Assembly: GCA_007376445.1 (NCBI GenBank)
Contig: VMGF01000001.1
Coordinates: 252,203 to 316,202, forward strand
Length of the DNA stretch: 64,000 nt
Direction of reading: 5' to 3'
DNA from: Parcubacteria group bacterium Gr01-1014_3
GTDB taxonomy: Bacteria > Patescibacteriota > Minisyncoccia > UBA6257 > WO2-44-18
Shown: positions 1 to 64,000 of the stretch, one piece after another
Position numbering within the stretch: position 1 is the first letter of the stretch
Layout: each line of letters opens with the position of its first letter
Notes under the pieces: model-generated
What the model saw: the letters and a program-made list of their open reading frames with translations, nothing else
Told to the model about the DNA's origin: nothing
Database searches by the model: none
Program-made: the position numbers and the translations under genes

Positions 1-741
1 GGATCATTCTTTAACGCAATTCTAATCCAGCCTCTTCTTAATACGCTCGTATTCTTATATGAGTATGTGTCTTTTCAAGATCTCGGCATTGCCATCATTT
101 TGTTAACCATCGTCATTCGGGTAATTTTATATCCCCTTTTCTATAAGAGCCTGCACAATCAATCAATGATGCAGAAGATCCAGCCGGAGATTGAGAAGGT
201 TCGTCACGAACATAAAGATAATAAAGAGAAACAGGCGCAGGTGCTGATGGAGCTCTACCGTACGCACAAAGTTAATCCATTCATGGGATTTTTATTGATC
301 CTGATCCAGCTCCCTATCTTAATTTCTCTCTACCATGTGATCCTTAAGGGTTTTACCCTGGAGTCTTTCAGTAATCTTTATTCTTTCATAACTCCGCCGG
401 CCGTGCTTAATCACTCTCTTCTTGGCTTGATAGATCTTCAGCAATCCAGTATAGTAATTGTTGGTTTGGCCGCTATCTTACAATATTTTCAGGGCAAGCT
501 GGCTTTGCCAAAAAAATCTGGAGACGCCAAAGGAGAAGAGTCGCCAGCGGCGAAAGTTGGCCGGCAGATGGTCTTTATCGGGCCAATCCTGACCTTATTG
601 ATCTTAAATAGTTTGCCTGGCGCGGTTGGCCTTTATTGGGCGACCACCTCGGCTTTCTCGATAGTCCAGCAGATCATCGTGAACAAGACACTTTATAAAG
701 AATATGGAGGAGATAAAACAAACAATTCAAAAAACTCTTGA
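1..741 (+). CDS. yidC: Membrane protein insertase YidC/Oxa1 family, C-terminal part (5' end lies outside the window)
   Basis: The frame is open from nt 1 into ORF 67..741. It has a multi-TM hydrophobic profile and a conserved YidC C-terminal region, and it is followed by a jag-like gene as in the canonical yidC-jag pair. Confidence 0.75.
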   Translation, partial: GSFFNAILIQPLLNTLVFLYEYVSFQDLGIAIILLTIVIRVILYPLFYKSLHNQSMMQKIQPEIEKVRHEHKDNKEKQAQVLMELYRTHKVNPFMGFLLILIQLPILISLYHVILKGFTLESFSNLYSFITPPAVLNHSLLGLIDLQQSSIVIVGLAAILQYFQGKLALPKKSGDAKGEESPAAKVGRQMVFIGPILTLLILNSLPGAVGLYWATTSAFSIVQQIIVNKTLYKEYGGDKTNNSKNS

Positions 742-1132
742 ACTAATAGGCTTTAGCGAAGTCTCTGTTGACGTTGACGCTGTAAATAAAAAAGTAATAG
801 TTTTTATTAATGAGGGTGAGTGGCTGAAAAAGTGGCTCCCCTCTTTTGTTTCCGACGTGGAGCGGATAGCAAATTTGATAGGAAAGAAGCAGAATATTTC
901 TCCGATCTTCGTGGATATCAATAATTATCGGAAAGAGCGGGAGAATTTAATCGTAGAAATAGCCAAGGCTGCGGCTAGAAAAGCCACTTCTTCGAAGTCT
1001 GAAGTAAAGCTTCCGGCCATGAATTCATATGAACGCCGATTGGTTCATACCGAACTCTCAACCCGACCGGACGTGAAAAGTGAAAGCGCTGGTGAAGGAA
1101 AAGAACGGTGCGTGGTGGTAAAGCCCTTATAA
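704..1132 (+). CDS. jag: Jag/KhpB-like RNA-binding protein (KH/R3H)
   Basis: A C-terminal R3H-type motif (NSYERRLVHTELS) is present. The gene overlaps the end of yidC by 38 nt. Confidence 0.7.
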   Translation: MEEIKQTIQKTLELIGFSEVSVDVDAVNKKVIVFINEGEWLKKWLPSFVSDVERIANLIGKKQNISPIFVDINNYRKERENLIVEIAKAAARKATSSKSEVKLPAMNSYERRLVHTELSTRPDVKSESAGEGKERCVVVKPL

Positions 1133-1204
1133 CACGAATCTAAAAATTTAAAACGAATGCCACAAATAGTATGCGAATAGCGTACTACAAATACGCACAC
1201 ACAA

Positions 1205-1594
1205 ATGTTGTCGACAAGAGATTTATCTAAGGTTTTATATCCAGAGTTGTCTTATAAAATTTGCGGACTTTGTTTCGAGATTCACAATAAGCTCGGCAGA
1301 TTTTTGAATGAAAAACAATATACCGATGCCCTTGAGCAACTTCTTATTCGAGATAAGGTTATATACGTTAGAGAAACTGCATTGGCAAGGAGCTTTGAAG
1401 GCGAGAAAGCTCGGAGAAATATACCAGATTTCGTTATCGATAATACGGTCATAGTTGATTTAAAAGCAAAACGACTCATCACTAAGGATGATTATTTTCA
1501 AATGCGACGTTACCTAGCATCTTCCAATAAAAGACTAGGAATTATTGTAAATTTTCGCCCAAAGTATCTGACTCCAAAACGAGTGGCGAATTAG
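1205..1594 (+). CDS. GxxExxY-family protein (PD-(D/E)XK-like)
   Basis: A 129-aa protein carrying the ICGLCFEIHNKLG...E..Y signature typical of GxxExxY proteins. Confidence 0.6.
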   Translation: MLSTRDLSKVLYPELSYKICGLCFEIHNKLGRFLNEKQYTDALEQLLIRDKVIYVRETALARSFEGEKARRNIPDFVIDNTVIVDLKAKRLITKDDYFQMRRYLASSNKRLGIIVNFRPKYLTPKRVAN

Positions 1595-1632
1595 TTATTC
1601 GTGGCATTTGTGCCATTTGTGGATTGGTGTTA

Positions 1633-2733
1633 TTAAAGAGCGAGAGAATAAAGTTTGTTATCATATCGATTAATAAAGTACAGTTTATCTCCGTGGACTT
1701 CGAGTTGATCAGCATCAATAATTAAATCATCGCTGGAGACGAAGAGCGGAAGCGCGCCGCCTAGTGGCCGATGACCTTCGCTGGATAGCGGAATTATATA
1801 AATATTGTCCGCGGTGTAAATTTTGCGTTTCCAGTAATCATCGGGCAGAGCTGATGAGCCAAAAGAGTTTGGGGCGGCGCAGTAAATTTCTATTCTATCC
1901 AGATTAAAGGTGCATTTGGATGGCAAGGTGATTAAGTTGGCTAAATTCCCCAGGCTGATGCCGGCAGCATTAACTAGGGCGAGGGAGTTCTGCCGATTTA
2001 ATGAGCTGAACTTTATTGCCTCTTGTCCGCTTGAGGACCACTTTAAAATAAGGCCAGCCTCATCTTTGATCACGCGGCGGAAAGCGGAGGTTTTCAAATT
2101 AAAAGACCACAATGAGCCAGTTAACCCAGCGGTGGCGCGTTCTTTAAAGTAAACCAAGTCCGGTGTGGCCCAATCTATCTCAATATCCTTTTGAGCGGTT
2201 CGGAAAACTTCGGTGGAGCGGCGTAGGCTGACATCGTAAGTATAAAGCCGGTTCAGAGTTCCATTTTCCCGGAGATAAACCAGGCGGTTATTGTCGGTCG
2301 GACTCCAGCTGACGGCCAGCGTACCGCTTGGTAATCCCTGCCACCCGCTATTAACCGAATTAAAGATTGTAAATGACAGGCCCTGCGGATAGCCGAACCC
2401 TACGATTGCGGAAGTTCCATCGGCGGATGACTCAAGCGAATTAATACTTTTTGGAGCCTGGCTACTGACGGTCTGCGCCACGTTGCCGTCAATTTTTACG
2501 ACTTGGCCCGCTGAGTTTATATAAAATGGAGCGCCATCGGTCTTATTGATCCAGTAAGCCAGAATAGATTCTCCGGAAACCGATTTTGGCTCGTTTTTGA
2601 GCCTTGGTTCTTCGGTCGCGATATCTTCGCTTGCAGGAGCGCCAGCGTTTTGGTCAGCCATAAATTGCCAGATTAAATATCCTGAGCCTCCAACCAGTAG
2701 GGCTACTCCAATGATTAAAAGAATCTTCTTCAT
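1633..2733 (-). CDS. Secreted/anchored beta-propeller-like protein (TolB/WD40-like repeats), hypothetical
   Basis: It has an N-terminal TM/signal sequence (MKKILLIIGVALLVGG) and repeated SPDG/WSP-like strands. It is the last gene of the minus-strand T4SS-like locus. Confidence 0.45.
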   Translation of the reverse strand: MKKILLIIGVALLVGGSGYLIWQFMADQNAGAPASEDIATEEPRLKNEPKSVSGESILAYWINKTDGAPFYINSAGQVVKIDGNVAQTVSSQAPKSINSLESSADGTSAIVGFGYPQGLSFTIFNSVNSGWQGLPSGTLAVSWSPTDNNRLVYLRENGTLNRLYTYDVSLRRSTEVFRTAQKDIEIDWATPDLVYFKERATAGLTGSLWSFNLKTSAFRRVIKDEAGLILKWSSSGQEAIKFSSLNRQNSLALVNAAGISLGNLANLITLPSKCTFNLDRIEIYCAAPNSFGSSALPDDYWKRKIYTADNIYIIPLSSEGHRPLGGALPLFVSSDDLIIDADQLEVHGDKLYFINRYDNKLYSLAL

Positions 2734-2736
2734 GGA

Positions 2737-3564
2737 TTATTGGCCTAAGGCTTTTTTAAGCTTGTCTTCCTCGCTCTGCCAGAGTAATTGTTGATGCTGA
2801 GAGTCCTTTCTCCCCTGTTCATATTGAGCAAACAGTTTTTCGTATTCTTTATTTAATCGTTCAGCTTCGGCTTTATTACCGGCAAGTTTTGCTTCATCTG
2901 CCTTCGCGCCAATAACCGCAAGTTGACGATTTAATTCGTCATTGTTAGCTACAATTTCCCAATACAGAGCTTTTGACGCATTCACATTGTTCTGTAGGAG
3001 ATTGATCAAGTTTTCCTGATTTTTATTGTCTTCATATTGCTGGTTAGCCAGCTTTGCTTTTTCAACGGCCGTTTTAAGCTCTGCATCTCTTTGGGCAGCT
3101 GTTAGCTTAGCTTGCTCTAATTCTGTTTCATACTTTTCGAGCAGTTCGCCGATTGAGGTCTTGGTTTTGGCTGTCGGCAAAGAAACCTTCTGAAGCTCCG
3201 GCAGAGTAAGGTTGGTAAGGTTAGGATTGATGGCGCGGAGGATGACATACGCGCCAAAGAGAAGCACTAAGCCGATCGCGGCTTGGGTGATGCGGTCGTT
3301 GGCGTCTTTAATCTTCGATTCATTACCGGCTGATACGATTCTTTCGATCGCGGCATAAACGATGATGGCCATGCCCAGCAAACCACCAATGCTTAGGCCG
3401 AAAAGATAGATGTAGCGTATATACTCACCAGGATTGGTTATTTGAGTAACTCCACCATCGATTGGAATTGGCACGATTAACGTGGTGGGTTTTATTTGCG
3501 CAAGAGCAAGATTGGAGGAGATCAGCAGGCCGAAGGTTAAGGAAATAAAAAATAGTTTTTTCAT
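2737..3564 (-). CDS. Signal-peptide plus TM protein with long coiled-coil C-terminus (T4SS-like locus component)
   Basis: Signal peptide MKKLFFISLTFGLLISSNLALAQ, one TM segment, and a heptad-rich charged C-terminal half. Confidence 0.45.
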   Translation of the reverse strand: MKKLFFISLTFGLLISSNLALAQIKPTTLIVPIPIDGGVTQITNPGEYIRYIYLFGLSIGGLLGMAIIVYAAIERIVSAGNESKIKDANDRITQAAIGLVLLFGAYVILRAINPNLTNLTLPELQKVSLPTAKTKTSIGELLEKYETELEQAKLTAAQRDAELKTAVEKAKLANQQYEDNKNQENLINLLQNNVNASKALYWEIVANNDELNRQLAVIGAKADEAKLAGNKAEAERLNKEYEKLFAQYEQGRKDSQHQQLLWQSEEDKLKKALGQ

Positions 3565-3565
3565 A

Positions 3566-4276
3566 TTAACGAATTATTAGGTTGGTTGAGGCCGAAGCGC
3601 TTTCGAGAGCTTGGCGGATATTTTGCGCGCTGGCCTCGAGTTTAACTGAAGTTCCTCTCGATAGTCCCCGTGTATCTAAGTCTAGTATATTCGATGCATT
3701 TTCCTCGGTAGCAGCGCCGTTGGCGGTCCAAGTGAAGTTGATCTGATCTAGCCCAGTAATGTTAAAGAAATAAAGGAGCGTTTTTATCGGATTAAGTCCG
3801 GCGGATATTAAATTACCTGGAAATGGAGCATCAATCACCAGTTCCGGATTAACTATCGGCACGGTGATAGTTTTGGATACATCATTACCCTTATAGCCAA
3901 CTACGACTGCCTGAACCGTGGCGTCACCTCTTAGAGAGTCAGCTATGAAAGAAAAACTACGCAATCCCCTGCCCGATTGTCCTAGTTCGTCATTGACGTA
4001 CCAGCGGATCGTATATGGCGCGAGATCAACGAGACGATTATTTTCCAAGAGATCTACGCCGGCCACTACACGCGCTCCGTTAACTGGCAGGACTTTCCCG
4101 GCGTAATCCGGCGGAACGCTATTGCCCGCTTTCCAGCTGAGGAGAAGCTCTGGCGCCTGCTGGGCGGTAGAAGAATTAGGAATCAAGAATAAAGAATAAA
4201 GAATAAATACAATAAAAATTAACCCATAATTCTTGATTCTTGATTCTTGATTCTTAGCCACTGATTCTTGATTCAT
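3566..4276 (-). CDS. Secreted hypothetical protein (T4SS-like locus)
   Basis: It has an N-terminal hydrophobic segment. Its 5' end is built from (aagaatc)n heptamer repeats and their inverted copy. Confidence 0.45.
   Translation of the reverse strand: MNQESVAKNQESRIKNYGLIFIVFILYSLFLIPNSSTAQQAPELLLSWKAGNSVPPDYAGKVLPVNGARVVAGVDLLENNRLVDLAPYTIRWYVNDELGQSGRGLRSFSFIADSLRGDATVQAVVVGYKGNDVSKTITVPIVNPELVIDAPFPGNLISAGLNPIKTLLYFFNITGLDQINFTWTANGAATEENASNILDLDTRGLSRGTSVKLEASAQNIRQALESASASTNLIIR
4178..4273. repeat. (aagaatc)n heptamer tandem repeat with inverted partner (gaatcaagaataaagaataaagaat ... attcttgattcttgattcttgattctta)
   Basis: Perfect 7-bp periodicity. It overlaps the 5' end of ORF 3566..4276. 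Confidence 0.6.
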
Positions 4277-4284
4277 AATTCTGT

Positions 4285-4656
4285 TTATTTTGAAGTGCTT
4301 ATTGGTATTTTCGGCACACCGGGCTTTTTAACGGGCATTTTTTGGGCAATGGACTGGATCTTTTGAGCTACTTGGCTCTCCGGATGGCGGTCGGCATAGA
4401 TCACCATACAGACCCCGATTGTTCTTAACGGCAGAGCGCCGACATAGGGAATAAGCTCAAGCAGGTTCATCGATAAATCATACTCCGCCCCTATCCCTTT
4501 CATTCTAAAATATAATTGGGTTATCGGAAATGTCAGGATATCGATGATCCAAAAGTCGTCTAAGGCCAGGAAAACCAGGATGATGCCGATAATATCGGTA
4601 AGCGCGATATAGCAAACCAGTAAAAAGGCGATGGGAAGTGAGATTTTGGGCTCCAT
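4285..4656 (-). CDS. Small polytopic membrane protein
   Basis: A 123-aa protein with two or three hydrophobic helices, in the same operon direction as the VirB4-like gene. Confidence 0.4.
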   Translation of the reverse strand: MEPKISLPIAFLLVCYIALTDIIGIILVFLALDDFWIIDILTFPITQLYFRMKGIGAEYDLSMNLLELIPYVGALPLRTIGVCMVIYADRHPESQVAQKIQSIAQKMPVKKPGVPKIPISTSK

Positions 4657-4680
4657 GTGAGTAATGAATTATTTAAATAC

Positions 4681-4745
4681 TAATTTTAAATTTTGAATTA
4701 TAAATTTTAATTTAATTTAAAATTGAAAATTTAGAATTTATAATT
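4681..4745. repeat. AT-rich (aatttta/gaaaatt)-type periodic repeat block, intergenic
   Basis: taattttaaattttgaattataaattttaatttaatttaaaattgaaaatttagaattta. Partially palindromic. Confidence 0.5.
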
Positions 4746-6474
4746 ATTTGTTTTCCAATATCTGTTCCGGCTTGGTGGTGATCACCTGGTCTTCCCCATA
4801 CGAAGCTACTATCTGGATAGCCACGTGATTCAAGCCGGCGAAAAACAAACCCAATCCGATCTCTGCCTGAAGCAGAAGGTTTTTTTCGGCTTCGCTGAGA
4901 TTAAAAGTTTTCGCTACGCTATCGATCATCGCCGGAGATTGTTTCAAAAGAAGCTGCATTGAAGAGTTGGTGATGATCGGGCGGCCGAATGGCGAGCTCA
5001 AGAAGTCTTCCACGTCTTGAGTGATAGTGCTGATGCCGAGGAAATATTTTCTGGCTCTCTTTACCAGGGCGAACAAGAAAGAAGCGCCATCCGGATATTT
5101 CATCATCCACCAGGCCTCGTCGATAATCAGAACACGGCGTTTTAATTGAGCGCGGACGATATTCCAAATGAAGTTGAGTACGATATACATCGCGATCGGA
5201 CGAAGTTCGTCCTCAAGGTCACGGATCGAAAATACTACAAGACGATTTTTGACATCAATATTGGTCGGCTGATTAGTGAAGCCAGCATAACTTCCTTTGG
5301 TGAAGCGATAAAGACGTTCGGCGATCTCGCGGCCGCCCTCCATATTTTCTAAAACAGCCTGCAGGTTTTCCATGAGTGGCGGCCTGGCGGTCGAGAAATC
5401 TTTACCAGGCACGATATCAAAAGCCGCGTAAGTTTCTGAGATTGCGCGGTCCAGCAAGGCTTCTTCTTGCGGATTGATCTCGCCAAGCATCAGTTTTACT
5501 AAACCGGTCAGATTTACCACGTGAGACTTCAAAACATCCGCCGGATCTTCACCTTGCGGGATCACCGGAATATCAAAAGGGTTGATGTGGCTTTGCGAAG
5601 CTAACGAAATCTTAAAGAAGCTCCCACCCACCACATTAGCCAGCTGTTGATATTCATTTTCCGGATCAATAATCAAAACATCGGTGCCAGTCATCAAAAG
5701 ACGAAGCGCTTCGAGTTTGGTGGCGTAAGATTTACCGGCGCCGGATTTGGCAAAGATGACCATATTGGCGTTTTCGAGCGAGAAGCGGTCAAAGATGATG
5801 AGGGTGCTGTTGTGGCGGTTAATGCCGTACAAAATTCCTTCATCCGAGGTTAGTGTGGCCGAGACAAACGGAAAGAACGAGGATAATGGGCTGGAATTGA
5901 GCGGGGTGTGAATGTCCAGCTGGTCAGTGCCGAGTGGTAGAACCGAAGAGATGCCTTCGATCTGCTGGAAAAGCGCCGGCTTAGCGTAAACCAACTTACT
6001 TTCCAGGACATAAGTGATCTCGGACTCGAGTTTATTCAGATTTTCGATGGTGTCGGCATAAAGCGTGATATAAACTCCGACATTAAAAAGGTGCTCTTGT
6101 CCCTGCTGGAGAGAATCTCGGAGCGCTTCGATGTCTTGAATGGCAGTTTCTAAGACCGGATTCCGGACTAAGCCCTTCTCTTGCTGTTCAGCGATCTCCG
6201 CCTCCACGATGGCGGCTTTTTTACGGAGATTTTTGAGCGCCATCGGCGTGTCCACCGGATGAACGACGACGGAGATATCTAAAAGATTCGGCAGATTGAT
6301 GATCGGCGAGAACCAACCGGTCGAGAGATAACGAGGATAGGTGAAAATAAAAAGCGTCTTCGCGAATTTATTGCCGAGCTTCACATAATTCGGATTTACC
6401 TCAATAGCCGGTGGGGCGATGATGTTTTTTATTTCTTGTTCCATTATTTTATTGCGCTGGTTCGGCTCGGGCAA
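4744..6474 (-). CDS. VirB4/TrbE/CagE-like type IV secretion ATPase
   Basis: Walker A (FAKSGAGKSYATK) and Walker B (RVLIIDEAWWMM) motifs in a protein of about 576 aa. Gene order and size match VirB4-like ATPases of Gram-positive/CPR T4SS-like loci. Confidence 0.8.
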   Translation of the reverse strand: MPEPNQRNKIMEQEIKNIIAPPAIEVNPNYVKLGNKFAKTLFIFTYPRYLSTGWFSPIINLPNLLDISVVVHPVDTPMALKNLRKKAAIVEAEIAEQQEKGLVRNPVLETAIQDIEALRDSLQQGQEHLFNVGVYITLYADTIENLNKLESEITYVLESKLVYAKPALFQQIEGISSVLPLGTDQLDIHTPLNSSPLSSFFPFVSATLTSDEGILYGINRHNSTLIIFDRFSLENANMVIFAKSGAGKSYATKLEALRLLMTGTDVLIIDPENEYQQLANVVGGSFFKISLASQSHINPFDIPVIPQGEDPADVLKSHVVNLTGLVKLMLGEINPQEEALLDRAISETYAAFDIVPGKDFSTARPPLMENLQAVLENMEGGREIAERLYRFTKGSYAGFTNQPTNIDVKNRLVVFSIRDLEDELRPIAMYIVLNFIWNIVRAQLKRRVLIIDEAWWMMKYPDGASFLFALVKRARKYFLGISTITQDVEDFLSSPFGRPIITNSSMQLLLKQSPAMIDSVAKTFNLSEAEKNLLLQAEIGLGLFFAGLNHVAIQIVASYGEDQVITTKPEQILENK

Positions 6475-7165
6475 TTTCTAATCTTTTTTTCTCAATCGAT
6501 TCTGGGTTGTATAGATTATAAAAAAGTTCCACGATTTCTTCGTTGGCCAAAAGTACCGATCTTAAGCCCATAGAATTCAAGCCACCGATAACCTCGTCTA
6601 CTCTTTGGGTTAATTGCTGGAGATTCTGCTGGAATTGCGGACCCATTTCTGAATTAGCCGAGGTAGAAGCCTTTTTGCCAAAGATTCCAAAGATCTTATT
6701 AAAGATTCCGGCGCCGCCCTTGGTTGGAAGAAAGACCGGATCAAAAGGAACGACCACGAAAAAAGTTTTCGACATGATCGGATTTTGAGAAACGAAGCTT
6801 TGCACGAAATCGTGGTATCCGGTTAATTGCGTCTTGAGCAGCTCGTTTGGTTCTTGAGCCTGGATCCCCTCCAAACGGCGCAAATAGTCCTCAATATTCA
6901 AACGGCGGGAATGAATAAAGACCTGCACGGAAAAATTCAGTGAATTTAGAAAATTTTGGTAAGCATAAGTAAGCAGTCCTTGCTCCTCCTCGGACTTTAA
7001 ATCAAAATTAACTCCGCTGACCATCAAAATTTGGCGCAATCCGCCATTTTTTAAGATCAGGGTGTTCTCCTGGACTGTTTCAATATTAATAAACTTCTGC
7101 GTCGGTTGAGATTTCGCTTGTGCCATCTTCCTTATTATAACAAACTTCACCAATATACGAATCAA
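6449..7165 (-). CDS. Hypothetical protein of the T4SS-like locus (start probably at the internal Met MAQAKSQ, about nt 7126)
   Basis: A contiguous ORF immediately upstream of the VirB4-like gene. No recognisable motif. Confidence 0.4.
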   Translation of the reverse strand: MIRILVKFVIIRKMAQAKSQPTQKFINIETVQENTLILKNGGLRQILMVSGVNFDLKSEEEQGLLTYAYQNFLNSLNFSVQVFIHSRRLNIEDYLRRLEGIQAQEPNELLKTQLTGYHDFVQSFVSQNPIMSKTFFVVVPFDPVFLPTKGGAGIFNKIFGIFGKKASTSANSEMGPQFQQNLQQLTQRVDEVIGGLNSMGLRSVLLANEEIVELFYNLYNPESIEKKRLEIARAEPAQ

Positions 7166-7182
7166 GCACTAATATACGAACA

Positions 7183-7650
7183 CTAGAATGACGAGTCTTT
7201 AGAATCTTGCGCCTGTTTCAGCGCTGTCGGTGAAGCCTTTTCTCGCCCAACGATACCGGCTGTGGTCGTCAAAAGTTTGGTCCAAAGGCTCTTAATTGAA
7301 GTTTTCCCTTCAGGTGAGCTCATTTGGCCGGCTTTAGGCAGGCGGATTTCGGTCAATTTAAGCGTGGCGTCTTCTCTTTGCCAGAGGTACATTCTTGGCT
7401 GCCAAAAGTAGCTCACTATGCTCTTTAAAATGACCGGCAGAGGCCGTCCGTTGAACTTAATAAACGCTAAAGCCGCCGCCGCGGTGCCCAAAATAACAGT
7501 GATAATCAGCCAAAGCCAGATTTGGAGCACAAAGAACAAGAAAAAGCTGATTAGCGAGGCCACGCCTATATATAGGAACTGCTTGAGTGTGAGCGGGCCG
7601 ACTATCTTAGTTTCCGTTTCGATAAATTGTGGAACCTGAAATTGGCTCAT
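7183..7650 (-). CDS. Two-TM small membrane protein (VirB3/PrgI-like candidate)
   Basis: A 155-aa protein with two adjacent TM helices. Its position near the VirB4-like ATPase is as expected for VirB3-like proteins. Confidence 0.4.
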   Translation of the reverse strand: MSQFQVPQFIETETKIVGPLTLKQFLYIGVASLISFFLFFVLQIWLWLIITVILGTAAAALAFIKFNGRPLPVILKSIVSYFWQPRMYLWQREDATLKLTEIRLPKAGQMSSPEGKTSIKSLWTKLLTTTAGIVGREKASPTALKQAQDSKDSSF

Positions 7651-8285
7651 TGGTTTTGGTCTGGCTTAGGAAAATTTATCGGCAATCTCACGATTGGTGG
7701 ACGGAGGGGCTGAAAGGTTGGGCGATTTTGCGGGATCGGGGGCGGGGTTGGAATTTGGCGAACCGGGGGTTCTACGACAACCTTCGGAGGTTCAACTCTT
7801 ATGGCTATTGGTGTTTGGATTGGTTGGGCTGGTGCCGGAGTTATGCTGTCATTCTGATCCGCCGGCTGGCGGAGAAGAATCTCGAGTTCCTTCGGCTGCG
7901 CCTCAGGATGACCGGGCCCCGGTTTCGCGAAATAAATTAATTTAATATCTATATCCGCCTCCCTTCTCAGTTGTCCTTCGATCGGCCGGAGAATTTTTTC
8001 TTCGATCTCTTGGGCGATATTTTTGGCGCTATTAAAATCTATATCCAACTCTTCGGAAAGAATATTAATAAATTCACCCGGCTCAATATCTTTGGTAACT
8101 AACCGGAGAATGGTAGTCGGAATTATTTTTACTAATGGCCCGGCCATATCCAGCCTTTCATTAATATCAATAACCACATAAGTCGCCCTCTCGGAGGTCA
8201 GCCATTCGCGGATTTTATCCGGAAGCTCGTCAAATTTTTTTCTTAAATCAGCTTTATTCATCATCGCCGATAGTTTGTTGGGCAA
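7647..8285 (-). CDS. Hypothetical protein with proline-rich C-terminus
   Basis: An ORF with a PPxxP-rich tail, translationally coupled to its neighbours. Confidence 0.45.
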   Translation of the reverse strand: MPNKLSAMMNKADLRKKFDELPDKIREWLTSERATYVVIDINERLDMAGPLVKIIPTTILRLVTKDIEPGEFINILSEELDIDFNSAKNIAQEIEEKILRPIEGQLRREADIDIKLIYFAKPGPGHPEAQPKELEILLRQPADQNDSITPAPAQPIQTPIAIRVEPPKVVVEPPVRQIPTPPPIPQNRPTFQPLRPPIVRLPINFPKPDQNQ

Positions 8286-10296
8286 ACTTTAATTTTTTAT
8301 AAGCAATCTTTTGAGTATCACTTCCGGCTGTTAATTTGGTTTTCTCATCAGCTCGATAGACTTTCAAAATTGACTGCAGAGTAGAAACCTTGCTCTTATC
8401 GCCGACTTCTTTAGCTTCGGTAATTTGCTTAAGAGTAAGGGCGATATCTTCATTGATTTTCCGGAGATCCGCGCCGATCTCTTTTTCCATGGTCTTTTTC
8501 AGGGCGGATCGTTGAAGTATAGTGCCCCTGCGATAGATATCACTAATTGCCGCTTGACTTAAACCAAGTACAAAATCCACCTCGTTAAACATCTCTTTTT
8601 CCACGTCCGCGGCTTTATCGGCGCGCATCTTCTCGGCAATCTGCTTGAGGGTCTTGCCGGTAAGTTTGGCGGTTAATCTTGGGCTCGTAGAGAGCGCGTC
8701 TTTAACATTCGGAACGTTTTCGATATTTTTCCTAATCTTTTTGCCGTCCACGATTTCTTCGGTATCGGCAATGCCTGGATTAACCTTTCGTGAAGCTTGA
8801 ATGAATTGTTCAAGACGCGCGTCCTTTTCCTCCGAAGTTGCCAAGTGCGCGGTTAATCCGCCAACTTCTTTACGCTTAACCGACTCAGCCAAAAGAGCTG
8901 CTTGTTCCACCGGACTGATTCTTTCGATTCTTGTAGTTTTTTGGCGTTCAGCAAACTGCTGTTCAGTCAGGCTAGATAGATATTGTTTCTGATAATCACC
9001 TACTTCATTAGATCGAGAGGCAGCTACATTCAGCCCCGCCACGGCGGCTTTGCTGCCAGGAATCCAACGCAGGGCTTTAGTATTTAATAGATTGGCGAGA
9101 GCATTGGCGCCGGCTTTAGCTGGACGCGTGCCAAGCTCTTGTGCCCCGGCCCGAGCGCCCGTCAATGGTAATCTCGCCGCTTTCCCGGTCGCGCCAATAA
9201 TCCAGCCCTTGGCGCTGTTCGCCATGCCCATAGCGGTATTCGCGCCAACGGCGCCAAGTTTTTGAGCTACTATTAACCCCGCGAACATCATTCCAACCTG
9301 GACTATGATTTGCAAAAAGCCGATCAAGACGCCCTCACTTAGCCCGGAGATCGTTTTAGCGGCCGCGAAGGCTTCCGGACTGGCTTGGCTTTTTAATACC
9401 GCGCCGAGTTTATCGGAGGTAAGAATACTTAAGTAAAGGAAGAATGAAATGGCGGGGAAAAATACGTTCCATTTCAAAAAAGTACTCCACCATTCAGAGC
9501 TGTGCTTAGCTAGATTCGGGAATATCCAGGCTAACCAGGCGAGTGGCATCACAATCAGCAAGAAGATCAGATAGATATACCGGACAAGGAGCATGAAAGC
9601 GATCGCGAAGAAAGTGATTACGAGGGTGGTCATAAATATCGCGGTGGAGGCCACCGAAACGAATGCACTGATATAACTTAATCCGAACTTTAAAATGTCG
9701 CCGCTGATATTTTCTGGAACGGCGATTTTAATGCCGCTCAGGCTGCTTACATTCAAGCTTTGCGCCAAATTGGCGGCAAAGTTATTAATATTTTCTGGAG
9801 AGGCAGCTTGAATGAAGTAGTTACCAAAAACATTGAAGAAATCGATGATGATGCCGGCAAAAGTGAAGCTGAAGTTGACTAACAAAGCGGCCGCGACCAA
9901 TTTCCAAATCATCTGCTTAAAGCCGTAGTTTTGCAGGCGGAGCATGGTGGCAAAAGCAATGACAATAATTGCAATGACGAAGCCTAAATTTGTCATACTC
10001 AATGTCAATCTGAATCCTTCACGCACAAGAGGGCTGCTAGTAATTTGCGGGCCTAAGTTAATCAATACACCTATAAGAGAGCTGGCGATTGAAATTAAAA
10101 ATCCCGCCACTATGCCTATCATGTTGCCAACCGCTAATGAGCCCCAGTTGAAAAACTGCATTAAGCCACAGAGTATCCAGCCCGACTGGCATTCAGGCGT
10201 TTTTTCTTGCGCGAAAGCCAGCGCTGGTGCCAATAATACCGAAACCATCATTAAACCCAAGAGGAATTTTTTCATTATGGATTGGTTAGCTGGCAT
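8254..10296 (-). CDS. Large polytopic membrane protein, VirB6/TrbL-like
   Basis: A 680-aa protein with a signal peptide, many TM helices in the N-terminal 350 aa, and a charged coiled C-terminal domain. This is typical of VirB6-like proteins found next to VirB4 in CPR loci. Confidence 0.55.
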   Translation of the reverse strand: MPANQSIMKKFLLGLMMVSVLLAPALAFAQEKTPECQSGWILCGLMQFFNWGSLAVGNMIGIVAGFLISIASSLIGVLINLGPQITSSPLVREGFRLTLSMTNLGFVIAIIVIAFATMLRLQNYGFKQMIWKLVAAALLVNFSFTFAGIIIDFFNVFGNYFIQAASPENINNFAANLAQSLNVSSLSGIKIAVPENISGDILKFGLSYISAFVSVASTAIFMTTLVITFFAIAFMLLVRYIYLIFLLIVMPLAWLAWIFPNLAKHSSEWWSTFLKWNVFFPAISFFLYLSILTSDKLGAVLKSQASPEAFAAAKTISGLSEGVLIGFLQIIVQVGMMFAGLIVAQKLGAVGANTAMGMANSAKGWIIGATGKAARLPLTGARAGAQELGTRPAKAGANALANLLNTKALRWIPGSKAAVAGLNVAASRSNEVGDYQKQYLSSLTEQQFAERQKTTRIERISPVEQAALLAESVKRKEVGGLTAHLATSEEKDARLEQFIQASRKVNPGIADTEEIVDGKKIRKNIENVPNVKDALSTSPRLTAKLTGKTLKQIAEKMRADKAADVEKEMFNEVDFVLGLSQAAISDIYRRGTILQRSALKKTMEKEIGADLRKINEDIALTLKQITEAKEVGDKSKVSTLQSILKVYRADEKTKLTAGSDTQKIAYKKLKFAQQTIGDDE

Positions 10297-11717
10297 TGGG
10301 TTAGTTGCAGGTTAAATCCGGCAAGTTTCTGGGTGATGTTGGTAGCTACCTCTTCATCCATTGCTTCAATGGCGGATTTAAATGAAGAAGCATCGATTGG
10401 TTTTAAGATGGAGGTAATCGAGTTGTAAATTGTGCCCATCTTGGCAAAATCAGTTTCAGTTTTTTGGAGAGAGGCAATGTCGGCTTTGGCTTGAACCAGC
10501 GGATCTATGATCGCCTGATTAGCGGCTTTGTCCGCTTGAAGGAGAGCGATAGTGGCATCGGTAGCGCTGATCTCGTTTAAGATCGCGTCTTTGACTTGCG
10601 TTACTACGACTATAGACGGGAAAAGAGGCGTGGCTATACAGATCGTAGTAGGGAGATTGGTGAAGTCTTGATGAAGCTTTTGAAGATCAGCCTTGAACTT
10701 GATCAAAGCATCGATGGTCAGGTTAACAATTATCCCAGCTTGTTGACGAGGAACGAGAGTCTGATCGATCTCGTCTAAGAATGTAGTTTTTTGTTGATCG
10801 AAACTGTTATTAAGCACTTCGTTGTATATTTTAGTGATGTCATCTTGCTGCTTGTCAGTAATAGATTCTTGCAAGCCGGTCAAACCCTCGGCGACCAGAC
10901 GATTAACTAGAGAATTAGCAATCGCGCTCGCGTATTCACCAAGCTGTTGGGCGTTTAAGATAAAGTCAAAGTCTTTTCCAACGGCCTTAGATACTAAGTC
11001 GCCAACCGTAGAGCCAGGAGTGATGATACGGCATTTTTCCGTGCCATCAGGAAAAAGCTCACATTTCTTTTGTGATATAAATCCATCGCCTGCCTGGGCT
11101 TCATTATAAGCGGCAAAGGCGGCCGCGGATTTTCGGATCTCATTTTCTTGAAGGGCCATAATCAAAGCTCCGAAATAGTTATTTCTTGGCTGAAGCGAAG
11201 TGCCATAAGCTAGCCAACCGCCATTTCTGAAGTCATTATAAAAATTGTTAATATTTCCGACAATCTTATCGAGAGTGCATTCAGCTTTTTGCGCGAAAGT
11301 TGGAATTTTGTAGAAGTTTATCTGGATACCAAAACGGAATGGTTCGCAGAGAAAGCCAGCGCCAAGTTCTTTGGCGAAATCTCCCGCTGCCGCTTGACCA
11401 GCATCTTCCAGAAAACCTTTCCAGTCAGTAACGAACTGTGGCTGACCGCCACCCTGGATATAAGAAACAACCTGGTCAACCAAGACATCTAACAGTCGCC
11501 GCTTAAGCGTGGAGAGGGCAAAAGTTTCCAGCCAATCCAAAATTTGTTGCGCCGCTGACTTGGTTGTAGCGGCGGCAATCGCGGCTGCCTGGGCATGTAT
11601 AACAGCATCGGCTATCATAACTGGAATAGCGGCTTTGGCGGTTGGGATTGGAAACGACCCGATGGTCTGCATCAGTATCGTGATTCCTAGAAGGATTGTT
11701 AAGATTCGTCTTTTCAT
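10275..11717 (-). CDS. Secreted hypothetical protein
   Basis: Signal peptide MKRRILTILLGITILMQTIGS, 480 aa, and it overlaps the downstream gene. Confidence 0.45.
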   Translation of the reverse strand: MKRRILTILLGITILMQTIGSFPIPTAKAAIPVMIADAVIHAQAAAIAAATTKSAAQQILDWLETFALSTLKRRLLDVLVDQVVSYIQGGGQPQFVTDWKGFLEDAGQAAAGDFAKELGAGFLCEPFRFGIQINFYKIPTFAQKAECTLDKIVGNINNFYNDFRNGGWLAYGTSLQPRNNYFGALIMALQENEIRKSAAAFAAYNEAQAGDGFISQKKCELFPDGTEKCRIITPGSTVGDLVSKAVGKDFDFILNAQQLGEYASAIANSLVNRLVAEGLTGLQESITDKQQDDITKIYNEVLNNSFDQQKTTFLDEIDQTLVPRQQAGIIVNLTIDALIKFKADLQKLHQDFTNLPTTICIATPLFPSIVVVTQVKDAILNEISATDATIALLQADKAANQAIIDPLVQAKADIASLQKTETDFAKMGTIYNSITSILKPIDASSFKSAIEAMDEEVATNITQKLAGFNLQLTQCQLTNP

Positions 11718-11719
11718 AG

Positions 11720-12475
11720 TTAGATTGTCAGGCCATTTTGCGACATAAATTGAGTGATCTTTTGCCCTAGGCTGGCAAGCTGGTTCTGAATGTCCGGCAT
11801 CATTTTACCGGCCACCAGAGCTTTTAGCGGGTCATCTTCATAATTGGCTAGGCTGGTGAAGATGTTTTTTTGAATAGTCAGCAATTTGATTTCTTCTTGA
11901 TGAATGCCGGATAGTACTTCCGGAACATTCAGTGAGTAAAACTGATCAAGCGTCTTTTCGTAGGCCAGTACTAGCTTCTGGAAGTCCTCAGTGTTCGGTT
12001 TTTGAAAGTCTATACCGAGAGTAGAGAAGTTACCGGTAAGTATTGATCGGAAATTTTTTAAATAATTACCCCAAACGGTTTTATCGGAAGTCTTTATGAT
12101 CTTTAACGCGGCAGCTTCGATGCTTGGGCTAAGATCGGGATAGTTGATATTGCCAAGCTCTGCCTCTAAAACTTTTTGCGCTAACTTATCCGGCTCAAGC
12201 GCGTTGATTTGTTGTTGGCCGCCAATGACCGAAGGACCTTCCGGATTTAATTTAATAATTTCTTCGGTGATCTTTTGAGAGAGTTTATTTAGCTCAGCGC
12301 TGGTGGCTTTTGGTTCATTCATATCTATGAAAGAAGGCAGCTGTTGCGGATTGGCTGAGAGATTAGCGATTCCCGTTTCTGTACCAGCGCCGTTTTTTTC
12401 ACTAACGATAAAAATTGCCAGAGTAGCCGAGCCGGCCAGGAGTAAAATCGCGAGTATGTTTTGAAATTTGAACAT
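11720..12475 (-). CDS. Secreted hypothetical protein
   Basis: Signal peptide MFKFQNILAILLLAGSATLA. Confidence 0.45.
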   Translation of the reverse strand: MFKFQNILAILLLAGSATLAIFIVSEKNGAGTETGIANLSANPQQLPSFIDMNEPKATSAELNKLSQKITEEIIKLNPEGPSVIGGQQQINALEPDKLAQKVLEAELGNINYPDLSPSIEAAALKIIKTSDKTVWGNYLKNFRSILTGNFSTLGIDFQKPNTEDFQKLVLAYEKTLDQFYSLNVPEVLSGIHQEEIKLLTIQKNIFTSLANYEDDPLKALVAGKMMPDIQNQLASLGQKITQFMSQNGLTI

Positions 12476-12498
12476 CTTGTGGTGAGTTTACCGAACCA

Positions 12499-12909
12499 TT
12501 ATTGAGAGCACCAACAAATTCCCAGCACCCAGAGCGCGCCCTGAGGTGGCGGGCAGAGAAGATTTAAACAACCAGGTATGGTTCCACTGGGTGTATGAAT
12601 ATCAAACGGCGGACCGGCTACCGCGTAGAATCTTGGGACAGTCTGCGGAGTATAATCACCTCCTTGGCGCCAGACGGTCGGATTATGAGTGGCTTGTCTG
12701 GCGAAAAACTTCTCAAATCCTGTAAAGGTATTAAGGGATGGCCGGGCCTTCCAGAAATCATAGGCGCTGATGCCAGATTTCAAGGTTTCTTTAACAGTTC
12801 GTTGCGGATTTTTGAGTAGCTCTAAACGAGTTGGCTGTGAAACAGCCAACGCATTGGTGGCGAGTGAACCGATAAGGATAAAAACCGCAATAAAGCCTGC
12901 TAGACGCAT
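12499..12909 (-). CDS. Small secreted protein; first gene of the minus-strand locus
   Basis: Signal peptide MRLAGFIAVFILIGSLATNALA. Confidence 0.4.
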   Translation of the reverse strand: MRLAGFIAVFILIGSLATNALAVSQPTRLELLKNPQRTVKETLKSGISAYDFWKARPSLNTFTGFEKFFARQATHNPTVWRQGGDYTPQTVPRFYAVAGPPFDIHTPSGTIPGCLNLLCPPPQGALWVLGICWCSQ

Positions 12910-13021
12910 ACATTAATTATACTCTCACATAGAGGAAAACCTAAAGGAACTTATTCACAAGCGCGCCGTAAGGCGCGCGAGTCAAAAGTCCATAAAGTTC
13001 GTAAAGTCTATAAGGCAAAAA

Positions 13022-13846
13022 TTAGAAATGATTTGCTAGGGTTTTTAACATATCAATATCGAGATTTTGGGGGCGAATGTCGGGTTTTAGGCCTATTTGT
13101 TCGAGAATTTTAGTAATTTCAGCCTTATTTTTACCAAGCCCTTCGGTTTTACTCAGGGCAAGTCCCTCAGATAAGTTATTCAGCAGGGTCTTTCTAGGCT
13201 GCTTAAAAGCGATTTTTATGAATTTATAGTATCGTTCCGCCTCCTTGATTCTTAATTCTTGATTCTTGATTCTTAATGTTATTATTGCCGAATCAACTTC
13301 CGGCGCCGGATCAAAATCGGTGGATTTCAGATTCATCAGGATCTTCGGTTCAGCCCAGAACTGCGTGGCGGCCGAAAGCAGATTCATCCTGGGTGGTTCG
13401 GCAATTATTCTTTCCGCAACCTCTTTTTGGATCATTAAGATGGTGAGTGCCGGTTTTCCGCCAGCTGGCGGATTCAGTTCGCTTAATACGCGCAGCAGTT
13501 TTCCGGTGATATAGTAAGGGATGTTTCCAACCAGTTTCCAGTTGTCAGTTTTCAGTTTTTCAGTTAAATCGGGGAGAATTTTTAATGCATCGCCTGTCAG
13601 TATTTCAAACTGATTAACTGTAGCGCTAGCGTAACTCATTAACTGATTCGCTAAACGCGCGTCTTTTTCGATACCGATGAAATTACAACCGACTTTTCGG
13701 CATTCTTCGATCAGAGGAATGGTTAACGCTCCCTTGCCCGGCCCGACCTCGATGACGGTTTCGCCAGTTTTCAGCTCTAAAGACGCGATTATCTTTTGGA
13801 TCGCGGCTTTATTTTTTAGGAAGTGCTGACCTAGTTTTTTTGGCAT
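13022..13846 (-). CDS. rsmA: 16S rRNA (adenine1518/1519-N6)-dimethyltransferase
   Basis: N-terminal KKLGQHFL motif and a SAM-binding VIEVGPGKGALT motif. It contains an in-frame (ttcttga)n repeat encoding RIKNQELRIK. Confidence 0.85.
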   Translation of the reverse strand: MPKKLGQHFLKNKAAIQKIIASLELKTGETVIEVGPGKGALTIPLIEECRKVGCNFIGIEKDARLANQLMSYASATVNQFEILTGDALKILPDLTEKLKTDNWKLVGNIPYYITGKLLRVLSELNPPAGGKPALTILMIQKEVAERIIAEPPRMNLLSAATQFWAEPKILMNLKSTDFDPAPEVDSAIITLRIKNQELRIKEAERYYKFIKIAFKQPRKTLLNNLSEGLALSKTEGLGKNKAEITKILEQIGLKPDIRPQNLDIDMLKTLANHF

Positions 13847-13887
13847 GGGTATTCACAGGGTAAAAGTTTTTATGGCATAATTCAAGG

Positions 13888-14241
13888 ATGGAAGAAACAA
13901 AATTCCGACCCAAAACTGAAGAGGAGGTTTTATTGGAGTCCACAATTTCTGGCGCGGAAAAGAAAGAACAGGAAGCTCAACAAAAAGAAGCCGTAGAATC
14001 TTCTATGGAAGAGGTAGTTAAAGAAAAGGAACAAGAAAAAGCGGGATCAGTTATAAACAAAGCCGCGGAAGAAGTTTTGAGGGGACAGATAGAGGATATT
14101 TTTAAGGAAGCAGAAGTTCAAAACAAATCTGAAAAAGAAGCCGTGGCGCGCAAGAAAACCTCCGGGAGTATTTCTTGGGAAAATTTAGCTAACGAACAAA
14201 AGAAGGAGGAAGAGGAGAAAAAGAAAGAAAGTTGGTTCTAG
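13888..14241 (+). CDS. Highly charged low-complexity protein (E/K-rich), hypothetical
   Basis: A 117-aa ORF with strongly biased composition. Coding status is uncertain. Confidence 0.35.
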   Translation: MEETKFRPKTEEEVLLESTISGAEKKEQEAQQKEAVESSMEEVVKEKEQEKAGSVINKAAEEVLRGQIEDIFKEAEVQNKSEKEAVARKKTSGSISWENLANEQKKEEEEKKKESWF

Positions 14242-14252
14242 GAAAAACTTTT

Positions 14253-16094
14253 TTACCAAGTATCTTCGATATACGAATCTTCTTCGTTCGGAAGATTGTT
14301 TTTGTTGCCGCTGAGGTCGGCAAATTCGGTCAGTTCCGGCGGAATTTCATACACAAATCTTGATGGAATGTGCGTAAAAGTGAGGCAGAGCCGTTTTCTT
14401 GCGCGAGTCATGGCCACGTACATCAGACGCCGCTCTTCCTCGATTTCATCCAATGATCCATAGGACATTTGATGGGGCAAAAGGCCTTCATTACATCCCA
14501 TTACGTAAACTTGGTCGAATTCCAGGCCCTTGGAGAGATGAATGGACATGAGATGGACAGGGTTTAGGGTATAGCGATTAGCGTTTAGGGATTCATTGGC
14601 CGGCATATCGTTGGCTTGTAGCAATAGCACCCGTTCCAAAAATTCCGGCAAGGATTTAAATGTGCCGGCAAAAACTATTAACTCGTTTATGTTTTCAGTC
14701 CTCTCTTTTACATTGTCGAATTTTTTTCCGAGGTGATCAAAGTAGTTGGTGTTTTCCAGGAAATAATTTATCAGTTCTAGGATCGAGAGTTTTTCGCCGA
14801 GGCGCTGAAGCTCCCCGATCAGCTCGCCGGTGATCTTTTTCGGAAAAGTTTTTTCCAGGCGGTCAATGCTGACACTATCCTTCGGATTGGAAGCAACGCG
14901 TAAACCGGCAAGAATATCTTTTACCTCTTTTCTTTGATAAAAACGCAGTCCGCCGAAAATTTTATATGGAATCTGGTTCATGATCAGCGATTGCTCGATC
15001 GCGCGGGATTGCGCGTTGGTCCGGTAGAGAATGGCCGTAGTTTCACTATGACCATGACTATGACCAATGACCAATCCTTGTTTTTTATTGTCATTGTTAT
15101 TTGTCATCGTCAAGATGTTTCTTGCGACATACCGCGCTTCCTCATCGGCGTCATAAGCCTTAACAACCCAGATCGGATCTCCGGCCTCATTATCGGTCCA
15201 AAGAGTTTTCGGAGTTTGCATGGAATTTTTCTTGATCAGCGCTGAGGCGGCGTTAATAATGTTGGCGGTAGAGCGGTAATTTTGCTCCAGCTTTACGATT
15301 TTCGCCTTCGGCCAGTCCTGTTCGAAGTTCAAAAAATTGCGGAAGTCCGATCCGCGGAAACGATAAATGCTTTGCGCGTCATCGCCGACGACGCTGATAT
15401 TTTGGTGTTTTTCAGCGAGCAAGCGGATCAGGCGATACTGGCTGGTGTTTATATCCTGATACTCATCTACCAGGACCTGTTGGAAGCGGTTTTGATATTT
15501 GGTTAAGATTTCCGGATGATCCTCAAAAAGACGCACCGGTTTTTCTATGAGGTCATCAAAATCAAAGGCATTATTTTCCCTAAGAGCTTGTTCGTATTTA
15601 TTGAAAAGATGAATGAGCTGCGGCTCCAGATATTCTTTGGGCGCGATCAGTTCATTTTTTATTGAGGAAAATTTATTCTGAAGCTTTATGGGATTGGCGG
15701 CCTCCTTGGAAATGTCCAGCTGTTTCAAAATTTGGCGGATTAAACTTAAGGAATCGTCGTTATCATAAATCGTGAAGTAAGCGTTCCGGCCGAGTAGCTT
15801 CGCCTCTTCTTTCAAGATTCTTACTCCCAGCGAATGGAAAGTACCTATAAACAAATTTTCAATTTTCAATTTTAAATTTTCAATTCGGTTTCGCATTTCA
15901 TTGGCGGCTTTATTGGTAAAGGTTATCGCGATGATGTTGGCCGGGTTTACTCCCCGTTCGATGATCTTCATCAGGCGAGTGGTTAGGGTCTTGGTTTTGC
16001 CGGAACCAGCGCCGGCGGCGATCAAAATAGGCCCATTTCCATGGTCTACAGCCTCTTGCTGCCTGTCATTCAGTCGATTGTTATTTTGCTCCAT
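14253..16094 (-). CDS. ATP-dependent DNA helicase, UvrD/PcrA/Rep family
   Basis: It carries helicase motif I (AGAGSGKT), motif II (DEYQD) and the rest of the motif series. Internally there are an in-frame (aattttc)n repeat (RIENLKLKIENL) and an (atgacca)-like repeat (GHSHGHS). Confidence 0.85.
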   Translation of the reverse strand: MEQNNNRLNDRQQEAVDHGNGPILIAAGAGSGKTKTLTTRLMKIIERGVNPANIIAITFTNKAANEMRNRIENLKLKIENLFIGTFHSLGVRILKEEAKLLGRNAYFTIYDNDDSLSLIRQILKQLDISKEAANPIKLQNKFSSIKNELIAPKEYLEPQLIHLFNKYEQALRENNAFDFDDLIEKPVRLFEDHPEILTKYQNRFQQVLVDEYQDINTSQYRLIRLLAEKHQNISVVGDDAQSIYRFRGSDFRNFLNFEQDWPKAKIVKLEQNYRSTANIINAASALIKKNSMQTPKTLWTDNEAGDPIWVVKAYDADEEARYVARNILTMTNNNDNKKQGLVIGHSHGHSETTAILYRTNAQSRAIEQSLIMNQIPYKIFGGLRFYQRKEVKDILAGLRVASNPKDSVSIDRLEKTFPKKITGELIGELQRLGEKLSILELINYFLENTNYFDHLGKKFDNVKERTENINELIVFAGTFKSLPEFLERVLLLQANDMPANESLNANRYTLNPVHLMSIHLSKGLEFDQVYVMGCNEGLLPHQMSYGSLDEIEEERRLMYVAMTRARKRLCLTFTHIPSRFVYEIPPELTEFADLSGNKNNLPNEEDSYIEDTW

Positions 16095-16256
16095 TTATGG
16101 TATATTTAGGCTATTAGTACGATCGTTAGAAAACTGATAAAGAAGCTATCTATTACAACCGCATTACCGGTTGTTTTCGTTCTATCAGGAATTCTATTAA
16201 ATCTACTTGTTTTAGGTGGTAACAAGCAACCCCAAGAGTCTCTTGGTGGCCCGTTT

Positions 16257-17144
16257 TTGGCCCAAGTTGCCGATGCTTTCAGTCAGGAGTCTAATGAAGT
16301 TTCGGCTTCCGAGGGAGCGATCTTTGAAGAAGATTTTACTTTGGCCGAAGGCGGAGATAATGCCGGTGGCTTCGTGCTAGTGGACGCCGATTCTTTATTG
16401 GCGGTGAATAATCCCCTGAGTACGATCTTGCCGACTCGCGATGGATTAATTATTTATAAAGTTCAAAAAGGAGATTCGCTTTCTAAGATCGCGGCTAACT
16501 TCGGCATTTCGCTTAATACTATTTTCTGGGCGAACCAGAGCGTGAAGAACAGCATCAAGCCTGGCCAGGAGATCGTGATCTTACCGGTGTCCGGCGTGCT
16601 TCATCAGGTTGAAGACGGCGATACCGTGGATAGTTTGGTGGAACTTTATGGCGCGCCGCGCGAGAAAATTTTAAAATATAACAAGATCGTGGGTGGCTAT
16701 CTGAAGCCTGGCGTGACTGTGGTGATTCCGGGCGCGAATCCGAAGAAAGGATTAACGACCGTTTCCGTAAAAGACTTGCCGAGCTATCCGGGATATTTTA
16801 TTTTGCCGACGATCGGTTGGAACTGGGGAAATTTGCATAACTATAACGCTGTCGATATCGCCAACTCTTGCGGCACGCCTGTTTACGCGGCGGCTGAAGG
16901 CTTGGTGGCTGACGCGAAATCTTATGGCTGGAACGGCGGCTACGGCCACTATATTGAAATTGAACATCCAAATAAAGCGATCACTCGTTATTCTCACATG
17001 CAGAAAAACGCGGTCTCGACCGGAGACTATGTGGTTCAGGGCGATCTGATCGGCTACATCGGCAACACCGGCAACGTGCACGGCCCGACGGGATGCCATC
17101 TTCATTTTGAAGTCAGAGGGGCCAGGAATCCATTTGCAAAATAA
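16257..17144 (+). CDS. LysM-domain M23 family metallopeptidase
   Basis: LysM motif (YKVQKGDSLSKIAANFGISLNTIFWANQ) and M23 motifs (HYIEIEH...GNTGNVHGPTGCHLHFE). The listed start is TTG. The in-frame upstream stretch encodes a TM helix, so the true start may be a non-canonical codon near 16119-16140. Confidence 0.75.
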   Translation: MAQVADAFSQESNEVSASEGAIFEEDFTLAEGGDNAGGFVLVDADSLLAVNNPLSTILPTRDGLIIYKVQKGDSLSKIAANFGISLNTIFWANQSVKNSIKPGQEIVILPVSGVLHQVEDGDTVDSLVELYGAPREKILKYNKIVGGYLKPGVTVVIPGANPKKGLTTVSVKDLPSYPGYFILPTIGWNWGNLHNYNAVDIANSCGTPVYAAAEGLVADAKSYGWNGGYGHYIEIEHPNKAITRYSHMQKNAVSTGDYVVQGDLIGYIGNTGNVHGPTGCHLHFEVRGARNPFAK

Positions 17145-17160
17145 GGGCTCCAGACAACTA

Positions 17161-17292
17161 CTTTTTCGAAAACAGAATAATCCGGCTCCAGCAGCCGGAT
17201 TTTCTTCGCCCTCGGCACGCCGGTCCGACCTTTTGGTCGGACACCGATCTTAGGATAGACCAGCCGGCGCGCCTCCGGGATGTTCCGAAAAA
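17161..17292. repeat. GC-rich structured repeat element, copy A (bidirectional terminator hairpin plus structured module closed by a long-range helix)
   Basis: About 85% identical to 43939..44071. Helices are maintained by compensatory changes (outer helix tttttcg/cgaaaaa here versus cctcttt/aaagagg in copy B). Confidence 0.6.
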
Positions 17293-17341
17293 TCAGTTGT
17301 CCTCCGCTTTGTTAACTAAATGAAAGATTTTTATATAAAAA

Positions 17342-17385
17342 GCCCCCATTCTGTTTAACAGAATGGGGGCGATGTTTTATTTCGT
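17342..17385 (-). terminator. Rho-independent terminator (hairpin gcccccattctg-tttaa-cagaatgggggc plus T-run), serves the minus gene 17377..18228
   Basis: A 12-bp GC-rich stem with U-runs on both strands. Confidence 0.6.
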
Positions 17386-18228
17386 TTCTCGAATTACCAT
17401 TTCGACCAGCACTTCTTCGTAGTGACCGATCAATCCGGCAGCGCGTCCGAGCATGGCTCGGTAGGTGTTATGCCATCCCGGACGTTGGCTCGCGTTGATG
17501 ACCATGCCGTAGCAGGTCTCGAACCGATCCAGAAATTTATACACCGTTCGGCTGATGAAGATGAAACGCTTGATCAGAAGCTTCTGCTCTTCGTGGTTAA
17601 GCGCCGGTCCATCTTCGAGCTCTTTGGCGAGGATCATTTCCTTAACGAACTTGCTCAGCTCGCCAATCACATCGCCGAGACCCGCCAGCCAGCCTGGGAA
17701 TGGGATGCTCAGCTTGTGATGCCGCTCTTCGGGAGGCAGAGCTTCTTCGGTTGATACCAGTTCGTCGAGACTATCATCAGCTTTCGGATCCCCCATCTTG
17801 TACCAGAGATTCTGAAGAACTTCCTGGGTCCGCTTTTGGATCGTTGCCCGGTCTTGGGCATACTCGGGATGCAACAGCGGCACAAGATGAAAAACTCCCT
17901 CGGCCTCCACTACTTCGCCACCGGATTCGGTGTCCTTTTCAGAGGCGAAGTGCAGGGGTAGATCAAGGTCCGAAAGCTCTTTCCAAAGGTCTGCGAAGAT
18001 CTGTCGGAATTCGTCAGCCTTGCTAAGGTCACCATACTTCAGAGCCTTGATAAATTCTTTTGAGGTTTTGACCAATAAGTTCGCGACCGCGTAAGATCCG
18101 CCGATATCACGGCGCTGCTGCTCCGACTTGTCTTGAATGCTTTTCGAAATCCGATCGATATCATCGATTACCGGATTGCCCATGAGCGTAAACAGACGCT
18201 CTTCAAGCTCTCGCATTTGTCGAACCAT
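17377..18228 (-). CDS. Hypothetical protein, elevated GC (second gene of the GC-rich pair)
   Basis: A 283-aa ORF with a taggagc RBS before the ATG. No recognisable domain. Confidence 0.5.
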   Translation of the reverse strand: MVRQMRELEERLFTLMGNPVIDDIDRISKSIQDKSEQQRRDIGGSYAVANLLVKTSKEFIKALKYGDLSKADEFRQIFADLWKELSDLDLPLHFASEKDTESGGEVVEAEGVFHLVPLLHPEYAQDRATIQKRTQEVLQNLWYKMGDPKADDSLDELVSTEEALPPEERHHKLSIPFPGWLAGLGDVIGELSKFVKEMILAKELEDGPALNHEEQKLLIKRFIFISRTVYKFLDRFETCYGMVINASQRPGWHNTYRAMLGRAAGLIGHYEEVLVEMVIRETK

Positions 18229-18396
18229 ACTAAAAGCTCCTAAAAAAGAGTGAAAAGAACCATTGCTCGAAATGAGCAGAGTTCAAAGTTTTGTTCTTTT
18301 GTTAAAGAACTCATCATTAGTGGCTAGATTCCGCTTCACCCGCCATAGGCGGGCAAGCTTGCAAAGACTGCTAACAACTAATGATAAATTCTCTAA

Positions 18397-18443
18397 TTTT
18401 TAAAAAGGTGCCCCAGTGGAGTGTTTTGCACACTCCACTGGGG
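18397..18443 (-). terminator. Rho-independent terminator for gene 18481..19380 (14-bp stem ccccagtggagtgt/cacactccactgggg plus T5)
   Basis: A perfect hairpin followed by TTTTT on the minus strand. Confidence 0.65.
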
Positions 18444-18480
18444 CGTTGCTGGTTCTCGCTTGATCAGCCGTTGCGGCTGA

Positions 18481-19380
18481 TTAGACCCGACGCCGGAAGT
18501 CCCTGCCTCCCCGGAAGCCGTGCTTCGCGGAGCGGTTGACCTCGCCGAGGGCGTTGACGTTGGATCCAAGCTTGGTGAGCTTGGCCCGACGCCTTTCGTC
18601 CTGGGCCTTGACCTCGCCGATTTCCGCCCCCATCTCCTCCGCGATGCTGGTGGCTTCGGCGTGGGTGTGACCGTGGAAGATCCTGGAGTCCGTGCCCTGA
18701 GGCAACGTTTCCCGGTAGTCCCTCACACAGTCACGGCAGATCGCGCCGACTCGGAAGGTTCCATCCTCGTTCGGGAGAACGAAGAAGTTCCCGCTCCGAT
18801 ACGGCTCACCGGTCTTCTGGTTGATGACCGGCCTGTCGTCCTTCACGGAGGTCCAGGACATCGCCTGGAACTCCTCTTCGCCGATGTCGCACATCGCGAG
18901 GCCGGAGGTCGTGTCGTCGGGGCGAACGTCGCGCAGCGTTTTGAGCTGCTCGGCCTTCGTGCCTTCCTCGGTGAGCTTGTCCTGCAGCCAGACGATGGCT
19001 TCCTTCGTTTCCGCCAGCGTGAGCTGACGTCCGAGGCCCAGCGCCCGGTTCTTCAGGATCTGGAACCGCAGCCGGTAGTTGAAACCGGCCTTGGGATTCA
19101 CCGGGCTGGGACGGGTGTCCGCGTAGCCCCCGGCGATGAGGTAGTCCTGCGCCACGGGGGTGACACAGTAGCCTTCCAGCGAGAGGGGCTTGTACCCCTT
19201 CGTCTTGAGCTCCTTGTTTTTCTCGGCCATCTCAGCCGACGTCATCGGCTTGTCGCTCCGTTCGCGCTTGACCGGCTTGTCCGCCATCGGGGCGGGCTCG
19301 CTGCCTTCTGCCCGAGCCATCTTGAGGCCCTCGGCTCGCTGGTCCTCTCGGACCTCGTCCTTGCCATTCGATCCCTTCAT
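18481..19380 (-). CDS. Hypothetical protein, strongly GC-rich, with charged N-terminus and RGG-like C-terminal tail
   Basis: The start is set at MKGSNGKD (ATG at 19380), which is preceded by GGAGG with 6-nt spacing. The longer listed ORF (to 19434) adds a spurious hydrophobic extension. Confidence 0.5.
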   Translation of the reverse strand: MKGSNGKDEVREDQRAEGLKMARAEGSEPAPMADKPVKRERSDKPMTSAEMAEKNKELKTKGYKPLSLEGYCVTPVAQDYLIAGGYADTRPSPVNPKAGFNYRLRFQILKNRALGLGRQLTLAETKEAIVWLQDKLTEEGTKAEQLKTLRDVRPDDTTSGLAMCDIGEEEFQAMSWTSVKDDRPVINQKTGEPYRSGNFFVLPNEDGTFRVGAICRDCVRDYRETLPQGTDSRIFHGHTHAEATSIAEEMGAEIGEVKAQDERRRAKLTKLGSNVNALGEVNRSAKHGFRGGRDFRRRV

Positions 19381-19494
19381 GAAAAACCTCCAGAAAAGGA
19401 AACCAAAAAACCAGAAGTTACTCCAAAAAATCAACCTCGAGCCACATAGCTAGAGGCCGGAGTAACGTTGTGCCCTTGTTTAAGATCTGCGCTC

Positions 19495-19522
19495 ATTATA
19501 GCAGATAGGGATATTTTGTCAA
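19495..19522 (-). promoter_or_regulatory. Consensus sigma70-type promoter (TTGACA-16-TATAAT) for the GC-rich gene 18481..19380
   Basis: The minus strand reads TTGACAaaatatccctatctgcTATAAT. A cccgcc/ggcggg hairpin motif (19525..19545) sits immediately upstream. Confidence 0.6.
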
Positions 19523-19672
19523 TACCCCGCCAGAGGCGGGCAAGCCCCCCATCTGCCTTAATTCAAAGTGCTTCTGGTTAATAAAACACCCCAGTTTAGC
19601 CACAGGTTTCGGTTGACATTCTCGGTTTTTATTCTTAATATATCGGTGGTTGTTTTACAAAGGAGTATTACC

Positions 19673-21046
19673 TTGGAAGATCGAAGCGAGCGTCATGTGA
19701 ATTTCGTTGACCTATTGTTTGTGGATATCGATGGCATGCGGAAGGCAGTCAGCATGCCTTACGAGCGCTATGCAGCCGGCATGAAAGAGGCAGCATTAAA
19801 AAAAGCTGAACAGAAGGACAAGGAAGACGTAGAATTTTACAAATGGTTTGACGGCTCTTCGATTGCTGGGTTTAATTCAATCGAAAACAGCGACATGCGA
19901 CTGAAGCCGGACGAGAGTACTTTTCATGTACTTCCCTGGACCGAGTCTCCATTTGAGACGGCTGTGGTTTTGTGCGATGTGCTTACTAAAGACGGTGAGC
20001 CATACACGGATGATCCTAAGCAAATGCTCAAGAATATCTTGGAGCGTTATAAGAAAAATGGCTGGCTTTATAAAGTTGGCTCCGAGGTCGAGTTCTTTAT
20101 CTTGAAGAAGGACGGCGATCGCTGGGTGCCGCATGACGCTGGGGAATATTTCCATTTCAAGCCCGGCGATGAAGGTGAGCGAATGAGGCAAGAAATCTGC
20201 AACTATCTTTTCCGAATGGGCGTGAAGCCCGAAGCGCATCACCACGAGGTTGCTCCAGGTCAGCACGAAATCGCGATCGAATTTGATGACGCTGAAAAGT
20301 CCGCGTTAAACATTTATCTTTTGAAGATGACGATTGAGTATGTGGCGAGCCAGCATGGTTATCGCGCGACCTTTATGCCAAAGCCCTTTGCTGGCATGAA
20401 CGGATCCGGCATGCACACGCATCAGAGCGTTTCTGACCTGGAAGGCAAGAATCTTTTCTATAATCCGGAAGAAACCGAGAAAGACAAAAGCCATCTTTCG
20501 GATCTGGCCAAAAAGTTCATGGCCGGCCAGCTGAAGTACCTGGAGAATATGTGCGTCTTCATCGCGCCGACCGTCAATTCCTACAAGCGCCTGATTCCCG
20601 GATATGAAGCCCCGGTGTATGTTTGCTGGGGTAAGCAGAATCGCTCTGCCGCTCTGCGTTTGCCGGCGATGACTAAAGAAGAGATGGAAAAGGGCATGCG
20701 CGTTGAGCTGCGTTGTCCAGATCCCAGCTGTAATCCCTACATCGCCTATACCGCCATGGCGATGGCTGGCTTTGAGGGAATGGACGGAGCGCCGGGTATG
20801 AGCGGCTTGCCAGAACCGATCGAAGAGAACGCTTACAAGATGACCGCTGATGAGAGGGATGAGCGGAACATTTATTCTCTTCCCAGTAATCTGGATCGAG
20901 CGATGACCGAGGCCAACATTTCCAATCTGCAATCCCTTGCTTTTAATGAAAGCTTTATGCAGAAGTTCAGCGACCGGAAGCGCGCCGAGTGGCGCGACTA
21001 CCACAGCTTCCAGGTGACGCCTTGGGAAATTGAAAAATATTTGTGA
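19673..21046 (+). CDS. glnA: Glutamine synthetase (type I-like)
   Basis: N-terminal beta-grasp motif (VNFVDLLFVDIDG), NGSGMHTHQS, and a C-terminal NPY region. The start is likely TTG at 19673 after an aaaggag RBS; the listed ORF begins earlier at 19568. Confidence 0.7.
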   Translation: MEDRSERHVNFVDLLFVDIDGMRKAVSMPYERYAAGMKEAALKKAEQKDKEDVEFYKWFDGSSIAGFNSIENSDMRLKPDESTFHVLPWTESPFETAVVLCDVLTKDGEPYTDDPKQMLKNILERYKKNGWLYKVGSEVEFFILKKDGDRWVPHDAGEYFHFKPGDEGERMRQEICNYLFRMGVKPEAHHHEVAPGQHEIAIEFDDAEKSALNIYLLKMTIEYVASQHGYRATFMPKPFAGMNGSGMHTHQSVSDLEGKNLFYNPEETEKDKSHLSDLAKKFMAGQLKYLENMCVFIAPTVNSYKRLIPGYEAPVYVCWGKQNRSAALRLPAMTKEEMEKGMRVELRCPDPSCNPYIAYTAMAMAGFEGMDGAPGMSGLPEPIEENAYKMTADERDERNIYSLPSNLDRAMTEANISNLQSLAFNESFMQKFSDRKRAEWRDYHSFQVTPWEIEKYL

Positions 21047-21053
21047 ATTAAAA

Positions 21054-21090
21054 AAAGCTCCGACATTATGTCGGAGCTTTATATTTTTAA
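21054..21090. terminator. Bidirectional rho-independent terminator between glnA and serA
   Basis: Stem aaagctccgaca-ttat-gtcggagcttt with A/T runs on both sides. Confidence 0.6.
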
Positions 21091-22280
21091 AAATTCAGGT
21101 CGCAGATTCGAGCGGAGGTTACGCCCTCTAACTTTTCGATTCCGAAAGTTACTTCCATCAATACGGGAGGTTTTCCGGAGAAATCCAGATCTAAGATCGT
21201 TACCGCGTGGCTACGATTTTTATTGGATTTATTGAGAGAGCCGGCGATATTGTAGCCCAGGCCAGCCGCGATTCCAGTGATCTGTGTCAGTATTCCGGGA
21301 GAATCCTTGTGATGCACCAGAATCCGATTCTGGCTTTTTCCAGCCGGAACCAGGAAGTTGATCTCCGGAAAATTCACCGAGTTTTTCACATACCCAAAGC
21401 GGAAAAAATCATCAAGTTGTTTCGCCACCATCGTGGCCGCGTTAGTTTCGGCTTCTTCGGTTGAAGCGCCGAGATGCGGGAAGAAAATCGCCTGCCCGCT
21501 TACGGCTTCGCTTGCGAACATCCGGTCATAGAAGTCGGAAACATATTTAGCGAGGTGTTGGTTTTGGAGCGCGTGCCGGACGGTGACCGTGTCGATCATC
21601 TCGCCGCGGGCGAAGTTTAATAGCTTGACGCCGCGTTTCATCTGATTAAGAAATTCTGAGTTCACCATTCCAGTGCTTTCGGGAGTAAGCGCGGAGTGCA
21701 GGGTTACGTAATCCGCGACTTCGAGCCCTTGCTTAACGTTCATCGCAACGTGAATTCTAGAGTCGCGGATGTTCTCCGATCGGACGAATGGATCATGCCC
21801 GATCACCCGCATTCCTAGGGCGACACACATCTCCGCTACTTCCATCCCTATTTTTCCGAGTCCGATGACAAAGATAGTTTTTCCGGCCAGCTCCGAACCG
21901 ACAAAATGAGACTTTACGGATTCGGCGTCGATTGTCTCACTAGCCGCGCGAATCATCATCGTAGCCGCGATTGCTGGTCTCGCGGCAGCCAGCAATCCAA
22001 AAAGTACCAGCTCTTTCACCGCGTTGGCGTTCGCGCCTGGCGCGTTGAAAACAGCGATCCCCTTCTGATTGCACTGCTCGATTGGGATGTTGTTCACGCC
22101 GGTCCCGGCCCGCCCAATGGCGATAATGCTTTTTGGAAGATCGGTCTTATTGAGATCATGCGAGCGCACAAAAACTAGATCGGGATGTTCTTCCAGAGAT
22201 ACTTCCTGGTACTGATTAAACTGCCCATTAAGAATGTCGCGAGAAATCTTGTTGAGCACCGCGATACGCAACATCCGCAC
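21087..22280 (-). CDS. serA: D-3-phosphoglycerate dehydrogenase with C-terminal ACT domain
   Basis: 2-hydroxyacid dehydrogenase NAD-binding motif (GKTIFVIGLGKIGMEVA), a catalytic-domain layout, and an ACT-like C-terminal 70 aa. Confidence 0.75.
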   Translation of the reverse strand: MRMLRIAVLNKISRDILNGQFNQYQEVSLEEHPDLVFVRSHDLNKTDLPKSIIAIGRAGTGVNNIPIEQCNQKGIAVFNAPGANANAVKELVLFGLLAAARPAIAATMMIRAASETIDAESVKSHFVGSELAGKTIFVIGLGKIGMEVAEMCVALGMRVIGHDPFVRSENIRDSRIHVAMNVKQGLEVADYVTLHSALTPESTGMVNSEFLNQMKRGVKLLNFARGEMIDTVTVRHALQNQHLAKYVSDFYDRMFASEAVSGQAIFFPHLGASTEEAETNAATMVAKQLDDFFRFGYVKNSVNFPEINFLVPAGKSQNRILVHHKDSPGILTQITGIAAGLGYNIAGSLNKSNKNRSHAVTILDLDFSGKPPVLMEVTFGIEKLEGVTSARICDLNF

Positions 22281-22325
22281 CTCCTTATATGTAAAAGGAC
22301 GCTTGTATTTTAGCGATTAATTATT

Positions 22326-22407
22326 AAAAACGCAAGATAATTTTAAATTCTCAATTTTAAATTTGAAATTAAATTAAAATTTATAATTAAAAATTTAAAA
22401 TTAAAAA
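22326..22407. repeat. AT-rich (aatttta/aaaattt)-type periodic repeat block, intergenic
   Basis: ataattttaaattctcaattttaaatttgaaattaaattaaaatttataattaaaaatttaaaattaaaaaa. Confidence 0.5.
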
Positions 22408-22424
22408 ACCCCTGAAAACCAGGG
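22396..22424 (-). terminator. Rho-independent terminator after the CPBP gene 22432..23256
   Basis: Stem cccctg/cagggg followed by TTTTTTAATTTT on the minus strand. Confidence 0.5.
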
Positions 22425-22431
22425 GTTTAAA

Positions 22432-23256
22432 CTATTTCCACCAGAAACCAGGACCAACCCGCATGCATCCGGATCCGATGAGCGGAGCCGCGATCATGAA
22501 CTTGATCGCTGTTCCGAGAATCGAATGAGCGAAGCCAAGCAGATAAGCATTCCGGGAATATTTCAGGAAGAGATAGCAGCTGGTGCTGGCCCAGAAGAAA
22601 GTTCCGATAGTCAGCACTGGATTCGGGAGGTGCAGGAAAGCGAAGAATAATCCTACGATCAGCGCGCTCTTCCACTCGCTTTTGACGAGCTGGCCGATGC
22701 GGTTGCTGAAGTAGCCGTTCAAAAGTCCTTCCTGAACGACCGACCAGATCAGATACGGACCTAGCGCTTGCTGGTATAGCTTGTCCACGAAGTTTTTACG
22801 TTCGTAGAATCTGGGGTCGATCAAGTAGCCGATTGCGACTATGATGATTACCGCGCTTAGTAAAAAGATCGCCAGTGGTTTTGCGATTCGGAGAGAGTCC
22901 GGGCAAAACCCCATCGTCTGTCCGTTATCGCCAATCACACAAAGTTGATCACCCTTCTTCACGCGATCACCACGCTTAACGGATGTGGCGACTACATGGG
23001 AGAGGGTATATTCTTTCGTTTCTTTTTCGGTCTTAATTTCGATAATCGTGACCAATCCTCGATTTTCAATTTTCTCAATTAATCCGCCTTCTTCGGCTAG
23101 ATAAAATTGACGGCGTATCCAGCTCCGGATGATCAATATCATCGAAGCGGTGCCAAGAATCACCGAGAGCCAGGCGCCGATCGCGAAGGCCCAGATCGTG
23201 GCCGTGATCATTACGCAAACCAGGATCGTTTCGTTCCTGAGTGATTTTTGTTCCAT
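22432..23256 (-). CDS. CPBP (CAAX protease / bacteriocin-processing, Abi) family intramembrane protease, paralog 1
   Basis: Multi-TM protein with motifs EGLLNGYFSNR, FAFLHLPN and GFAHSILG. The C-terminal tail GSGCMRVGPGFWWK is shared with paralog 24578..25243. Confidence 0.6.
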   Translation of the reverse strand: MEQKSLRNETILVCVMITATIWAFAIGAWLSVILGTASMILIIRSWIRRQFYLAEEGGLIEKIENRGLVTIIEIKTEKETKEYTLSHVVATSVKRGDRVKKGDQLCVIGDNGQTMGFCPDSLRIAKPLAIFLLSAVIIIVAIGYLIDPRFYERKNFVDKLYQQALGPYLIWSVVQEGLLNGYFSNRIGQLVKSEWKSALIVGLFFAFLHLPNPVLTIGTFFWASTSCYLFLKYSRNAYLLGFAHSILGTAIKFMIAAPLIGSGCMRVGPGFWWK

Positions 23257-23270
23257 GCGTCACCGATTCC

Positions 23271-24491
23271 TCAAGGTTCCACCAAGGCTTGAAAGGCTGT
23301 ATAAATACGCCTTCCAGTTTCCGGTCCTAAAGATTTAGCGCGTTCCTGCTTGTATTTCGGTAGATCGAAATCTTCAGTGGGCAAAATGTAGCCAATTTCA
23401 TCATTAGCAAGACCAAAAATCATTATTTCCGCTCTGCCGCCGCGCCTAAGCATTTGCTTTATCTTTTTCGCGAGTCCAGGCGTAATTTCTCCCGGCACCA
23501 TCAAAATCACTAGATCGGCAAAACGGATTACGCTAACTTCGGTATTAATTATGCCGTTGGCGTAAGTTTCGGAGAATGTCGGAATCAACTTTGTTGCAAT
23601 GGCTTTTTGGAAAAATTCATTTTGAAGCGGTATCGCGACCACAGCCTTTTTAATCGCAAAGTCATTGAATGTGATTAAGCGCTGACAAGAAAATTTATTT
23701 TTAACGCGAAGAGCAATCAGATCCCCAACTTCTTCGGCCCTTTCAAACCCCTTTTCTTTCGCTAGAAAAGTTTCTGGATGGATTGAGACCATTCCACCGA
23801 GAGCGCCGTTGACGTATAAAGCGACTCCTCCAAATCTTTTTTCAATTTCTTTTACTACATAACCAGGAAAGTCGGCAGTAATTAGTCGATTATTTTTGCC
23901 CAAAGCTTCCGGGTGACAAGCAAAATTTACTAAAGTAGCAATCGTTCCCATTTTTCCCACCGCGGTCAAAAAATTGATATCGCGGTCTAATTCGGTTGAT
24001 TTCCAATTAATAGATATCTCGCCGCTATCCGCTTTGCCAAAATAAAGCCGGACGGGTTCAAGATTTTTGGCAGTTGCCTTAAGAAGCTCAACAATTTTCT
24101 GCCGGACTTCCGACATATAATTTTCATCCCGACCAACACCAAATATACCAAGAGAGTCTGGACCGGAATGATTGTGCGTTGAACAAATAAAAATATTTTC
24201 TTCCTCAGCCTCTTTTCTTATTTGAATCAAGTCGTACGGTAAAAATCCGACAAGATCTATTGAAATAATTGCCAATCGTTTGCCGGACTTCGGTTCTAGA
24301 ATGAGGCAGCGAGCATATAGATCGTCATGAATTCCCAATGCTCGACGATCTTTATGAAGGTAACCACCCATCGGTATTCCCACTGGAGGCGTAATAGAAA
24401 TAGAAGCCGCGCCCGCGCGCAAATAGCCATCGATTTCTTCCTGGCCAATAAAACAACAGCCTGACAAAAACAAAATCACCAGAAAGCGCAT
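23271..24491 (-). CDS. Lipoprotein hydrolase, neutral/alkaline ceramidase-like
   Basis: Lipobox LFLSGC. N-terminal motifs GIPMGGY...GIHDDLYARCLIL...AIISIDLVGF...CSTHNHSGP resemble the neutral ceramidase N-terminal domain. The assignment is tentative. Confidence 0.45.
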   Translation of the reverse strand: MRFLVILFLSGCCFIGQEEIDGYLRAGAASISITPPVGIPMGGYLHKDRRALGIHDDLYARCLILEPKSGKRLAIISIDLVGFLPYDLIQIRKEAEEENIFICSTHNHSGPDSLGIFGVGRDENYMSEVRQKIVELLKATAKNLEPVRLYFGKADSGEISINWKSTELDRDINFLTAVGKMGTIATLVNFACHPEALGKNNRLITADFPGYVVKEIEKRFGGVALYVNGALGGMVSIHPETFLAKEKGFERAEEVGDLIALRVKNKFSCQRLITFNDFAIKKAVVAIPLQNEFFQKAIATKLIPTFSETYANGIINTEVSVIRFADLVILMVPGEITPGLAKKIKQMLRRGGRAEIMIFGLANDEIGYILPTEDFDLPKYKQERAKSLGPETGRRIYTAFQALVEP

Positions 24492-24577
24492 TTTTTACCT
24501 CTGTCAAAAAGCCGCATAAACTATACAATAATTCCTGTTATTTTTCAAATAAAAACCCGCAACAAAAGTTGCGGGAC

Positions 24578-25243
24578 TTAATCCAAAAATCCTGGGCCGA
24601 CCCTCATGCTGCCGTTACCAAAGAGCGGATTAGCTATGAAATATTTTATGGCCGTTCCCAGAATCGATTGGCAGATGGTCAAAAGGTACAGGTTTCGAGA
24701 TCTAAGAAAGAAATAGGCTCCGCCAGCACCGAAAATGAAAGTCGTGGGCGCAAGCACCGGATTAGGCAAATGAATGATTCCAAATAAAGTTCCAGCAACC
24801 AACGCCACCAACCACCTTTTTTTTAGGGCCTTTTCCAGACGATTGGTGAAATATCCCTGCAACAGCAGTTGCTGAATAAATGCCCATATCACATAACCCT
24901 TGAGTTGGATATAGAATTTTTTCCAAAAATCAGGCTTTTGTGAAGATTCGGGGAAAAAAGTGAAGAATATAGCAATCATAACCCCAAAAGAAATTGTGGT
25001 TAATAACAGTATCGGCAGAGCCTGACTAAAATCTGCTGGTTGGATTCCAATATGTTCTAGGGTTTTTCGACCGGCATTTTCTTTATTTTCCTTGTAATAA
25101 AGTTGCCAACTTCGAAATATCAATATGAGAATAGCGACCACGGCAATCATTGCGATTGATTTAGGAAAAATCCATACAATGCCCATTATTAATCCAAAAA
25201 CCACAAAGATTTCTGTCACTACACACCTCTCAAAATGAGCCAC
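24578..25243 (-). CDS. CPBP/Abi family intramembrane protease, paralog 2
   Basis: Motifs QQLLLQGYFTNR, FGIIHLPN and CQSILG. It overlaps the start of paralog 3 by 25 nt, and a terminator hairpin (cccgcaacaaaagttgcggg) follows it. Confidence 0.6.
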   Translation of the reverse strand: MAHFERCVVTEIFVVFGLIMGIVWIFPKSIAMIAVVAILILIFRSWQLYYKENKENAGRKTLEHIGIQPADFSQALPILLLTTISFGVMIAIFFTFFPESSQKPDFWKKFYIQLKGYVIWAFIQQLLLQGYFTNRLEKALKKRWLVALVAGTLFGIIHLPNPVLAPTTFIFGAGGAYFFLRSRNLYLLTICQSILGTAIKYFIANPLFGNGSMRVGPGFLD

Positions 25244-26118
25244 CAGATGAAGTCAACACTTGCATGGAGAACGACCGCGGCGGTCAAGGATTGTCGCCGC
25301 CAGTAGATGTAGCCGTATGCCAGTCCAGCAAGCGTTGCGAAACAAACATAATGCCAATTCGGATAATCGAAGGAGCCAACTTTGTTATTGATGTGAGCAA
25401 ATCCGAAAATAAGCGACGATGTGATAATCGCCACCGTCGGCTTCAAGTAGTTCCCCAGCACATTCTGAATAAGACCTCGGAAGATAATTTCTTCTGCTAG
25501 CGCTGGAGCAAATAGAAAAAGTAGATATACAATCGGTACTGCTATCGGATACTTTTCCGCGACTGGGTTGAGCGCTAGTTTGGTAAAACCAATAGCCAAT
25601 GTGATGGGAATGATTGGCAACGATAGGCCACCGATCATCAGTCCAATCATTTTCCAGTCGCCCTTATTCATTTTAAGATCGAACTTCAAATCGATTTTTC
25701 GAATTTCCATCACCATGAGAACGAAAACGATAGCGGTATAGGCAGTCAGCGGATAACCAATGCCACCGATTTTCCAACTCTTCAATATCCAACGGAATTC
25801 CACCGGCAGCCAAAGCAACACCGTGAACAAGAGCAAAACCAATCCAAGCTTGCCACTTCCGTTTCTTGTAAAATAAATAAGCAATGTCGGCGCCATCAGA
25901 TAGACAGCGAGACGGCCGAATAGCTCTAAATTACAATTGCCAGCAATGTACGTGAGTACGAAGTTTAACGCCAAGATAGCTGTAGGGATCAAGAAAATCC
26001 GCCAAGATTTTTCCTTAAACCAATTACCGACTTTTTCTCGTATTGCGCGCTTTGCTAAAAAGACAATTATGACCAATACGAAAAAAGTTCCGATTCCGGC
26101 AATAATTTTTGCCACCAT
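25219..26118 (-). CDS. CPBP/Abi family intramembrane protease, paralog 3
   Basis: Canonical motifs EEIIFRG, FGFAH and HASVD. Confidence 0.7.
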   Translation of the reverse strand: MVAKIIAGIGTFFVLVIIVFLAKRAIREKVGNWFKEKSWRIFLIPTAILALNFVLTYIAGNCNLELFGRLAVYLMAPTLLIYFTRNGSGKLGLVLLLFTVLLWLPVEFRWILKSWKIGGIGYPLTAYTAIVFVLMVMEIRKIDLKFDLKMNKGDWKMIGLMIGGLSLPIIPITLAIGFTKLALNPVAEKYPIAVPIVYLLFLFAPALAEEIIFRGLIQNVLGNYLKPTVAIITSSLIFGFAHINNKVGSFDYPNWHYVCFATLAGLAYGYIYWRRQSLTAAVVLHASVDFIWWLILRGV

Positions 26119-26203
26119 CTTTACCCCCTAAACAAGTTATCAACGAACGCAAAAAGAATACAAGAAAAACCGACTTTTGGCAAGCCGGTTTATATTGGTT
26201 CGG

Positions 26204-27097
26204 TTAACTCACCACGAGTAGCTCAGCTATCCCCTTTTCAAGGGAAATCTTCGGACTCCAGCCAAGAAGTTTTTTGGCTTTGGTGATGTCAGCGCAGGAA
26301 TGTTTTGGTTCAATGCGTGGCGGAAGATAGATGCGAGGTCCGCCGATCCACTTTGCGATCTGATTTACGCTATAACTTTTCGGCGTTCCGATGTTGATCA
26401 CTTCTCCCTTCCCCACCTTTTTACCTTGCATCGCGAGAATGTTTGCTCTAACCACATCACTGACATGCGTAAAGGATCGAGTTTGCTCGCCATCTCCGAT
26501 TATTGAGAGCGCCTGTTTGGCGGATTTCTGGTTCAAAAAAGTTTTCACCACACTCAAATAAGACCCGGCGTCCGCCATTCGTGGACCATAAACATTAAAA
26601 TATCTAAGCGAGACGGTTTCCATATTATATAGAAGCGCGAAGATACGGGCGTATTCCTCGCCGATATATTTTTGTAAACCATACGGACTCATCGGGGCGG
26701 GTTTTAATTCTTCATGTACCGGTAGAACCTTGGTATCTCCATAAGCGGACGAGGAAGCGGAGTATACTATCCTTTTTACTCCGGCATCGCGGGCGGCCAT
26801 CAGAACATTCAGCGTGCCGTTTACATTGGCCTCGTGGGTTTCAATTGGTTTCTCAATTGAGAGCGGGACGCGCGGAATCGCGGCCAAATGAAAAACCCCG
26901 TCCACGCCTTTAAAGTGCGGACGGAGTTTTTTGAGCTTAGTGATGTCGGCTTTAATGAATTTGGCCTTTTTATGGATATTGGATTTTTTTCCGGTCGAAA
27001 GATTATCTAGGACGGCCACTTCGTGCTTTTGTTTAATAAGCTCATCGACTAAATTCGAACCTATGAATCCCGCTCCCCCCACCACAAGATACTTCAT
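26204..27097 (-). CDS. NAD-dependent nucleotide-sugar epimerase/dehydratase (SDR family, GalE/UDP-xylose synthase-like)
   Basis: Rossmann motif VVGGAGFIGSNL, plus YxxxK spacing consistent with the extended SDR family. Confidence 0.75.
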   Translation of the reverse strand: MKYLVVGGAGFIGSNLVDELIKQKHEVAVLDNLSTGKKSNIHKKAKFIKADITKLKKLRPHFKGVDGVFHLAAIPRVPLSIEKPIETHEANVNGTLNVLMAARDAGVKRIVYSASSSAYGDTKVLPVHEELKPAPMSPYGLQKYIGEEYARIFALLYNMETVSLRYFNVYGPRMADAGSYLSVVKTFLNQKSAKQALSIIGDGEQTRSFTHVSDVVRANILAMQGKKVGKGEVINIGTPKSYSVNQIAKWIGGPRIYLPPRIEPKHSCADITKAKKLLGWSPKISLEKGIAELLVVS

Positions 27098-27145
27098 ATA
27101 TAAACTATAACACCGCTGACGCGGTGTTAGGTTTTGTTTTAAAGC

Positions 27146-27177
27146 ACCCGCCTTTACATAGTCATAATTTTTTGTTA
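27146..27177 (+). promoter_or_regulatory. Promoter (TTTACA-17-TGtTATAAT) for gene 27217
   Basis: Extended -10 motif followed by an aaggag RBS and a GTG start. Confidence 0.45.
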
Positions 27178-27216
27178 TAATTTGCGCAGAATCTTTACAT
27201 AGAAAGGAGATAAGGA

Positions 27217-27861
27217 GTGCTTGCTCTCAAGAAGGTCGTTGGTAACGGCATGGCGGCGGCGCTGGATCTTTCGATGGGAATTTTCATCGTTTTCTTGGCG
27301 AGTAAGGTGGCGGGCCGTGAGATCGCAGTATCGGCACTTGTTATCGGCGCCATCTTGGCCGTCCTTCCGGACTTCGATGTCATCTTCATGTTTCTTGGCA
27401 GAGGTAAGGTCTATGGAGACCACCATCAGATGTGGCCTCACAGGCCGGCCATCGTGATTCCGGTTGTAGTGCTACTCGGCTGGTTCCTGGGAGGAGTTTT
27501 TTGGGGAATCGTTGGAGGCGCCTGTGTCTTTTGGCACTACATTCACGATACCCGAGGATTTGGGGGTGGCGGCATTGCCTGGTTTTGGCCTTTGTCGAAG
27601 AAGTATTACAGCTTGAAAGGAGCCGAGGATCCGAAAGATTCCTTGATGGCTCAATCGGAAGGCAATCACGAAAGTTATATCGAGAAAGAAGTTCTTGGTC
27701 CCTCGACTCGATTTCTCATCGAGTACGCCTTATCGGCAGTCATAATCGGCGCCGTGGCCGTCGGACTCTTTGGCCTGCTGATCGGAAGCGTCGTTGGAAT
27801 TGCAATGATGCTATCAGCAATCACGGCTTGTCTGCTCAGTAAAAAAATCACTACCAGTTGA
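27217..27861 (+). CDS. Membrane-bound metal-dependent hydrolase (DUF457/YdjM-like), GC-rich
   Basis: 214-aa polytopic membrane protein with His/Asp-rich loops (GDHHQMWPH, HYIHD). Its GC is clearly higher than its surroundings. GTG start after aaggag. Confidence 0.45.
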   Translation: MLALKKVVGNGMAAALDLSMGIFIVFLASKVAGREIAVSALVIGAILAVLPDFDVIFMFLGRGKVYGDHHQMWPHRPAIVIPVVVLLGWFLGGVFWGIVGGACVFWHYIHDTRGFGGGGIAWFWPLSKKYYSLKGAEDPKDSLMAQSEGNHESYIEKEVLGPSTRFLIEYALSAVIIGAVAVGLFGLLIGSVVGIAMMLSAITACLLSKKITTS

Positions 27862-27868
27862 AACTGGC

Positions 27869-27899
27869 ACCACCTCGACTTCTATCGAGGTGGTTTTTT
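27869..27899 (+). terminator. Rho-independent terminator after 27217..27861
   Basis: ccacctcga-cttcta-tcgaggtgg followed by TTTTTT. Confidence 0.6.
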
Positions 27900-27915
27900 G
27901 TTAGGCCGCTGGGAA

Positions 27916-28776
27916 CTAGGACAGATTTTTTAATTTAGAATTTAAGTTCAGTTTGGGGTATAAGTCTTGAGGGTAGATTGCGACCAGGCGTATTCCAAGT
28001 TTTTCACAAATTTTTTTCTTAATTTTCATATCTCGATCATAACGCGGACTATCTCCTGCGAGACCGAAATACTCTATGAATAATGTGTCATTTATAGCCC
28101 AGTCCGCTTTGTGACCACTATTGGGATAAGGGAAATCTCGTAGGTGCTTAACTTCGTTGTCGGATAGCCAGTTATCAATCAACGCCTCGGAGATAGAATC
28201 ACAAGAGTGGCCATCTTTCGCCTTGGTCATCGTGCGTTTATACATTCTGTGCTCGTGAGAACGATTAGGTTCCAAGCCCGCGGCTTTAATGGCGTTGCCC
28301 CAAGAACCGAATGCATATATACATGGACTTGCTAGTTCGGGTATTTCACGTTTTGCCGGGACCCTTCCCAGCTTCTCATAAGTATGTTTTAGAGATTTAA
28401 TCAGATCCTCTGGTTTATGTCGCACGCGAGATTTCTTATAGCAAACATTTGCGCAATAGATATTGCCGCCTGTAAATTGTTTTTCGCAGATTCGGCAAAT
28501 TTTTAACTTAATAACATGTTTAGGAAATTTTTTGTTATTAACAATAGCGGCGCACCTCATAGAACAGTAATTATGCGCCCCAACTTCTTTTCTAAATTTT
28601 TTAAATTCGGCGCCGCATTCAGTGTTTTCACAAACAAATGATACTTGTTTATTAAAGGAACGGCCTTGACACTCCTTGGAACAATAAAAATTATGCCCCA
28701 ATTTTTGATTTTCGTTAAATCTATTCCTGGGTTTAAAAAACTTTTTTCTGCAATTATTACACCGCACCTCTGGCAT
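27916..28776 (-). CDS. Multi-zinc-ribbon protein with C-terminal Vsr/DUF559-like endonuclease-like domain, putative
   Basis: At least four CxxC pairs in the N-terminal half. The C-terminal segment ADWAINDTLFIEYFG...RYDRDMKIKKKICEKLGIRLV resembles PD-(D/E)XK Vsr-like folds. The gene is AT-rich and abuts tRNA-Pro. Confidence 0.4.
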   Translation of the reverse strand: MPEVRCNNCRKKFFKPRNRFNENQKLGHNFYCSKECQGRSFNKQVSFVCENTECGAEFKKFRKEVGAHNYCSMRCAAIVNNKKFPKHVIKLKICRICEKQFTGGNIYCANVCYKKSRVRHKPEDLIKSLKHTYEKLGRVPAKREIPELASPCIYAFGSWGNAIKAAGLEPNRSHEHRMYKRTMTKAKDGHSCDSISEALIDNWLSDNEVKHLRDFPYPNSGHKADWAINDTLFIEYFGLAGDSPRYDRDMKIKKKICEKLGIRLVAIYPQDLYPKLNLNSKLKNLS

Positions 28777-28820
28777 ATGCTAAATTATACCAGATCGGCA
28801 CACTGCGAGTCGAACTTCTA

Positions 28821-28894
28821 TGGTCAGGCTGCCCAGATTTGAACTGGGGCCGCCGCCTCCCGAAGGCGGTATGCTGCCGCTACACTACAGCCTG
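28821..28894 (-). tRNA. tRNA-Pro (anticodon CGG)
   Basis: Cloverleaf read from the reverse complement: acceptor caggctg/cagcctg with the C1-G72 pair typical of bacterial tRNA-Pro, anticodon stem ccgcc/ggcgg with loop uuCGGga, T-arm cccag-ttcaaat-ctggg, and an encoded CCA. The D-stem is weak. Confidence 0.7.
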
Positions 28895-28902
28895 AAGCTT
28901 AC

Positions 28903-30351
28903 CTACACAAAGTATTTCTTTTTTATCTCTTCGTCAATTCGCCCCTGCGCTTCCTGGGCCGACTTTTTGGATTTCTCGGAAAGTGTTCTTAGATCTTTTT
29001 CAGAGAGTTTTCCGAGTTCAAGGGCGCGATCAAGGAGCTTCTCCTTATTATTCAGCTTCGGTTCATCCAAAATCTCCTCTAAAAGGATAGCTATAATGTA
29101 GCCGACTATCGGTCCTGGTTCGATCTTGAGCGCTTTCATAATGTCAGTACCATTCGCCGCGATCATCTTTGGCCCGATCGGATCCTTTTTAACTTTCTCG
29201 ATCATGGCCTGAAGGTATCGCAAGCGATATGGCTGGGCTTTAGGCACACCGGAGCCGATGCGATCCGCCTCACGGATCTTAATGAGATCATCCATATTAT
29301 CCTGACCAACCCGGCTGATCAGTCGGCGTACCCCCCTTAAAGTCACGCTTTCCGGATCATAGACGAACATGTGCTCCCGAATAAGCAAGGCTATTTTCTC
29401 TATCATGGCCTTCGGGTACTTAAGCCTATCCAGAAGCCTGAGCGCTATTTTCTCCCCAACTACCTGATGGCCATAAAAGGTAGAATCCAAACCATTCCCC
29501 TTCTTCGTTCGAGGCTTGCCTACGTCATGAAGAAGTGAAGCAATGCGGAGATCCAGCGGAAATTTTTTCTTGGCGGCATATTCCAACGATCGCCAGTTGT
29601 GTTCAAAGACGCTATATATATGATGCTTGTTCTGTCCGACACCGACGCCTTCTTCAATTTCCGGCAAGACGAATTTTAATAATCCGGTTTCCTGCATGGC
29701 CACAATTCCCTCCGCGGCTTTGTCGGCGATCAGCAATTTGGAAAGCTCGTCGCGAATTCTTTCCTTGGCGATGAACTCGATCAGGCCGGCGGATTTCTTG
29801 ATCGCGGCCAAAGTTTCTTTTTCGATTTCAAAATCTAGTTGCGCCGAGAAACGGACCGCGCGCATCAAGCGGAGCGCGTCTTCATTAAATCTTTCTGCTG
29901 GTTTTCCAACGGCCCGGATGATTTTTTTCTTAAGATCTTTTTCGCCGCCGAAAGGATCGACGATGCCCCGCTTTGGATTCCAGGCCATCGCGTTGACGGT
30001 GAAATCCCGGCGGGCCAGATCGTCTTCAATATTTTTCGCGAAGACTACTTCGTCCGGATGCCGCTTGTCGGTATACTTCCCTTCTTTGCGGAAAGTCGTG
30101 ACTTCGATAATCTTTAAATCCGGATCTTTTGAATCCGTTTTAACTCCAACGGTACCGAATTGATTTTCATAAACGCTATCCGGAAAAATTTTCTGTAATT
30201 CGGTTGGCGTGGCGCTGGTGGCTAGATCCCAGTCGTGTGGAGTCCGGCCAATCAGAAGATCGCGCAGGCATCCGCCCACGAGATAGGACTCATGCTTGTG
30301 TTCAGCCAGTTTTTTCGCCACCTCATTAACTTCCGAGGGAACTTTCAACAT
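28903..30351 (-). CDS. cca: CCA-adding tRNA nucleotidyltransferase with HD domain
   Basis: The N-terminal polymerase-beta fold carries GGCLRDLLIGRTPHDWDL, followed by an HD motif (HDVGKP) and a C-terminal tRNA-binding region. Confidence 0.8.
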   Translation of the reverse strand: MLKVPSEVNEVAKKLAEHKHESYLVGGCLRDLLIGRTPHDWDLATSATPTELQKIFPDSVYENQFGTVGVKTDSKDPDLKIIEVTTFRKEGKYTDKRHPDEVVFAKNIEDDLARRDFTVNAMAWNPKRGIVDPFGGEKDLKKKIIRAVGKPAERFNEDALRLMRAVRFSAQLDFEIEKETLAAIKKSAGLIEFIAKERIRDELSKLLIADKAAEGIVAMQETGLLKFVLPEIEEGVGVGQNKHHIYSVFEHNWRSLEYAAKKKFPLDLRIASLLHDVGKPRTKKGNGLDSTFYGHQVVGEKIALRLLDRLKYPKAMIEKIALLIREHMFVYDPESVTLRGVRRLISRVGQDNMDDLIKIREADRIGSGVPKAQPYRLRYLQAMIEKVKKDPIGPKMIAANGTDIMKALKIEPGPIVGYIIAILLEEILDEPKLNNKEKLLDRALELGKLSEKDLRTLSEKSKKSAQEAQGRIDEEIKKKYFV

Positions 30352-30417
30352 TACCTATAATATATATGTAATTGACCGCCTTGTTAAATAAGCTTCGCCA
30401 AGATATTCTGTTATCGC

Positions 30418-30494
30418 GCGCCCATAGCTCAATTGGATAGAGCATCTGCCTTCGAAGCAGAGGGTTCCAGGTTCGAGTCCTGGTGGGCGCACCA
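30418..30494 (+). tRNA. tRNA-Arg (anticodon TCG)
   Basis: Acceptor gcgccca/tgggcgc, D-arm gctc-aattggat-agagc, anticodon loop cuUCGaa, T-arm ccagg-ttcgagt-cctgg, and an encoded CCA. Confidence 0.85.
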
Positions 30495-30559
30495 AATTTG
30501 ACTTTTAAGCAAAATAGCGTAATATTTGGTCGTACCTTTAAAACTCTATAGGAGGATGT

Positions 30560-31456
30560 ATGAAAATCGGCGCAAAGATGCCCTTGTCTGATATGGCAGG
30601 CTACAAGTTAAAAGACGAACAGGATATGTACATTGCGTTCCCGATTATCTTCTTCGTTGTGGCGTCGGTGATTTTTATACCGATAACCTTCGGTGCTGGC
30701 GGATTTGCGCCAGGCATTGTCGTATCTTCGGCCACTGTCTTTATATGGATCTTTGCGTCTTCGTTTTTGTATTTGAAAAAGTATAAGCCAGAGAGGGCTA
30801 AAATTTTATCGAACAATGAAATTGATTTCGCTAAATCGTGCCAGTTGCGAGAAATTCTCAAAAAGTTCTCTACGCTTCGATCGGTCAGTTTGCCAGTAGT
30901 TGAAGGCGTGATTCCCGGCGAATGGAGGCCGTTTAGAGTTGAACATGCTCTGAGTAATTCGCTTCGCGCTGAAGTATCTCGGGAACATATTCGGGGTATT
31001 GCTACGCCAAATCTTTTTGATTCCAGCTCCGTGGTCTTTCTTAAGAAAGCGGATGCAGTGCTACGAGTCATTGTGCCAAGTTCTCGAGCCACGCAGGAGA
31101 TGCTCAAGCAGACCATCGGGGTTTGTTGTAAGGGAGTGTGGCGCGACTCCCATGTTGGGAATTTAATCTACAACTTTTCGGTAGAAGATGATGTACTACT
31201 TTACAACATCTCTCACCCGCAACTGATCGATTCGATTGATGCGTCCTGCGAGATGCCATTGGAAGCTCGGCCGACGGTCAAGGTTATCGGTGAGAAAATC
31301 CAGGATGGTGTGGTGATCGCGACTGCGCTTGAAGTTAATGGCCGGCAAGAAATTTTTCTGCCATCTGGCTTCTTCCAGAAATTGCTGGCGGAAGTCGCAC
31401 CGGTTCTTGGTATCGCTCAGCAACCTTCTCAGAAACATGTTGCCACGTTAACATAA
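30560..31456 (+). CDS. Hypothetical membrane protein (two N-terminal TM helices plus a soluble domain)
   Basis: Preceded by a TTGACT-16-TAATAT promoter and a taggagg RBS. No assignable motif. Confidence 0.5.
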   Translation: MKIGAKMPLSDMAGYKLKDEQDMYIAFPIIFFVVASVIFIPITFGAGGFAPGIVVSSATVFIWIFASSFLYLKKYKPERAKILSNNEIDFAKSCQLREILKKFSTLRSVSLPVVEGVIPGEWRPFRVEHALSNSLRAEVSREHIRGIATPNLFDSSSVVFLKKADAVLRVIVPSSRATQEMLKQTIGVCCKGVWRDSHVGNLIYNFSVEDDVLLYNISHPQLIDSIDASCEMPLEARPTVKVIGEKIQDGVVIATALEVNGRQEIFLPSGFFQKLLAEVAPVLGIAQQPSQKHVATLT

Positions 31457-31618
31457 CTAGTATTCATGCCCCAGAGATCAGTCTCCGGGGCTTTTTATTT
31501 ATCTGGCCAGAGGGTTGATGGCTATTGCCTTTTAAGCTCAAAATCAGTATTCTTTTATCAGGATTCCTTCACAAAACGAGTTATCCACAGGATATCCCGC
31601 CCAAGGGCGAGACAAGTC

Positions 31619-31691
31619 GCATCCATAGCTCAGTTGGTAGAGCAGCTCCCTCTTAAGGAGACGGTCCCAGGTTCGATCCCTGGTGGATGCA
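31619..31691 (+). tRNA. tRNA-Lys (anticodon CTT)
   Basis: Acceptor gcatcca/tggatgc, anticodon stem ctccc/ggaga with loop ucCTTaa, and T-arm cccag-gttcgat-ccctgg. CCA is not encoded. Confidence 0.8.
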
Positions 31692-31777
31692 CAAATTTTC
31701 TAGACAATCGTCCATCAACGACGGATTCTTGTAGAAAATTTGTGCCCCGCCATGGCGGGGCTCGGAACTAGCTCCTC

Positions 31778-31848
31778 GGGCGCTTAGCTTAATGGTAGAG
31801 CAGTCGCCTTACACGCGACTGGCAGGGGTTCGATTCCCTTAGCGCCCA
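31778..31848 (+). tRNA. tRNA-Val (anticodon TAC)
   Basis: Acceptor gggcgct/agcgccc, anticodon stem gtcgc/gcgac with loop cuTACac, and T-arm agggg-ttcgatt-ccctt. Confidence 0.8.
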
Positions 31849-31862
31849 CTAACAAAATATAA

Positions 31863-31890
31863 ATCCCCGCTTTCACGGGGATATTTTTTA
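31863..31890 (+). terminator. Rho-independent terminator after the tRNA-Lys/Val pair
   Basis: atccccg-ctttca-cggggat followed by TTTTTT. Confidence 0.6.
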
Positions 31891-32103
31891 ATCTACCATT
31901 TCTTTTTCTGCGAAGTACACTATGCGCATTATCACGATTTGGTCTTCGTTGGTATGAGCGGCGAGCACTTTGAAATTTTCTGGCTCAAGCTGATTCTTGA
32001 TCAGCCAATCGACCACCTTCTGTTCCACTAACGTATTATTTGGATCTCCCCTGCCACCTGTATAATAAAATACTCTGCAGAACCATCTTTTTTCACCCAT
32101 CAT
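31888..32103 (-). CDS. Small hypothetical protein (71 aa)
   Basis: ORF only; the coding call is weak. Confidence 0.25.
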   Translation of the reverse strand: MMGEKRWFCRVFYYTGGRGDPNNTLVEQKVVDWLIKNQLEPENFKVLAAHTNEDQIVIMRIVYFAEKEMVD

Positions 32104-32237
32104 TCATCCCCTTTCAATGTTCAGCTGAATAATAACAAATGTTAATTCAAAAATCAAACCACAAATTTTTGAACTGTAAATATTGTTTTCAGTTTCGATA
32201 AAAGTTATTCTGAATTCGGATTTTTGAAAGGTAAAAA

Positions 32238-32750
32238 ATGGATTCACATAAGTCGATCCAGGAATTTCTGCGCGAATTAAAATCGCGGCCGCCAAATAAC
32301 CGGAGCGACAACGAAAGATTATTTTTGCGGTACAACGAATTTATTCTTTCATCGATTGCCGATTATAAAAGATTGGCGAGTCAAGATTGCCGGATTGATT
32401 GGGATGATGTTTATCAGGATGCCGCGGTCGCGCTCTTAGAGATCGCGAAAGATCCGGACATACGTGGAAATTTCTCGACTTATGTTCAACGGGAAATAAT
32501 AAACTCAATCCGAAGATCGGTAGAAACAGAATCACAGTTCAAAGATTTTGTGAGCCGTCTAAGGTTGGAGCTCAGACTCTACCAGAAATGTGTCCAGGAG
32601 CTTCACGCGAAGCTTCGGCGAACACCGACGACTACCGAGATCGCCAAACAGCTTGGATTGCCGTCTTTACATATCGCCCACCTCAAGAGGCTATGTCAGG
32701 CTGCTCGCGACTACGAAATGATGGATTACTTGACAGAGTGGCCTAATTAA
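32238..32750 (+). CDS. Small sigma-70 family RNA polymerase sigma factor (regions 2 and 4 only)
   Basis: Region 2-like segment DVYQDAAVALLEIAKDPDIRGNFSTYVQREIINSIRR and a region 4 HTH (TTTEIAKQLGLPSLHIAHLKR). Confidence 0.6.
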   Translation: MDSHKSIQEFLRELKSRPPNNRSDNERLFLRYNEFILSSIADYKRLASQDCRIDWDDVYQDAAVALLEIAKDPDIRGNFSTYVQREIINSIRRSVETESQFKDFVSRLRLELRLYQKCVQELHAKLRRTPTTTEIAKQLGLPSLHIAHLKRLCQAARDYEMMDYLTEWPN

Positions 32751-32789
32751 GTTAATATACAAGAAGTACATTTAAGGAGCTGAGCGTGA

Positions 32790-32956
32790 ATCGCTTCAAC
32801 AGCACCATGTAATTTATTCCCAGGACGACGGCCATGGGAGGCTAAGGGCTCCAAACCCTCAGCCTCCCCGATCAAACTAAGCCCCTCATCAGGGCTGTCC
32901 GCGGGTAAACAAGCAGTATTTAGCCAGTAACGCCAGTTACTGGCTATTTTTTTTGT
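32790..32956 (+). ncRNA. Candidate structured RNA / 3'UTR element ending in an intrinsic terminator
   Basis: Nested GC helices: gggaggct(aagggctccaaaccct)cagcctccc at 32836..32868, agccc-ctcatca-gggct at 32880..32896, and terminator agccagtaac-gcc-agttactggct plus T8 at 32921..32955. Confidence 0.35.
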
Positions 32957-33010
32957 TTGACAGGCAATATTAGTGCGTGGGTTGTTTAACAGACCATTTA
33001 GCTTCAACTT

Positions 33011-33048
33011 ACCAAGTGTGAAACATTTTAAAATGTTTCACACTTGGT
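33011..33048. promoter_or_regulatory. 38-bp perfect palindrome ACCAAGTGTGAAACATTTT|AAAATGTTTCACACTTGGT (operator or homodimeric-endonuclease-site-like)
   Basis: Two 19-bp arms with no spacer. The GTGAAACA core recurs five more times around the LAGLIDADG gene. Confidence 0.5.
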
Positions 33049-33135
33049 AATAAAAATGTTTAGCGAAAAAAGTGTCAAACACCGTTCGGAATTTAAGCAC
33101 AAAACTAATGGTTCGTTTGTCGTGAAACAAATTGC

Positions 33136-33579
33136 CTAATCTCGAAGAGCGTTTCTATCCCACCACCCTGTCTTATAGAGTCTATGTAAAACTTTATATG
33201 TATCGGCAACCATTGGATCTGAGCCGATCTTTTCTAGCCAATCTACAAATTGCTTAGATTTATGACCCTTTAATTTCCCATAGAAAAAGGGGATTATGAT
33301 ATTTTTGAGATCCCCAAAATTACGCACCATTAAAGCAGCCCGTAATCCACGAATAGAGCCAACTACTTCTTGGGGTTTATGTATATAAACTCGAGACTTA
33401 AGGCCAAGATGATCTCTAACGGCCTCGATTAACTCTTTATCTCTAATATGCATAACTAGCGCAAAGGCCGGCATTTTCTCTTTTACTGGTAATCCATCTT
33501 TGGTTGTGCTCCGGGTGTGAAATGTAAAACAGCCCTCTCCATCTACTAACCCACGGATATATTCATTGCTTAGCTTCAT
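33136..33579 (-). CDS. LAGLIDADG homing endonuclease, single-motif (I-CreI-like, homodimeric type)
   Basis: Motif YIRGLVDGEGCF near the N-terminus in a 147-aa protein. The gene is free-standing rather than inside a recognisable intron or intein. Confidence 0.75.
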   Translation of the reverse strand: MKLSNEYIRGLVDGEGCFTFHTRSTTKDGLPVKEKMPAFALVMHIRDKELIEAVRDHLGLKSRVYIHKPQEVVGSIRGLRAALMVRNFGDLKNIIIPFFYGKLKGHKSKQFVDWLEKIGSDPMVADTYKVLHRLYKTGWWDRNALRD

Positions 33580-33683
33580 AATATTAATAATGTTTCACGT
33601 TTTACTTGATACCAAACAGAGAACATGTTTCACTGTATAACATATATTATACTAAATTCTTTGTAATACGTGAAACAATCCAA

Positions 33684-34049
33684 ATGAACAGTAAAGCGAA
33701 TACGGGTAATTTAGGGGAGGACCTAGCATGCAGGTATCTAATTAATAATGGGTATAAAATTTTAGATCGTAATTTCAGGAAACCATGTGGAGAAATAGAT
33801 ATCATCGCGAAGGATAACGACGCGACCATTGTATTCGTTGAGGTTAAGGCATTACGCAGGGCGAGCTCATTATCCCCAGAAGATAATATGAGTAGTTCGA
33901 AAATTGCCAAGATTAACCGAACAGCATCTCTCTGGGCGGGATCTAATGACGCATCAATTAATCAAGAAAAGGGATTCAGGGTTGATTTAGTTGCGGTAGA
34001 ATTGGCCAACTGGCAGGATCCGATTATTCGGCACTATAAGAATGTATAA
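33684..34049 (+). CDS. yraN: YraN/UPF0102 family endonuclease (PD-(D/E)XK)
   Basis: Motif GEDLACRYLINNGYKILDRNFRKPCGEIDIIAKD...VFVEVKA. The start is set at the internal Met MNSKANTG; the listed ORF starts at 33606. Confidence 0.65.
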   Translation: MNSKANTGNLGEDLACRYLINNGYKILDRNFRKPCGEIDIIAKDNDATIVFVEVKALRRASSLSPEDNMSSSKIAKINRTASLWAGSNDASINQEKGFRVDLVAVELANWQDPIIRHYKNV

Positions 34050-34099
34050 ATTGTGAGAGATTGTTTAACGCCAAACAATACGGCAATCCGGCAATGCGG

Positions 34100-34205
34100 C
34101 AAAAGAGGCAATTGCCGAATAGGTTGCCGCATTATTTGACAAAATAAGCTAACATGGCGTTTTGAAAGTTATCCACATTGCCGCATTTACATAATGCGGC
34201 AATTG
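34100..34205. promoter_or_regulatory. Array of TTGCCGCATT/AATGCGGCAA half-sites (two composite palindromic operators)
   Basis: O1 is AATGCGGCAA-aagag-GCAATTGCC-gaatagg-TTGCCGCATT. O2 is a perfect IR, ATTGCCGCATT-tacat-AATGCGGCAAT. Additional cggcaat direct repeats are present. Confidence 0.45.
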
Positions 34206-34214
34206 TATTTTAAT

Positions 34215-34335
34215 AAGGTTAGTCCCTTGATAAAACCTTAACGTGAGATTTAGGCATCCTGCCTAAGTCAAACATCTCATTTTCTCTATTCCGCCTTACT
34301 GAGGCGGACCAATATAGTAGCCGGGTCATACACCC
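34215..34335 (+). other. Cluster of four consecutive hairpins ending in an intrinsic terminator (possible sRNA or structured 3'UTR)
   Basis: Stems aaggtta/taacctt, ttaggca-tcc-tgcctaa, tccgcc-ttactga-ggcgga, and agccgggt-cataca-cccggct followed by a T-run. Confidence 0.35.
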
Positions 34336-34430
34336 GGCTATTTTAATTTAGATAAGACTTAAAGATATAAAAATTTAAATATTGAAATGGCAAAATTAGT
34401 GCTGGGGTAAATTGCGGTATAATAATCTCA

Positions 34431-35180
34431 ATGAAAAAAGAAGCATTTGCCGAGCGGGCGGCGGAGAAGCGGGATATAAATGAAGCGGCCGGTGAGCATC
34501 TGGAAAAGATGGCGGAGTTTTTGTCAGCGGAAAGCGAGCGGCTCCGGAGCGAGGGATTTCCAGTAGATGAAGATTGCCGGATCGATTTACGAGAATTTGA
34601 AGATCTATATTCAAAAGAAGTCTTAGAGCGCGATAAGGAAAAAGTTTCCAAGATCGAAGCTGGATTTGAAAACAGCCAATCGGAAAAGATCGCCGAGCTT
34701 CTTGAGGCTGTAAAAACCTTAGTATTTAATAAATTCTGGTTTGATGGACGATTGGTAGCGGTTCGAACTTCAAAATTCGATGACTATACGAACGGGGTTG
34801 ATCAGCTGATCTTAGACCGAGATACTTTCCAACCGCTCGCGGCGGTTGATACGACACTCGACTGGAAGAGTAAATTGCCAAAAATAATGGATAAGATTCA
34901 AAAAGGCAGCGTGGTGAAATATGGCGTGGGTCTTTCTAAGGACGGTGTTGAGAAAATGAGCTATACAGGGCTTCCGGTTTTTATTATTTCGCTGAACGGC
35001 GACGAGGTGCTGGAGTTGGCGCGGGGGATCGAGGCCGGAGAGTTAGGCGAGGAAGGTGAGCGGTTGGCTGGCGTGGTGGCGGAAGAGCTTTCCCGGCAGA
35101 GCCAACAGCTTTCTAGTCTGACTGGCGGAAAACTGCAGTCTTCTTATTCATCGGCCAACAAAATTTTCAAAGCTTTATAG
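34431..35180 (+). CDS. Hypothetical protein (249 aa)
   Basis: The ORF has TGcgGTATAAT placed about 8 nt upstream of the ATG, which may indicate a leaderless mRNA. No domain recognised. Confidence 0.45.
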   Translation: MKKEAFAERAAEKRDINEAAGEHLEKMAEFLSAESERLRSEGFPVDEDCRIDLREFEDLYSKEVLERDKEKVSKIEAGFENSQSEKIAELLEAVKTLVFNKFWFDGRLVAVRTSKFDDYTNGVDQLILDRDTFQPLAAVDTTLDWKSKLPKIMDKIQKGSVVKYGVGLSKDGVEKMSYTGLPVFIISLNGDEVLELARGIEAGELGEEGERLAGVVAEELSRQSQQLSSLTGGKLQSSYSSANKIFKAL

Positions 35181-35249
35181 TTTTGATTATATAATGTAGA
35201 TTAGTAGCGTACTTTCACAAGGTAAAAATCTACAAAAAGGAGATGGTCA

Positions 35250-35939
35250 TTGAACATCACTGCTCTTCTGATCATTGTGGCCGCCTTACTATTGTTGGCG
35301 CTAATAGGTGGATGTGTAGCTACCCAGCCAAAGCTTCAACCGATATCTGATTTAAAATCAGCGCACGGTGTGGTCTTGCGTGGTCCGTTTAATCACCAAG
35401 ATGTTTTTGAGCTAGATAGGAATTTGATGGCTTTCCCGCCTTCGGTCATAAAATCTATTTCTTCCGTATCTTTGGTGTATTACGATTATCTTGGACCAAA
35501 TGAGGCTGGTCACTGCCATCACACGCGGGATATTTGTATTCTTTCGGGACACCTCATTGCTATATGGCACGAGGCAGGGCATGCCTATCATTTCTATCTC
35601 AGGATGATCAAAAGTCCTTTTGATCGGGAGTGGAATGAATTGTCTAAGGGCCTTTATGATCCCAACCGTTATTCTGGCGATCCAACTTACCCGAAGGACG
35701 GAATTTTGAGCGGGTACGGCAGCCGGACTCAGATGGAAGATGTGGCTGTGTATGTAGAAATGATTTACCATCGACTCAGGATGCCGGCTACCGACGATAT
35801 GCCACTTTTCAGTCGGCCAGAATTCAAGAAGGATTTTCGGTTTCGGGCTAAAGTAAATTTGCTTCGCAAGTACGGGTTTATCGGCGAAGGGGACTATAAG
35901 ACATTCTGTAAACTGGTCCGGCTTGACTCCGAAGATTAA
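35250..35939 (+). CDS. Lipoprotein zinc metallopeptidase (HExxH)
   Basis: Lipobox LIGGC, an HEAGH motif, and a downstream acidic residue. Confidence 0.5.
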   Translation: MNITALLIIVAALLLLALIGGCVATQPKLQPISDLKSAHGVVLRGPFNHQDVFELDRNLMAFPPSVIKSISSVSLVYYDYLGPNEAGHCHHTRDICILSGHLIAIWHEAGHAYHFYLRMIKSPFDREWNELSKGLYDPNRYSGDPTYPKDGILSGYGSRTQMEDVAVYVEMIYHRLRMPATDDMPLFSRPEFKKDFRFRAKVNLLRKYGFIGEGDYKTFCKLVRLDSED

Positions 35940-36010
35940 ACAATATATAATGAATCTATTAAAAGGTCGCTCTCGGGCGGCCTTTAAAAATAATTAAAAC
36001 AACTAAATAT

Positions 36011-37225
36011 ATGATGGACTTAAAAACATTAAAGCGGGCGATCGAACAGATTGCCGAAGAAAAAGGGATCGACGCGGCGAAAATCATGGAAGCTATCGAG
36101 GCTTCGATTGCCGCTGCCTATAAAAAAGAATACGAAAAGAAAGGCGAAGTTATTAAAGCTAAATTTGATCTTAAAACCGGTCAGTTAAAATTCTGGCAGG
36201 TGAAAACCGTGGTGGATGACACCACCGTCCGGATCGTGGAGGAGACCGTTGCCGAAGAAGGAGCCGAGCTACGCTCTGAGCCAGCGCGGGAAGAAGTAGA
36301 AGAAGAGGGTCTTCTGCCTCGTTATAATCCTGATCGTCATATGTTTATGGATGAGGCCAAAAAAGAAAAGAAAGACGCCAAGGTTGGCGATGAATTGGAG
36401 TTTCCGCTGGAAACCCGGGAGGACTTCAGTCGCATTGCCGCTCAAACCGCCAAGCAGGTAATTCTTCAGCGTTTGCGCGAAGCGGAGCGTGATTCGATTG
36501 TGCGCGAATTCCAGAATCGCGAGGGCGAGATTGTCAGTGGCGTGGTTCAGCGCTTTGATCGCGGAAATATTTACATTGATCTAGGCCGGGCTACCGGAAT
36601 TTTATTCGGCAATGAAACTATTCCAGGCGAACACTATCGCCAGGGAGAGCGCCTGCGGTTTTTCGTGGTCGCGGTTCAGCCGGACGCGAAAGTTCCGGGA
36701 ATTATTTTGTCCCGCTCTCATCCGAAATTCGTAAACAAACTTTTTGCCCTGGAAGTTCCGGAAATCAATGATGGTGTCGTGGAAATTAAAGCGATCGCTC
36801 GTGAGCCGGGGAGCCGAACTAAGGTGGCTGTGATCTCCAACGCCGATGGCGTGGACCCGGTGGGTAGCATGGTTGGTCAGCGCGGAACTCGCGTCATGGC
36901 CGTCAGCAATGAACTTGGCCAGGAAAAGTTGGATATCATGGAATGGTCTGAAGATCCGGCGAAATTTATTTCTAATTCTTTGTCTCCGGCAAAAGTTACC
37001 AATGTGGAAATTTTACCGAAGCGTGAAGCCCGGGTTTATGTACCGGAAGACCAGTTGAGTCTGGCGATTGGCAAAGGCGGACAGAATGTGCGCTTGGCCG
37101 CCAAGCTGACTGGCTGGAAGATCGATGTACGATCCCAAGCCAAGCCGGAAGAAGTTCTGGCCGGCGGTGTCGCCGAATCTTTGGAGAAAGAGGGCGAGAC
37201 TAAGAAAGAAAAGAAAGACGAATAG
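36011..37225 (+). CDS. nusA: Transcription termination/antitermination factor NusA
   Basis: NusA N-terminal domain, an S1 domain ([21 protein letters not shown]) and two KH domains, plus an acidic insertion. Confidence 0.85.
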
Positions 37226-37289
37226 TTCGGCCACCGCCACGGCGGGGCAGGCGGGCTCACTATAAATAAAAATAAATTAAAATAACTCT

Positions 37290-39254
37290 ATGAATCTTTA
37301 TTATTTAATCTTCGCTCCGGTAGCTATCGCGATAGTTTATAGCGTTTACATCATGCTTTGGCTGAAGAAGCAGCCGAACGGCAATGAAAAAATGCAGGAG
37401 ATTTCTAAAGCGATCCGGGAAGGTTCGGATGCTTTTTTGCGCCGCCAATATATTTCTGTGGCGTTGGTGGCTCTGCCAATCCTATTAATTATGTATTTCA
37501 CTCTCGGCGCCACCATGGCGTTGGGATTTTTAGTGGGAGCTTCCGCTTCGGCTCTCGCCGGATTTATCGGTATGAAGGTCGCGGTCCGTTCTAACTCGAA
37601 GAGCGCCGAGGCCGCTTCTCGAGGCTTAGGAGCTTCACTCACGCTCGCTTTCAAAGCCGGTTCGGTAACTGGTTATCTGGTGGTGGCTCTCGGTTTGTTA
37701 TCAGTCGCGGGATTTTATTTCATGACTGGCGATGTGAAATCGCTGATCGGTCTTGGCTTTGGCGCCAGCTTGATCTCGGTCTTCGCCCGCTTGGGCGGCG
37801 GTATTTTTACCAAGGCCGCGGATGTTGGTACGGATTTGGTGGGTAAAGTGGAGGCGGGTATTCCGGAGGACGATCCCAGGAATCCTGGTGTAATCGCGGA
37901 TAACGTGGGAGACAATGTCGGCGACTGCGCTGGCATGGCCGCCGATCTTTTTGAAACGTACGCGGTCACGCTGACGGCGGCGATGCTTTTGGGCGCGCTG
38001 ACCTTAACTGGCGGCCAGCTGGCTTTTCCATTAGTACTTGGCGGTCTCGCGATCATCGCTTCAATCGTGGGCGGCTGGTTTGTCCGTATCGGAAAATCTC
38101 AGGCTATCATGGGCGCTTTGTACAAAGGCCTGATCGCGTCTTTAGTGATCTCACTTGGGTTATTTTATTGGGCTTCCAAAGTTTATTTCCCGGAAAATTA
38201 TTGGAATATTTTCGGCGCGGCCGTTATCGGTTTAGTAGTTACCGCCTTGATGGTTATAGTAACTGACTATTACACCGCGAAAAATTTCCGCCCGGTTAAA
38301 ACTATCGCTGAAGCTTCTCGTTCCGGCCATGGCACGAACATCATCATGGGTCTTTCGGTCGGAATGGAGTCCACCGCGCTTCCTATATTAGTAATAGTGG
38401 CCGGTATGCTTGGCGCTTACGCTTTGGCCGGAGTTTATGGCATCGCCATCGCGGCGGTAGGCATGCTTTCAGTCGCGGGTATCGTGGTGGCGATTGATTC
38501 TTTCGGTCCGATCACGGATAACGCCGGCGGTATCGCGGAAATGAGCGGCGCTCCAGCCGAAGTCCGGAAAATTACCGACGCCTTGGATGCAGTGGGTAAC
38601 ACTACCAAAGCCGTTACGAAAGGTTACGCGATCGCTTCCGCTGGTTTGGCGGCCGTGGTTTTGTTCGCCGGTTATGTGGAAGAACTCCAGGCGTTGGCGA
38701 AGAATGTAGTTTTTGAACTTCAAAATCCATTGGTAGTGGTAGGACTTTTCTTAGGCGCGGCCGTGGTTTATCTTTTTGCTTCCATTGCTATGAAAGCCGT
38801 GGGTGATGCCGCGGGCGCGGTAGTTGAAGAAGTCCGCCGCCAGTTCCGGGAGATCCCGGGTATTATGGATGGCACTGGTAAGCCGGATTACAGCCGAGCC
38901 GTGGATATTGTTACGAAAGCGGCGCTTCGAAAGATGATCGTGCCGGCTTTGATCCCAATCGCTTCGGTTTTGCTGGTGGGTATGGTTTTAGGTCCGGAAG
39001 CGCTGGGTGGATTTTTGATGGGTACCATCGTGGCTGGTTTGTTCCTGGGAATTTCAATGACAACTGGTGGCGCCGCTTGGGATAACGCGAAGAAGTATAT
39101 AGAAGCCGCAGGCGCGAAAGGCACCGACTGGCACAAGGCAGCAGTCACCGGCGATATGGTGGGCGATCCTTATAAAGACACCGCCGGTCCGGCCATCAAT
39201 CCGTTGATCAAGGTGATAAATATTGTGGCCTTGCTATTGGTACCGTTCTTATAA
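37290..39254 (+). CDS. hppA: Membrane-bound H+/Na+-translocating pyrophosphatase
   Basis: About 16 TM helices with conserved motifs GGG(I)[11 protein letters not shown](V)GK and [19 protein letters not shown]. Confidence 0.85.
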
Positions 39255-39383
39255 AAGACACATATAGAGCTAAAACATACGAGGGGTCGTATATTGACAA
39301 AGGGGTGATAGTACGCTATATTTAGGACATCAAGACGAAGAAGGACCCGAAAGGTGTTGGTGCCTTAGGGGCCTTTTTCATTT

Positions 39384-39998
39384 TTAGGCTATATAAGTTT
39401 TTAAATTTTCTAGACAATCAAATGCTTCGCCACCTAATTCATTATATAAAGATGAGGCAAACTGTTTATTTGGGAAAAGTATTTTCTTAAACCTTTTCTT
39501 CGTTATAAGGTAACTAACCAGTTTCTTGTAATCGCCGTCCCCAGAAATTAAGACAACTTGATTAAAGTTTTGGTTGTCTATCAAATTTTTCATAACTTCA
39601 AAAACTAGATCAGCATCAACATTACCCTTCTTTTTTGATTTGGATTTATTGTGATGTTCTTTGAATACCAAAATAAAACCAGCCTTTTGTATCTCATTGT
39701 ACATATCCGCATTATTATCTTTTAGGTTTCCTAAAAGATAATATGCCTCAGAAACATTATAGTTTTCTTTCAGGTACACCCTCAGCTTGGCCAAATTTAC
39801 TTCCCATGCGTTTCCGCAATTACAATCCGCCAACTTTATTTCTTTTATAGAAATTTTGAGCCTAGCGGCACATTTATAACATTTAGTGGTTCCAAAATGC
39901 ATGTTCTGTCCGTCAACAAAAGCGAGATTTGGTTTATCGGATTTTTCCGAAAATACCTCGGCCTCTGTTTTTGTTGCCTGTTCTTGATATTTATCCAT
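39384..39998 (-). CDS. NYN/LabA-like (PIN-fold) nuclease domain protein with inserted zinc ribbon
   Basis: Motifs FVDGQNM, GNVDADLVFEVM and LISGDGDY with an internal CxxC...CNC segment. AT-rich gene. Confidence 0.55.
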   Translation of the reverse strand: MDKYQEQATKTEAEVFSEKSDKPNLAFVDGQNMHFGTTKCYKCAARLKISIKEIKLADCNCGNAWEVNLAKLRVYLKENYNVSEAYYLLGNLKDNNADMYNEIQKAGFILVFKEHHNKSKSKKKGNVDADLVFEVMKNLIDNQNFNQVVLISGDGDYKKLVSYLITKKRFKKILFPNKQFASSLYNELGGEAFDCLENLKTYIA

Positions 39999-40126
39999 TT
40001 ATCAAAATTATGCGATAACCAATCTCAAGTATCAACCCCATTTACCTCTATGGGAGAGTCAGTTTTTTGATTGACGTCCGACGGTGAAAAGTTTATTATC
40101 TTTTAAGTTCTAAAAGGAGGTGACAG

Positions 40127-40330
40127 ATGATCGGTTGGCTGATCTTCGCCGTGGTGGTTATCGCGATCGTGGGATGGAGGGTAGTCAGCTTTTTTCGCAG
40201 TCGTAAGATTGAAAAAGCGAAACGAGAAAAAGAATTAGATCGCGCGTACGAAGAGTACTACTCTGATCCCGTGAACATTCAGTGGCAGAAGCAGGCACGC
40301 GAAGAGTTCTGGGCGATGATGCGTTGGTAA
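40127..40330 (+). CDS. Small single-TM protein (67 aa)
   Basis: Strong RBS aaaaggaggtgacag before the ATG, an N-terminal TM helix, and a terminator hairpin after the stop. Confidence 0.45.
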   Translation: MIGWLIFAVVVIAIVGWRVVSFFRSRKIEKAKREKELDRAYEEYYSDPVNIQWQKQAREEFWAMMRW

Positions 40331-40380
40331 ATATATTTGGCCGCCTATTTAGGTGGCCATTTTAATTTAGCGAGATAGGA

Positions 40381-40408
40381 TTGACTTTATAACGTAATCT
40401 GTTAAGAT
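40381..40408 (+). promoter_or_regulatory. Promoter TTGACT-16-TAAGAT for the GC-rich gene 40468..41088
   Basis: Near-consensus -35/-10 elements, with the RBS aaaggagg 7 nt before the ATG. Confidence 0.5.
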
Positions 40409-40467
40409 ACGGTGAAATCTTGGCAATGCGCTGAGATAACAATCGTACCTTGAAAGGAGGAGTAGCA

Positions 40468-41088
40468 ATGCTCACGAACACAGGACGGACAATAACATTT
40501 CCTGAATTCTCCGGTATTCGGTGTTTGATGATGCCTTACATCCAGGGTCGGTCGGCGTCGATTCCCGACATCTACGCCCCGTATCGGGAGATCGTCGATT
40601 CGGTGTTTCTGCGAAAGGGCGACATCGGTTTCCTGACGATTGACGAGTCTCTTGCCACCGAAGGGAAGCCCCACCGAGGCCAGCGCGCACAATACGCCCG
40701 GGCATTGCACACAGAAGCAGGAAGGGATCCGAATAAAATCTACTACGGTTGGGGCGGAGGATGGGGCAAAGCACCACACCGCGTCACCCTCGACCGGGGT
40801 GTCCGGATCCTGCTCGCCAACAATCTCGACGAGAGCTGCGCCGTGTGGGATGGAGAACACGAGGACACGTCGCCTGACGGAGACATCGGACACGCGGCGG
40901 CCCAGTATCCGTATCGCGACGCCACGTTTCTCAGGGCCGGTGATGTCCACGAGATCGGCATCCTGACGCCACACGAAAGCTTGCCGGTGCCACGAGACTT
41001 CAACCGGCAGTTCTTGCGGATCATCTCGTCTGGAGTCCATGGGCGCGAGGAGTACTTCACTCGCAATCCTCTGGTGCCGTTCAATTAA
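40468..41088 (+). CDS. Hypothetical protein, strongly GC-rich (probable foreign origin)
   Basis: Start at ATG 40468 after aaaggagg (the listed ORF begins at the TTG inside the RBS). It contains a YYGWGGGWGKAPH motif and has no assignable family. The minus-strand ORF 40402..41109 is treated as an antisense artefact. Confidence 0.5.
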   Translation: MLTNTGRTITFPEFSGIRCLMMPYIQGRSASIPDIYAPYREIVDSVFLRKGDIGFLTIDESLATEGKPHRGQRAQYARALHTEAGRDPNKIYYGWGGGWGKAPHRVTLDRGVRILLANNLDESCAVWDGEHEDTSPDGDIGHAAAQYPYRDATFLRAGDVHEIGILTPHESLPVPRDFNRQFLRIISSGVHGREEYFTRNPLVPFN

Positions 41089-41101
41089 ACTGATAAGCTG
41101 A

Positions 41102-41136
41102 CCCGCCATCTCCTCTGGAGCTCTGGCGGGTTTTTA
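41102..41136 (+). terminator. Rho-independent terminator (cccgcca...tggcggg plus T5)
   Basis: A 7-bp GC stem with an internally structured loop, followed by TTTTTA. Confidence 0.6.
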
Positions 41137-41140
41137 TTCC

Positions 41141-41168
41141 TTGATTTTTATATAAAATATGCTAAGAT
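41141..41168 (+). promoter_or_regulatory. Promoter TTGATT-16-TAAGAT driving the structured leader of ORF 41488
   Basis: Same architecture as the 40381 promoter. Confidence 0.45.
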
Positions 41169-41189
41169 ATGGTCGTTCTTTGAATTTCC

Positions 41190-41487
41190 AATTCACTCCC
41201 TGGATTTGGAGGTGTAGCCACCTCCTTTCACATAAGCTCCCGGACGCGATGCGAGCTATTTTCTTACAGAACTAGGCTTGAGGGCGCAGGTAATAGAAAT
41301 CTATACCCAGCTCGAAAACGACGTTATGTAAGAAAATAGCCGCATCCCGAAGGGTTGTTGCTAAAATGTCAGCTCGCTTCAAAGATGAATCCTAGCAGTA
41401 GACCTCTACAGCTTCAGATTCACTTCTTCGCGATCTGAACATTTTAGCTAACAACGCGCCTGAGATTTATGTGAAAGGAGGTGGCAG
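41190..41487 (+). ncRNA. Large structured 5' leader (candidate riboswitch or cis-regulatory RNA) with SD-sequestering helix
   Basis: H1 pairs 41218..41235 with 41467..41484 over 18 perfect bp, and its 3' strand contains the SD aaggagg. H2 pairs 41255..41268 with 41327..41340 over 14 perfect bp. H3 pairs 41354..41368 with 41440..41455. A competing hairpin ggaggtg-tagc-cacctcc (41208..41224) and an upstream cactccc (41194..41200) are also present. Confidence 0.5.
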
Positions 41488-41949
41488 ATGGTCTTTGAAT
41501 TGCCCGTATTCCTCAGAAAGTCATTTTCGATGATGATCAGAGAGGCAAAATTCGACGACTACAATACCACCATCAACGCGCGTAACTTTCCGCTCCGGAA
41601 TAGAAATTACTGGAAGACTAAGCCTGATATCGTTTCCGTCGAACTTTTGACTTTCGGAAGAAGGGTTGATAACAACGAAATTCTGACCGCAGTCACGGCC
41701 AAGAATCTTAGATTTTCTACGCTGGTGGAGCTGCTGGCGCTTGCTAAGCACTTTCCCGAAGAATCGATCCGGCAGCCGATCGTGGCCATGGGCTCAGCGT
41801 GGCATGAGCGCAGTTATCTCGGCGGACCAGTCCTCCGATATTTCCCGTATCTTTATTCTTATGATCATAATAAGAAACGCGGTTTGGATCTATTTTGGCT
41901 CGAGACGGAATGGGATGAGAATTGGGCGTTTGCCTGTACCCGGTGTTAA
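41488..41949 (+). CDS. Hypothetical protein (153 aa)
   Basis: ATG lies 6 nt after aaggagg. The gene is followed by terminator acccgg-tgttaa-accgggt plus T6. No domain recognised. Confidence 0.5.
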   Translation: MVFELPVFLRKSFSMMIREAKFDDYNTTINARNFPLRNRNYWKTKPDIVSVELLTFGRRVDNNEILTAVTAKNLRFSTLVELLALAKHFPEESIRQPIVAMGSAWHERSYLGGPVLRYFPYLYSYDHNKKRGLDLFWLETEWDENWAFACTRC

Positions 41950-41999
41950 ACCGGGTTTTTTATTTGATTTTTATTTAAAATTTGCTATAATATATCGAA

Positions 42000-43247
42000 A
42001 TGAAATCATCGTTCAAAAAACTTCCGGGTTCGCAAATTGAGCTTGAAGTGGAGTTAGACCAAAAAGAATTCGAGCCTTACTGGAAAGAGGCGCATGAAAA
42101 AGCCTTTAAGTCAGTTGATATTAAAGGTTTTCGCCCTGGTGCCGCGCCAAAAGAACTGGCCGAGAAAGCCGTGGATCAGGAAAAGGTTTTTTCGGAAGCC
42201 GCCAATCGAGCGGTTAGGATCACCTTGGACGAAGTTGCCCAAGATAATAGCTGGACGATCATCGATGCTCCCAAGATCGAATTAACGGATGCTCAGCTTG
42301 GCTTGAAGTACAAAGGAACTCTTACTTTGTTCCCGGAAGTTAAATTGGGAAACTATAAAAAGATCGCCAAAAAAGTTTTTGGTGAGAAAAAAGAAGTTAA
42401 AGCTGAAGCCGCTGAAATAGATAAGACGATCGAGTGGGTTCGTAATTCACGCGCTAAGCAAACTTTAGTTAATCGCGCCGCTAAGGCAGGCGATCTGGTG
42501 GAGACTGATGTTGAAACGTTAATTGAGGGTAAGCCAGTGGAAGGCGCTCAACTGAAAGGCGATAAATTCATTCTCGGCGACAGCCGTCTGATGCCGGGTT
42601 TTGATAAGCAATTAGAAAATCATTCGGCCGGCGAGAAGCTGGAGTTTTCCATTACCGCTCCGGCAGATTATTGGCACAAGGAAATTCGCGGCAAGAAGGT
42701 GGATTTTAAAGTTAACTTAATTTCCGTCTTTGAACGTGAGCTTCCGGAGGTCAATGAAGAGTTCGTCAAAGGACTAGGAAAATTTACTTCCGTAGAAGAA
42801 TTGAAGAAGAGCATCGCCGATGGCTTGATTAAAGAAAAATCCGAAAAAGAAGGCGAGCGTTTGCGCATCAAGACGTTGGAGGAGATTATTAAGGACGCGG
42901 ACATGGATATCCCCGAAGTTATGATCGAGAAAACCCTCGAAGGAATGGTGGCCGACGCGCAGGCGATGATGAAAGCGCAGCGCTTGCCTGCCGATAGGCA
43001 GGGCCTGAAAGAAGAAGACGTCCGAAATTCATTGAAAGATCGCGCACGCAACAATGTAGCCACCAATTTAGTTATTTATAAGATCTCCGAAACGGAAAAT
43101 CTCAAGCCGACCGAAGAAGAGGTGCAGGCCGAGGTGGATATTTTGACCGGCCGCATGGAGCGGAGCGTGAATCCGAAGCAGTATTACAACTACGCTTTCG
43201 GTTTAGTGCAGAATAGGAAAGTCTTTGAGTTTTTAGCGAAGCAATAG
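42000..43247 (+). CDS. tig: Trigger factor
   Basis: N-terminal ribosome-binding region (GFRPGAAPK), a central PPIase-like domain and a C-terminal arm. Confidence 0.85.
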   Translation: MKSSFKKLPGSQIELEVELDQKEFEPYWKEAHEKAFKSVDIKGFRPGAAPKELAEKAVDQEKVFSEAANRAVRITLDEVAQDNSWTIIDAPKIELTDAQLGLKYKGTLTLFPEVKLGNYKKIAKKVFGEKKEVKAEAAEIDKTIEWVRNSRAKQTLVNRAAKAGDLVETDVETLIEGKPVEGAQLKGDKFILGDSRLMPGFDKQLENHSAGEKLEFSITAPADYWHKEIRGKKVDFKVNLISVFERELPEVNEEFVKGLGKFTSVEELKKSIADGLIKEKSEKEGERLRIKTLEEIIKDADMDIPEVMIEKTLEGMVADAQAMMKAQRLPADRQGLKEEDVRNSLKDRARNNVATNLVIYKISETENLKPTEEEVQAEVDILTGRMERSVNPKQYYNYAFGLVQNRKVFEFLAKQ

Positions 43248-43316
43248 GAGTAATCGCGAATATACAAATAAAAAGGTAATATTACGAATAGGAAGACTAA
43301 TTGACTAAATAATCAT

Positions 43317-43928
43317 ATGACCAATAAACAAGAAGTTAGGAACGACTACCTGATCCCGACGGTTATCGAGAAGGTTGCCGGAGGTGAGCGGGCTTTTGAT
43401 ATTTATTCTCGCTTACTGAAGGAACGCATCATCTTTTTAACCGGTCCTATCAACGATGTAGTAGCCAACTTGGTTATCGCTCAATTACTTTTCCTGGAAC
43501 ACGAAGATCCGAAAAAGGATATTAAACTGTACATCAACAGCCCGGGTGGTTCAGTGACGGCTGGTATGGCGATCTATGACACGATGCAGTATGTAAAACC
43601 GGATGTTTCCACGATTTGCGTGGGAATGGCGGCTTCGATGGGCGCGGTATTGCTTGGTTCTGGCGCCAAGGGAAAGCGTGTGGCTTTGCCGAACGCGGAA
43701 ATCTTGCTTCACCAGGTAATGGGAGGCGTGGAAGGTCAGGCGAGCGAGATCGAGATCACCGCTAAGCAAATCATTAAGATGAAGGAGCGTTTGAATAATG
43801 TGCTTGCTAAAAATACCGGTCAGTCACTTTCTAAGATCGAAAAAGACACCGATCGCGACTTTTATATGACCGCGGCGGAAGCCAAGGAGTACGGGTTGAT
43901 CGACGAGATCATCAAAGGAAAGAAGTAG
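43317..43928 (+). CDS. clpP: ATP-dependent Clp protease proteolytic subunit
   Basis: Active-site region [11 protein letters not shown], a His in LHQVMGG, and overall ClpP length and layout. Confidence 0.9.
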
Positions 43929-43938
43929 GTTCGAGCAT

Positions 43939-44071
43939 CCTCTTTCCGGAAACAGAATAAAACGGCTCCAGCGGCCGTTTTTTCTTCGCCCTCGGCGCGC
44001 CGCTCCGGCTTAAGTCGGAGACCGATTATAGGAGAACAGCCGGCGCGCCTCCGGGATGTTCCGTAAAGAGG
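43939..44071. repeat. GC-rich structured repeat element, copy B
   Basis: See copy A at 17161..17292. It includes the bidirectional terminator acggctccagcggccgt plus T-run, a GGCGCGCC core, and the closing helix cctctttccgg/ccgtaaagagg. Confidence 0.6.
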
Positions 44072-44105
44072 ATACTCTCAACTCGGTGAATTAAATGTGG
44101 TAAAA

Positions 44106-44134
44106 TTGACAAAATAGGGTATTTGTCTTAGAAT
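44106..44134 (+). promoter_or_regulatory. Promoter TTGACA-17-TAGAAT for ORF 44186
   Basis: Consensus -35 element with 17-nt spacing, followed by a 5'UTR hairpin aatcggga-atgg-tcccgatt. Confidence 0.55.
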
Positions 44135-44185
44135 ACGACTAGCTAAATCGGGAATGGTCCCGATTGTTTACAGCTTCAAAGGAGG

Positions 44186-44992
44186 GTGAAGGTGGTTGAC
44201 CTTACTAGGGGCGGGGCGCTGACGCGATTTCTTGATGAATTTTCATTCCCTCAGATTCGGGGTTTAATGAAATTCTTGGCCTCCAGCAGTTCCGAAAATA
44301 ACGACAGGGCGTATTTTCAGCTAATGTCTGTGGGCTCCGATGCGCATTTCACTGAATCATTATCTCTGCCAAAAGTGTTCAGATCTTTTAGTCTCAGCTT
44401 TTGTCAGATCAGGCAGGATGGTCAGGTTAAAGAGTACATTACCGAAGAAGACTTTAATAAAGCGGCATCTATTATCAATTCTCTATTTGATACGAAAAAG
44501 ATAGCTTTATCAGAAGAGCCTAAGGGCAAAAGAAAAAATCCGGTTTGCGCGATTATCGCCGCTAAAGGCGGTAAATCCGATATCGTTGTTTGGAATCCTC
44601 TAACCGGAGAAGTAGTGATCTCCAATCATGCCTGGCGTCGATTCTTGGAGAGGTTTTATAAGATGACGCGCAAAGAGGCCAAGGCCAACAAATTTTCCGA
44701 AGATGAGCTCGTGAAACTTCAATCAAGCTTTCTCAAGGCCAAAAAGACCAATCTTTCTGAAAGAGTCGCCTTTGGCAGGTTGTTAAATAATGGCGTTAAG
44801 CCAGCGACCTATCTTTACAATCAGAAAGATAATCTGCGGTTTATCGTTATTGATCAAGGCGAGACAAAGCTACTTGTCACCGCTGAGGATCCCTATCATC
44901 GTGGCAAAAAGCCTATCGAGGCGCCTAGCGAGTGTGATTTACCTGATTACATGCAGCGTTATTTCGAAAAAAAGAAAGAGCTTGACTCATAA
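44186..44992 (+). CDS. Hypothetical protein (268 aa)
   Basis: GTG start following aaggaggg. A strong terminator (acagcccacctgggctgt plus T-run) follows. No domain recognised. Confidence 0.5.
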   Translation: MKVVDLTRGGALTRFLDEFSFPQIRGLMKFLASSSSENNDRAYFQLMSVGSDAHFTESLSLPKVFRSFSLSFCQIRQDGQVKEYITEEDFNKAASIINSLFDTKKIALSEEPKGKRKNPVCAIIAAKGGKSDIVVWNPLTGEVVISNHAWRRFLERFYKMTRKEAKANKFSEDELVKLQSSFLKAKKTNLSERVAFGRLLNNGVKPATYLYNQKDNLRFIVIDQGETKLLVTAEDPYHRGKKPIEAPSECDLPDYMQRYFEKKKELDS

Positions 44993-45047
44993 CAGCCCAC
45001 CTGGGCTGTTTTTTATTTTTCGTCAGGTTAAGTTAGAATATAGCTAT

Positions 45048-45170
45048 GAATCCCACACATAACAAAGAGCGCTGTGGCGATTCGGTAGTGGTCGTAAATA
45101 ATAGAATTACTTATAAAAATAATTAACCAAGAACAAAGAGCGAATACATAAACTCTTTGTTATGTGTGGG
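45048..45170. repeat. 20-bp perfect inverted repeat pair (ATCCCACACATAACAAAGAG ... CTCTTTGTTATGTGTGGGAT) enclosing about 83 bp; MITE-like or long-range leader helix
   Basis: The arms are exact reverse complements. The 3' arm ends at the tyrS ATG. An internal direct repeat aacaaagagcg occurs twice. Confidence 0.55.
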
Positions 45171-46295
45171 ATGAACGATTCATTGCTTACTCGCGGAGTT
45201 GAAGAGGTGATTGTCAAAGACCATCTTGAGGCCGCGCTAAAATCCGGTAAGAAATTACGAGTGAAGTTTGGCATTGATCCGACCGCGCCAGATTTACATT
45301 TGGGGCACACAGTTCCGCTTCGTAAGCTTCGGCAATTTCAGGATGCCGGGCATACGGCGGTTTTAATAATCGGTGACTTTACCGCGATGATCGGAGATCC
45401 TACGGGTCGCTCCGAAGAGCGTATGCCGCTCTCCACAAAAGAGGTGAAGCAAAATATGAAAAAATATCTGAAACAGGCCGGAAAGATTTTGAACGTTAAG
45501 AAGGCGGAGGTCCACTATAATAGTAAATGGCTAAACAAAAGCCTAGACACAATCATAGAAATATCCAGGGTCGGGACAATCCAGCAAGTATTACATCGGG
45601 CAGATTTTAAAAAACGCATAGATGAAGGGAGCGACATCACCTTGCTTGAAGTTATGTACCCGCTGTTCCAGGGTTATGATTCAGTGAAAGTTGAAGCAGA
45701 TGTCGAAATAGGAGGAACCGATCAGAAATTCAATCTTTTGATGGGACGAAGAGTTCAGCGCCATTTCAAGATGCCAGAGCAAGACATGGTTACCGTGCCA
45801 TTATTAGAAGGCACTGATGGCAATCATAAAATGTCCAAGTCCAAGGGAAATTACATTGCTATCGATGAGGCTCCGGATGAAATGTTTGGAAAAATAATGA
45901 GAATACCCGATATTTTGATCGATAAGTATTACAATTTACTTACTGACGCGGATCGCTCAATTCAAGATCCCCTCAAAGCGAAATTAGAGCTCGCGAAAGT
46001 TCTTGTTACCATGTACCATGGCGAAAAATCAGCGACAAAGGCCCAGGAAGAATTTATAAAAATTCATTCGGAGCACGGAAAACCAACCGATAGACCTCGA
46101 TACACAAACTTAGCGGGAAAGTCCGTATTGGACGCGATAAGTGTGGCTGGGATAATTTCAAGTAGAAGCGAAGCTCGTCGTCTGATCGAGCAGGGCGCTG
46201 TCCGTATTAACGACAAGAAAGTTTCAGATCCTAACGAAATAATACCCCCGGGCGCTACCGTGCAAGTCGGCCCCCGCCGTTTTTTTGACACCTAA
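45171..46295 (+). CDS. tyrS: Tyrosyl-tRNA synthetase
   Basis: HIGH-class motif PDLHLGH, the KMSKS motif, and a C-terminal S4 domain. The start is set at ATG 45171 (MNDSLL); the listed ORF starts at 45162. Confidence 0.85.
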   Translation: MNDSLLTRGVEEVIVKDHLEAALKSGKKLRVKFGIDPTAPDLHLGHTVPLRKLRQFQDAGHTAVLIIGDFTAMIGDPTGRSEERMPLSTKEVKQNMKKYLKQAGKILNVKKAEVHYNSKWLNKSLDTIIEISRVGTIQQVLHRADFKKRIDEGSDITLLEVMYPLFQGYDSVKVEADVEIGGTDQKFNLLMGRRVQRHFKMPEQDMVTVPLLEGTDGNHKMSKSKGNYIAIDEAPDEMFGKIMRIPDILIDKYYNLLTDADRSIQDPLKAKLELAKVLVTMYHGEKSATKAQEEFIKIHSEHGKPTDRPRYTNLAGKSVLDAISVAGIISSRSEARRLIEQGAVRINDKKVSDPNEIIPPGATVQVGPRRFFDT

Positions 46296-46987
46296 TGGCC
46301 GCTGAAAAATTCCCAAGACCTGAAAATTCCGAACATCGAGAATCGCTCGAGCATTTTTTCGCGGAAAGTTTAGCGCGCAAAATAAAAGCCGATGATGATG
46401 AGGCGACTCGGCTCGATAAATATCGAAGACAGGAATATGACCCGGAGGAAAAGGCTATGATTGATCAGCAGATCAAGGATGGTGTTTACACCAAAAAAAA
46501 CGCGCCGATTCCCGCGATTCCCGAAGAAAAGATCGAAAAAATCGAACACGCTAATGCTATCCGGGCTAAAATCCTGGAATCTTGGCCCGTTTTTATGAAA
46601 AAGATTGCCGAATGGAATCCGGAGATGGAGCTTGAGCCGACTATCGAAGACCTGGGTATGACGGCCACGGAATTTATAGACCAAGAAGTGGAAAGAGAGC
46701 CGGAGCAATGGACAATTTTCGCGATGGAGCTAGATGATTTGGCTAACCGTGTTCTCGATGACTTCCAGCAAGCGCCATCACCTGAGGGAGTTATGGAAAC
46801 GGCGCAGAAATTGTTCGTGATCAAGAAAGCTTTCAAAATCCTGGAAAAGACGGATTTTTATTCCAAGGAGGAAGGTGAAGATGAGGATGAAGATATTTGG
46901 CGCGAGACGGCCTCCGTACTGGTGAATAACTTTGAAGATACAATGGAAAGAGCCCGCAATCTTTCCGTTTTCGGCCGCGCGAAATAG
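46295..46987 (+). CDS. Acidic hypothetical protein (230 aa)
   Basis: ORF with E/D-rich composition and no motif. Confidence 0.4.
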   Translation: MAAEKFPRPENSEHRESLEHFFAESLARKIKADDDEATRLDKYRRQEYDPEEKAMIDQQIKDGVYTKKNAPIPAIPEEKIEKIEHANAIRAKILESWPVFMKKIAEWNPEMELEPTIEDLGMTATEFIDQEVEREPEQWTIFAMELDDLANRVLDDFQQAPSPEGVMETAQKLFVIKKAFKILEKTDFYSKEEGEDEDEDIWRETASVLVNNFEDTMERARNLSVFGRAK

Positions 46988-47053
46988 CTGTTGTAGTCTC
47001 TAAAAAAGCTTTGTATAATGACTCCGACCTTAAACGGCCGGAGTTTTCTATAT

Positions 47054-49423
47054 ATGTCACCACAGAAGAAAAAAATCACAAGCAAAATAGTGAAAATATT
47101 GAAATTCGGCGGCTCATCCGTTGGTTCGGCTGAGCGGATTAAGAATGTATGTAGAATTATTTATAATTCTACCCTGAGCTTGTCGAAGGGCGCCCGAATC
47201 GCCGTGGTAGTTTCGGCAATGCAAGGAGTAACCGACAAGCTTTTGGCTTTAAAGATCAAAGAAGTAAAAGAAATTCATCAAAAAGCCGCCGCTGAGCTGA
47301 AAGTGCCTTTCCCGGCGTTCATTTTTCAAGAATTAGAAGCGGTGGAGAGCGGCGCCCGGATGCTTGGCGACTTCTCTCCGATGGTGATGGATCGGGTGGC
47401 GAGTTTCGGCGAGCGATTGTCGGCGGCCTTAGTGGCTTCCTATTTACATAAAAAACTACCGGCGGAAGCCTTGGACGCGCGCGAGGTGGTAAAAACCGAT
47501 AACAATTTTCAAAACGCGGCCGTGGATTTCCCGGCGACCAATCGTGCAATTCAGAATTATTTTAAAAAACATCCGGCAGTCCAGGTAATTACAGGATTTA
47601 TCGGTTCCACTAAAGATAATAAAACCACGACCCTCGGCCGCGGTGGTTCAGATTATTCCGCGGCGATCTTCGGCGCGGCGCTTGGCGTGGAAGCGATCGA
47701 GATTTGGACGGACGCCAACGGAATTTTGAGCGCCGATCCGCGAGTTGTCCCGGAGGCTAAGACTTTACCGGCTGTGAGCTATGAAGAAGCTTTTGAGATG
47801 GCGTACTTTGGCGCCAAGGTTATTCATCCGGCCACGATGGTGCCGGCGATTAAAAAAAGTATTCCGATCGTGATTAAAAATACTTTTAATCCGGCGCATT
47901 CCGGTACATTCATTGGAAATCGAAAATTGAAAATTGAAAATTCTGGTAGTCCCGCTAAGAACATTTCTTCACTTGATGGAATGGCTTTAATTACGGTGGG
48001 CGGTACGGATCTCGCTGGCGTGCCTGGTACGGCGGAGCGGGTTTTTCGCGCGGCAGCTAAAGAAAAAGCCAATATAGTCTTAATTGCCCAGGCTTCTTCC
48101 GAGCACACGATCTGCTTCGCGGTAAAGGAAACGGAAGCGGAACGAGCTATTCGCGGCTTGAAAGCGGAATTTGATCTCGAAATTGGCCGGGGGAAGATGT
48201 CGATAGAAGTTCGTAAGGGCCAGAGCGTAGTAGCGGTAGTCGGTGACGGAATGCGAGGCGTTCCAGGAATCTCCGGTAAAATTTTTGATGTATTGGGCAA
48301 AGAAAAAATTAACGTTAATGCTATCGCTCAGGGCGGCTCAGAGAAAAATATTTCATTAGTAGTTCAAGAAAGCGATAAGGCGGTGGCCGTGCAGGCAGTT
48401 CACCGGATTTTGTTTGAAAAATCATTAACACCGGCTATTTTCATTATCGGCGCCGGCAATGTTGGCGGGGAGCTTCTTAGACAGCTTAATGAAAGAATCA
48501 AGAATCAGGAATTAAGAATCAGGATTTGTGGAATTGCCGATTCAAATAAAATGCACCTTGAGGAAGGCGGCATTGATTTAAAAAATTGGAAAAAACCGCT
48601 GGCCGCATCCGCAACCAAAATGAACCTGGATAATTTCTTAAAGGAGGTTCAAAAAAACAGGTCGGATAAGAAAGTTTTAGTGGATTGCACGGCGAGCGAA
48701 CCGATCGCGAAAAGATATTCTGAATTCGTGGCGGCGGGGTGCGATATCGTGACTCCGAATAAAAAGGCCAACGTGCTCCCGATGGCGAAATATACTGCTT
48801 TCCGGAAAGTTTTGGAAAAATATGGAAAAACTTTCCATTATCAGGCCAATGTCGGCGCCGGGTTGCCGGTTTTGGACTCGGTAAAAGGTTTAGTATCGGT
48901 GGGCGATAGCATAAAAAAGATCGAGGGAATTTTCTCTGGTACCTTGAGCTACCTTTTTAATAATTTCGATGGTAAGAAAAAATTCAGCGAACTGGTTTTG
49001 GATGCGAAAGCGAAAGGCTATACCGAGCCGGATCCGAAAGAGGACCTGAGTGGGCAGGATGTTGGTAGGAAACTTCTGATCCTGGCGAGAGCTACTGGCC
49101 TACCGGCTGAACTTTCGGAGGTGGTTTTAGAAAATCTGGCTGAATATAATGATCAGCAGATGGCGAATAAGCTGAAAAAGGCTAAGGCCAAGAAGTGCGT
49201 CCTACGATATGTTGGTTCTGTACAAGGTGGTCGGTTATCCGCTAAATTAAAGGAGATTCCGCTAGATAACCCATTAGCCCATGTAAGCGGAGCCGATAAT
49301 ATAGTCGCAATCTATAGCGGGTACTATAAAAATCAGCCGTTGGTCATAAAAGGGCCTGGCGCCGGAGCAGAAGTGACCGCTGCGGCCGTGTTGAGGGGTA
49401 TTATAAGAGCAATTCAAAATTAA
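47054..49423 (+). CDS. thrA: Bifunctional aspartokinase / homoserine dehydrogenase
   Basis: N-terminal aspartokinase (KILKFGGSSVGS), ACT domains, and a C-terminal homoserine dehydrogenase Rossmann fold (IIGAGNVGGELL). The start is likely ATG 47054; the listed ORF starts at 47018. It contains in-frame (gaaaatt)3 and (aagaatc)n repeats. Confidence 0.8.
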   Translation: MSPQKKKITSKIVKILKFGGSSVGSAERIKNVCRIIYNSTLSLSKGARIAVVVSAMQGVTDKLLALKIKEVKEIHQKAAAELKVPFPAFIFQELEAVESGARMLGDFSPMVMDRVASFGERLSAALVASYLHKKLPAEALDAREVVKTDNNFQNAAVDFPATNRAIQNYFKKHPAVQVITGFIGSTKDNKTTTLGRGGSDYSAAIFGAALGVEAIEIWTDANGILSADPRVVPEAKTLPAVSYEEAFEMAYFGAKVIHPATMVPAIKKSIPIVIKNTFNPAHSGTFIGNRKLKIENSGSPAKNISSLDGMALITVGGTDLAGVPGTAERVFRAAAKEKANIVLIAQASSEHTICFAVKETEAERAIRGLKAEFDLEIGRGKMSIEVRKGQSVVAVVGDGMRGVPGISGKIFDVLGKEKINVNAIAQGGSEKNISLVVQESDKAVAVQAVHRILFEKSLTPAIFIIGAGNVGGELLRQLNERIKNQELRIRICGIADSNKMHLEEGGIDLKNWKKPLAASATKMNLDNFLKEVQKNRSDKKVLVDCTASEPIAKRYSEFVAAGCDIVTPNKKANVLPMAKYTAFRKVLEKYGKTFHYQANVGAGLPVLDSVKGLVSVGDSIKKIEGIFSGTLSYLFNNFDGKKKFSELVLDAKAKGYTEPDPKEDLSGQDVGRKLLILARATGLPAELSEVVLENLAEYNDQQMANKLKKAKAKKCVLRYVGSVQGGRLSAKLKEIPLDNPLAHVSGADNIVAIYSGYYKNQPLVIKGPGAGAEVTAAAVLRGIIRAIQN

Positions 49424-49639
49424 ATGACCATAGAAAAACCAAAATCTCCAGAATCGGAATTTCCAAAATATGAAAACCTTTCCGAGTTACAAAAAGAAAT
49501 GTTAAAAGGCCAATTTGGCATTGAAGACGCGGAAACTTATGATTTCGCTATGGATGCTAGTATCACCAAAGGAGAAAATCCTTTCACACCAGAGGAAGTC
49601 CGAGAATGTCTAAAACAGGCCATGGAGGGAGAACAATAA
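49424..49639 (+). CDS. Small hypothetical protein (71 aa)
   Basis: ORF only, translationally coupled to thrA. Confidence 0.3.
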   Translation: MTIEKPKSPESEFPKYENLSELQKEMLKGQFGIEDAETYDFAMDASITKGENPFTPEEVRECLKQAMEGEQ

Positions 49640-49643
49640 AAAT

Positions 49644-50042
49644 ATGAAATTAGAAACCAAAACACCGAAGATCGAGAGAAAGCCTTTAACCAAGGAGCAG
49701 AAAGAGATATTAAGCGATATCGGCTTTCGAGGCCTTAGCGCGCTGGAAAAATTCGTTAAGGAATATCCAGACTGGGAAGGCACGAAATATTTTAACGTAG
49801 TGTTGGAAGAATTGTGGGAGGAAGAGGGCTATGAAGGGCCAAGCTCCGAGGGCATTGGTTCTGTATCGCCAATTACCGAAAAAGAAGCGGATGAATTACT
49901 GGAAGCTGTTCGCGCAAAAGAAGAGGAGCCAGAAGAGGGTCTGCCCTTAACTAAGGAGGAAGCGCCCTGGGTTTTTGAAAAAGAAAAGGAAAAGAACGCC
50001 ATCCAAAAAGTCTGGGCAGACATCAAGAAATTATTTGAATAA
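49644..50042 (+). CDS. Acidic hypothetical protein (132 aa)
   Basis: ORF only. Confidence 0.3.
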   Translation: MKLETKTPKIERKPLTKEQKEILSDIGFRGLSALEKFVKEYPDWEGTKYFNVVLEELWEEEGYEGPSSEGIGSVSPITEKEADELLEAVRAKEEEPEEGLPLTKEEAPWVFEKEKEKNAIQKVWADIKKLFE

Positions 50043-51124
50043 TGGATAAAGAGAAATCGTTTAAAAAACTGAAGGTTGGAATTCTTGGCGCGACCGGCAC
50101 GGTCGGGCAGAAGTTTATCGTGTTATTACAAAATCATCCGTGGTTTGAGATTTCCGCGCTGGCCGCCTCCAAAGAATCCGCAGGAAAAACCTACGAAGAG
50201 GCCGTTAAGGGCCGCTGGAAGCAGGAGGTGGATATTCCGGAATCAATCCGCGGCATTGTAATCCAGGACGCTTCTAAGCCGAATCTGAAATGTGATTTTG
50301 TGTTTTCTGGTCTTGACGCCGGAGTGGCAGGGGAGATCGAGAAAGCTTTTGCCGCCGCCGGTTATGGCGTGATTTCCAACACGAAAAATTATCGCACCGA
50401 GCAGGATGTGCCGCTGATGGTGCCGGAAGTTAATCCCGATCACGCTTCAATCATTCCTTTCCAACAAAAACGCCGTAAGTGGACAGGTTTTATCGTGACC
50501 AATCCGAATTGCGTGGTGGTGCCACTCGTGATGGCGTTAAAACCAGTGATGGATAAGTTCGGTGTCAGTAAAATTATGCTGACTTCGATGCAGGCCATTT
50601 CTGGCGCTGGTTATCCGGGCGTGCCATCGCTAGATATTTTAGATAATGTGATTCCGATGATCGGCGGCGAGGAGCCGAAAGTAGAATGGGAACCACTCAA
50701 ACTTCTTGGTGACGTAAAAAAAGACGGATTCAAATTGGCCAATATCAAAATTTCCGCGCAGTGCAACCGGGTGCCTACCAAAGATGGCCATTTTTTGACG
50801 GTGGCTTTCAGCACGCGTAAACCGGCGAAAGTGGGGGAGATCAAGCGTTTAATTAAAAACTTCAAAGGCGAGCCGCAGAAAATGAAGCTACCTAGCGCGC
50901 CGCAAAAACCGCTTTTTTATCATGAAGATGAATATCGTCCGCAAACTAGACTAGATCGGGATCGGGAAGGCGGCATGTCAGTTTCCGTCGGTCGTTTGCG
51001 AGAAGACGCGGTGCTCGATTTCAAAATGGTGGTCTTGGGCCACAACACTATCCGCGGCGCCGCCGGCGCGGCAATCTTAAACGCGGAGCTTCTACACAAG
51101 AAGGGTTATTTAAAAGCCCGTTAA
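50042..51124 (+). CDS. asd: Aspartate-semialdehyde dehydrogenase
   Basis: N-terminal NAD(P)-binding motif GILGATGTVGQ, an active-site Cys region, and a C-terminal dimerisation domain. Confidence 0.85.
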   Translation: MDKEKSFKKLKVGILGATGTVGQKFIVLLQNHPWFEISALAASKESAGKTYEEAVKGRWKQEVDIPESIRGIVIQDASKPNLKCDFVFSGLDAGVAGEIEKAFAAAGYGVISNTKNYRTEQDVPLMVPEVNPDHASIIPFQQKRRKWTGFIVTNPNCVVVPLVMALKPVMDKFGVSKIMLTSMQAISGAGYPGVPSLDILDNVIPMIGGEEPKVEWEPLKLLGDVKKDGFKLANIKISAQCNRVPTKDGHFLTVAFSTRKPAKVGEIKRLIKNFKGEPQKMKLPSAPQKPLFYHEDEYRPQTRLDRDREGGMSVSVGRLREDAVLDFKMVVLGHNTIRGAAGAAILNAELLHKKGYLKAR

Positions 51125-51128
51125 ATTT

Positions 51129-51623
51129 ATGCGCGGCATTACTCTAATCGGCATGCCGGGGGCGGGGAAGTCTACGATCGGAAAACAGCTCGCCAAAAAG
51201 CTGGATTATTATTTTTTGGATTTGGATGTTCTCATCAAAGAAAAAGAGGGCCAGACGCACGCGGCGATCGCCAAGGCCAAGGGCGATACCGAACTCCTTC
51301 GCCTGGAAGAGGAGTACGCGCTTGGACTGACTTTAGATAAAACGGTTTTTTCTCCTGGTGGGAGTATCGTTTATTCAGAGCCTGCGATGGACAAGCTTAG
51401 AAAAGAAACGGAAATTTTTTATTTAGAATTACCTTTCACGGAAATTCAACGACGACTTGGCCGCGGCGCCAAGGATAGGGGAATAATCGGTCTCGCAGAA
51501 AAAGGACTTCGCGGCCTTTATGATGAGCGCTCCATTTTATACAAGAAATTCGCGGATCATATTATAAATTGCCACAGAGTTTCGGATGAAGAAGTGGTTA
51601 AAGAAATAAATGCTTTTTTATAG
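51129..51623 (+). CDS. P-loop kinase of the shikimate-kinase/AAA-lid family embedded in the threonine operon
   Basis: P-loop GMPGAGKST, 164 aa, located between asd and thrC where homoserine kinase would be expected. Confidence 0.55.
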   Translation: MRGITLIGMPGAGKSTIGKQLAKKLDYYFLDLDVLIKEKEGQTHAAIAKAKGDTELLRLEEEYALGLTLDKTVFSPGGSIVYSEPAMDKLRKETEIFYLELPFTEIQRRLGRGAKDRGIIGLAEKGLRGLYDERSILYKKFADHIINCHRVSDEEVVKEINAFL

Positions 51624-52881
51624 CACCAACGGAAAATCCAAGCCGGTGGATTTTAAAACCGCGCTTTTACGTGGTTTGGCGGAGGACGGGGGACTCTACA
51701 TGCCCAACGAGTTGGGCAATTTTCAATTTTCAATTTCTAATTTTCAATTTTGGAAGATTTTAAAAAACTTTATAGATATTCCAGAAAAGGATTTAGAAAA
51801 AATCTGCGCGGAAGCATTTAATTTTCCGGTGCCGCTAGTGCGAATAAGCAAAGATATACATGTCTTGGAGCTGTTTCACGGCCGAACACTTTCCTTCAAA
51901 GATTTCGGCGCGCGATTTATGGCGCGAGTGATGGATTATTACATGAGAATAAAGAATCAAGAATTAGGAATTAAGGAAAAATTAAATATTGTTGTCGCAA
52001 CCTCGGGCGACACAGGGAGCGCCGTGGCCAACGGATTTTATGGTTTATCCAACATCAAAGTCTTTGTTTTGTATCCGAGCAAACGGGTGAGTGAGCTGCA
52101 GGAAAAACAGATGACGACTTTAGGAAAAAATATCGTAGCCTTGGAGGTACAGGGTGACTTTGATGATTGTCAGCGTCTCGCCAAGCAAGCCTTGGCCGAT
52201 TCGAATCTGAGAAAAGAGAAAAATCTTTCTTCGGCGAACTCTATAAATATTGGCCGACTTTTACCGCAGATGTTTTATTACTTTGAAGGCGTAAAACAAC
52301 TTGGTAAACAGGCGGTGTTCGTGGTGCCAAGCGGGAATTTCGGCAATCTGACTGCCGGTTTGTTTGCCAAAAATTTAGGTTTGCCGATTGAGCGGTTTAT
52401 CGCGGCCGTTAATATCAATTCCGCTATCCCCCGTTTTTTGGAGTCTGGCAAAATGGAAATTCGCAAAACACGTTTAACGCTCTCTAACGCGATGGACGTC
52501 GGAAGCCCCAGCAACTGGGCTCGGATTGCCGATTTATATGAGGGAAATCGGGAAAAAATTCAGAAAGATATTTCGGCAGTTACGATCAGCGAAGAAGAGA
52601 CGCATGAAACAATTAAAAAGGTTTACCAGGAGTTTGGCTATATAGCCGATCCGCACACGGCCGTTGGTTTGGCGGCGGCGATGAAAGATACAAGCCGATC
52701 TCCAAAAATAGTCTTAGCGACCGCTCACCCGGCTAAATTCAAAGAGACCGTGGAAGAAGCAATTGGAAGCAAAATCAGTTTGCCACCCGCCTTATCTAAA
52801 CTACGTGGAAAAACTAAAAAAAGCATAGTAATCGGTAAAAACTATTCGGAATTATACTTACAACTTACGACTAATAACTAA
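51610..52881 (+). CDS. thrC: Threonine synthase
   Basis: PLP-lysine region LELFHGRTLSFKDFGARFMA and a glycine-rich SGNFGNLTAG loop. Its N-terminal variable region contains the (aattttc)5 repeat. Confidence 0.85.
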   Translation: MLFYSTNGKSKPVDFKTALLRGLAEDGGLYMPNELGNFQFSISNFQFWKILKNFIDIPEKDLEKICAEAFNFPVPLVRISKDIHVLELFHGRTLSFKDFGARFMARVMDYYMRIKNQELGIKEKLNIVVATSGDTGSAVANGFYGLSNIKVFVLYPSKRVSELQEKQMTTLGKNIVALEVQGDFDDCQRLAKQALADSNLRKEKNLSSANSINIGRLLPQMFYYFEGVKQLGKQAVFVVPSGNFGNLTAGLFAKNLGLPIERFIAAVNINSAIPRFLESGKMEIRKTRLTLSNAMDVGSPSNWARIADLYEGNREKIQKDISAVTISEEETHETIKKVYQEFGYIADPHTAVGLAAAMKDTSRSPKIVLATAHPAKFKETVEEAIGSKISLPPALSKLRGKTKKSIVIGKNYSELYLQLTTNN

Positions 52882-52885
52882 TAAC

Positions 52886-53332
52886 TTATATTCCGGTACT
52901 GCCAAAACCACCTCGGCTTTCGCCTTCAAGATTTTCTACCTCTTCCCATTCGATCTTTTCATAGGGACGGAAAATTATTTGCGCGATCCGGTCGCCGCGT
53001 TCGATCGTGACCGGTTTATCGGTGAAGTTATAAATTGCCGCGCGGTACTCATCTTTATTGCCGGAAAAATCCTCGTCACCGATGCCGATGCCGTTAGCCA
53101 ACATAAGTCCTTTTTTGGGAAGCGAGCTTCTTGCAGCGAGCATCACGTAGTGATTTTTCGGAGGTTTAATACAGATGTTTAACGGAACTAGCGTAAGCTT
53201 GCCCGGTTCAGCGATAGTTGTTTCGCGCGCCGCGCAATCCAAAGCGGCAGCCCCAGGAGTTTTATATTCCGGAAGCGGAAGAGATTTATCGATACGCTTG
53301 ATTTTCGCTTTCATTCCTTTAATATTAACCAA
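52886..53332 (-). CDS. dut: dUTP diphosphatase
   Basis: dUTPase motifs (GIGDEDFSGN, RGDRIAQII) in a 148-aa protein. Confidence 0.8.
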   Translation of the reverse strand: MVNIKGMKAKIKRIDKSLPLPEYKTPGAAALDCAARETTIAEPGKLTLVPLNICIKPPKNHYVMLAARSSLPKKGLMLANGIGIGDEDFSGNKDEYRAAIYNFTDKPVTIERGDRIAQIIFRPYEKIEWEEVENLEGESRGGFGSTGI

Positions 53333-53369
53333 GACGTAGATCCTTTACAATTAAATAAGGGAGCAATCT

Positions 53370-54020
53370 ATGAAGGGCAATCGCGGAATTTTCATAGTTT
53401 TTGAAGGTGGTGAAGGCAGTGGCAAGAGCACCCAGGCCAAGCTTTTGTATGAAGAACTGGTAAGTAAAGGCTGGCCTATGTTTCTCACGAAAGAACCGGG
53501 CGGTGATGATGGAGTCTGTAAGGATATCCGGACGGTACTCCTGAACCCAAAATATAAGGGTTCGATGGATCCGAAGACCGAGTTGATGCTTTTTGCGGCT
53601 GATCGCGCCCAGCATGTTGGGCAGGTTTTGGAGCCGGAGATCAAAAATGGGAAGTTGGTGATTTGTGATCGATATGAAGGCTCGACCTTTGCTTATCAGT
53701 GCGCCGCGCGCGGATTTTCGATCCAGGCGTTTGAAATGCTTAATCAATACGCGACCGGTGGATTGAAACCAAATTTTATTTTTTGGCTGGACATTGATCC
53801 TGAGATTGGCTTGAAGCGGAATGTCGAGGTTAGTAAACGGGATCGGTTTGAGATGGAGGATGTGTCGTTCCACAAAAATGTGCGGGTCGGCTATGAGGAA
53901 TATTTCAAGAACATGGAACCGAGAAAATACCTAAAGCTGGACGCGTCGAGACCGATCGATGAACTTCATAAAGAAATTGTTTTGAAGGTCGTTTATATGA
54001 TCAGAAGCGGCCTTTATTAA
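53370..54020 (+). CDS. tmk: Thymidylate kinase
   Basis: P-loop FEGGEGSGKST and a DRY-like motif (CDRY). Confidence 0.85.
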   Translation: MKGNRGIFIVFEGGEGSGKSTQAKLLYEELVSKGWPMFLTKEPGGDDGVCKDIRTVLLNPKYKGSMDPKTELMLFAADRAQHVGQVLEPEIKNGKLVICDRYEGSTFAYQCAARGFSIQAFEMLNQYATGGLKPNFIFWLDIDPEIGLKRNVEVSKRDRFEMEDVSFHKNVRVGYEEYFKNMEPRKYLKLDASRPIDELHKEIVLKVVYMIRSGLY

Positions 54021-54076
54021 ACCCCCAATTGGGGGTTTTCTTTTTATCATATTTACGATAGAATTCGTTCAGCAAT

Positions 54077-54583
54077 TTGAAAGGAGCCGATATGGCCGTG
54101 GAAGACCTGATGCGTTTGTTGACGGAAGATCAGATTGAATATTTCATGGGCCTAGCCATTCAAGAGGCAGAAAAAGGATTGGCGGAGGGCGGAATTCCAA
54201 TCGGTTCGGTTTTGGCCGAAGCGAGCGATGGACGTTGTTGGCATACTTACGCGGGTCACAATCAGCGAGTTCAGAAGAGCGATCCAATCCTTCACGCGGA
54301 GATGGACTGCCTCAAGAACGCCGGACGACTCCGCTCGGATGTTTACCAGGAGTCGGTACTCTTCTCGACGCTTTCGCCTTGCGATATGTGCAGCGGCGCG
54401 GTCTTGCTTTATAAAATTCCGATCGTGGTGATCGGCGAGAACGAGACTTTCAGGGGCCCCGAAGCCTACCTTATGTCTATGGGCGTTAAGCTGATCCGCA
54501 TGAATGATTCTCGTTGCATCAAGCTAATGCGGGACTTTATCAAAAAGAATCCCAAGCTTTGGAATGAGGATATAGGAGTTTAG
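54077..54583 (+). CDS. CMP/dCMP-type zinc deaminase (cytosine/deoxycytidylate deaminase-like)
   Basis: HAEMDCL and SPCDMCSGAV zinc-binding motifs. Confidence 0.7.
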   Translation: MKGADMAVEDLMRLLTEDQIEYFMGLAIQEAEKGLAEGGIPIGSVLAEASDGRCWHTYAGHNQRVQKSDPILHAEMDCLKNAGRLRSDVYQESVLFSTLSPCDMCSGAVLLYKIPIVVIGENETFRGPEAYLMSMGVKLIRMNDSRCIKLMRDFIKKNPKLWNEDIGV

Positions 54584-54585
54584 TA

Positions 54586-54750
54586 TGGGTAGCAAAAGAA
54601 AGAAGAGACAGAGGATCTTTATTTCCACTCCATATCCCGACCCGAAAGCAACGGCAAAGATGTTTGGACTTTCTAAGAGAGAAGTTCAGCGGGTGGAAAA
54701 AATAGTAGAGAAGGTGACGGGAAATAAAAAGAAATCTAAACGGCGATAAG
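54586..54750 (+). CDS. Small basic protein (54 aa), candidate
   Basis: taggag RBS, a K/R-rich sequence, and the terminator hairpin aacggcg-ataa-gccgtt plus T7 at the stop. It is below the 60-aa ORF-track cutoff. Confidence 0.3.
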
Positions 54751-54866
54751 CCGTTTTTTTAATTTTGATATTAGCGAAGTCTAACTTCGCTAAAAATTAT
54801 ATTTATATAGATAAAAGCCAAGTCAGACTTGGCCCTCGCAAACTCGTGAACCGAGTTTGACTCGGG

Positions 54867-54938
54867 AGCGGGTAACGGGAGTCGAACCCGTATCTAAACC
54901 TTGGCAAGGTTTTATAATAGCCGCTATACGATACCCGC
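54867..54938 (-). tRNA. tRNA-Gly (anticodon GCC)
   Basis: Read from the reverse complement: acceptor gcgggta/tacccgc, anticodon stem aaacc/ggttt with loop uuGCCaa, and T-arm acggg-ttcgact-cccgt. The D-stem is weak. Confidence 0.7.
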
Positions 54939-55079
54939 AATATTAACTTTAGAAGAAATAACCGGCGACAAGACCCACGATAACGATTACCGCAAAGGTT
55001 ATTTGAAGAGCCTTTTTAGCCTTGGTCATCATTGCGTGTCTTGCTGAATATCATATAAAATAATATGATATAGCGCAAG

Positions 55080-56915
55080 ATGAAAAAGCTCTCTTCTAAC
55101 ATCGTTTGGGCGGTCGCGACTCTCTTTATTTTGACGGTCGTTTTTTCTTTTTTGATCCAATCTGGCCCGGAGCCCGTGGCGCTAACCATCAATCAGCTGG
55201 TTGAAAAGGTGAATAATGGCGATGTGGCGAAGATCATGATTAGCGGTCAGGACATCGAGGTTACCCTCAAGGATAAAACTACCTCTACGCTGAAAAAGGA
55301 AAGCGAAGCGCCACTCACCGACACTCTGAAGAACTTGGGGGTAGATACCTTTGAACTTCAAAAAGTGGCCCTGGAGGTGAAGGATGAATCGGGAGTCAGA
55401 TTTTGGTTGGGAGTTCTGGTTCCAACCTTGCTTCCATTGATAGTTATCGTGGCAATCTTCTGGTTCGTGTTCCGCCAAGCCAAAGGCGGTGCTTCTCAGG
55501 CCTTTACCTTCGGCAAAGCGAATATCCGGTTATTCACTCCATTTAAAGACCGGGTCACTTTCAAGGATGTCGCCGGTTTGAAAGAAGCCAAGCGAGAACT
55601 TGAAGAAGTAGTCGACTTTTTAAAAAATCCGAAAAAGTATTTAGCGATCGGCGCCAGGATTCCACGCGGCGTTTTGTTGATGGGATCTCCGGGTACAGGA
55701 AAAACTTTATTGGCGAGAGCGGTGGCGGGCGAAGCTGGTGTGCCGTTCTTCCACATTTCCGCTTCTGAATTCGTGGAAATGTTTGTGGGTGTGGGCGCGT
55801 CTAGAACTCGGGACGCGTTTACGACCGCTAAAAAAGCGGCTCCGGCAATTTTGTTTATTGATGAGATTGACGCGGTTGGCCGCGAGCGCGGCACCGGTGT
55901 TGGAGGTGGTCATGACGAGCGGGAACAGACTCTTAACCAGATATTAGTAGAAATGGATGGTTTCGAGCGGGACGCTCGTTTAATCGTGTTGGCGGCCACG
56001 AATCGGCCAGATGTTTTGGACGCGGCTTTGTTAAGGCCGGGACGTTTTGACCGCCGGGTAATGTTGGATTTGCCGGACAAAAAAGATCGTGAAGCAATTT
56101 TGAAAATTCACGCTCGAGGCAAGGCCTTCGAGAAAGATATCGATCTTGCTAAGGCGGCGACCCGCACCCCGGGATTTTCTGGCGCTGACTTGGCTAATCT
56201 TTTGAACGAAGCGGCGATTTTAGCAGCCAGCAAAAACCAGGCCACGATCTTACAGGAAGATGTTTTAAATTCCGTTGAAAAAGTTTTGCTGGGTCCGGCG
56301 CGTCTGGGTCGCGTCATTTCCGACAAAGAGCGCGCGGTGACGGCATATCATGAAGCCGGTCACGCCTTGGTTACCGCCAGCTTGAAAGACACCGATCCGG
56401 TACATAAAGTCTCTATCGTCAGCCGTGGCCGAGCTGGTGGATATACTTTGAAACTCCCATCAGATGAGCAGAGATTAAAAACTCGCACTCAATTTATTTC
56501 CGAGTTGGCCGCGATGCTAGGTGGTTTCGTGTCGGAACAGGAGACTTTTGGCGATGTTACCACTGGCGCGTCAAATGATCTTAAGGAAGCCTCGAATTTG
56601 GCCCGTAGCCTAGTGGTTAAATATGGCATGAGCGAAAAGCTGGGCCCGATGACCTTTGGAAATACCCAGGAACTGATTTTCTTGGGCAGGGAAATTTCCC
56701 ATGAGCGTAATTATTCTGAGCAAGTTGCTTCGGAGATCGATAGAGAAGTTAGCGCGTTTATTCAAAGAGCTCACCTGATCGCGAAAAAGATAATTACAAC
56801 TCGCGCTAAGACCCTGAAGGTGATTGCCGACGCTTTATTGGAGAAAGAAAATTTAGAACAAGAAGAGTTTGACGAAATTATGAAAAAATCCGGCTTGAAG
56901 CCGATGGCGATTTAA
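55080..56915 (+). CDS. ftsH: ATP-dependent zinc metalloprotease FtsH
   Basis: N-terminal TM helices, AAA+ Walker A (GSPGTGKT) and Walker B plus the SRH region, and the protease HEAGH motif. Confidence 0.9.
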
Positions 56916-56920
56916 TATGA

Positions 56921-56970
56921 AACCCCGCCCTTTCTAAGACTTCAAAGAAAGGGCGGGGTTTTTAGTTTTT
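56921..56970 (+). terminator. Rho-independent terminator (ccccgccctttct ... agaaagggcgggg plus T-run)
   Basis: A 15-bp stem. A near-identical copy occurs at 61168..61214. Confidence 0.65.
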
Positions 56971-57008
56971 GGGGTTCCTGTGCTATAATTTCGGCAAACA
57001 GAGGATAC

Positions 57009-57081
57009 GGGTGCGTAGCTCAGTGGTTAGAGCAGTCGTCTTATACACGACCGGTCCCTGGTTCGAATCCAGGCGCACCCA
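57009..57081 (+). tRNA. tRNA-Ile with unmodified-type anticodon TAT (UAU)
   Basis: Acceptor gggtgcg/cgcaccc, D-arm gctc-agtggttag-agc, anticodon stem gtcgt/acgac with loop cuTATac, and T-arm cctgg-ttcgaat-ccagg. It is preceded by an extended -10 motif TGcTATAAT. Confidence 0.7.
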
Positions 57082-57096
57082 CTCAAAAGATTTTTC

Positions 57097-59241
57097 ATGC
57101 TCAAACTCACCACGCAAATAGCTTTGATCCAGGGATTGCCTTCTAAGTTTGTTAGTAATCTCAAAAAACTGGATATTCTGACGATCAAAGACCTTCTGCT
57201 TCACTTTCCGACGCGATACGAGGATTTTTCCAGCGTGGTGAAGATTGCTGACTTGAAAGTAAACGAAGCGGCGACGATCAGCGGTTTCGTGAAGCGGATC
57301 GAATCCAGGCGTTCCTGGAGGAGAAAGATATTCGTGATCGAAGCCTCAATTATGGATGAAACGGGCAGTATCAAGGCGCTTTGGTTCAATCAGCCATACA
57401 TCGCAAAGGTTCTTCAGCCTGGCCGCAGGATAAATTTTGCCGGAAAAGTAACTGTGTCGGATGACGAACTTTGTTTATCCGGACCAACTTTTGAGTTTGT
57501 CGGCGCCGGAGAGGCTAAGCACACCGCCGGCCTAATCCCGATCTATCCAGAAACAAAAGGACTGACTTCAAAAGGTATCCGATACTTAATGAGAGCCGCG
57601 CTGACCAATCTAGAACCAGTCGCGGATTTTATTCCAAAAGCGATTTTGGCTGAGCACGCGCTTCCCGATGTCACCAAGTCTTTCCAGACGATCCATTTCC
57701 CGAAAAGCATGGAAGATGTTGAAATTGCCCGCCAACGCTTTGCCTTTGAAGATTTGTTTTTACTTCAACTAAATAACGCGAAGGCCAGATTGGATCTGGC
57801 CAAAGAAAAAGCGCCGTCACTTAAATTTACCGATGAAGATCTCACCGCGATCCTTAAAAATCTGCCGTTTGAACTGACCGCCTCCCAGCTTACCAGCGTC
57901 AAAGAAATTTTATCCGATCTATCTGGGACTAAACCGATGAACCGGTTGCTTCAAGGAGATGTTGGCTCAGGAAAGACAGTGGTCGCGGCAATCGCGGCGA
58001 TCGTGGCCGCCAAAAACGGGAAGCAGACCGCTCTTATGGCGCCGACCGAAGTATTAGCTCGCCAACACTACAAAACATTAACTTCGATCTTCGGAAAACA
58101 TGGAGTTGGTATCGGACTTTTGACCAGCGGAGAGGCAAGGTCGTTTTTCGGCGAGAACTTGGAGGCGAAAACCACCAAACCCAAGCTACTCAAAGATATC
58201 GAGAGCGGCAAGATCACCCTGGTAATTGGTACCCATGCCATTATTTCTACCGGCAAGGATCGGGTGCCGGTCGCGTTTAATGACTTAGCTCTCGCTATCG
58301 TGGACGAACAGCACCGCTTTGGCGTGGAGCAACGCGCCGCCCTGGTAAAACAAGAGAGGAATCCAGGCGATGAGACGACCATTCATTTCTTATCGATGAG
58401 CGCCACGCCGATCCCACGCACGCTTTCCCTCACACTTTTCGGCGATCTTGATTTATCGATCATCAACGAACTTCCGAAAGGAAGAAAAGAAATCATCACG
58501 AAAGTCGTGGCTCCAACCAATCGCGCTAAGGCCTATCAGTTCGTGCGCGAGCAGGTTTTGCAGGGCCGTCAGGTATTCGTGATCTGTCCGCGTATCGAAG
58601 CCGCGGTTGAGGAAGAGTCAGATGAAGCAAATCCAAAACTAAAACTTTGGTCAGATGTTAAAGCCGTGAAAGAAGAGTTCGAAAGGCTATCCACCAAAAT
58701 TTTCCCGGATTTGAAACTGGCGATGCTGCATGGAAAACTTAAAGCCGCGGAGAAATCCAAGATCATGGCGGATTTCATGGCCGGTCAAACCAATATTTTA
58801 GTATCGACTTCGGTGATCGAAGTCGGTGTGGATGTGCAGAACGCGAACATTATGATCATCGAAGGCGCGGATCGTTTCGGTCTTGCCCAGCTTTATCAGT
58901 TCCGCGGACGCGTGGGCCGGGGCGAACATCAATCATATTGCCTGCTTTTTACCGATTCTTCCTCCGATTCGACGAGTCAGCGCCTAAACGCTCTTTTGCG
59001 CGCCAAGAATGGCTTTGAGTTAGCGGAAGAAGATCTCAAGCTCCGTGGTCCGGGCCAGTTCATCGGGTCTAAACAAACCGGCATTCCGGATCTGGCGATG
59101 AAGGCCTTGAATAACATTGAACTTATTAAAATGGCCCGTACCTCCGCGGACATCATATTGAAAGAGGACGCCAGACTCACTAAATACGCGCCCCTTAGAG
59201 CGGTTCTAAAGGCATTCCAAAAGAAGATACATTTAGAATAA
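57097..59241 (+). CDS. recG: ATP-dependent DNA helicase RecG
   Basis: N-terminal wedge domain, helicase motif I (GDVGSGKT), DEQH box, and the motif VI region. Confidence 0.85.
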   Translation: MLKLTTQIALIQGLPSKFVSNLKKLDILTIKDLLLHFPTRYEDFSSVVKIADLKVNEAATISGFVKRIESRRSWRRKIFVIEASIMDETGSIKALWFNQPYIAKVLQPGRRINFAGKVTVSDDELCLSGPTFEFVGAGEAKHTAGLIPIYPETKGLTSKGIRYLMRAALTNLEPVADFIPKAILAEHALPDVTKSFQTIHFPKSMEDVEIARQRFAFEDLFLLQLNNAKARLDLAKEKAPSLKFTDEDLTAILKNLPFELTASQLTSVKEILSDLSGTKPMNRLLQGDVGSGKTVVAAIAAIVAAKNGKQTALMAPTEVLARQHYKTLTSIFGKHGVGIGLLTSGEARSFFGENLEAKTTKPKLLKDIESGKITLVIGTHAIISTGKDRVPVAFNDLALAIVDEQHRFGVEQRAALVKQERNPGDETTIHFLSMSATPIPRTLSLTLFGDLDLSIINELPKGRKEIITKVVAPTNRAKAYQFVREQVLQGRQVFVICPRIEAAVEEESDEANPKLKLWSDVKAVKEEFERLSTKIFPDLKLAMLHGKLKAAEKSKIMADFMAGQTNILVSTSVIEVGVDVQNANIMIIEGADRFGLAQLYQFRGRVGRGEHQSYCLLFTDSSSDSTSQRLNALLRAKNGFELAEEDLKLRGPGQFIGSKQTGIPDLAMKALNNIELIKMARTSADIILKEDARLTKYAPLRAVLKAFQKKIHLE

Positions 59242-59347
59242 ATAACGTGTTATAATGAGGCGCACTTTAACAAAGGCTAAACCTAATTCGCTATGTGGCG
59301 AATTAGGTCGCCCGATCAAATCAGGGATTTGATTTAGGGAGGTTCTA

Positions 59348-59926
59348 ATGAAAGCGCTTTTGATGGTTGATCCGCAGAATGATTTTTGCCCGGGTGGTTC
59401 TTTGCCGGTTAAGGACGGCGACCAGGTGATGGAGCCGTTAAACCGGATGATGGAATACGCCAAGAAAAATAACTGGGTTTTGGCCGCATCGCGCGACTGG
59501 CATCCGAAAAAGACCAATCATTTCGCCAAATATGGCGGAAAATGGGCGGTACATTGCGTGAAGAATACCAATGGCGCCAAATTTCATCCGGCGCTCAAGG
59601 TTACGAAAGACGTGATGGTTTTCTCCAAAGGTATGCTGAAGGACCAGGATGCTTACTCGGCTTTCCAGGGATATTCCAAGTTTGGTGAGACATTGGCGGA
59701 CTACCTGAAGTCTTATGGAGTTCAGGAGTTATATGTTGGCGGCCTAGCTACCGATTATTGCGTGAAGGAAAGCGTGATTTCGGCTATCAAAGAATGTTTC
59801 AAGGTTTATCTTCTTCTTGACGCGTGCCGGGCAGTAGATATCGAGCCGGGCGATGGTGATCGGGCGATTGAAGTAATGAAGCAAGTCGGCGCGATTCTGA
59901 CCACCACCAAAAAGGTGATGGCATGA
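59348..59926 (+). CDS. pncA: Nicotinamidase/pyrazinamidase (isochorismatase family)
   Basis: MVDPQNDF motif, a catalytic Cys in GLATDYCV, and it overlaps the downstream pncB by 4 nt. Confidence 0.8.
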   Translation: MKALLMVDPQNDFCPGGSLPVKDGDQVMEPLNRMMEYAKKNNWVLAASRDWHPKKTNHFAKYGGKWAVHCVKNTNGAKFHPALKVTKDVMVFSKGMLKDQDAYSAFQGYSKFGETLADYLKSYGVQELYVGGLATDYCVKESVISAIKECFKVYLLLDACRAVDIEPGDGDRAIEVMKQVGAILTTTKKVMA

Positions 59927-61164
59927 GCTACATCATCAACTCGCTTCTCGATACGGATTTCTATAAGTTCACGATGGGTCAGTTGGTTTTTAAGCATTTC
60001 CGGGATGTTCCCGTGCGGTATGCTTTCAAGAACCGGACGGCGAAGGTTCCGCTTGGTCGGATCATCAAAGAGGCCGATCTCCGGCGAGAGCTGGACCATG
60101 TGATGGAGTTACGCCTTGGCAACAGCGAATATCATTATCTGCTCGGAACGTATGAGTACAAAGAGCGGATGTTCCGAGAGGATTATCTCCAGTTTTTGAA
60201 GAATCTGGAACTTCAGCCTTATGAGCTTCGCTACGAAGGCGACGCGATTAAGCTTGAGTTTGCCGGTCCTTGGTCATCGGAAATTCAATGGGAGACCATG
60301 GCGCTTTCGATCATCAACGAACTTTACTATCGGGTGTACATGGAGCGGCTATCGGAGTTTGAGAGAGACGCTGTTCACGCGGAGGGCGTATTGCGGTTTA
60401 AGCGCAAAGTCGATGTTTTAAAGAAAAATCCGGGAATTGTGTTCACGGATTTCGGAACTCGGCGGCGCTTTAGCTTTGATCAGCAGGATTACGTGAACGG
60501 CGTGCTTGCGAAAGAGTTTCCAGCAACCCAGTTCCGCGGCACTTCCAATACTTATCTAGCAATGAAGCATGGTCTGACGCCGATGGGTACTTCGGCTCAC
60601 GAATTGTTCATGGTCATGGCCGGTATCAAACATAATAGCGACGAAAGTATCCGCCAATCGCACAACGAAGTTTTGCGTTATTGGTGGGAAGAGTACGGCT
60701 ACGGCCTTTCGATCGCGCTGACAGATACCTATGGAAGCGATTTCTTTTTCCTGGATATGACTGCCGAGCAGGCGCGTCAGTGGAAGGGTCTTCGGCAGGA
60801 TTCCGGCGACCCATTCGATTTCGGCGAAAAAGCGATTAAGTTTTACGAAAAGCACGGCATTGATCCGAAGAAGGATGAAAAGATAATCGTTTTCAGTGAC
60901 GGATTGGATATCGAGATGATCGAAAAACTTTATGAACGATTCCATGATCGGATCAAGGTCACGTTCGGCTGGGGCACCAACCTCACCAACGATCTTGGTT
61001 TCCCGGCGCTCTCACTTGTCGTCAAGGCGGTGGAGGCCAACGGCAATCGATTAGTGAAGCTGAGCGACAACCTCGCTAAGGCTACTGGCGACATGGACGA
61101 TATCGCGAGATTCAAATCCATCTTCGGATATTCCGGAGATAATTACGAAGAGTGCAAATACTAA
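59923..61164 (+). CDS. pncB: Nicotinate phosphoribosyltransferase
   Basis: N-terminal LDTDFYKFTM motif, a His in the GTSAHE motif, and NAPRTase length. Confidence 0.8.
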   Translation: MSYIINSLLDTDFYKFTMGQLVFKHFRDVPVRYAFKNRTAKVPLGRIIKEADLRRELDHVMELRLGNSEYHYLLGTYEYKERMFREDYLQFLKNLELQPYELRYEGDAIKLEFAGPWSSEIQWETMALSIINELYYRVYMERLSEFERDAVHAEGVLRFKRKVDVLKKNPGIVFTDFGTRRRFSFDQQDYVNGVLAKEFPATQFRGTSNTYLAMKHGLTPMGTSAHELFMVMAGIKHNSDESIRQSHNEVLRYWWEEYGYGLSIALTDTYGSDFFFLDMTAEQARQWKGLRQDSGDPFDFGEKAIKFYEKHGIDPKKDEKIIVFSDGLDIEMIEKLYERFHDRIKVTFGWGTNLTNDLGFPALSLVVKAVEANGNRLVKLSDNLAKATGDMDDIARFKSIFGYSGDNYEECKY

Positions 61165-61167
61165 AAC

Positions 61168-61214
61168 CAACCCCGCCCTTTCTGGGATTCAAAGAAAGAG
61201 CGGGGTTATTTTTA
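61168..61214. terminator. Bidirectional terminator (ccccgccctttct ... agaaagagcgggg), a paralog of the ftsH terminator
   Basis: Lies between pncB (+) and the DoxX gene (-). Confidence 0.6.
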
Positions 61215-61622
61215 TTAATAAATCGCTACCGGCCAGGAGTTGTCTAGGGCATAAACGCCTCCACCGATGCCAACGATGATGAGTAGGGCCGCGAGAATGG
61301 CGATGTCTAGTTCATATCCGCCAACCAACTTTTGGCCACGGCTCATTTTCCAGAGAGCGGCGACGATAATATCCACGGCTAGCAAGATAGCTATGAGTTG
61401 CGTGCCAACTCCAAGAATCAAAGCCAGACTACCGAAGAATTCCACATGAGCGACGATCGTACCCCAGAAAAAACCTGGCTTGAAACCCATCATGGAAAAA
61501 CTTTGCCAAGTCGCCGGCAAATTCCGCAGTTTTGGCCAGCCGTGAGCCAAAAATATCGCTCCGATGATCAATCGGGCAATCACTAAATAATAATCACTGA
61601 AACCTGAAAGTAATGTAATCAT
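61215..61622 (-). CDS. DoxX family membrane protein
   Basis: Four TM helices including the typical ARLIIGAIFLAHGWPK motif. Confidence 0.7.
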   Translation of the reverse strand: MITLLSGFSDYYLVIARLIIGAIFLAHGWPKLRNLPATWQSFSMMGFKPGFFWGTIVAHVEFFGSLALILGVGTQLIAILLAVDIIVAALWKMSRGQKLVGGYELDIAILAALLIIVGIGGGVYALDNSWPVAIY

Positions 61623-61684
61623 ACAAAAAGTATATCATATTAACTTTTGCCAAGCGCTAAATTTTATAGTATAATCGGGGAAAT

Positions 61685-61759
61685 GGCCTCATCGTCTAAC
61701 GGCTAGGACAGCCCCCTTTCACGGGGCAAATAGGGGTTCGATTCCCCTTGAGGCTACCA
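61685..61759 (+). tRNA. tRNA-Glu (anticodon TTC)
   Basis: Acceptor ggcctca/tgaggct with a G1-U pair, anticodon stem gcccc/ggggc with loop cuTTCac, T-arm agggg-ttcgatt-cccct, and an encoded CCA. Confidence 0.8.
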
Positions 61760-61768
61760 AAAGTTTTT

Positions 61769-62824
61769 ATGAAAATCTTATCTATCGAAACGAGTTGCGA
61801 TGAGACCTCGGTCGCTTTAGTTGAGGCGAAGGGCGGATTAAAATATCCGGAGTTTAAGGTTATCGAGAATATCGTCTCCTCGCAGATCGCCGTGCACCGG
61901 CCATTTGGCGGCGTGGTGCCTAATCTCGCCAAGCGGGAACACCTTAAGAATCTTCCTAAGATTCTACAAAAATTGAAAATTAAAAATTTAAAATTTAAAA
62001 TTGATGCCGTCGCGGTCACCGTTGGCCCCGGTCTCGAACCGGCGCTTTGGACCGGAATCGAATATGCCAAGCAGCTATCAAAGGATTTAAATAAGCCGCT
62101 TATCGGGGCGAATCATATGGAGGGCCACCTATATTCTAATTGGTTACCGCGTAAGATTGCCGCGCTTGCTTCTACGCGTAGAAGCGCTCGCAATGACGGA
62201 ATACGATTCCCAGCGATTGCGTTGGTGGTGAGCGGGGGACACACGATACTTTTGAAAATGGATTCGCTGACCAAGTGGAAAAACTTGGGCGAAACGCTTG
62301 ATGACGCGGCTGGAGAAGCTTTTGATAAAGTCGCGCGAATGTTGAAGTTGCCATATCCGGGCGGGCCAGAAATTCAAAAACTAGCCCTTCGACAGGCTCA
62401 GGGTAAACATCCGAAAGGCACGATCAAGTTCCCACGGCCGATGTTGCGAGACGATAATTATAAATTCAGCTTCTCTGGATTAAAAACCTCCGTGCTTTAT
62501 TATCTTCGCGATAATCCGAAAGCTAAAAAAGAAGATGTGGCGGCCTCATTCCAGCAGGCGGTTCTGGATGTGCTGGTTGGTAAAACCATGCGCGCGGCCA
62601 GAGCGTACCGCGCGAAATCGGTTTTGCTTTGCGGTGGCGTGTCGGCCAACGTGGCATTGCGGGAATCTTTGAAAGAATCAGCAGAAAAATATGGCATGAA
62701 ATTTTTTGTGCCGGAATTTGAATATAATACCGATAACGCGGCCATGATCGCCGCCGCGGCGTATATTCAGTATTTAAGAAAGAAGAAGTTAAAACTGGAA
62801 GCAAATTCAAATTTAAGTTTATAA
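61769..62824 (+). CDS. tsaD: tRNA N6-adenosine threonylcarbamoyltransferase TsaD
   Basis: Motifs LSIETSCDET and HRPFGGVVPNLA, plus a His-rich metal site (NHMEGH). The start is set at ATG 61769; the listed ORF start at 61748 overlaps tRNA-Glu. A linker region contains the (gaaaatt)-type repeat. Confidence 0.85.
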   Translation: MKILSIETSCDETSVALVEAKGGLKYPEFKVIENIVSSQIAVHRPFGGVVPNLAKREHLKNLPKILQKLKIKNLKFKIDAVAVTVGPGLEPALWTGIEYAKQLSKDLNKPLIGANHMEGHLYSNWLPRKIAALASTRRSARNDGIRFPAIALVVSGGHTILLKMDSLTKWKNLGETLDDAAGEAFDKVARMLKLPYPGGPEIQKLALRQAQGKHPKGTIKFPRPMLRDDNYKFSFSGLKTSVLYYLRDNPKAKKEDVAASFQQAVLDVLVGKTMRAARAYRAKSVLLCGGVSANVALRESLKESAEKYGMKFFVPEFEYNTDNAAMIAAAAYIQYLRKKKLKLEANSNLSL

Positions 62825-62871
62825 AAAAATCCAAGCGTGTTAGGCTCGGGTTAGCTTTTTGAGGGTAAAAA

Positions 62872-63147
62872 GTGGACAAAATAGTTCTCTGGAGCGCAGT
62901 AATCATCAACCTTCTTGTCATTAGTGTCGGGCTTGGATTGCAAGCTTATAAGAACTATCAGGCCAAGAGTACCCAGCACTTATCGTTGATTCTTTACACT
63001 CTAAGTTTTCTTGGATGGGTTTCTTGGTCCGCTTACGGATTTACAAAGCAAGATTGGTTTTTGCTTGGCGTACAAAGTCTTGGAGCCATGATGACTGCCG
63101 CGATACTTACGCAGTTCTTTATATATAGGAAGAAAAAGGCCCCCTAA
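62872..63147 (+). CDS. SemiSWEET / PQ-loop sugar transporter (three-TM, 91 aa)
   Basis: Three TM helices and the size typical of bacterial SemiSWEETs. Confidence 0.55.
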   Translation: MDKIVLWSAVIINLLVISVGLGLQAYKNYQAKSTQHLSLILYTLSFLGWVSWSAYGFTKQDWFLLGVQSLGAMMTAAILTQFFIYRKKKAP

Positions 63148-63190
63148 AGGGTCTTTTTATTTGGAAATTAACCGATATACTATATTCATA

Positions 63191-64000
63191 ATGACTATTG
63201 ATGGGGCATACGATCCAAAACAAACTGAGGATCGGATCTATAAAGCCTGGGAAGATGGCGGGTTTTTTAATCCGGATAATTTAAAGAAAGCTAAAAAACC
63301 ATATGCCGTTCATCTTCCCCCGCCGAATGTGACCGGATCGCTTCACATGGGCCACGCTCTCAACGCCACGATCACGGACATTTTAATCCGCTATCACCGG
63401 ATGAGGGGATATAAAACCGTCTGGTTTCCGGGCACGGACCACGCCGGCATCGCCACCCAGAACGTGGTTGAGAAAAATTTAAAAAAAGAGGGAATTTCCC
63501 GCTGGGATTTGGGCCGGGAAAAATTTATCGAGAAAGTCTGGGAGTGGAAAGAAAAATACGGCAACATCATCATTGAGCAGTTGAAAAAACTGGGCGCCTC
63601 CGCTGATTGGTCTCGTTTGCGGTTCACGATGGACGACAATTATGCCGAATGGGTCAAAAAAGCTTTTATGCACTATCACGAAAAAGGCTGGATTTATCGT
63701 GGGAAAAGAATCGTGAGCTGGTGTACGGCTTGCCAAACCTCGCTTTCGGACCTCGAAATTGAATACAAAGAAGAGAATGGGAAACTGTGGTATATAAAGT
63801 ACCCAATAGTGAAGGAGGCTAGAATTAATAGTCCCAGTCAAAGAGGGACATATGAAGTTCACGAAAAAGATTACATTGTGGTGGCGACGACGCGGCCGGA
63901 GACCCTGCTTGGAGACGCGGCAGTAGCCGTAAATCCGAAAGACGACCGGTATAAGAAGCTGGTTGGTAAAAAGGTAATGCTGCCGATCCAAAATCGGGAA
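63191..64000 (+). CDS. valS: Valyl-tRNA synthetase, N-terminal part (3' end outside window)
   Basis: Motif PPPNVTGSLHMGHALN (HIGH), and the frame is open to the window end. Confidence 0.85.
   Translation, partial: MTIDGAYDPKQTEDRIYKAWEDGGFFNPDNLKKAKKPYAVHLPPPNVTGSLHMGHALNATITDILIRYHRMRGYKTVWFPGTDHAGIATQNVVEKNLKKEGISRWDLGREKFIEKVWEWKEKYGNIIIEQLKKLGASADWSRLRFTMDDNYAEWVKKAFMHYHEKGWIYRGKRIVSWCTACQTSLSDLEIEYKEENGKLWYIKYPIVKEARINSPSQRGTYEVHEKDYIVVATTRPETLLGDAAVAVNPKDDRYKKLVGKKVMLPIQNRE

Follow-up and report, generated by a model that had tools for sequence, protein, structure and literature searches.

A probable MITE-type mobile element inserted in the start codon of tyrS in a Parcubacteria genome

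The tyrS locus

The window analysed here is a stretch of 64,000 nucleotides from the roughly 400-kb contig VMGF01000001.1 of Parcubacteria group bacterium Gr01-1014_3, and all positions given below refer to it. The gene of interest is tyrS, which encodes a tyrosyl-tRNA synthetase of 374 residues and lies on the forward strand at 45171..46295. Its start codon is the ATG at 45171-45173 (MNDSLLTRGVEE...), in agreement with the N-termini of related proteins. The public annotation uses a second, in-frame ATG at 45162..45164, giving a protein of 377 residues (MCGMNDS...), and thus starts TyrS three codons too early (MCG...).

Upstream of tyrS is an ORF of 268 residues, at whose end there is a hairpin followed by a run of T, resembling an intrinsic terminator (44991..45020, forward strand). 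This feature bounds the tyrS promoter region on the left. It is followed by TAGAAT at 45034..45039, also on the forward strand, which is predicted from its sequence, and from the presence of the same box in relatives, to be the native tyrS -10 box of a leaderless-type promoter. The box is 6 nt upstream of what was originally the tyrS start codon. A sigma-70 scan found no full -35/-10 promoter on the forward strand, and the -10 boxes proposed here have no -35. The neighbouring ORFs (268, 230 and 153 residues) gave no Pfam families.

Anatomy of the repeat

Between the native -10 box and the tyrS coding sequence there is a perfect inverted repeat of 20 nt, ATCCCACACATAACAAAGAG at 45050-45069 and CTCTTTGTTATGTGTGGGAT at 45153-45172, with 83 nt between the arms. 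A preliminary description of this DNA reported the repeat, and an interior of about 83 bp with a twofold direct repeat, both of which are real; the direct repeat is AACAAAGAGCG, at 45061-45071 and 45132-45142. The coordinates then given for the arms were 2 nt too far to the left, and the right arm, said to stop 1 nt short of the tyrS ATG, in fact overlaps its first two bases. The same arm also holds the second ATG, at 45162. The 20-mer occurs in the window at these two places only, and 100 dinucleotide shuffles gave no match to it even with up to three mismatches allowed.

One base pair of the 20-bp helix, the outermost A-T, derives from a target-site duplication, and so the element's own repeat is 19 bp. 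The left terminal repeat is TCCCACACATAACAAAGAG (45051..45069) and the right one is CTCTTTGTTATGTGTGGGA (45153..45171), the last A of which is the A of the tyrS ATG. The element proper, a member of the family described below, is 121 bp long, TCCCACAC...GTGTGGGA, at 45051..45171 on the forward strand, where a covariance model scores 140 bits, versus 62 bits on the reverse strand. The right terminal repeat is the most conserved segment in the family. To the left of the element is ATGAA at 45046..45050, which is the original tyrS start codon together with the left copy of the duplication (TGAA, 45047-45050); to the right is the second TGAA, at 45172..45175. The corresponding in-silico empty allele reads TAGAATATAGCTATGAACGATTC.

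The interior is AT-rich and the element contains no transposase gene. Its sole ORF is a stub of 26 codons (MNPTHNKERCGDSVVVVNNRITYKNN*, 45046..45126), which is opened by the orphaned start codon, runs through the left arm and ends at the TAA at 45124-45126. The old ATG is 125 nt from the tyrS ATG and out of frame with it. Two -10-like hexamers are present, TAGAAT at 45102 and TAAACT at 45149..45154, the latter lying across the junction of the interior and the right arm. TAAACT is a predicted promoter element, 7 nt before the in-frame ATG at 45162, which is the geometry of the leaderless promoters of this genome; it has neither a -35 nor a TGn extension. No terminator-like site was found between the element and tyrS.

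Two further pairings are possible within the element. TGTGGC at 45073..45078 (TGTGGG in most copies) can pair locally with CCCACA in the left arm, giving an alternative 5' hairpin, and the second copy of the direct repeat (45132..45142), which is equivalent to the left arm's inner half, can pair with the inner half of the right arm, giving an alternative 3' hairpin of 9 bp. Across the family, 88% of cells are paired in the 5' hairpin and 99% in the 3' hairpin, where 12 of 12 one-sided changes are to G-U on the sense strand.

Copies in other genomes

Sixteen further complete copies were found, in other CPR genomes and in metagenomes, with at least six in one genome. In three CPR assemblies (6, 4 and 2 copies), and also in groundwater and other metagenome contigs, the 19-mer arm forms inverted pairs with a spacing of 72-133 nt. 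One Logan contig, L001, begins inside the element. The 17 copies come from at least 7 independent assemblies. The copy at tyrS and its orthologous copy in L026 count as one insertion event, leaving 16 independent sites. The covariance model was built from 13 copies and recovers every copy in the family. The preliminary description proposed a test for additional copies in the same genome; over the window this test gave a single copy, as neither the model nor a pattern search allowing three mismatches found another. Viral contigs gave no match to the element, and a phage origin was rejected on this ground. The 19-mer was also found in Cupriavidus, in a Solirubrobacterales MAG and in an unrelated group of metagenome contigs, but as single arms with no partner, and these matches are therefore treated as chance or unrelated.

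The members of the family are 91-156 bp long. In 14 of the 17 copies, A+TGRA on the left is matched by an identical TGRA on the right (10 TGAA and 4 TGGA, none discordant), while three copies (L013a, L009 and L031) lack the left duplication. Identical arms are found in hosts whose common proteins have 42-56% identity, and such arms, present across distant genomes, may serve as portable homology for recombination. In a variant subfamily (L013b) there are three compensating changes affecting both arms, which do not discriminate, since they are expected of terminal repeats and RNA helices alike. Within the main family no double changes were seen in the terminal helix, and one-sided changes in the arms have no clear strand bias. 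Long-form copies contain a nested 12-bp mini-hairpin of a variant arm (TCCCTCACATAA...TTATGTAAGGGA).

Filled and empty sites

The preliminary description proposed a comparison of the tyrS upstream region in relatives, and this proved informative. In six relatives, with TyrS 57-74% identical and the neighbourhood tig-clpP-x-tyrS kept, there is no repeat: the region consists of a -10 box (TAnnnT, being GTTAGAAT or TAAAAT), then 6-8 nt, then ATG. The element thus occupies the tyrS site in the window and in L026 but not in the six relatives. Similarly, the related genomes L013 and L020 have three orthologous genes that carry the element in only one of the two; the unoccupied sites consist of a -10 box followed by ATGAAG, GTGAAA or ATGAAA. 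Judged by sequence comparison, these four pairs of filled and empty orthologous sites show that the element moves. By the same kind of evidence, insertion is shown to have duplicated TGAA (bases 2-5 of the gene), leaving the old promoter and ATGAA to the left of the element, and to have rebuilt the tyrS ATG on the right from the terminal A of the element and the duplicated TG.

We therefore propose, with a probability of roughly 0.8, that the repeat represents a non-autonomous, MITE-type mobile element of 121 bp, whose perfect terminal inverted repeats are 19 bp long and which inserted in the start codon of a leaderless tyrS gene. A MITE-like element was one of the two possibilities raised in the preliminary description, and the terminal repeats, the flanking duplications, the many copies in other CPR genomes and the empty orthologous sites all bear it out. 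Insertion would have been carried out by a DDE-type transposase acting in trans and making a 4-bp staggered cut. The enzyme and its cutting pattern are inferred, since the analysis found neither a transposase nor a full-length parent with these ends: there are no distant pairs of arms in the examined loci that would mark a parent element, and no transposase-like ORF is repeated among them, the sole paralog-like matches being syntenic orthologs.

An element of this kind might also be mobile in another way. It could be a REP/REPIN-like hairpin moved as single-stranded DNA by an enzyme of the Y1 RAYT/IS200 type, or the substrate of a site-specific recombinase with a TGRA crossover core. Either enzyme would give orientation-specific insertion without selection, as needed for the fixed orientation of all 17 copies (see below), and a common core at both junctions would mimic a target duplication. 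The strand-specific variation in the internal repeat (G-T/G-U only), the nested mini-hairpin of the long forms and the failure to find a DDE transposase also fit. Against this, elements of the REP and IS200/IS605 types insert without a duplication and lack long terminal inverted repeats; the 4 bp on the two sides agree in all 14 cases but differ between sites (TGAA or TGGA), as a staggered cut predicts; and in an unsystematic look no RAYT or recombinase gene was noticed beside the copies. We consider such a mechanism unlikely.

Position and orientation of the insertions

All 17 copies adjoin the ATG of a long gene, in that the terminal A of the element together with the following TG begins a long ORF. 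In 13 of these proteins a Pfam domain begins within the first residues. The element lies before at least 15 unrelated genes: besides tyrS they include genes for LigA, ribosomal proteins S21 (rpsU) and L25, glycosyltransferases, DoxX, VanY and an HI0933-like protein, among others. The interior has the same orientation relative to the downstream gene in all 17 copies (two-sided P = 1.5e-5). TAnnnT is found 6-8 nt before the left ATG in 12 of the 14 copies that have the duplication, whereas of the window's 62 genes 13 have it (P = 4e-7). Were insertion tolerated solely at start codons and at intergenic ATGRA sites, the chance that all 17 would lie at starts is 3.5e-5; these figures, being calculated per copy, overstate independence, because the copies are related by descent.

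The restriction to the start codons of leaderless genes and the fixed orientation would reflect targeting, orientation-dependent survival, or both. Either insertion is directed to transcription and translation starts, or only such insertions survive, and both options bear on the expression of leaderless genes and on a genome's tolerance of a 120-bp hairpin between promoter and start codon. The start-codon pattern could have a purely selective origin. We tentatively raise the more ambitious idea, which we regard as possible but doubtful, that active targeting directs the element, or the enzyme responsible for moving it, to the transcription/translation start of leaderless genes, and that the element has evolved as a self-neutralising cassette. 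Targeting might involve, for example, recognition of the RNA-polymerase open complex or of the -10/ATG geometry, while the cassette would comprise the rebuilt ATG, the element's own leaderless promoter with its in-frame start, and alternative hairpins that keep the start accessible.

The orientation also bears on a third possibility, namely that the arms are recombination sites and that flipping of the 83-bp interior switches tyrS on and off. Perfect inverted repeats around a short AT-rich segment containing -10-like hexamers (TAGAAT at 45102, TAAACT at 45149) have the look of such a switch, and inversion has been reported for Correia elements (review PMC10969869). None of the 17 copies, which come from at least 7 independent assemblies, has the interior the other way round, and this led us to reject this candidate; moreover the flanking duplications and empty sites point to transposition, and no invertase gene was noticed nearby. 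The invertible switch is the least credible of the explanations considered here.

Expression of tyrS

In a transcript reading through from the native promoter, the arms are predicted to form a helix of 20-24 bp (MFE -40 kcal/mol, z = -5.1) in which both ATGs are buried. The suggestion in the preliminary description that the helix would occlude the initiation region if transcribed is thus supported by the predicted fold. Since the helix would bury the tyrS start, an effect on expression is likely, as a by-product of insertion.

Expression could be maintained by either of two routes, or by both. In the first, TAAACT at the right end of the element would act as a -10 box and give a new leaderless mRNA starting from the ATG at 45162, encoding MCG-TyrS. 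Of the 17 copies, 11 have a TAnnnT box at a distance of 7 nt upstream of the in-arm ATG, and 6 lack it. In the second, the old promoter would fire and ribosomes would begin at the 5'-terminal AUG of the 26-codon upstream ORF; in translating it they would melt the 20-bp helix, after which pairing of the right arm with the internal repeat would keep the tyrS AUG open. The upstream ORF varies in length between copies (12-37 codons), and the frame in which it passes through the conserved GTCGTAA motif, its stop position and the sequence after the arm also vary. It is therefore best seen as a by-product, with no conserved peptide; a conserved leader peptide is ruled out by the variation in length, frame and stop. 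The interior contains 21 ATGs across the copies, compared to 31.5 expected, a weak difference that is confounded by shared descent.

The buried start codon could instead indicate a dedicated riboregulator of tyrS, in which the helix hides the start and opens with tyrosine, tRNA-Tyr or TyrS, as an analogue of a T-box or of the E. coli thrS operator. This would also account for the fact that, despite divergence of the interior, the arms in L026 have stayed complementary, one of their 40 positions having changed, and an alternative pairing is available. As the preliminary description concluded, the repeat is not a T-box: Rfam searches of the window at the gathering score, and of 44900-45350 at E<=10, matched neither this nor any other known RNA family. 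The tyrS T-box leader of Firmicutes is likewise a structured RNA before tyrS, but there is here no specifier, antiterminator or terminator, and the interior has no conserved feature specific for tyrosine or tRNA. The other suggestion of the preliminary description, a translational-control helix specific for tyrS, is not supported, since six tyrS relatives have no leader at all, and at least 15 unrelated genes carry the same element in front, among them ligA, rpsU, the L25 gene and those for glycosyltransferases, DoxX, VanY and the HI0933-like protein. Given that the element occupies the same start-codon position, in the same orientation, in unrelated genes across CPR genomes, it is not a regulator of tyrS, and we regard a dedicated riboregulator as very improbable. 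The tyrS hairpin is better understood as mobile DNA.

Comparison with known systems

Correia elements have a 26-bp terminal repeat and duplicate TA at the target. The tyrS element resembles these Neisseria elements (CREE/NEMIS; PMC2649163, review PMC10969869) in its size (about 100-155 bp for Correia elements), its long terminal inverted repeats and target-site duplication, the position of many copies just upstream of genes, and the existence of short and long forms. It differs in that sequence and host are unrelated, the Correia terminal repeat being absent (the arms here are TCCCACACATAACAAAGAG) and the duplication being 4 bp of TGRA, and in that all copies lie inside a start codon, which they rebuild, in fixed orientation. 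Correia elements form a hairpin when co-transcribed, and promoters can arise from their ends (PMC2649163; review PMC10969869). By analogy, the tyrS element probably works in a similar way.

Like bacterial MITEs in general (review PMC10969869; Delihas, PMC2229807), the element is small and non-coding, with terminal inverted repeats, a target duplication, multiple dispersed copies in other hosts and filled/empty polymorphism, although no parent insertion sequence was found for it. The text of the MITE review (PMC10969869) never mentions 'start codon', and in the literature searched there is no described equivalent of an element that inserts exclusively in the start codons of leaderless genes and regenerates the ATG. 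The family therefore appears to be an undescribed one, in a group, the CPR/Patescibacteria, where little mobile DNA has been characterised so far. Such elements mislead gene callers and motif hunters.

REP/REPIN sequences, mobilised by RAYT, are also repeated hairpin-forming units with nested palindromes and strong conservation of the palindrome. REPINs are extragenic, as a rule on the 3' side of a gene; they carry a GTAG motif and lack a target duplication, whereas the present family shows none of these features. Rickettsia palindromic elements (RPE) are again palindromic and mobile, and land inside gene boundaries without destroying genes, but they are in frame and translated with the host protein, while here the frame of the old ATG stops within the element and the protein restarts at its right end.

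The yeast retrotransposon Ty3 integrates at the transcription start sites of RNA polymerase III, to which it is targeted via TFIIIB. The similarity lies in an insertion position within a few bases of a transcription start; Ty3 is, of course, a eukaryotic retrotransposon, and targeting through the transcription machinery is only hypothesised for the present element. Were this correct, the element would be a bacterial transposon specific for transcription start sites, a counterpart of Ty3, and would offer a natural means of probing leaderless initiation in CPR bacteria.

The tyrS region in L026

Between the window and the orthologous copy in L026, 49 of 50 nt agree in the native promoter and ATGAA, compared with an identity of only about 65-72% in the coding DNA of tyrS. 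In both genomes the tyrS region is a mosaic.

The inverted repeat at the tyrS start

Before tyrS the window has an inverted repeat with perfect 20-nt arms: ATCCCACACATAACAAAGAG at 45050-45069 and, after 83 nt, its reverse complement at 45153-45172. This agrees with the preliminary description except that the coordinates given there were 2 nt too low; the internal direct repeat noted there (AACAAAGAGCG) is also present, at 45061-45071 and 45132-45142. The 20-mer has no third place in the window, even at 3 mismatches, and shuffled sequences gave no matches to it. The start of tyrS is ATG 45171 (MNDSLLTRGVEE...), in agreement with all relatives, and comparison with these places the ancestral TyrS start at the same position. 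The 3' arm had been described as ending 1 nt before this ATG, when it in fact shares the first two bases of the codon. It also holds a second ATG at 45162, in frame with tyrS, which is where the public annotation of TyrS (P0001, MCGMNDS..., 377 aa) begins, and gene callers are liable to the same 3-codon over-extension at genes behind any copy of the element described below.

A T-box, already doubted from the sequence, can be rejected: searched at gathering score across the whole window and at E<=10 near the site, Rfam gave no family, T-box included.

Probable insertion into a leaderless-type start codon

Six relatives sharing the tig-clpP-x-tyrS neighbourhood were reached via their TyrS proteins, allowing the comparison of upstream regions that had been proposed earlier. 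In all six, a -10-like box comes after the terminator of the upstream gene, with the tyrS ATG 6-8 nt beyond it (for example GTTAGAAT-tatacaga-ATGGAC, TAAAAT-atctagt-ATG and TAAAAT-taagcca-ATG), and both a Shine-Dalgarno sequence and an inverted repeat before tyrS are absent from all six. In leaderless genes, transcription begins about 7 nt past the -10 box. The spacing in the relatives is that expected for a leaderless gene, all promoter and leaderless assignments here being read from sequence. Of the 62 window genes, 13 show the same geometry, tig among them (TATAAT-atatcgaa-ATG).

In the window, GTTAGAAT-atagct-ATGAA stands at 45033-45050, directly left of the left arm, and ATGAA is repeated at 45171-45175. 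The arrangement is explained most simply if a 121-bp element (45051-45171, TCCCAC...GTGGGA) entered the tyrS start codon, duplicating TGAA. The tyrS ATG would have been rebuilt from the terminal A of the element and the duplicated TG, and the 20th base pair of the helix as first described is the pairing of the two duplication copies.

Distribution and mobility

The 19-nt arm was queried exactly against a species-representative genome collection and the JGI metagenomes, a search that decayed copies may escape. Inverted arm pairs 72-133 nt apart were found in three assemblies of the candidate phyla radiation (CPR) recorded as 'uncultured Candidatus Saccharibacteria', namely CAYHBX01 (6 copies), CAZJFE01 (4 copies, one with variant arms) and CAZWVU01 (2 copies), while groundwater and other metagenome contigs hold four complete copies and one solo arm. 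Single-arm matches (Cupriavidus, a Solirubrobacterales MAG and an unrelated contig set) occur in about the number expected by chance for a 19-mer and were set aside. A covariance model built on 13 copies recovers all copies, each with its higher score on the strand that carries the neighbouring gene, and reveals no further or decayed copy over the window and fetched loci (187 kb). The arms are identical between the window and one host, though two shared proteins are only 42-56% identical, so that the element either is far better conserved than its hosts or moves between them.

Two related genomes (loci L013 and L020; orthologs 72-87% identical) overlap in three genes. At gene A the element is present in L020 (TAAAAT-ctggga-ATGAA / element / TGAAG) and absent from L013 (empty site TAAGAT-ggggaa-ATGAAG). 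Gene B (VanY-like) shows the reverse, filled in L013 and empty in L020 (TATAAT-taaaatt-GTGAAA), and so does gene C (HI0933-like), where the element in L013 is a variant and the empty site in L020 reads TACTTT-cagggg-ATGAAA. Counting tyrS, there are four filled/empty pairs, and at every empty site a start codon follows a -10 box. Given the arms, the TGRA duplications (TGAA or TGGA), the dispersed copies and the filled/empty pairs, the element therefore has the defining features of a MITE, as had been suspected, with the exceptions of an autonomous parent and of copy number in the source genome: no parent element was found, nor any evidence of a transposase on the fetched loci, and the source MAG ('Parcubacteria group bacterium Gr01-1014_3') has one copy within the 64-kb window.

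Several copies have unusual structures. Long-form copies (151-156 bp; L011 4535-4686, L018 with L008, and L026) have, nested at one shared interior position, a hairpin of about 30 nt (TCCCTCACATAA-loop-TTATGTAAGGGA) that is a miniature of the variant arm of L013b (one of two copies at L013); this suggests that the palindrome itself is a recognised unit, with short and long forms as in Correia elements. The metagenome contig L022 (left arm at rc 166) has a solo left arm before ruvC, ATGAA/TCCCACACATAACAAAGAG/caaatgagATGAAAATC, with an 11-codon upstream ORF whose TGA overlaps the ruvC ATG (ATGA) in a translational-coupling arrangement; it probably arose from a full copy by deletion. In L031, a 1055-bp metagenome contig with a copy at 161-287 on the reverse strand, the flanks TTCA (left) and TGAA (right) form an inverted, not direct, duplication, and ORFs begin at both element ends, pointing outward; this reflects either inversion involving two copies or chimeric assembly, short metagenome contigs being open to chimerism at the repeat. 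L001, a Logan contig of SRR8863434 from the same strain, matches the window from 45099 onward, this independent assembly breaking within the AT-rich interior of the element, which polymorphism or a second near-identical copy in the sample would explain.

The tyrS region of L026, a Hainich groundwater contig, is a mosaic with respect to window 44985-47120. Promoter and element DNA are 87-98% identical and the downstream 230-aa ORF 74% (protein), whereas TyrS is only 57% identical, the L026 TyrS being closest to another sub-lineage (P0018/P0069, 66%). This points either to replacement of the tyrS coding part in one lineage or to recent exchange of the promoter-element block; one mosaic junction is the right end of the element.

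Position and orientation of the copies

The copies are uniform in position: the right end reads ...GTGTGGGA/TG in all 17 complete copies, and the resulting ATG opens a long ORF. The downstream genes are unrelated, encoding TyrS (twice, same site), NAD-dependent DNA ligase, ribosomal proteins S21 and L25, two kinds of glycosyltransferase, DoxX, VanY, a cupredoxin, an RNase-H-like protein, a cytidylyltransferase, an HI0933-like flavoprotein and others, with Pfam domains that start within the first few residues. These unrelated genes and the empty tyrS sites of the relatives rule against an operator specific to tyrS, and hence against the tyrS-specific translational control that had been put forward as the alternative to a MITE.

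Fourteen of the 17 copies have A+TGAA or A+TGGA on the left and the identical TGAA or TGGA on the right (10 and 4, none discordant). TAnnnT lies 6-8 nt before the left ATG in 12 of these 14, as against 13 of 62 window genes (binomial P = 4e-7). The interior runs 5' CGYTGTGGG ... GTCGT ... AT-rich ... AACAAAGAGCGAAT ... TAAA 3' in 17/17 copies (two-sided P = 1.5e-5), and this single orientation excludes an invertible switch. The window has 332 ATGRA sites, 29 at gene starts and 24 fully intergenic. For an ATGRA-specific element surviving only at start and intergenic sites, finding all 17 copies at starts has P = 3.5e-5, and with TGRA specificity the probability is far smaller still, although all these per-copy statistics overstate independence somewhat, the window and L026 copies being one event and the independent sites numbering 16.

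Internal pairings and expression of tyrS

Beyond the 19-bp ends, the copies conserve two local pairings, one between left-arm CCCACA and the TGTGGG shortly after it (88% of cells paired), the other between the internal repeat AACAAAGAG and the inner half of the right arm, CTCTTTGTT (99%). The internal repeat varies at 7 of 9 positions. Each of the 12 changes produces G-U on the sense strand, none is a transversion, and both G positions are unchanged. This suggests selection on single-stranded sense RNA or DNA, for which the evidence is moderate, given the A-rich strand and the inheritance of some changes from a common ancestor. In L013b three arm positions are changed on both sides and the internal repeat follows, but this would equally be expected of terminal repeats bound by one transposase and therefore does not discriminate.

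Read-through RNA is predicted to fold into a 20-24-bp helix (-40.1 kcal/mol, z = -5.1) burying both ATGs, in line with the earlier proposal that a transcribed helix would cover the initiation region. When the left arm is withheld, a 9-bp 3' hairpin is predicted, leaving AUGUGUGGGAUG largely free.

We infer two routes by which tyrS could be expressed. In the first, TAAACT at the interior/right-arm junction (45149-45154), followed after 7 nt by the in-frame ATG 45162, would provide the leaderless promoter geometry of this genome. TAnnnT occurs at this place in 11 of 17 copies, with T-A-A conserved beside variable neighbours. Counting against this route, the box has no -35 or TGn and is missing from six copies. 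A reversed element would have no junction box, which would explain the fixed orientation. In the second route, the old promoter would still be active and the transcript would start at the orphaned AUG, the first codon of a 26-codon ORF that runs across the left arm. A ribosome on this ORF would hold the long helix open, and the internal repeat would then capture the right arm. The old promoter and ATGAA are identical at 49/50 nt between the window and the orthologous L026 copy, as against only about 65-72% for tyrS coding DNA directly past ATGAAC, which supports this second route. So does the upstream ORF stop lying 10 nt past the gene's ATG or overlapping it (AUGA), as seen in L006 (the shortest copy) and the L022 solo arm, a stop near or overlapping a downstream AUG being a classic coupling arrangement. 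At least one route is intact in every copy, the numbers being too small for statistics, and a mixture of the two is most likely.

Comparison with known elements

Among known elements, the working of this one is probably most like that of the Correia elements of Neisseria, which are 100-155 bp long with long terminal repeats and short and long forms; they lie immediately before genes, are transcribed together with them as hairpins and make promoters at their ends (PMC2649163; PMC10969869). Differences in its ends, hosts and duplication (TGRA, as against TA in Correia) place it outside that family. Rickettsia palindromic elements are unlike it in being translated in frame, and REP/REPIN in lacking a duplication and lying 3' of genes. 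The element encodes no conserved leader peptide, and the viral collection gives no sign of a phage origin. Neither start-codon insertion nor this family turned up in literature searches, and a 2024 review of prokaryotic MITEs makes no mention of start codons (PMC10969869). MITEs are a known kind of element; exclusive residence in leaderless start codons, with the ATG regenerated and the orientation fixed, is apparently undescribed.

Other inverted repeats in the window

A second, unrelated insertion of about 270-300 nt, very strongly structured, lies at 41168-41500 before the ORF at 41488 (predicted RNA fold -140 kcal/mol, z = -11). About 270 nt with two further long helices are enclosed by a perfect 19-bp inverted repeat (41217-41235 / 41467-41485), whose right arm includes a perfect Shine-Dalgarno sequence (AAAGGAGGTG) and stops 2 nt short of ATG 41488. 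The first 17 nt of the ORF (ATGGTCTTTGAATTGCC) are repeated at 41170-41190, right behind -10-like boxes. The 153-aa ORF has no Pfam match, and the insertion has no Rfam match and no copy among the fetched loci. Elsewhere, a perfect 42-nt palindrome (TTACCAAGTGTGAAACATTTT/AAAATGTTTCACACTTGGTAA) is found at 33009-33050, and a 19-nt inverted repeat, 89% complementary, lies at 43933-43951 / 44059-44077, between clpP and a 268-aa ORF.
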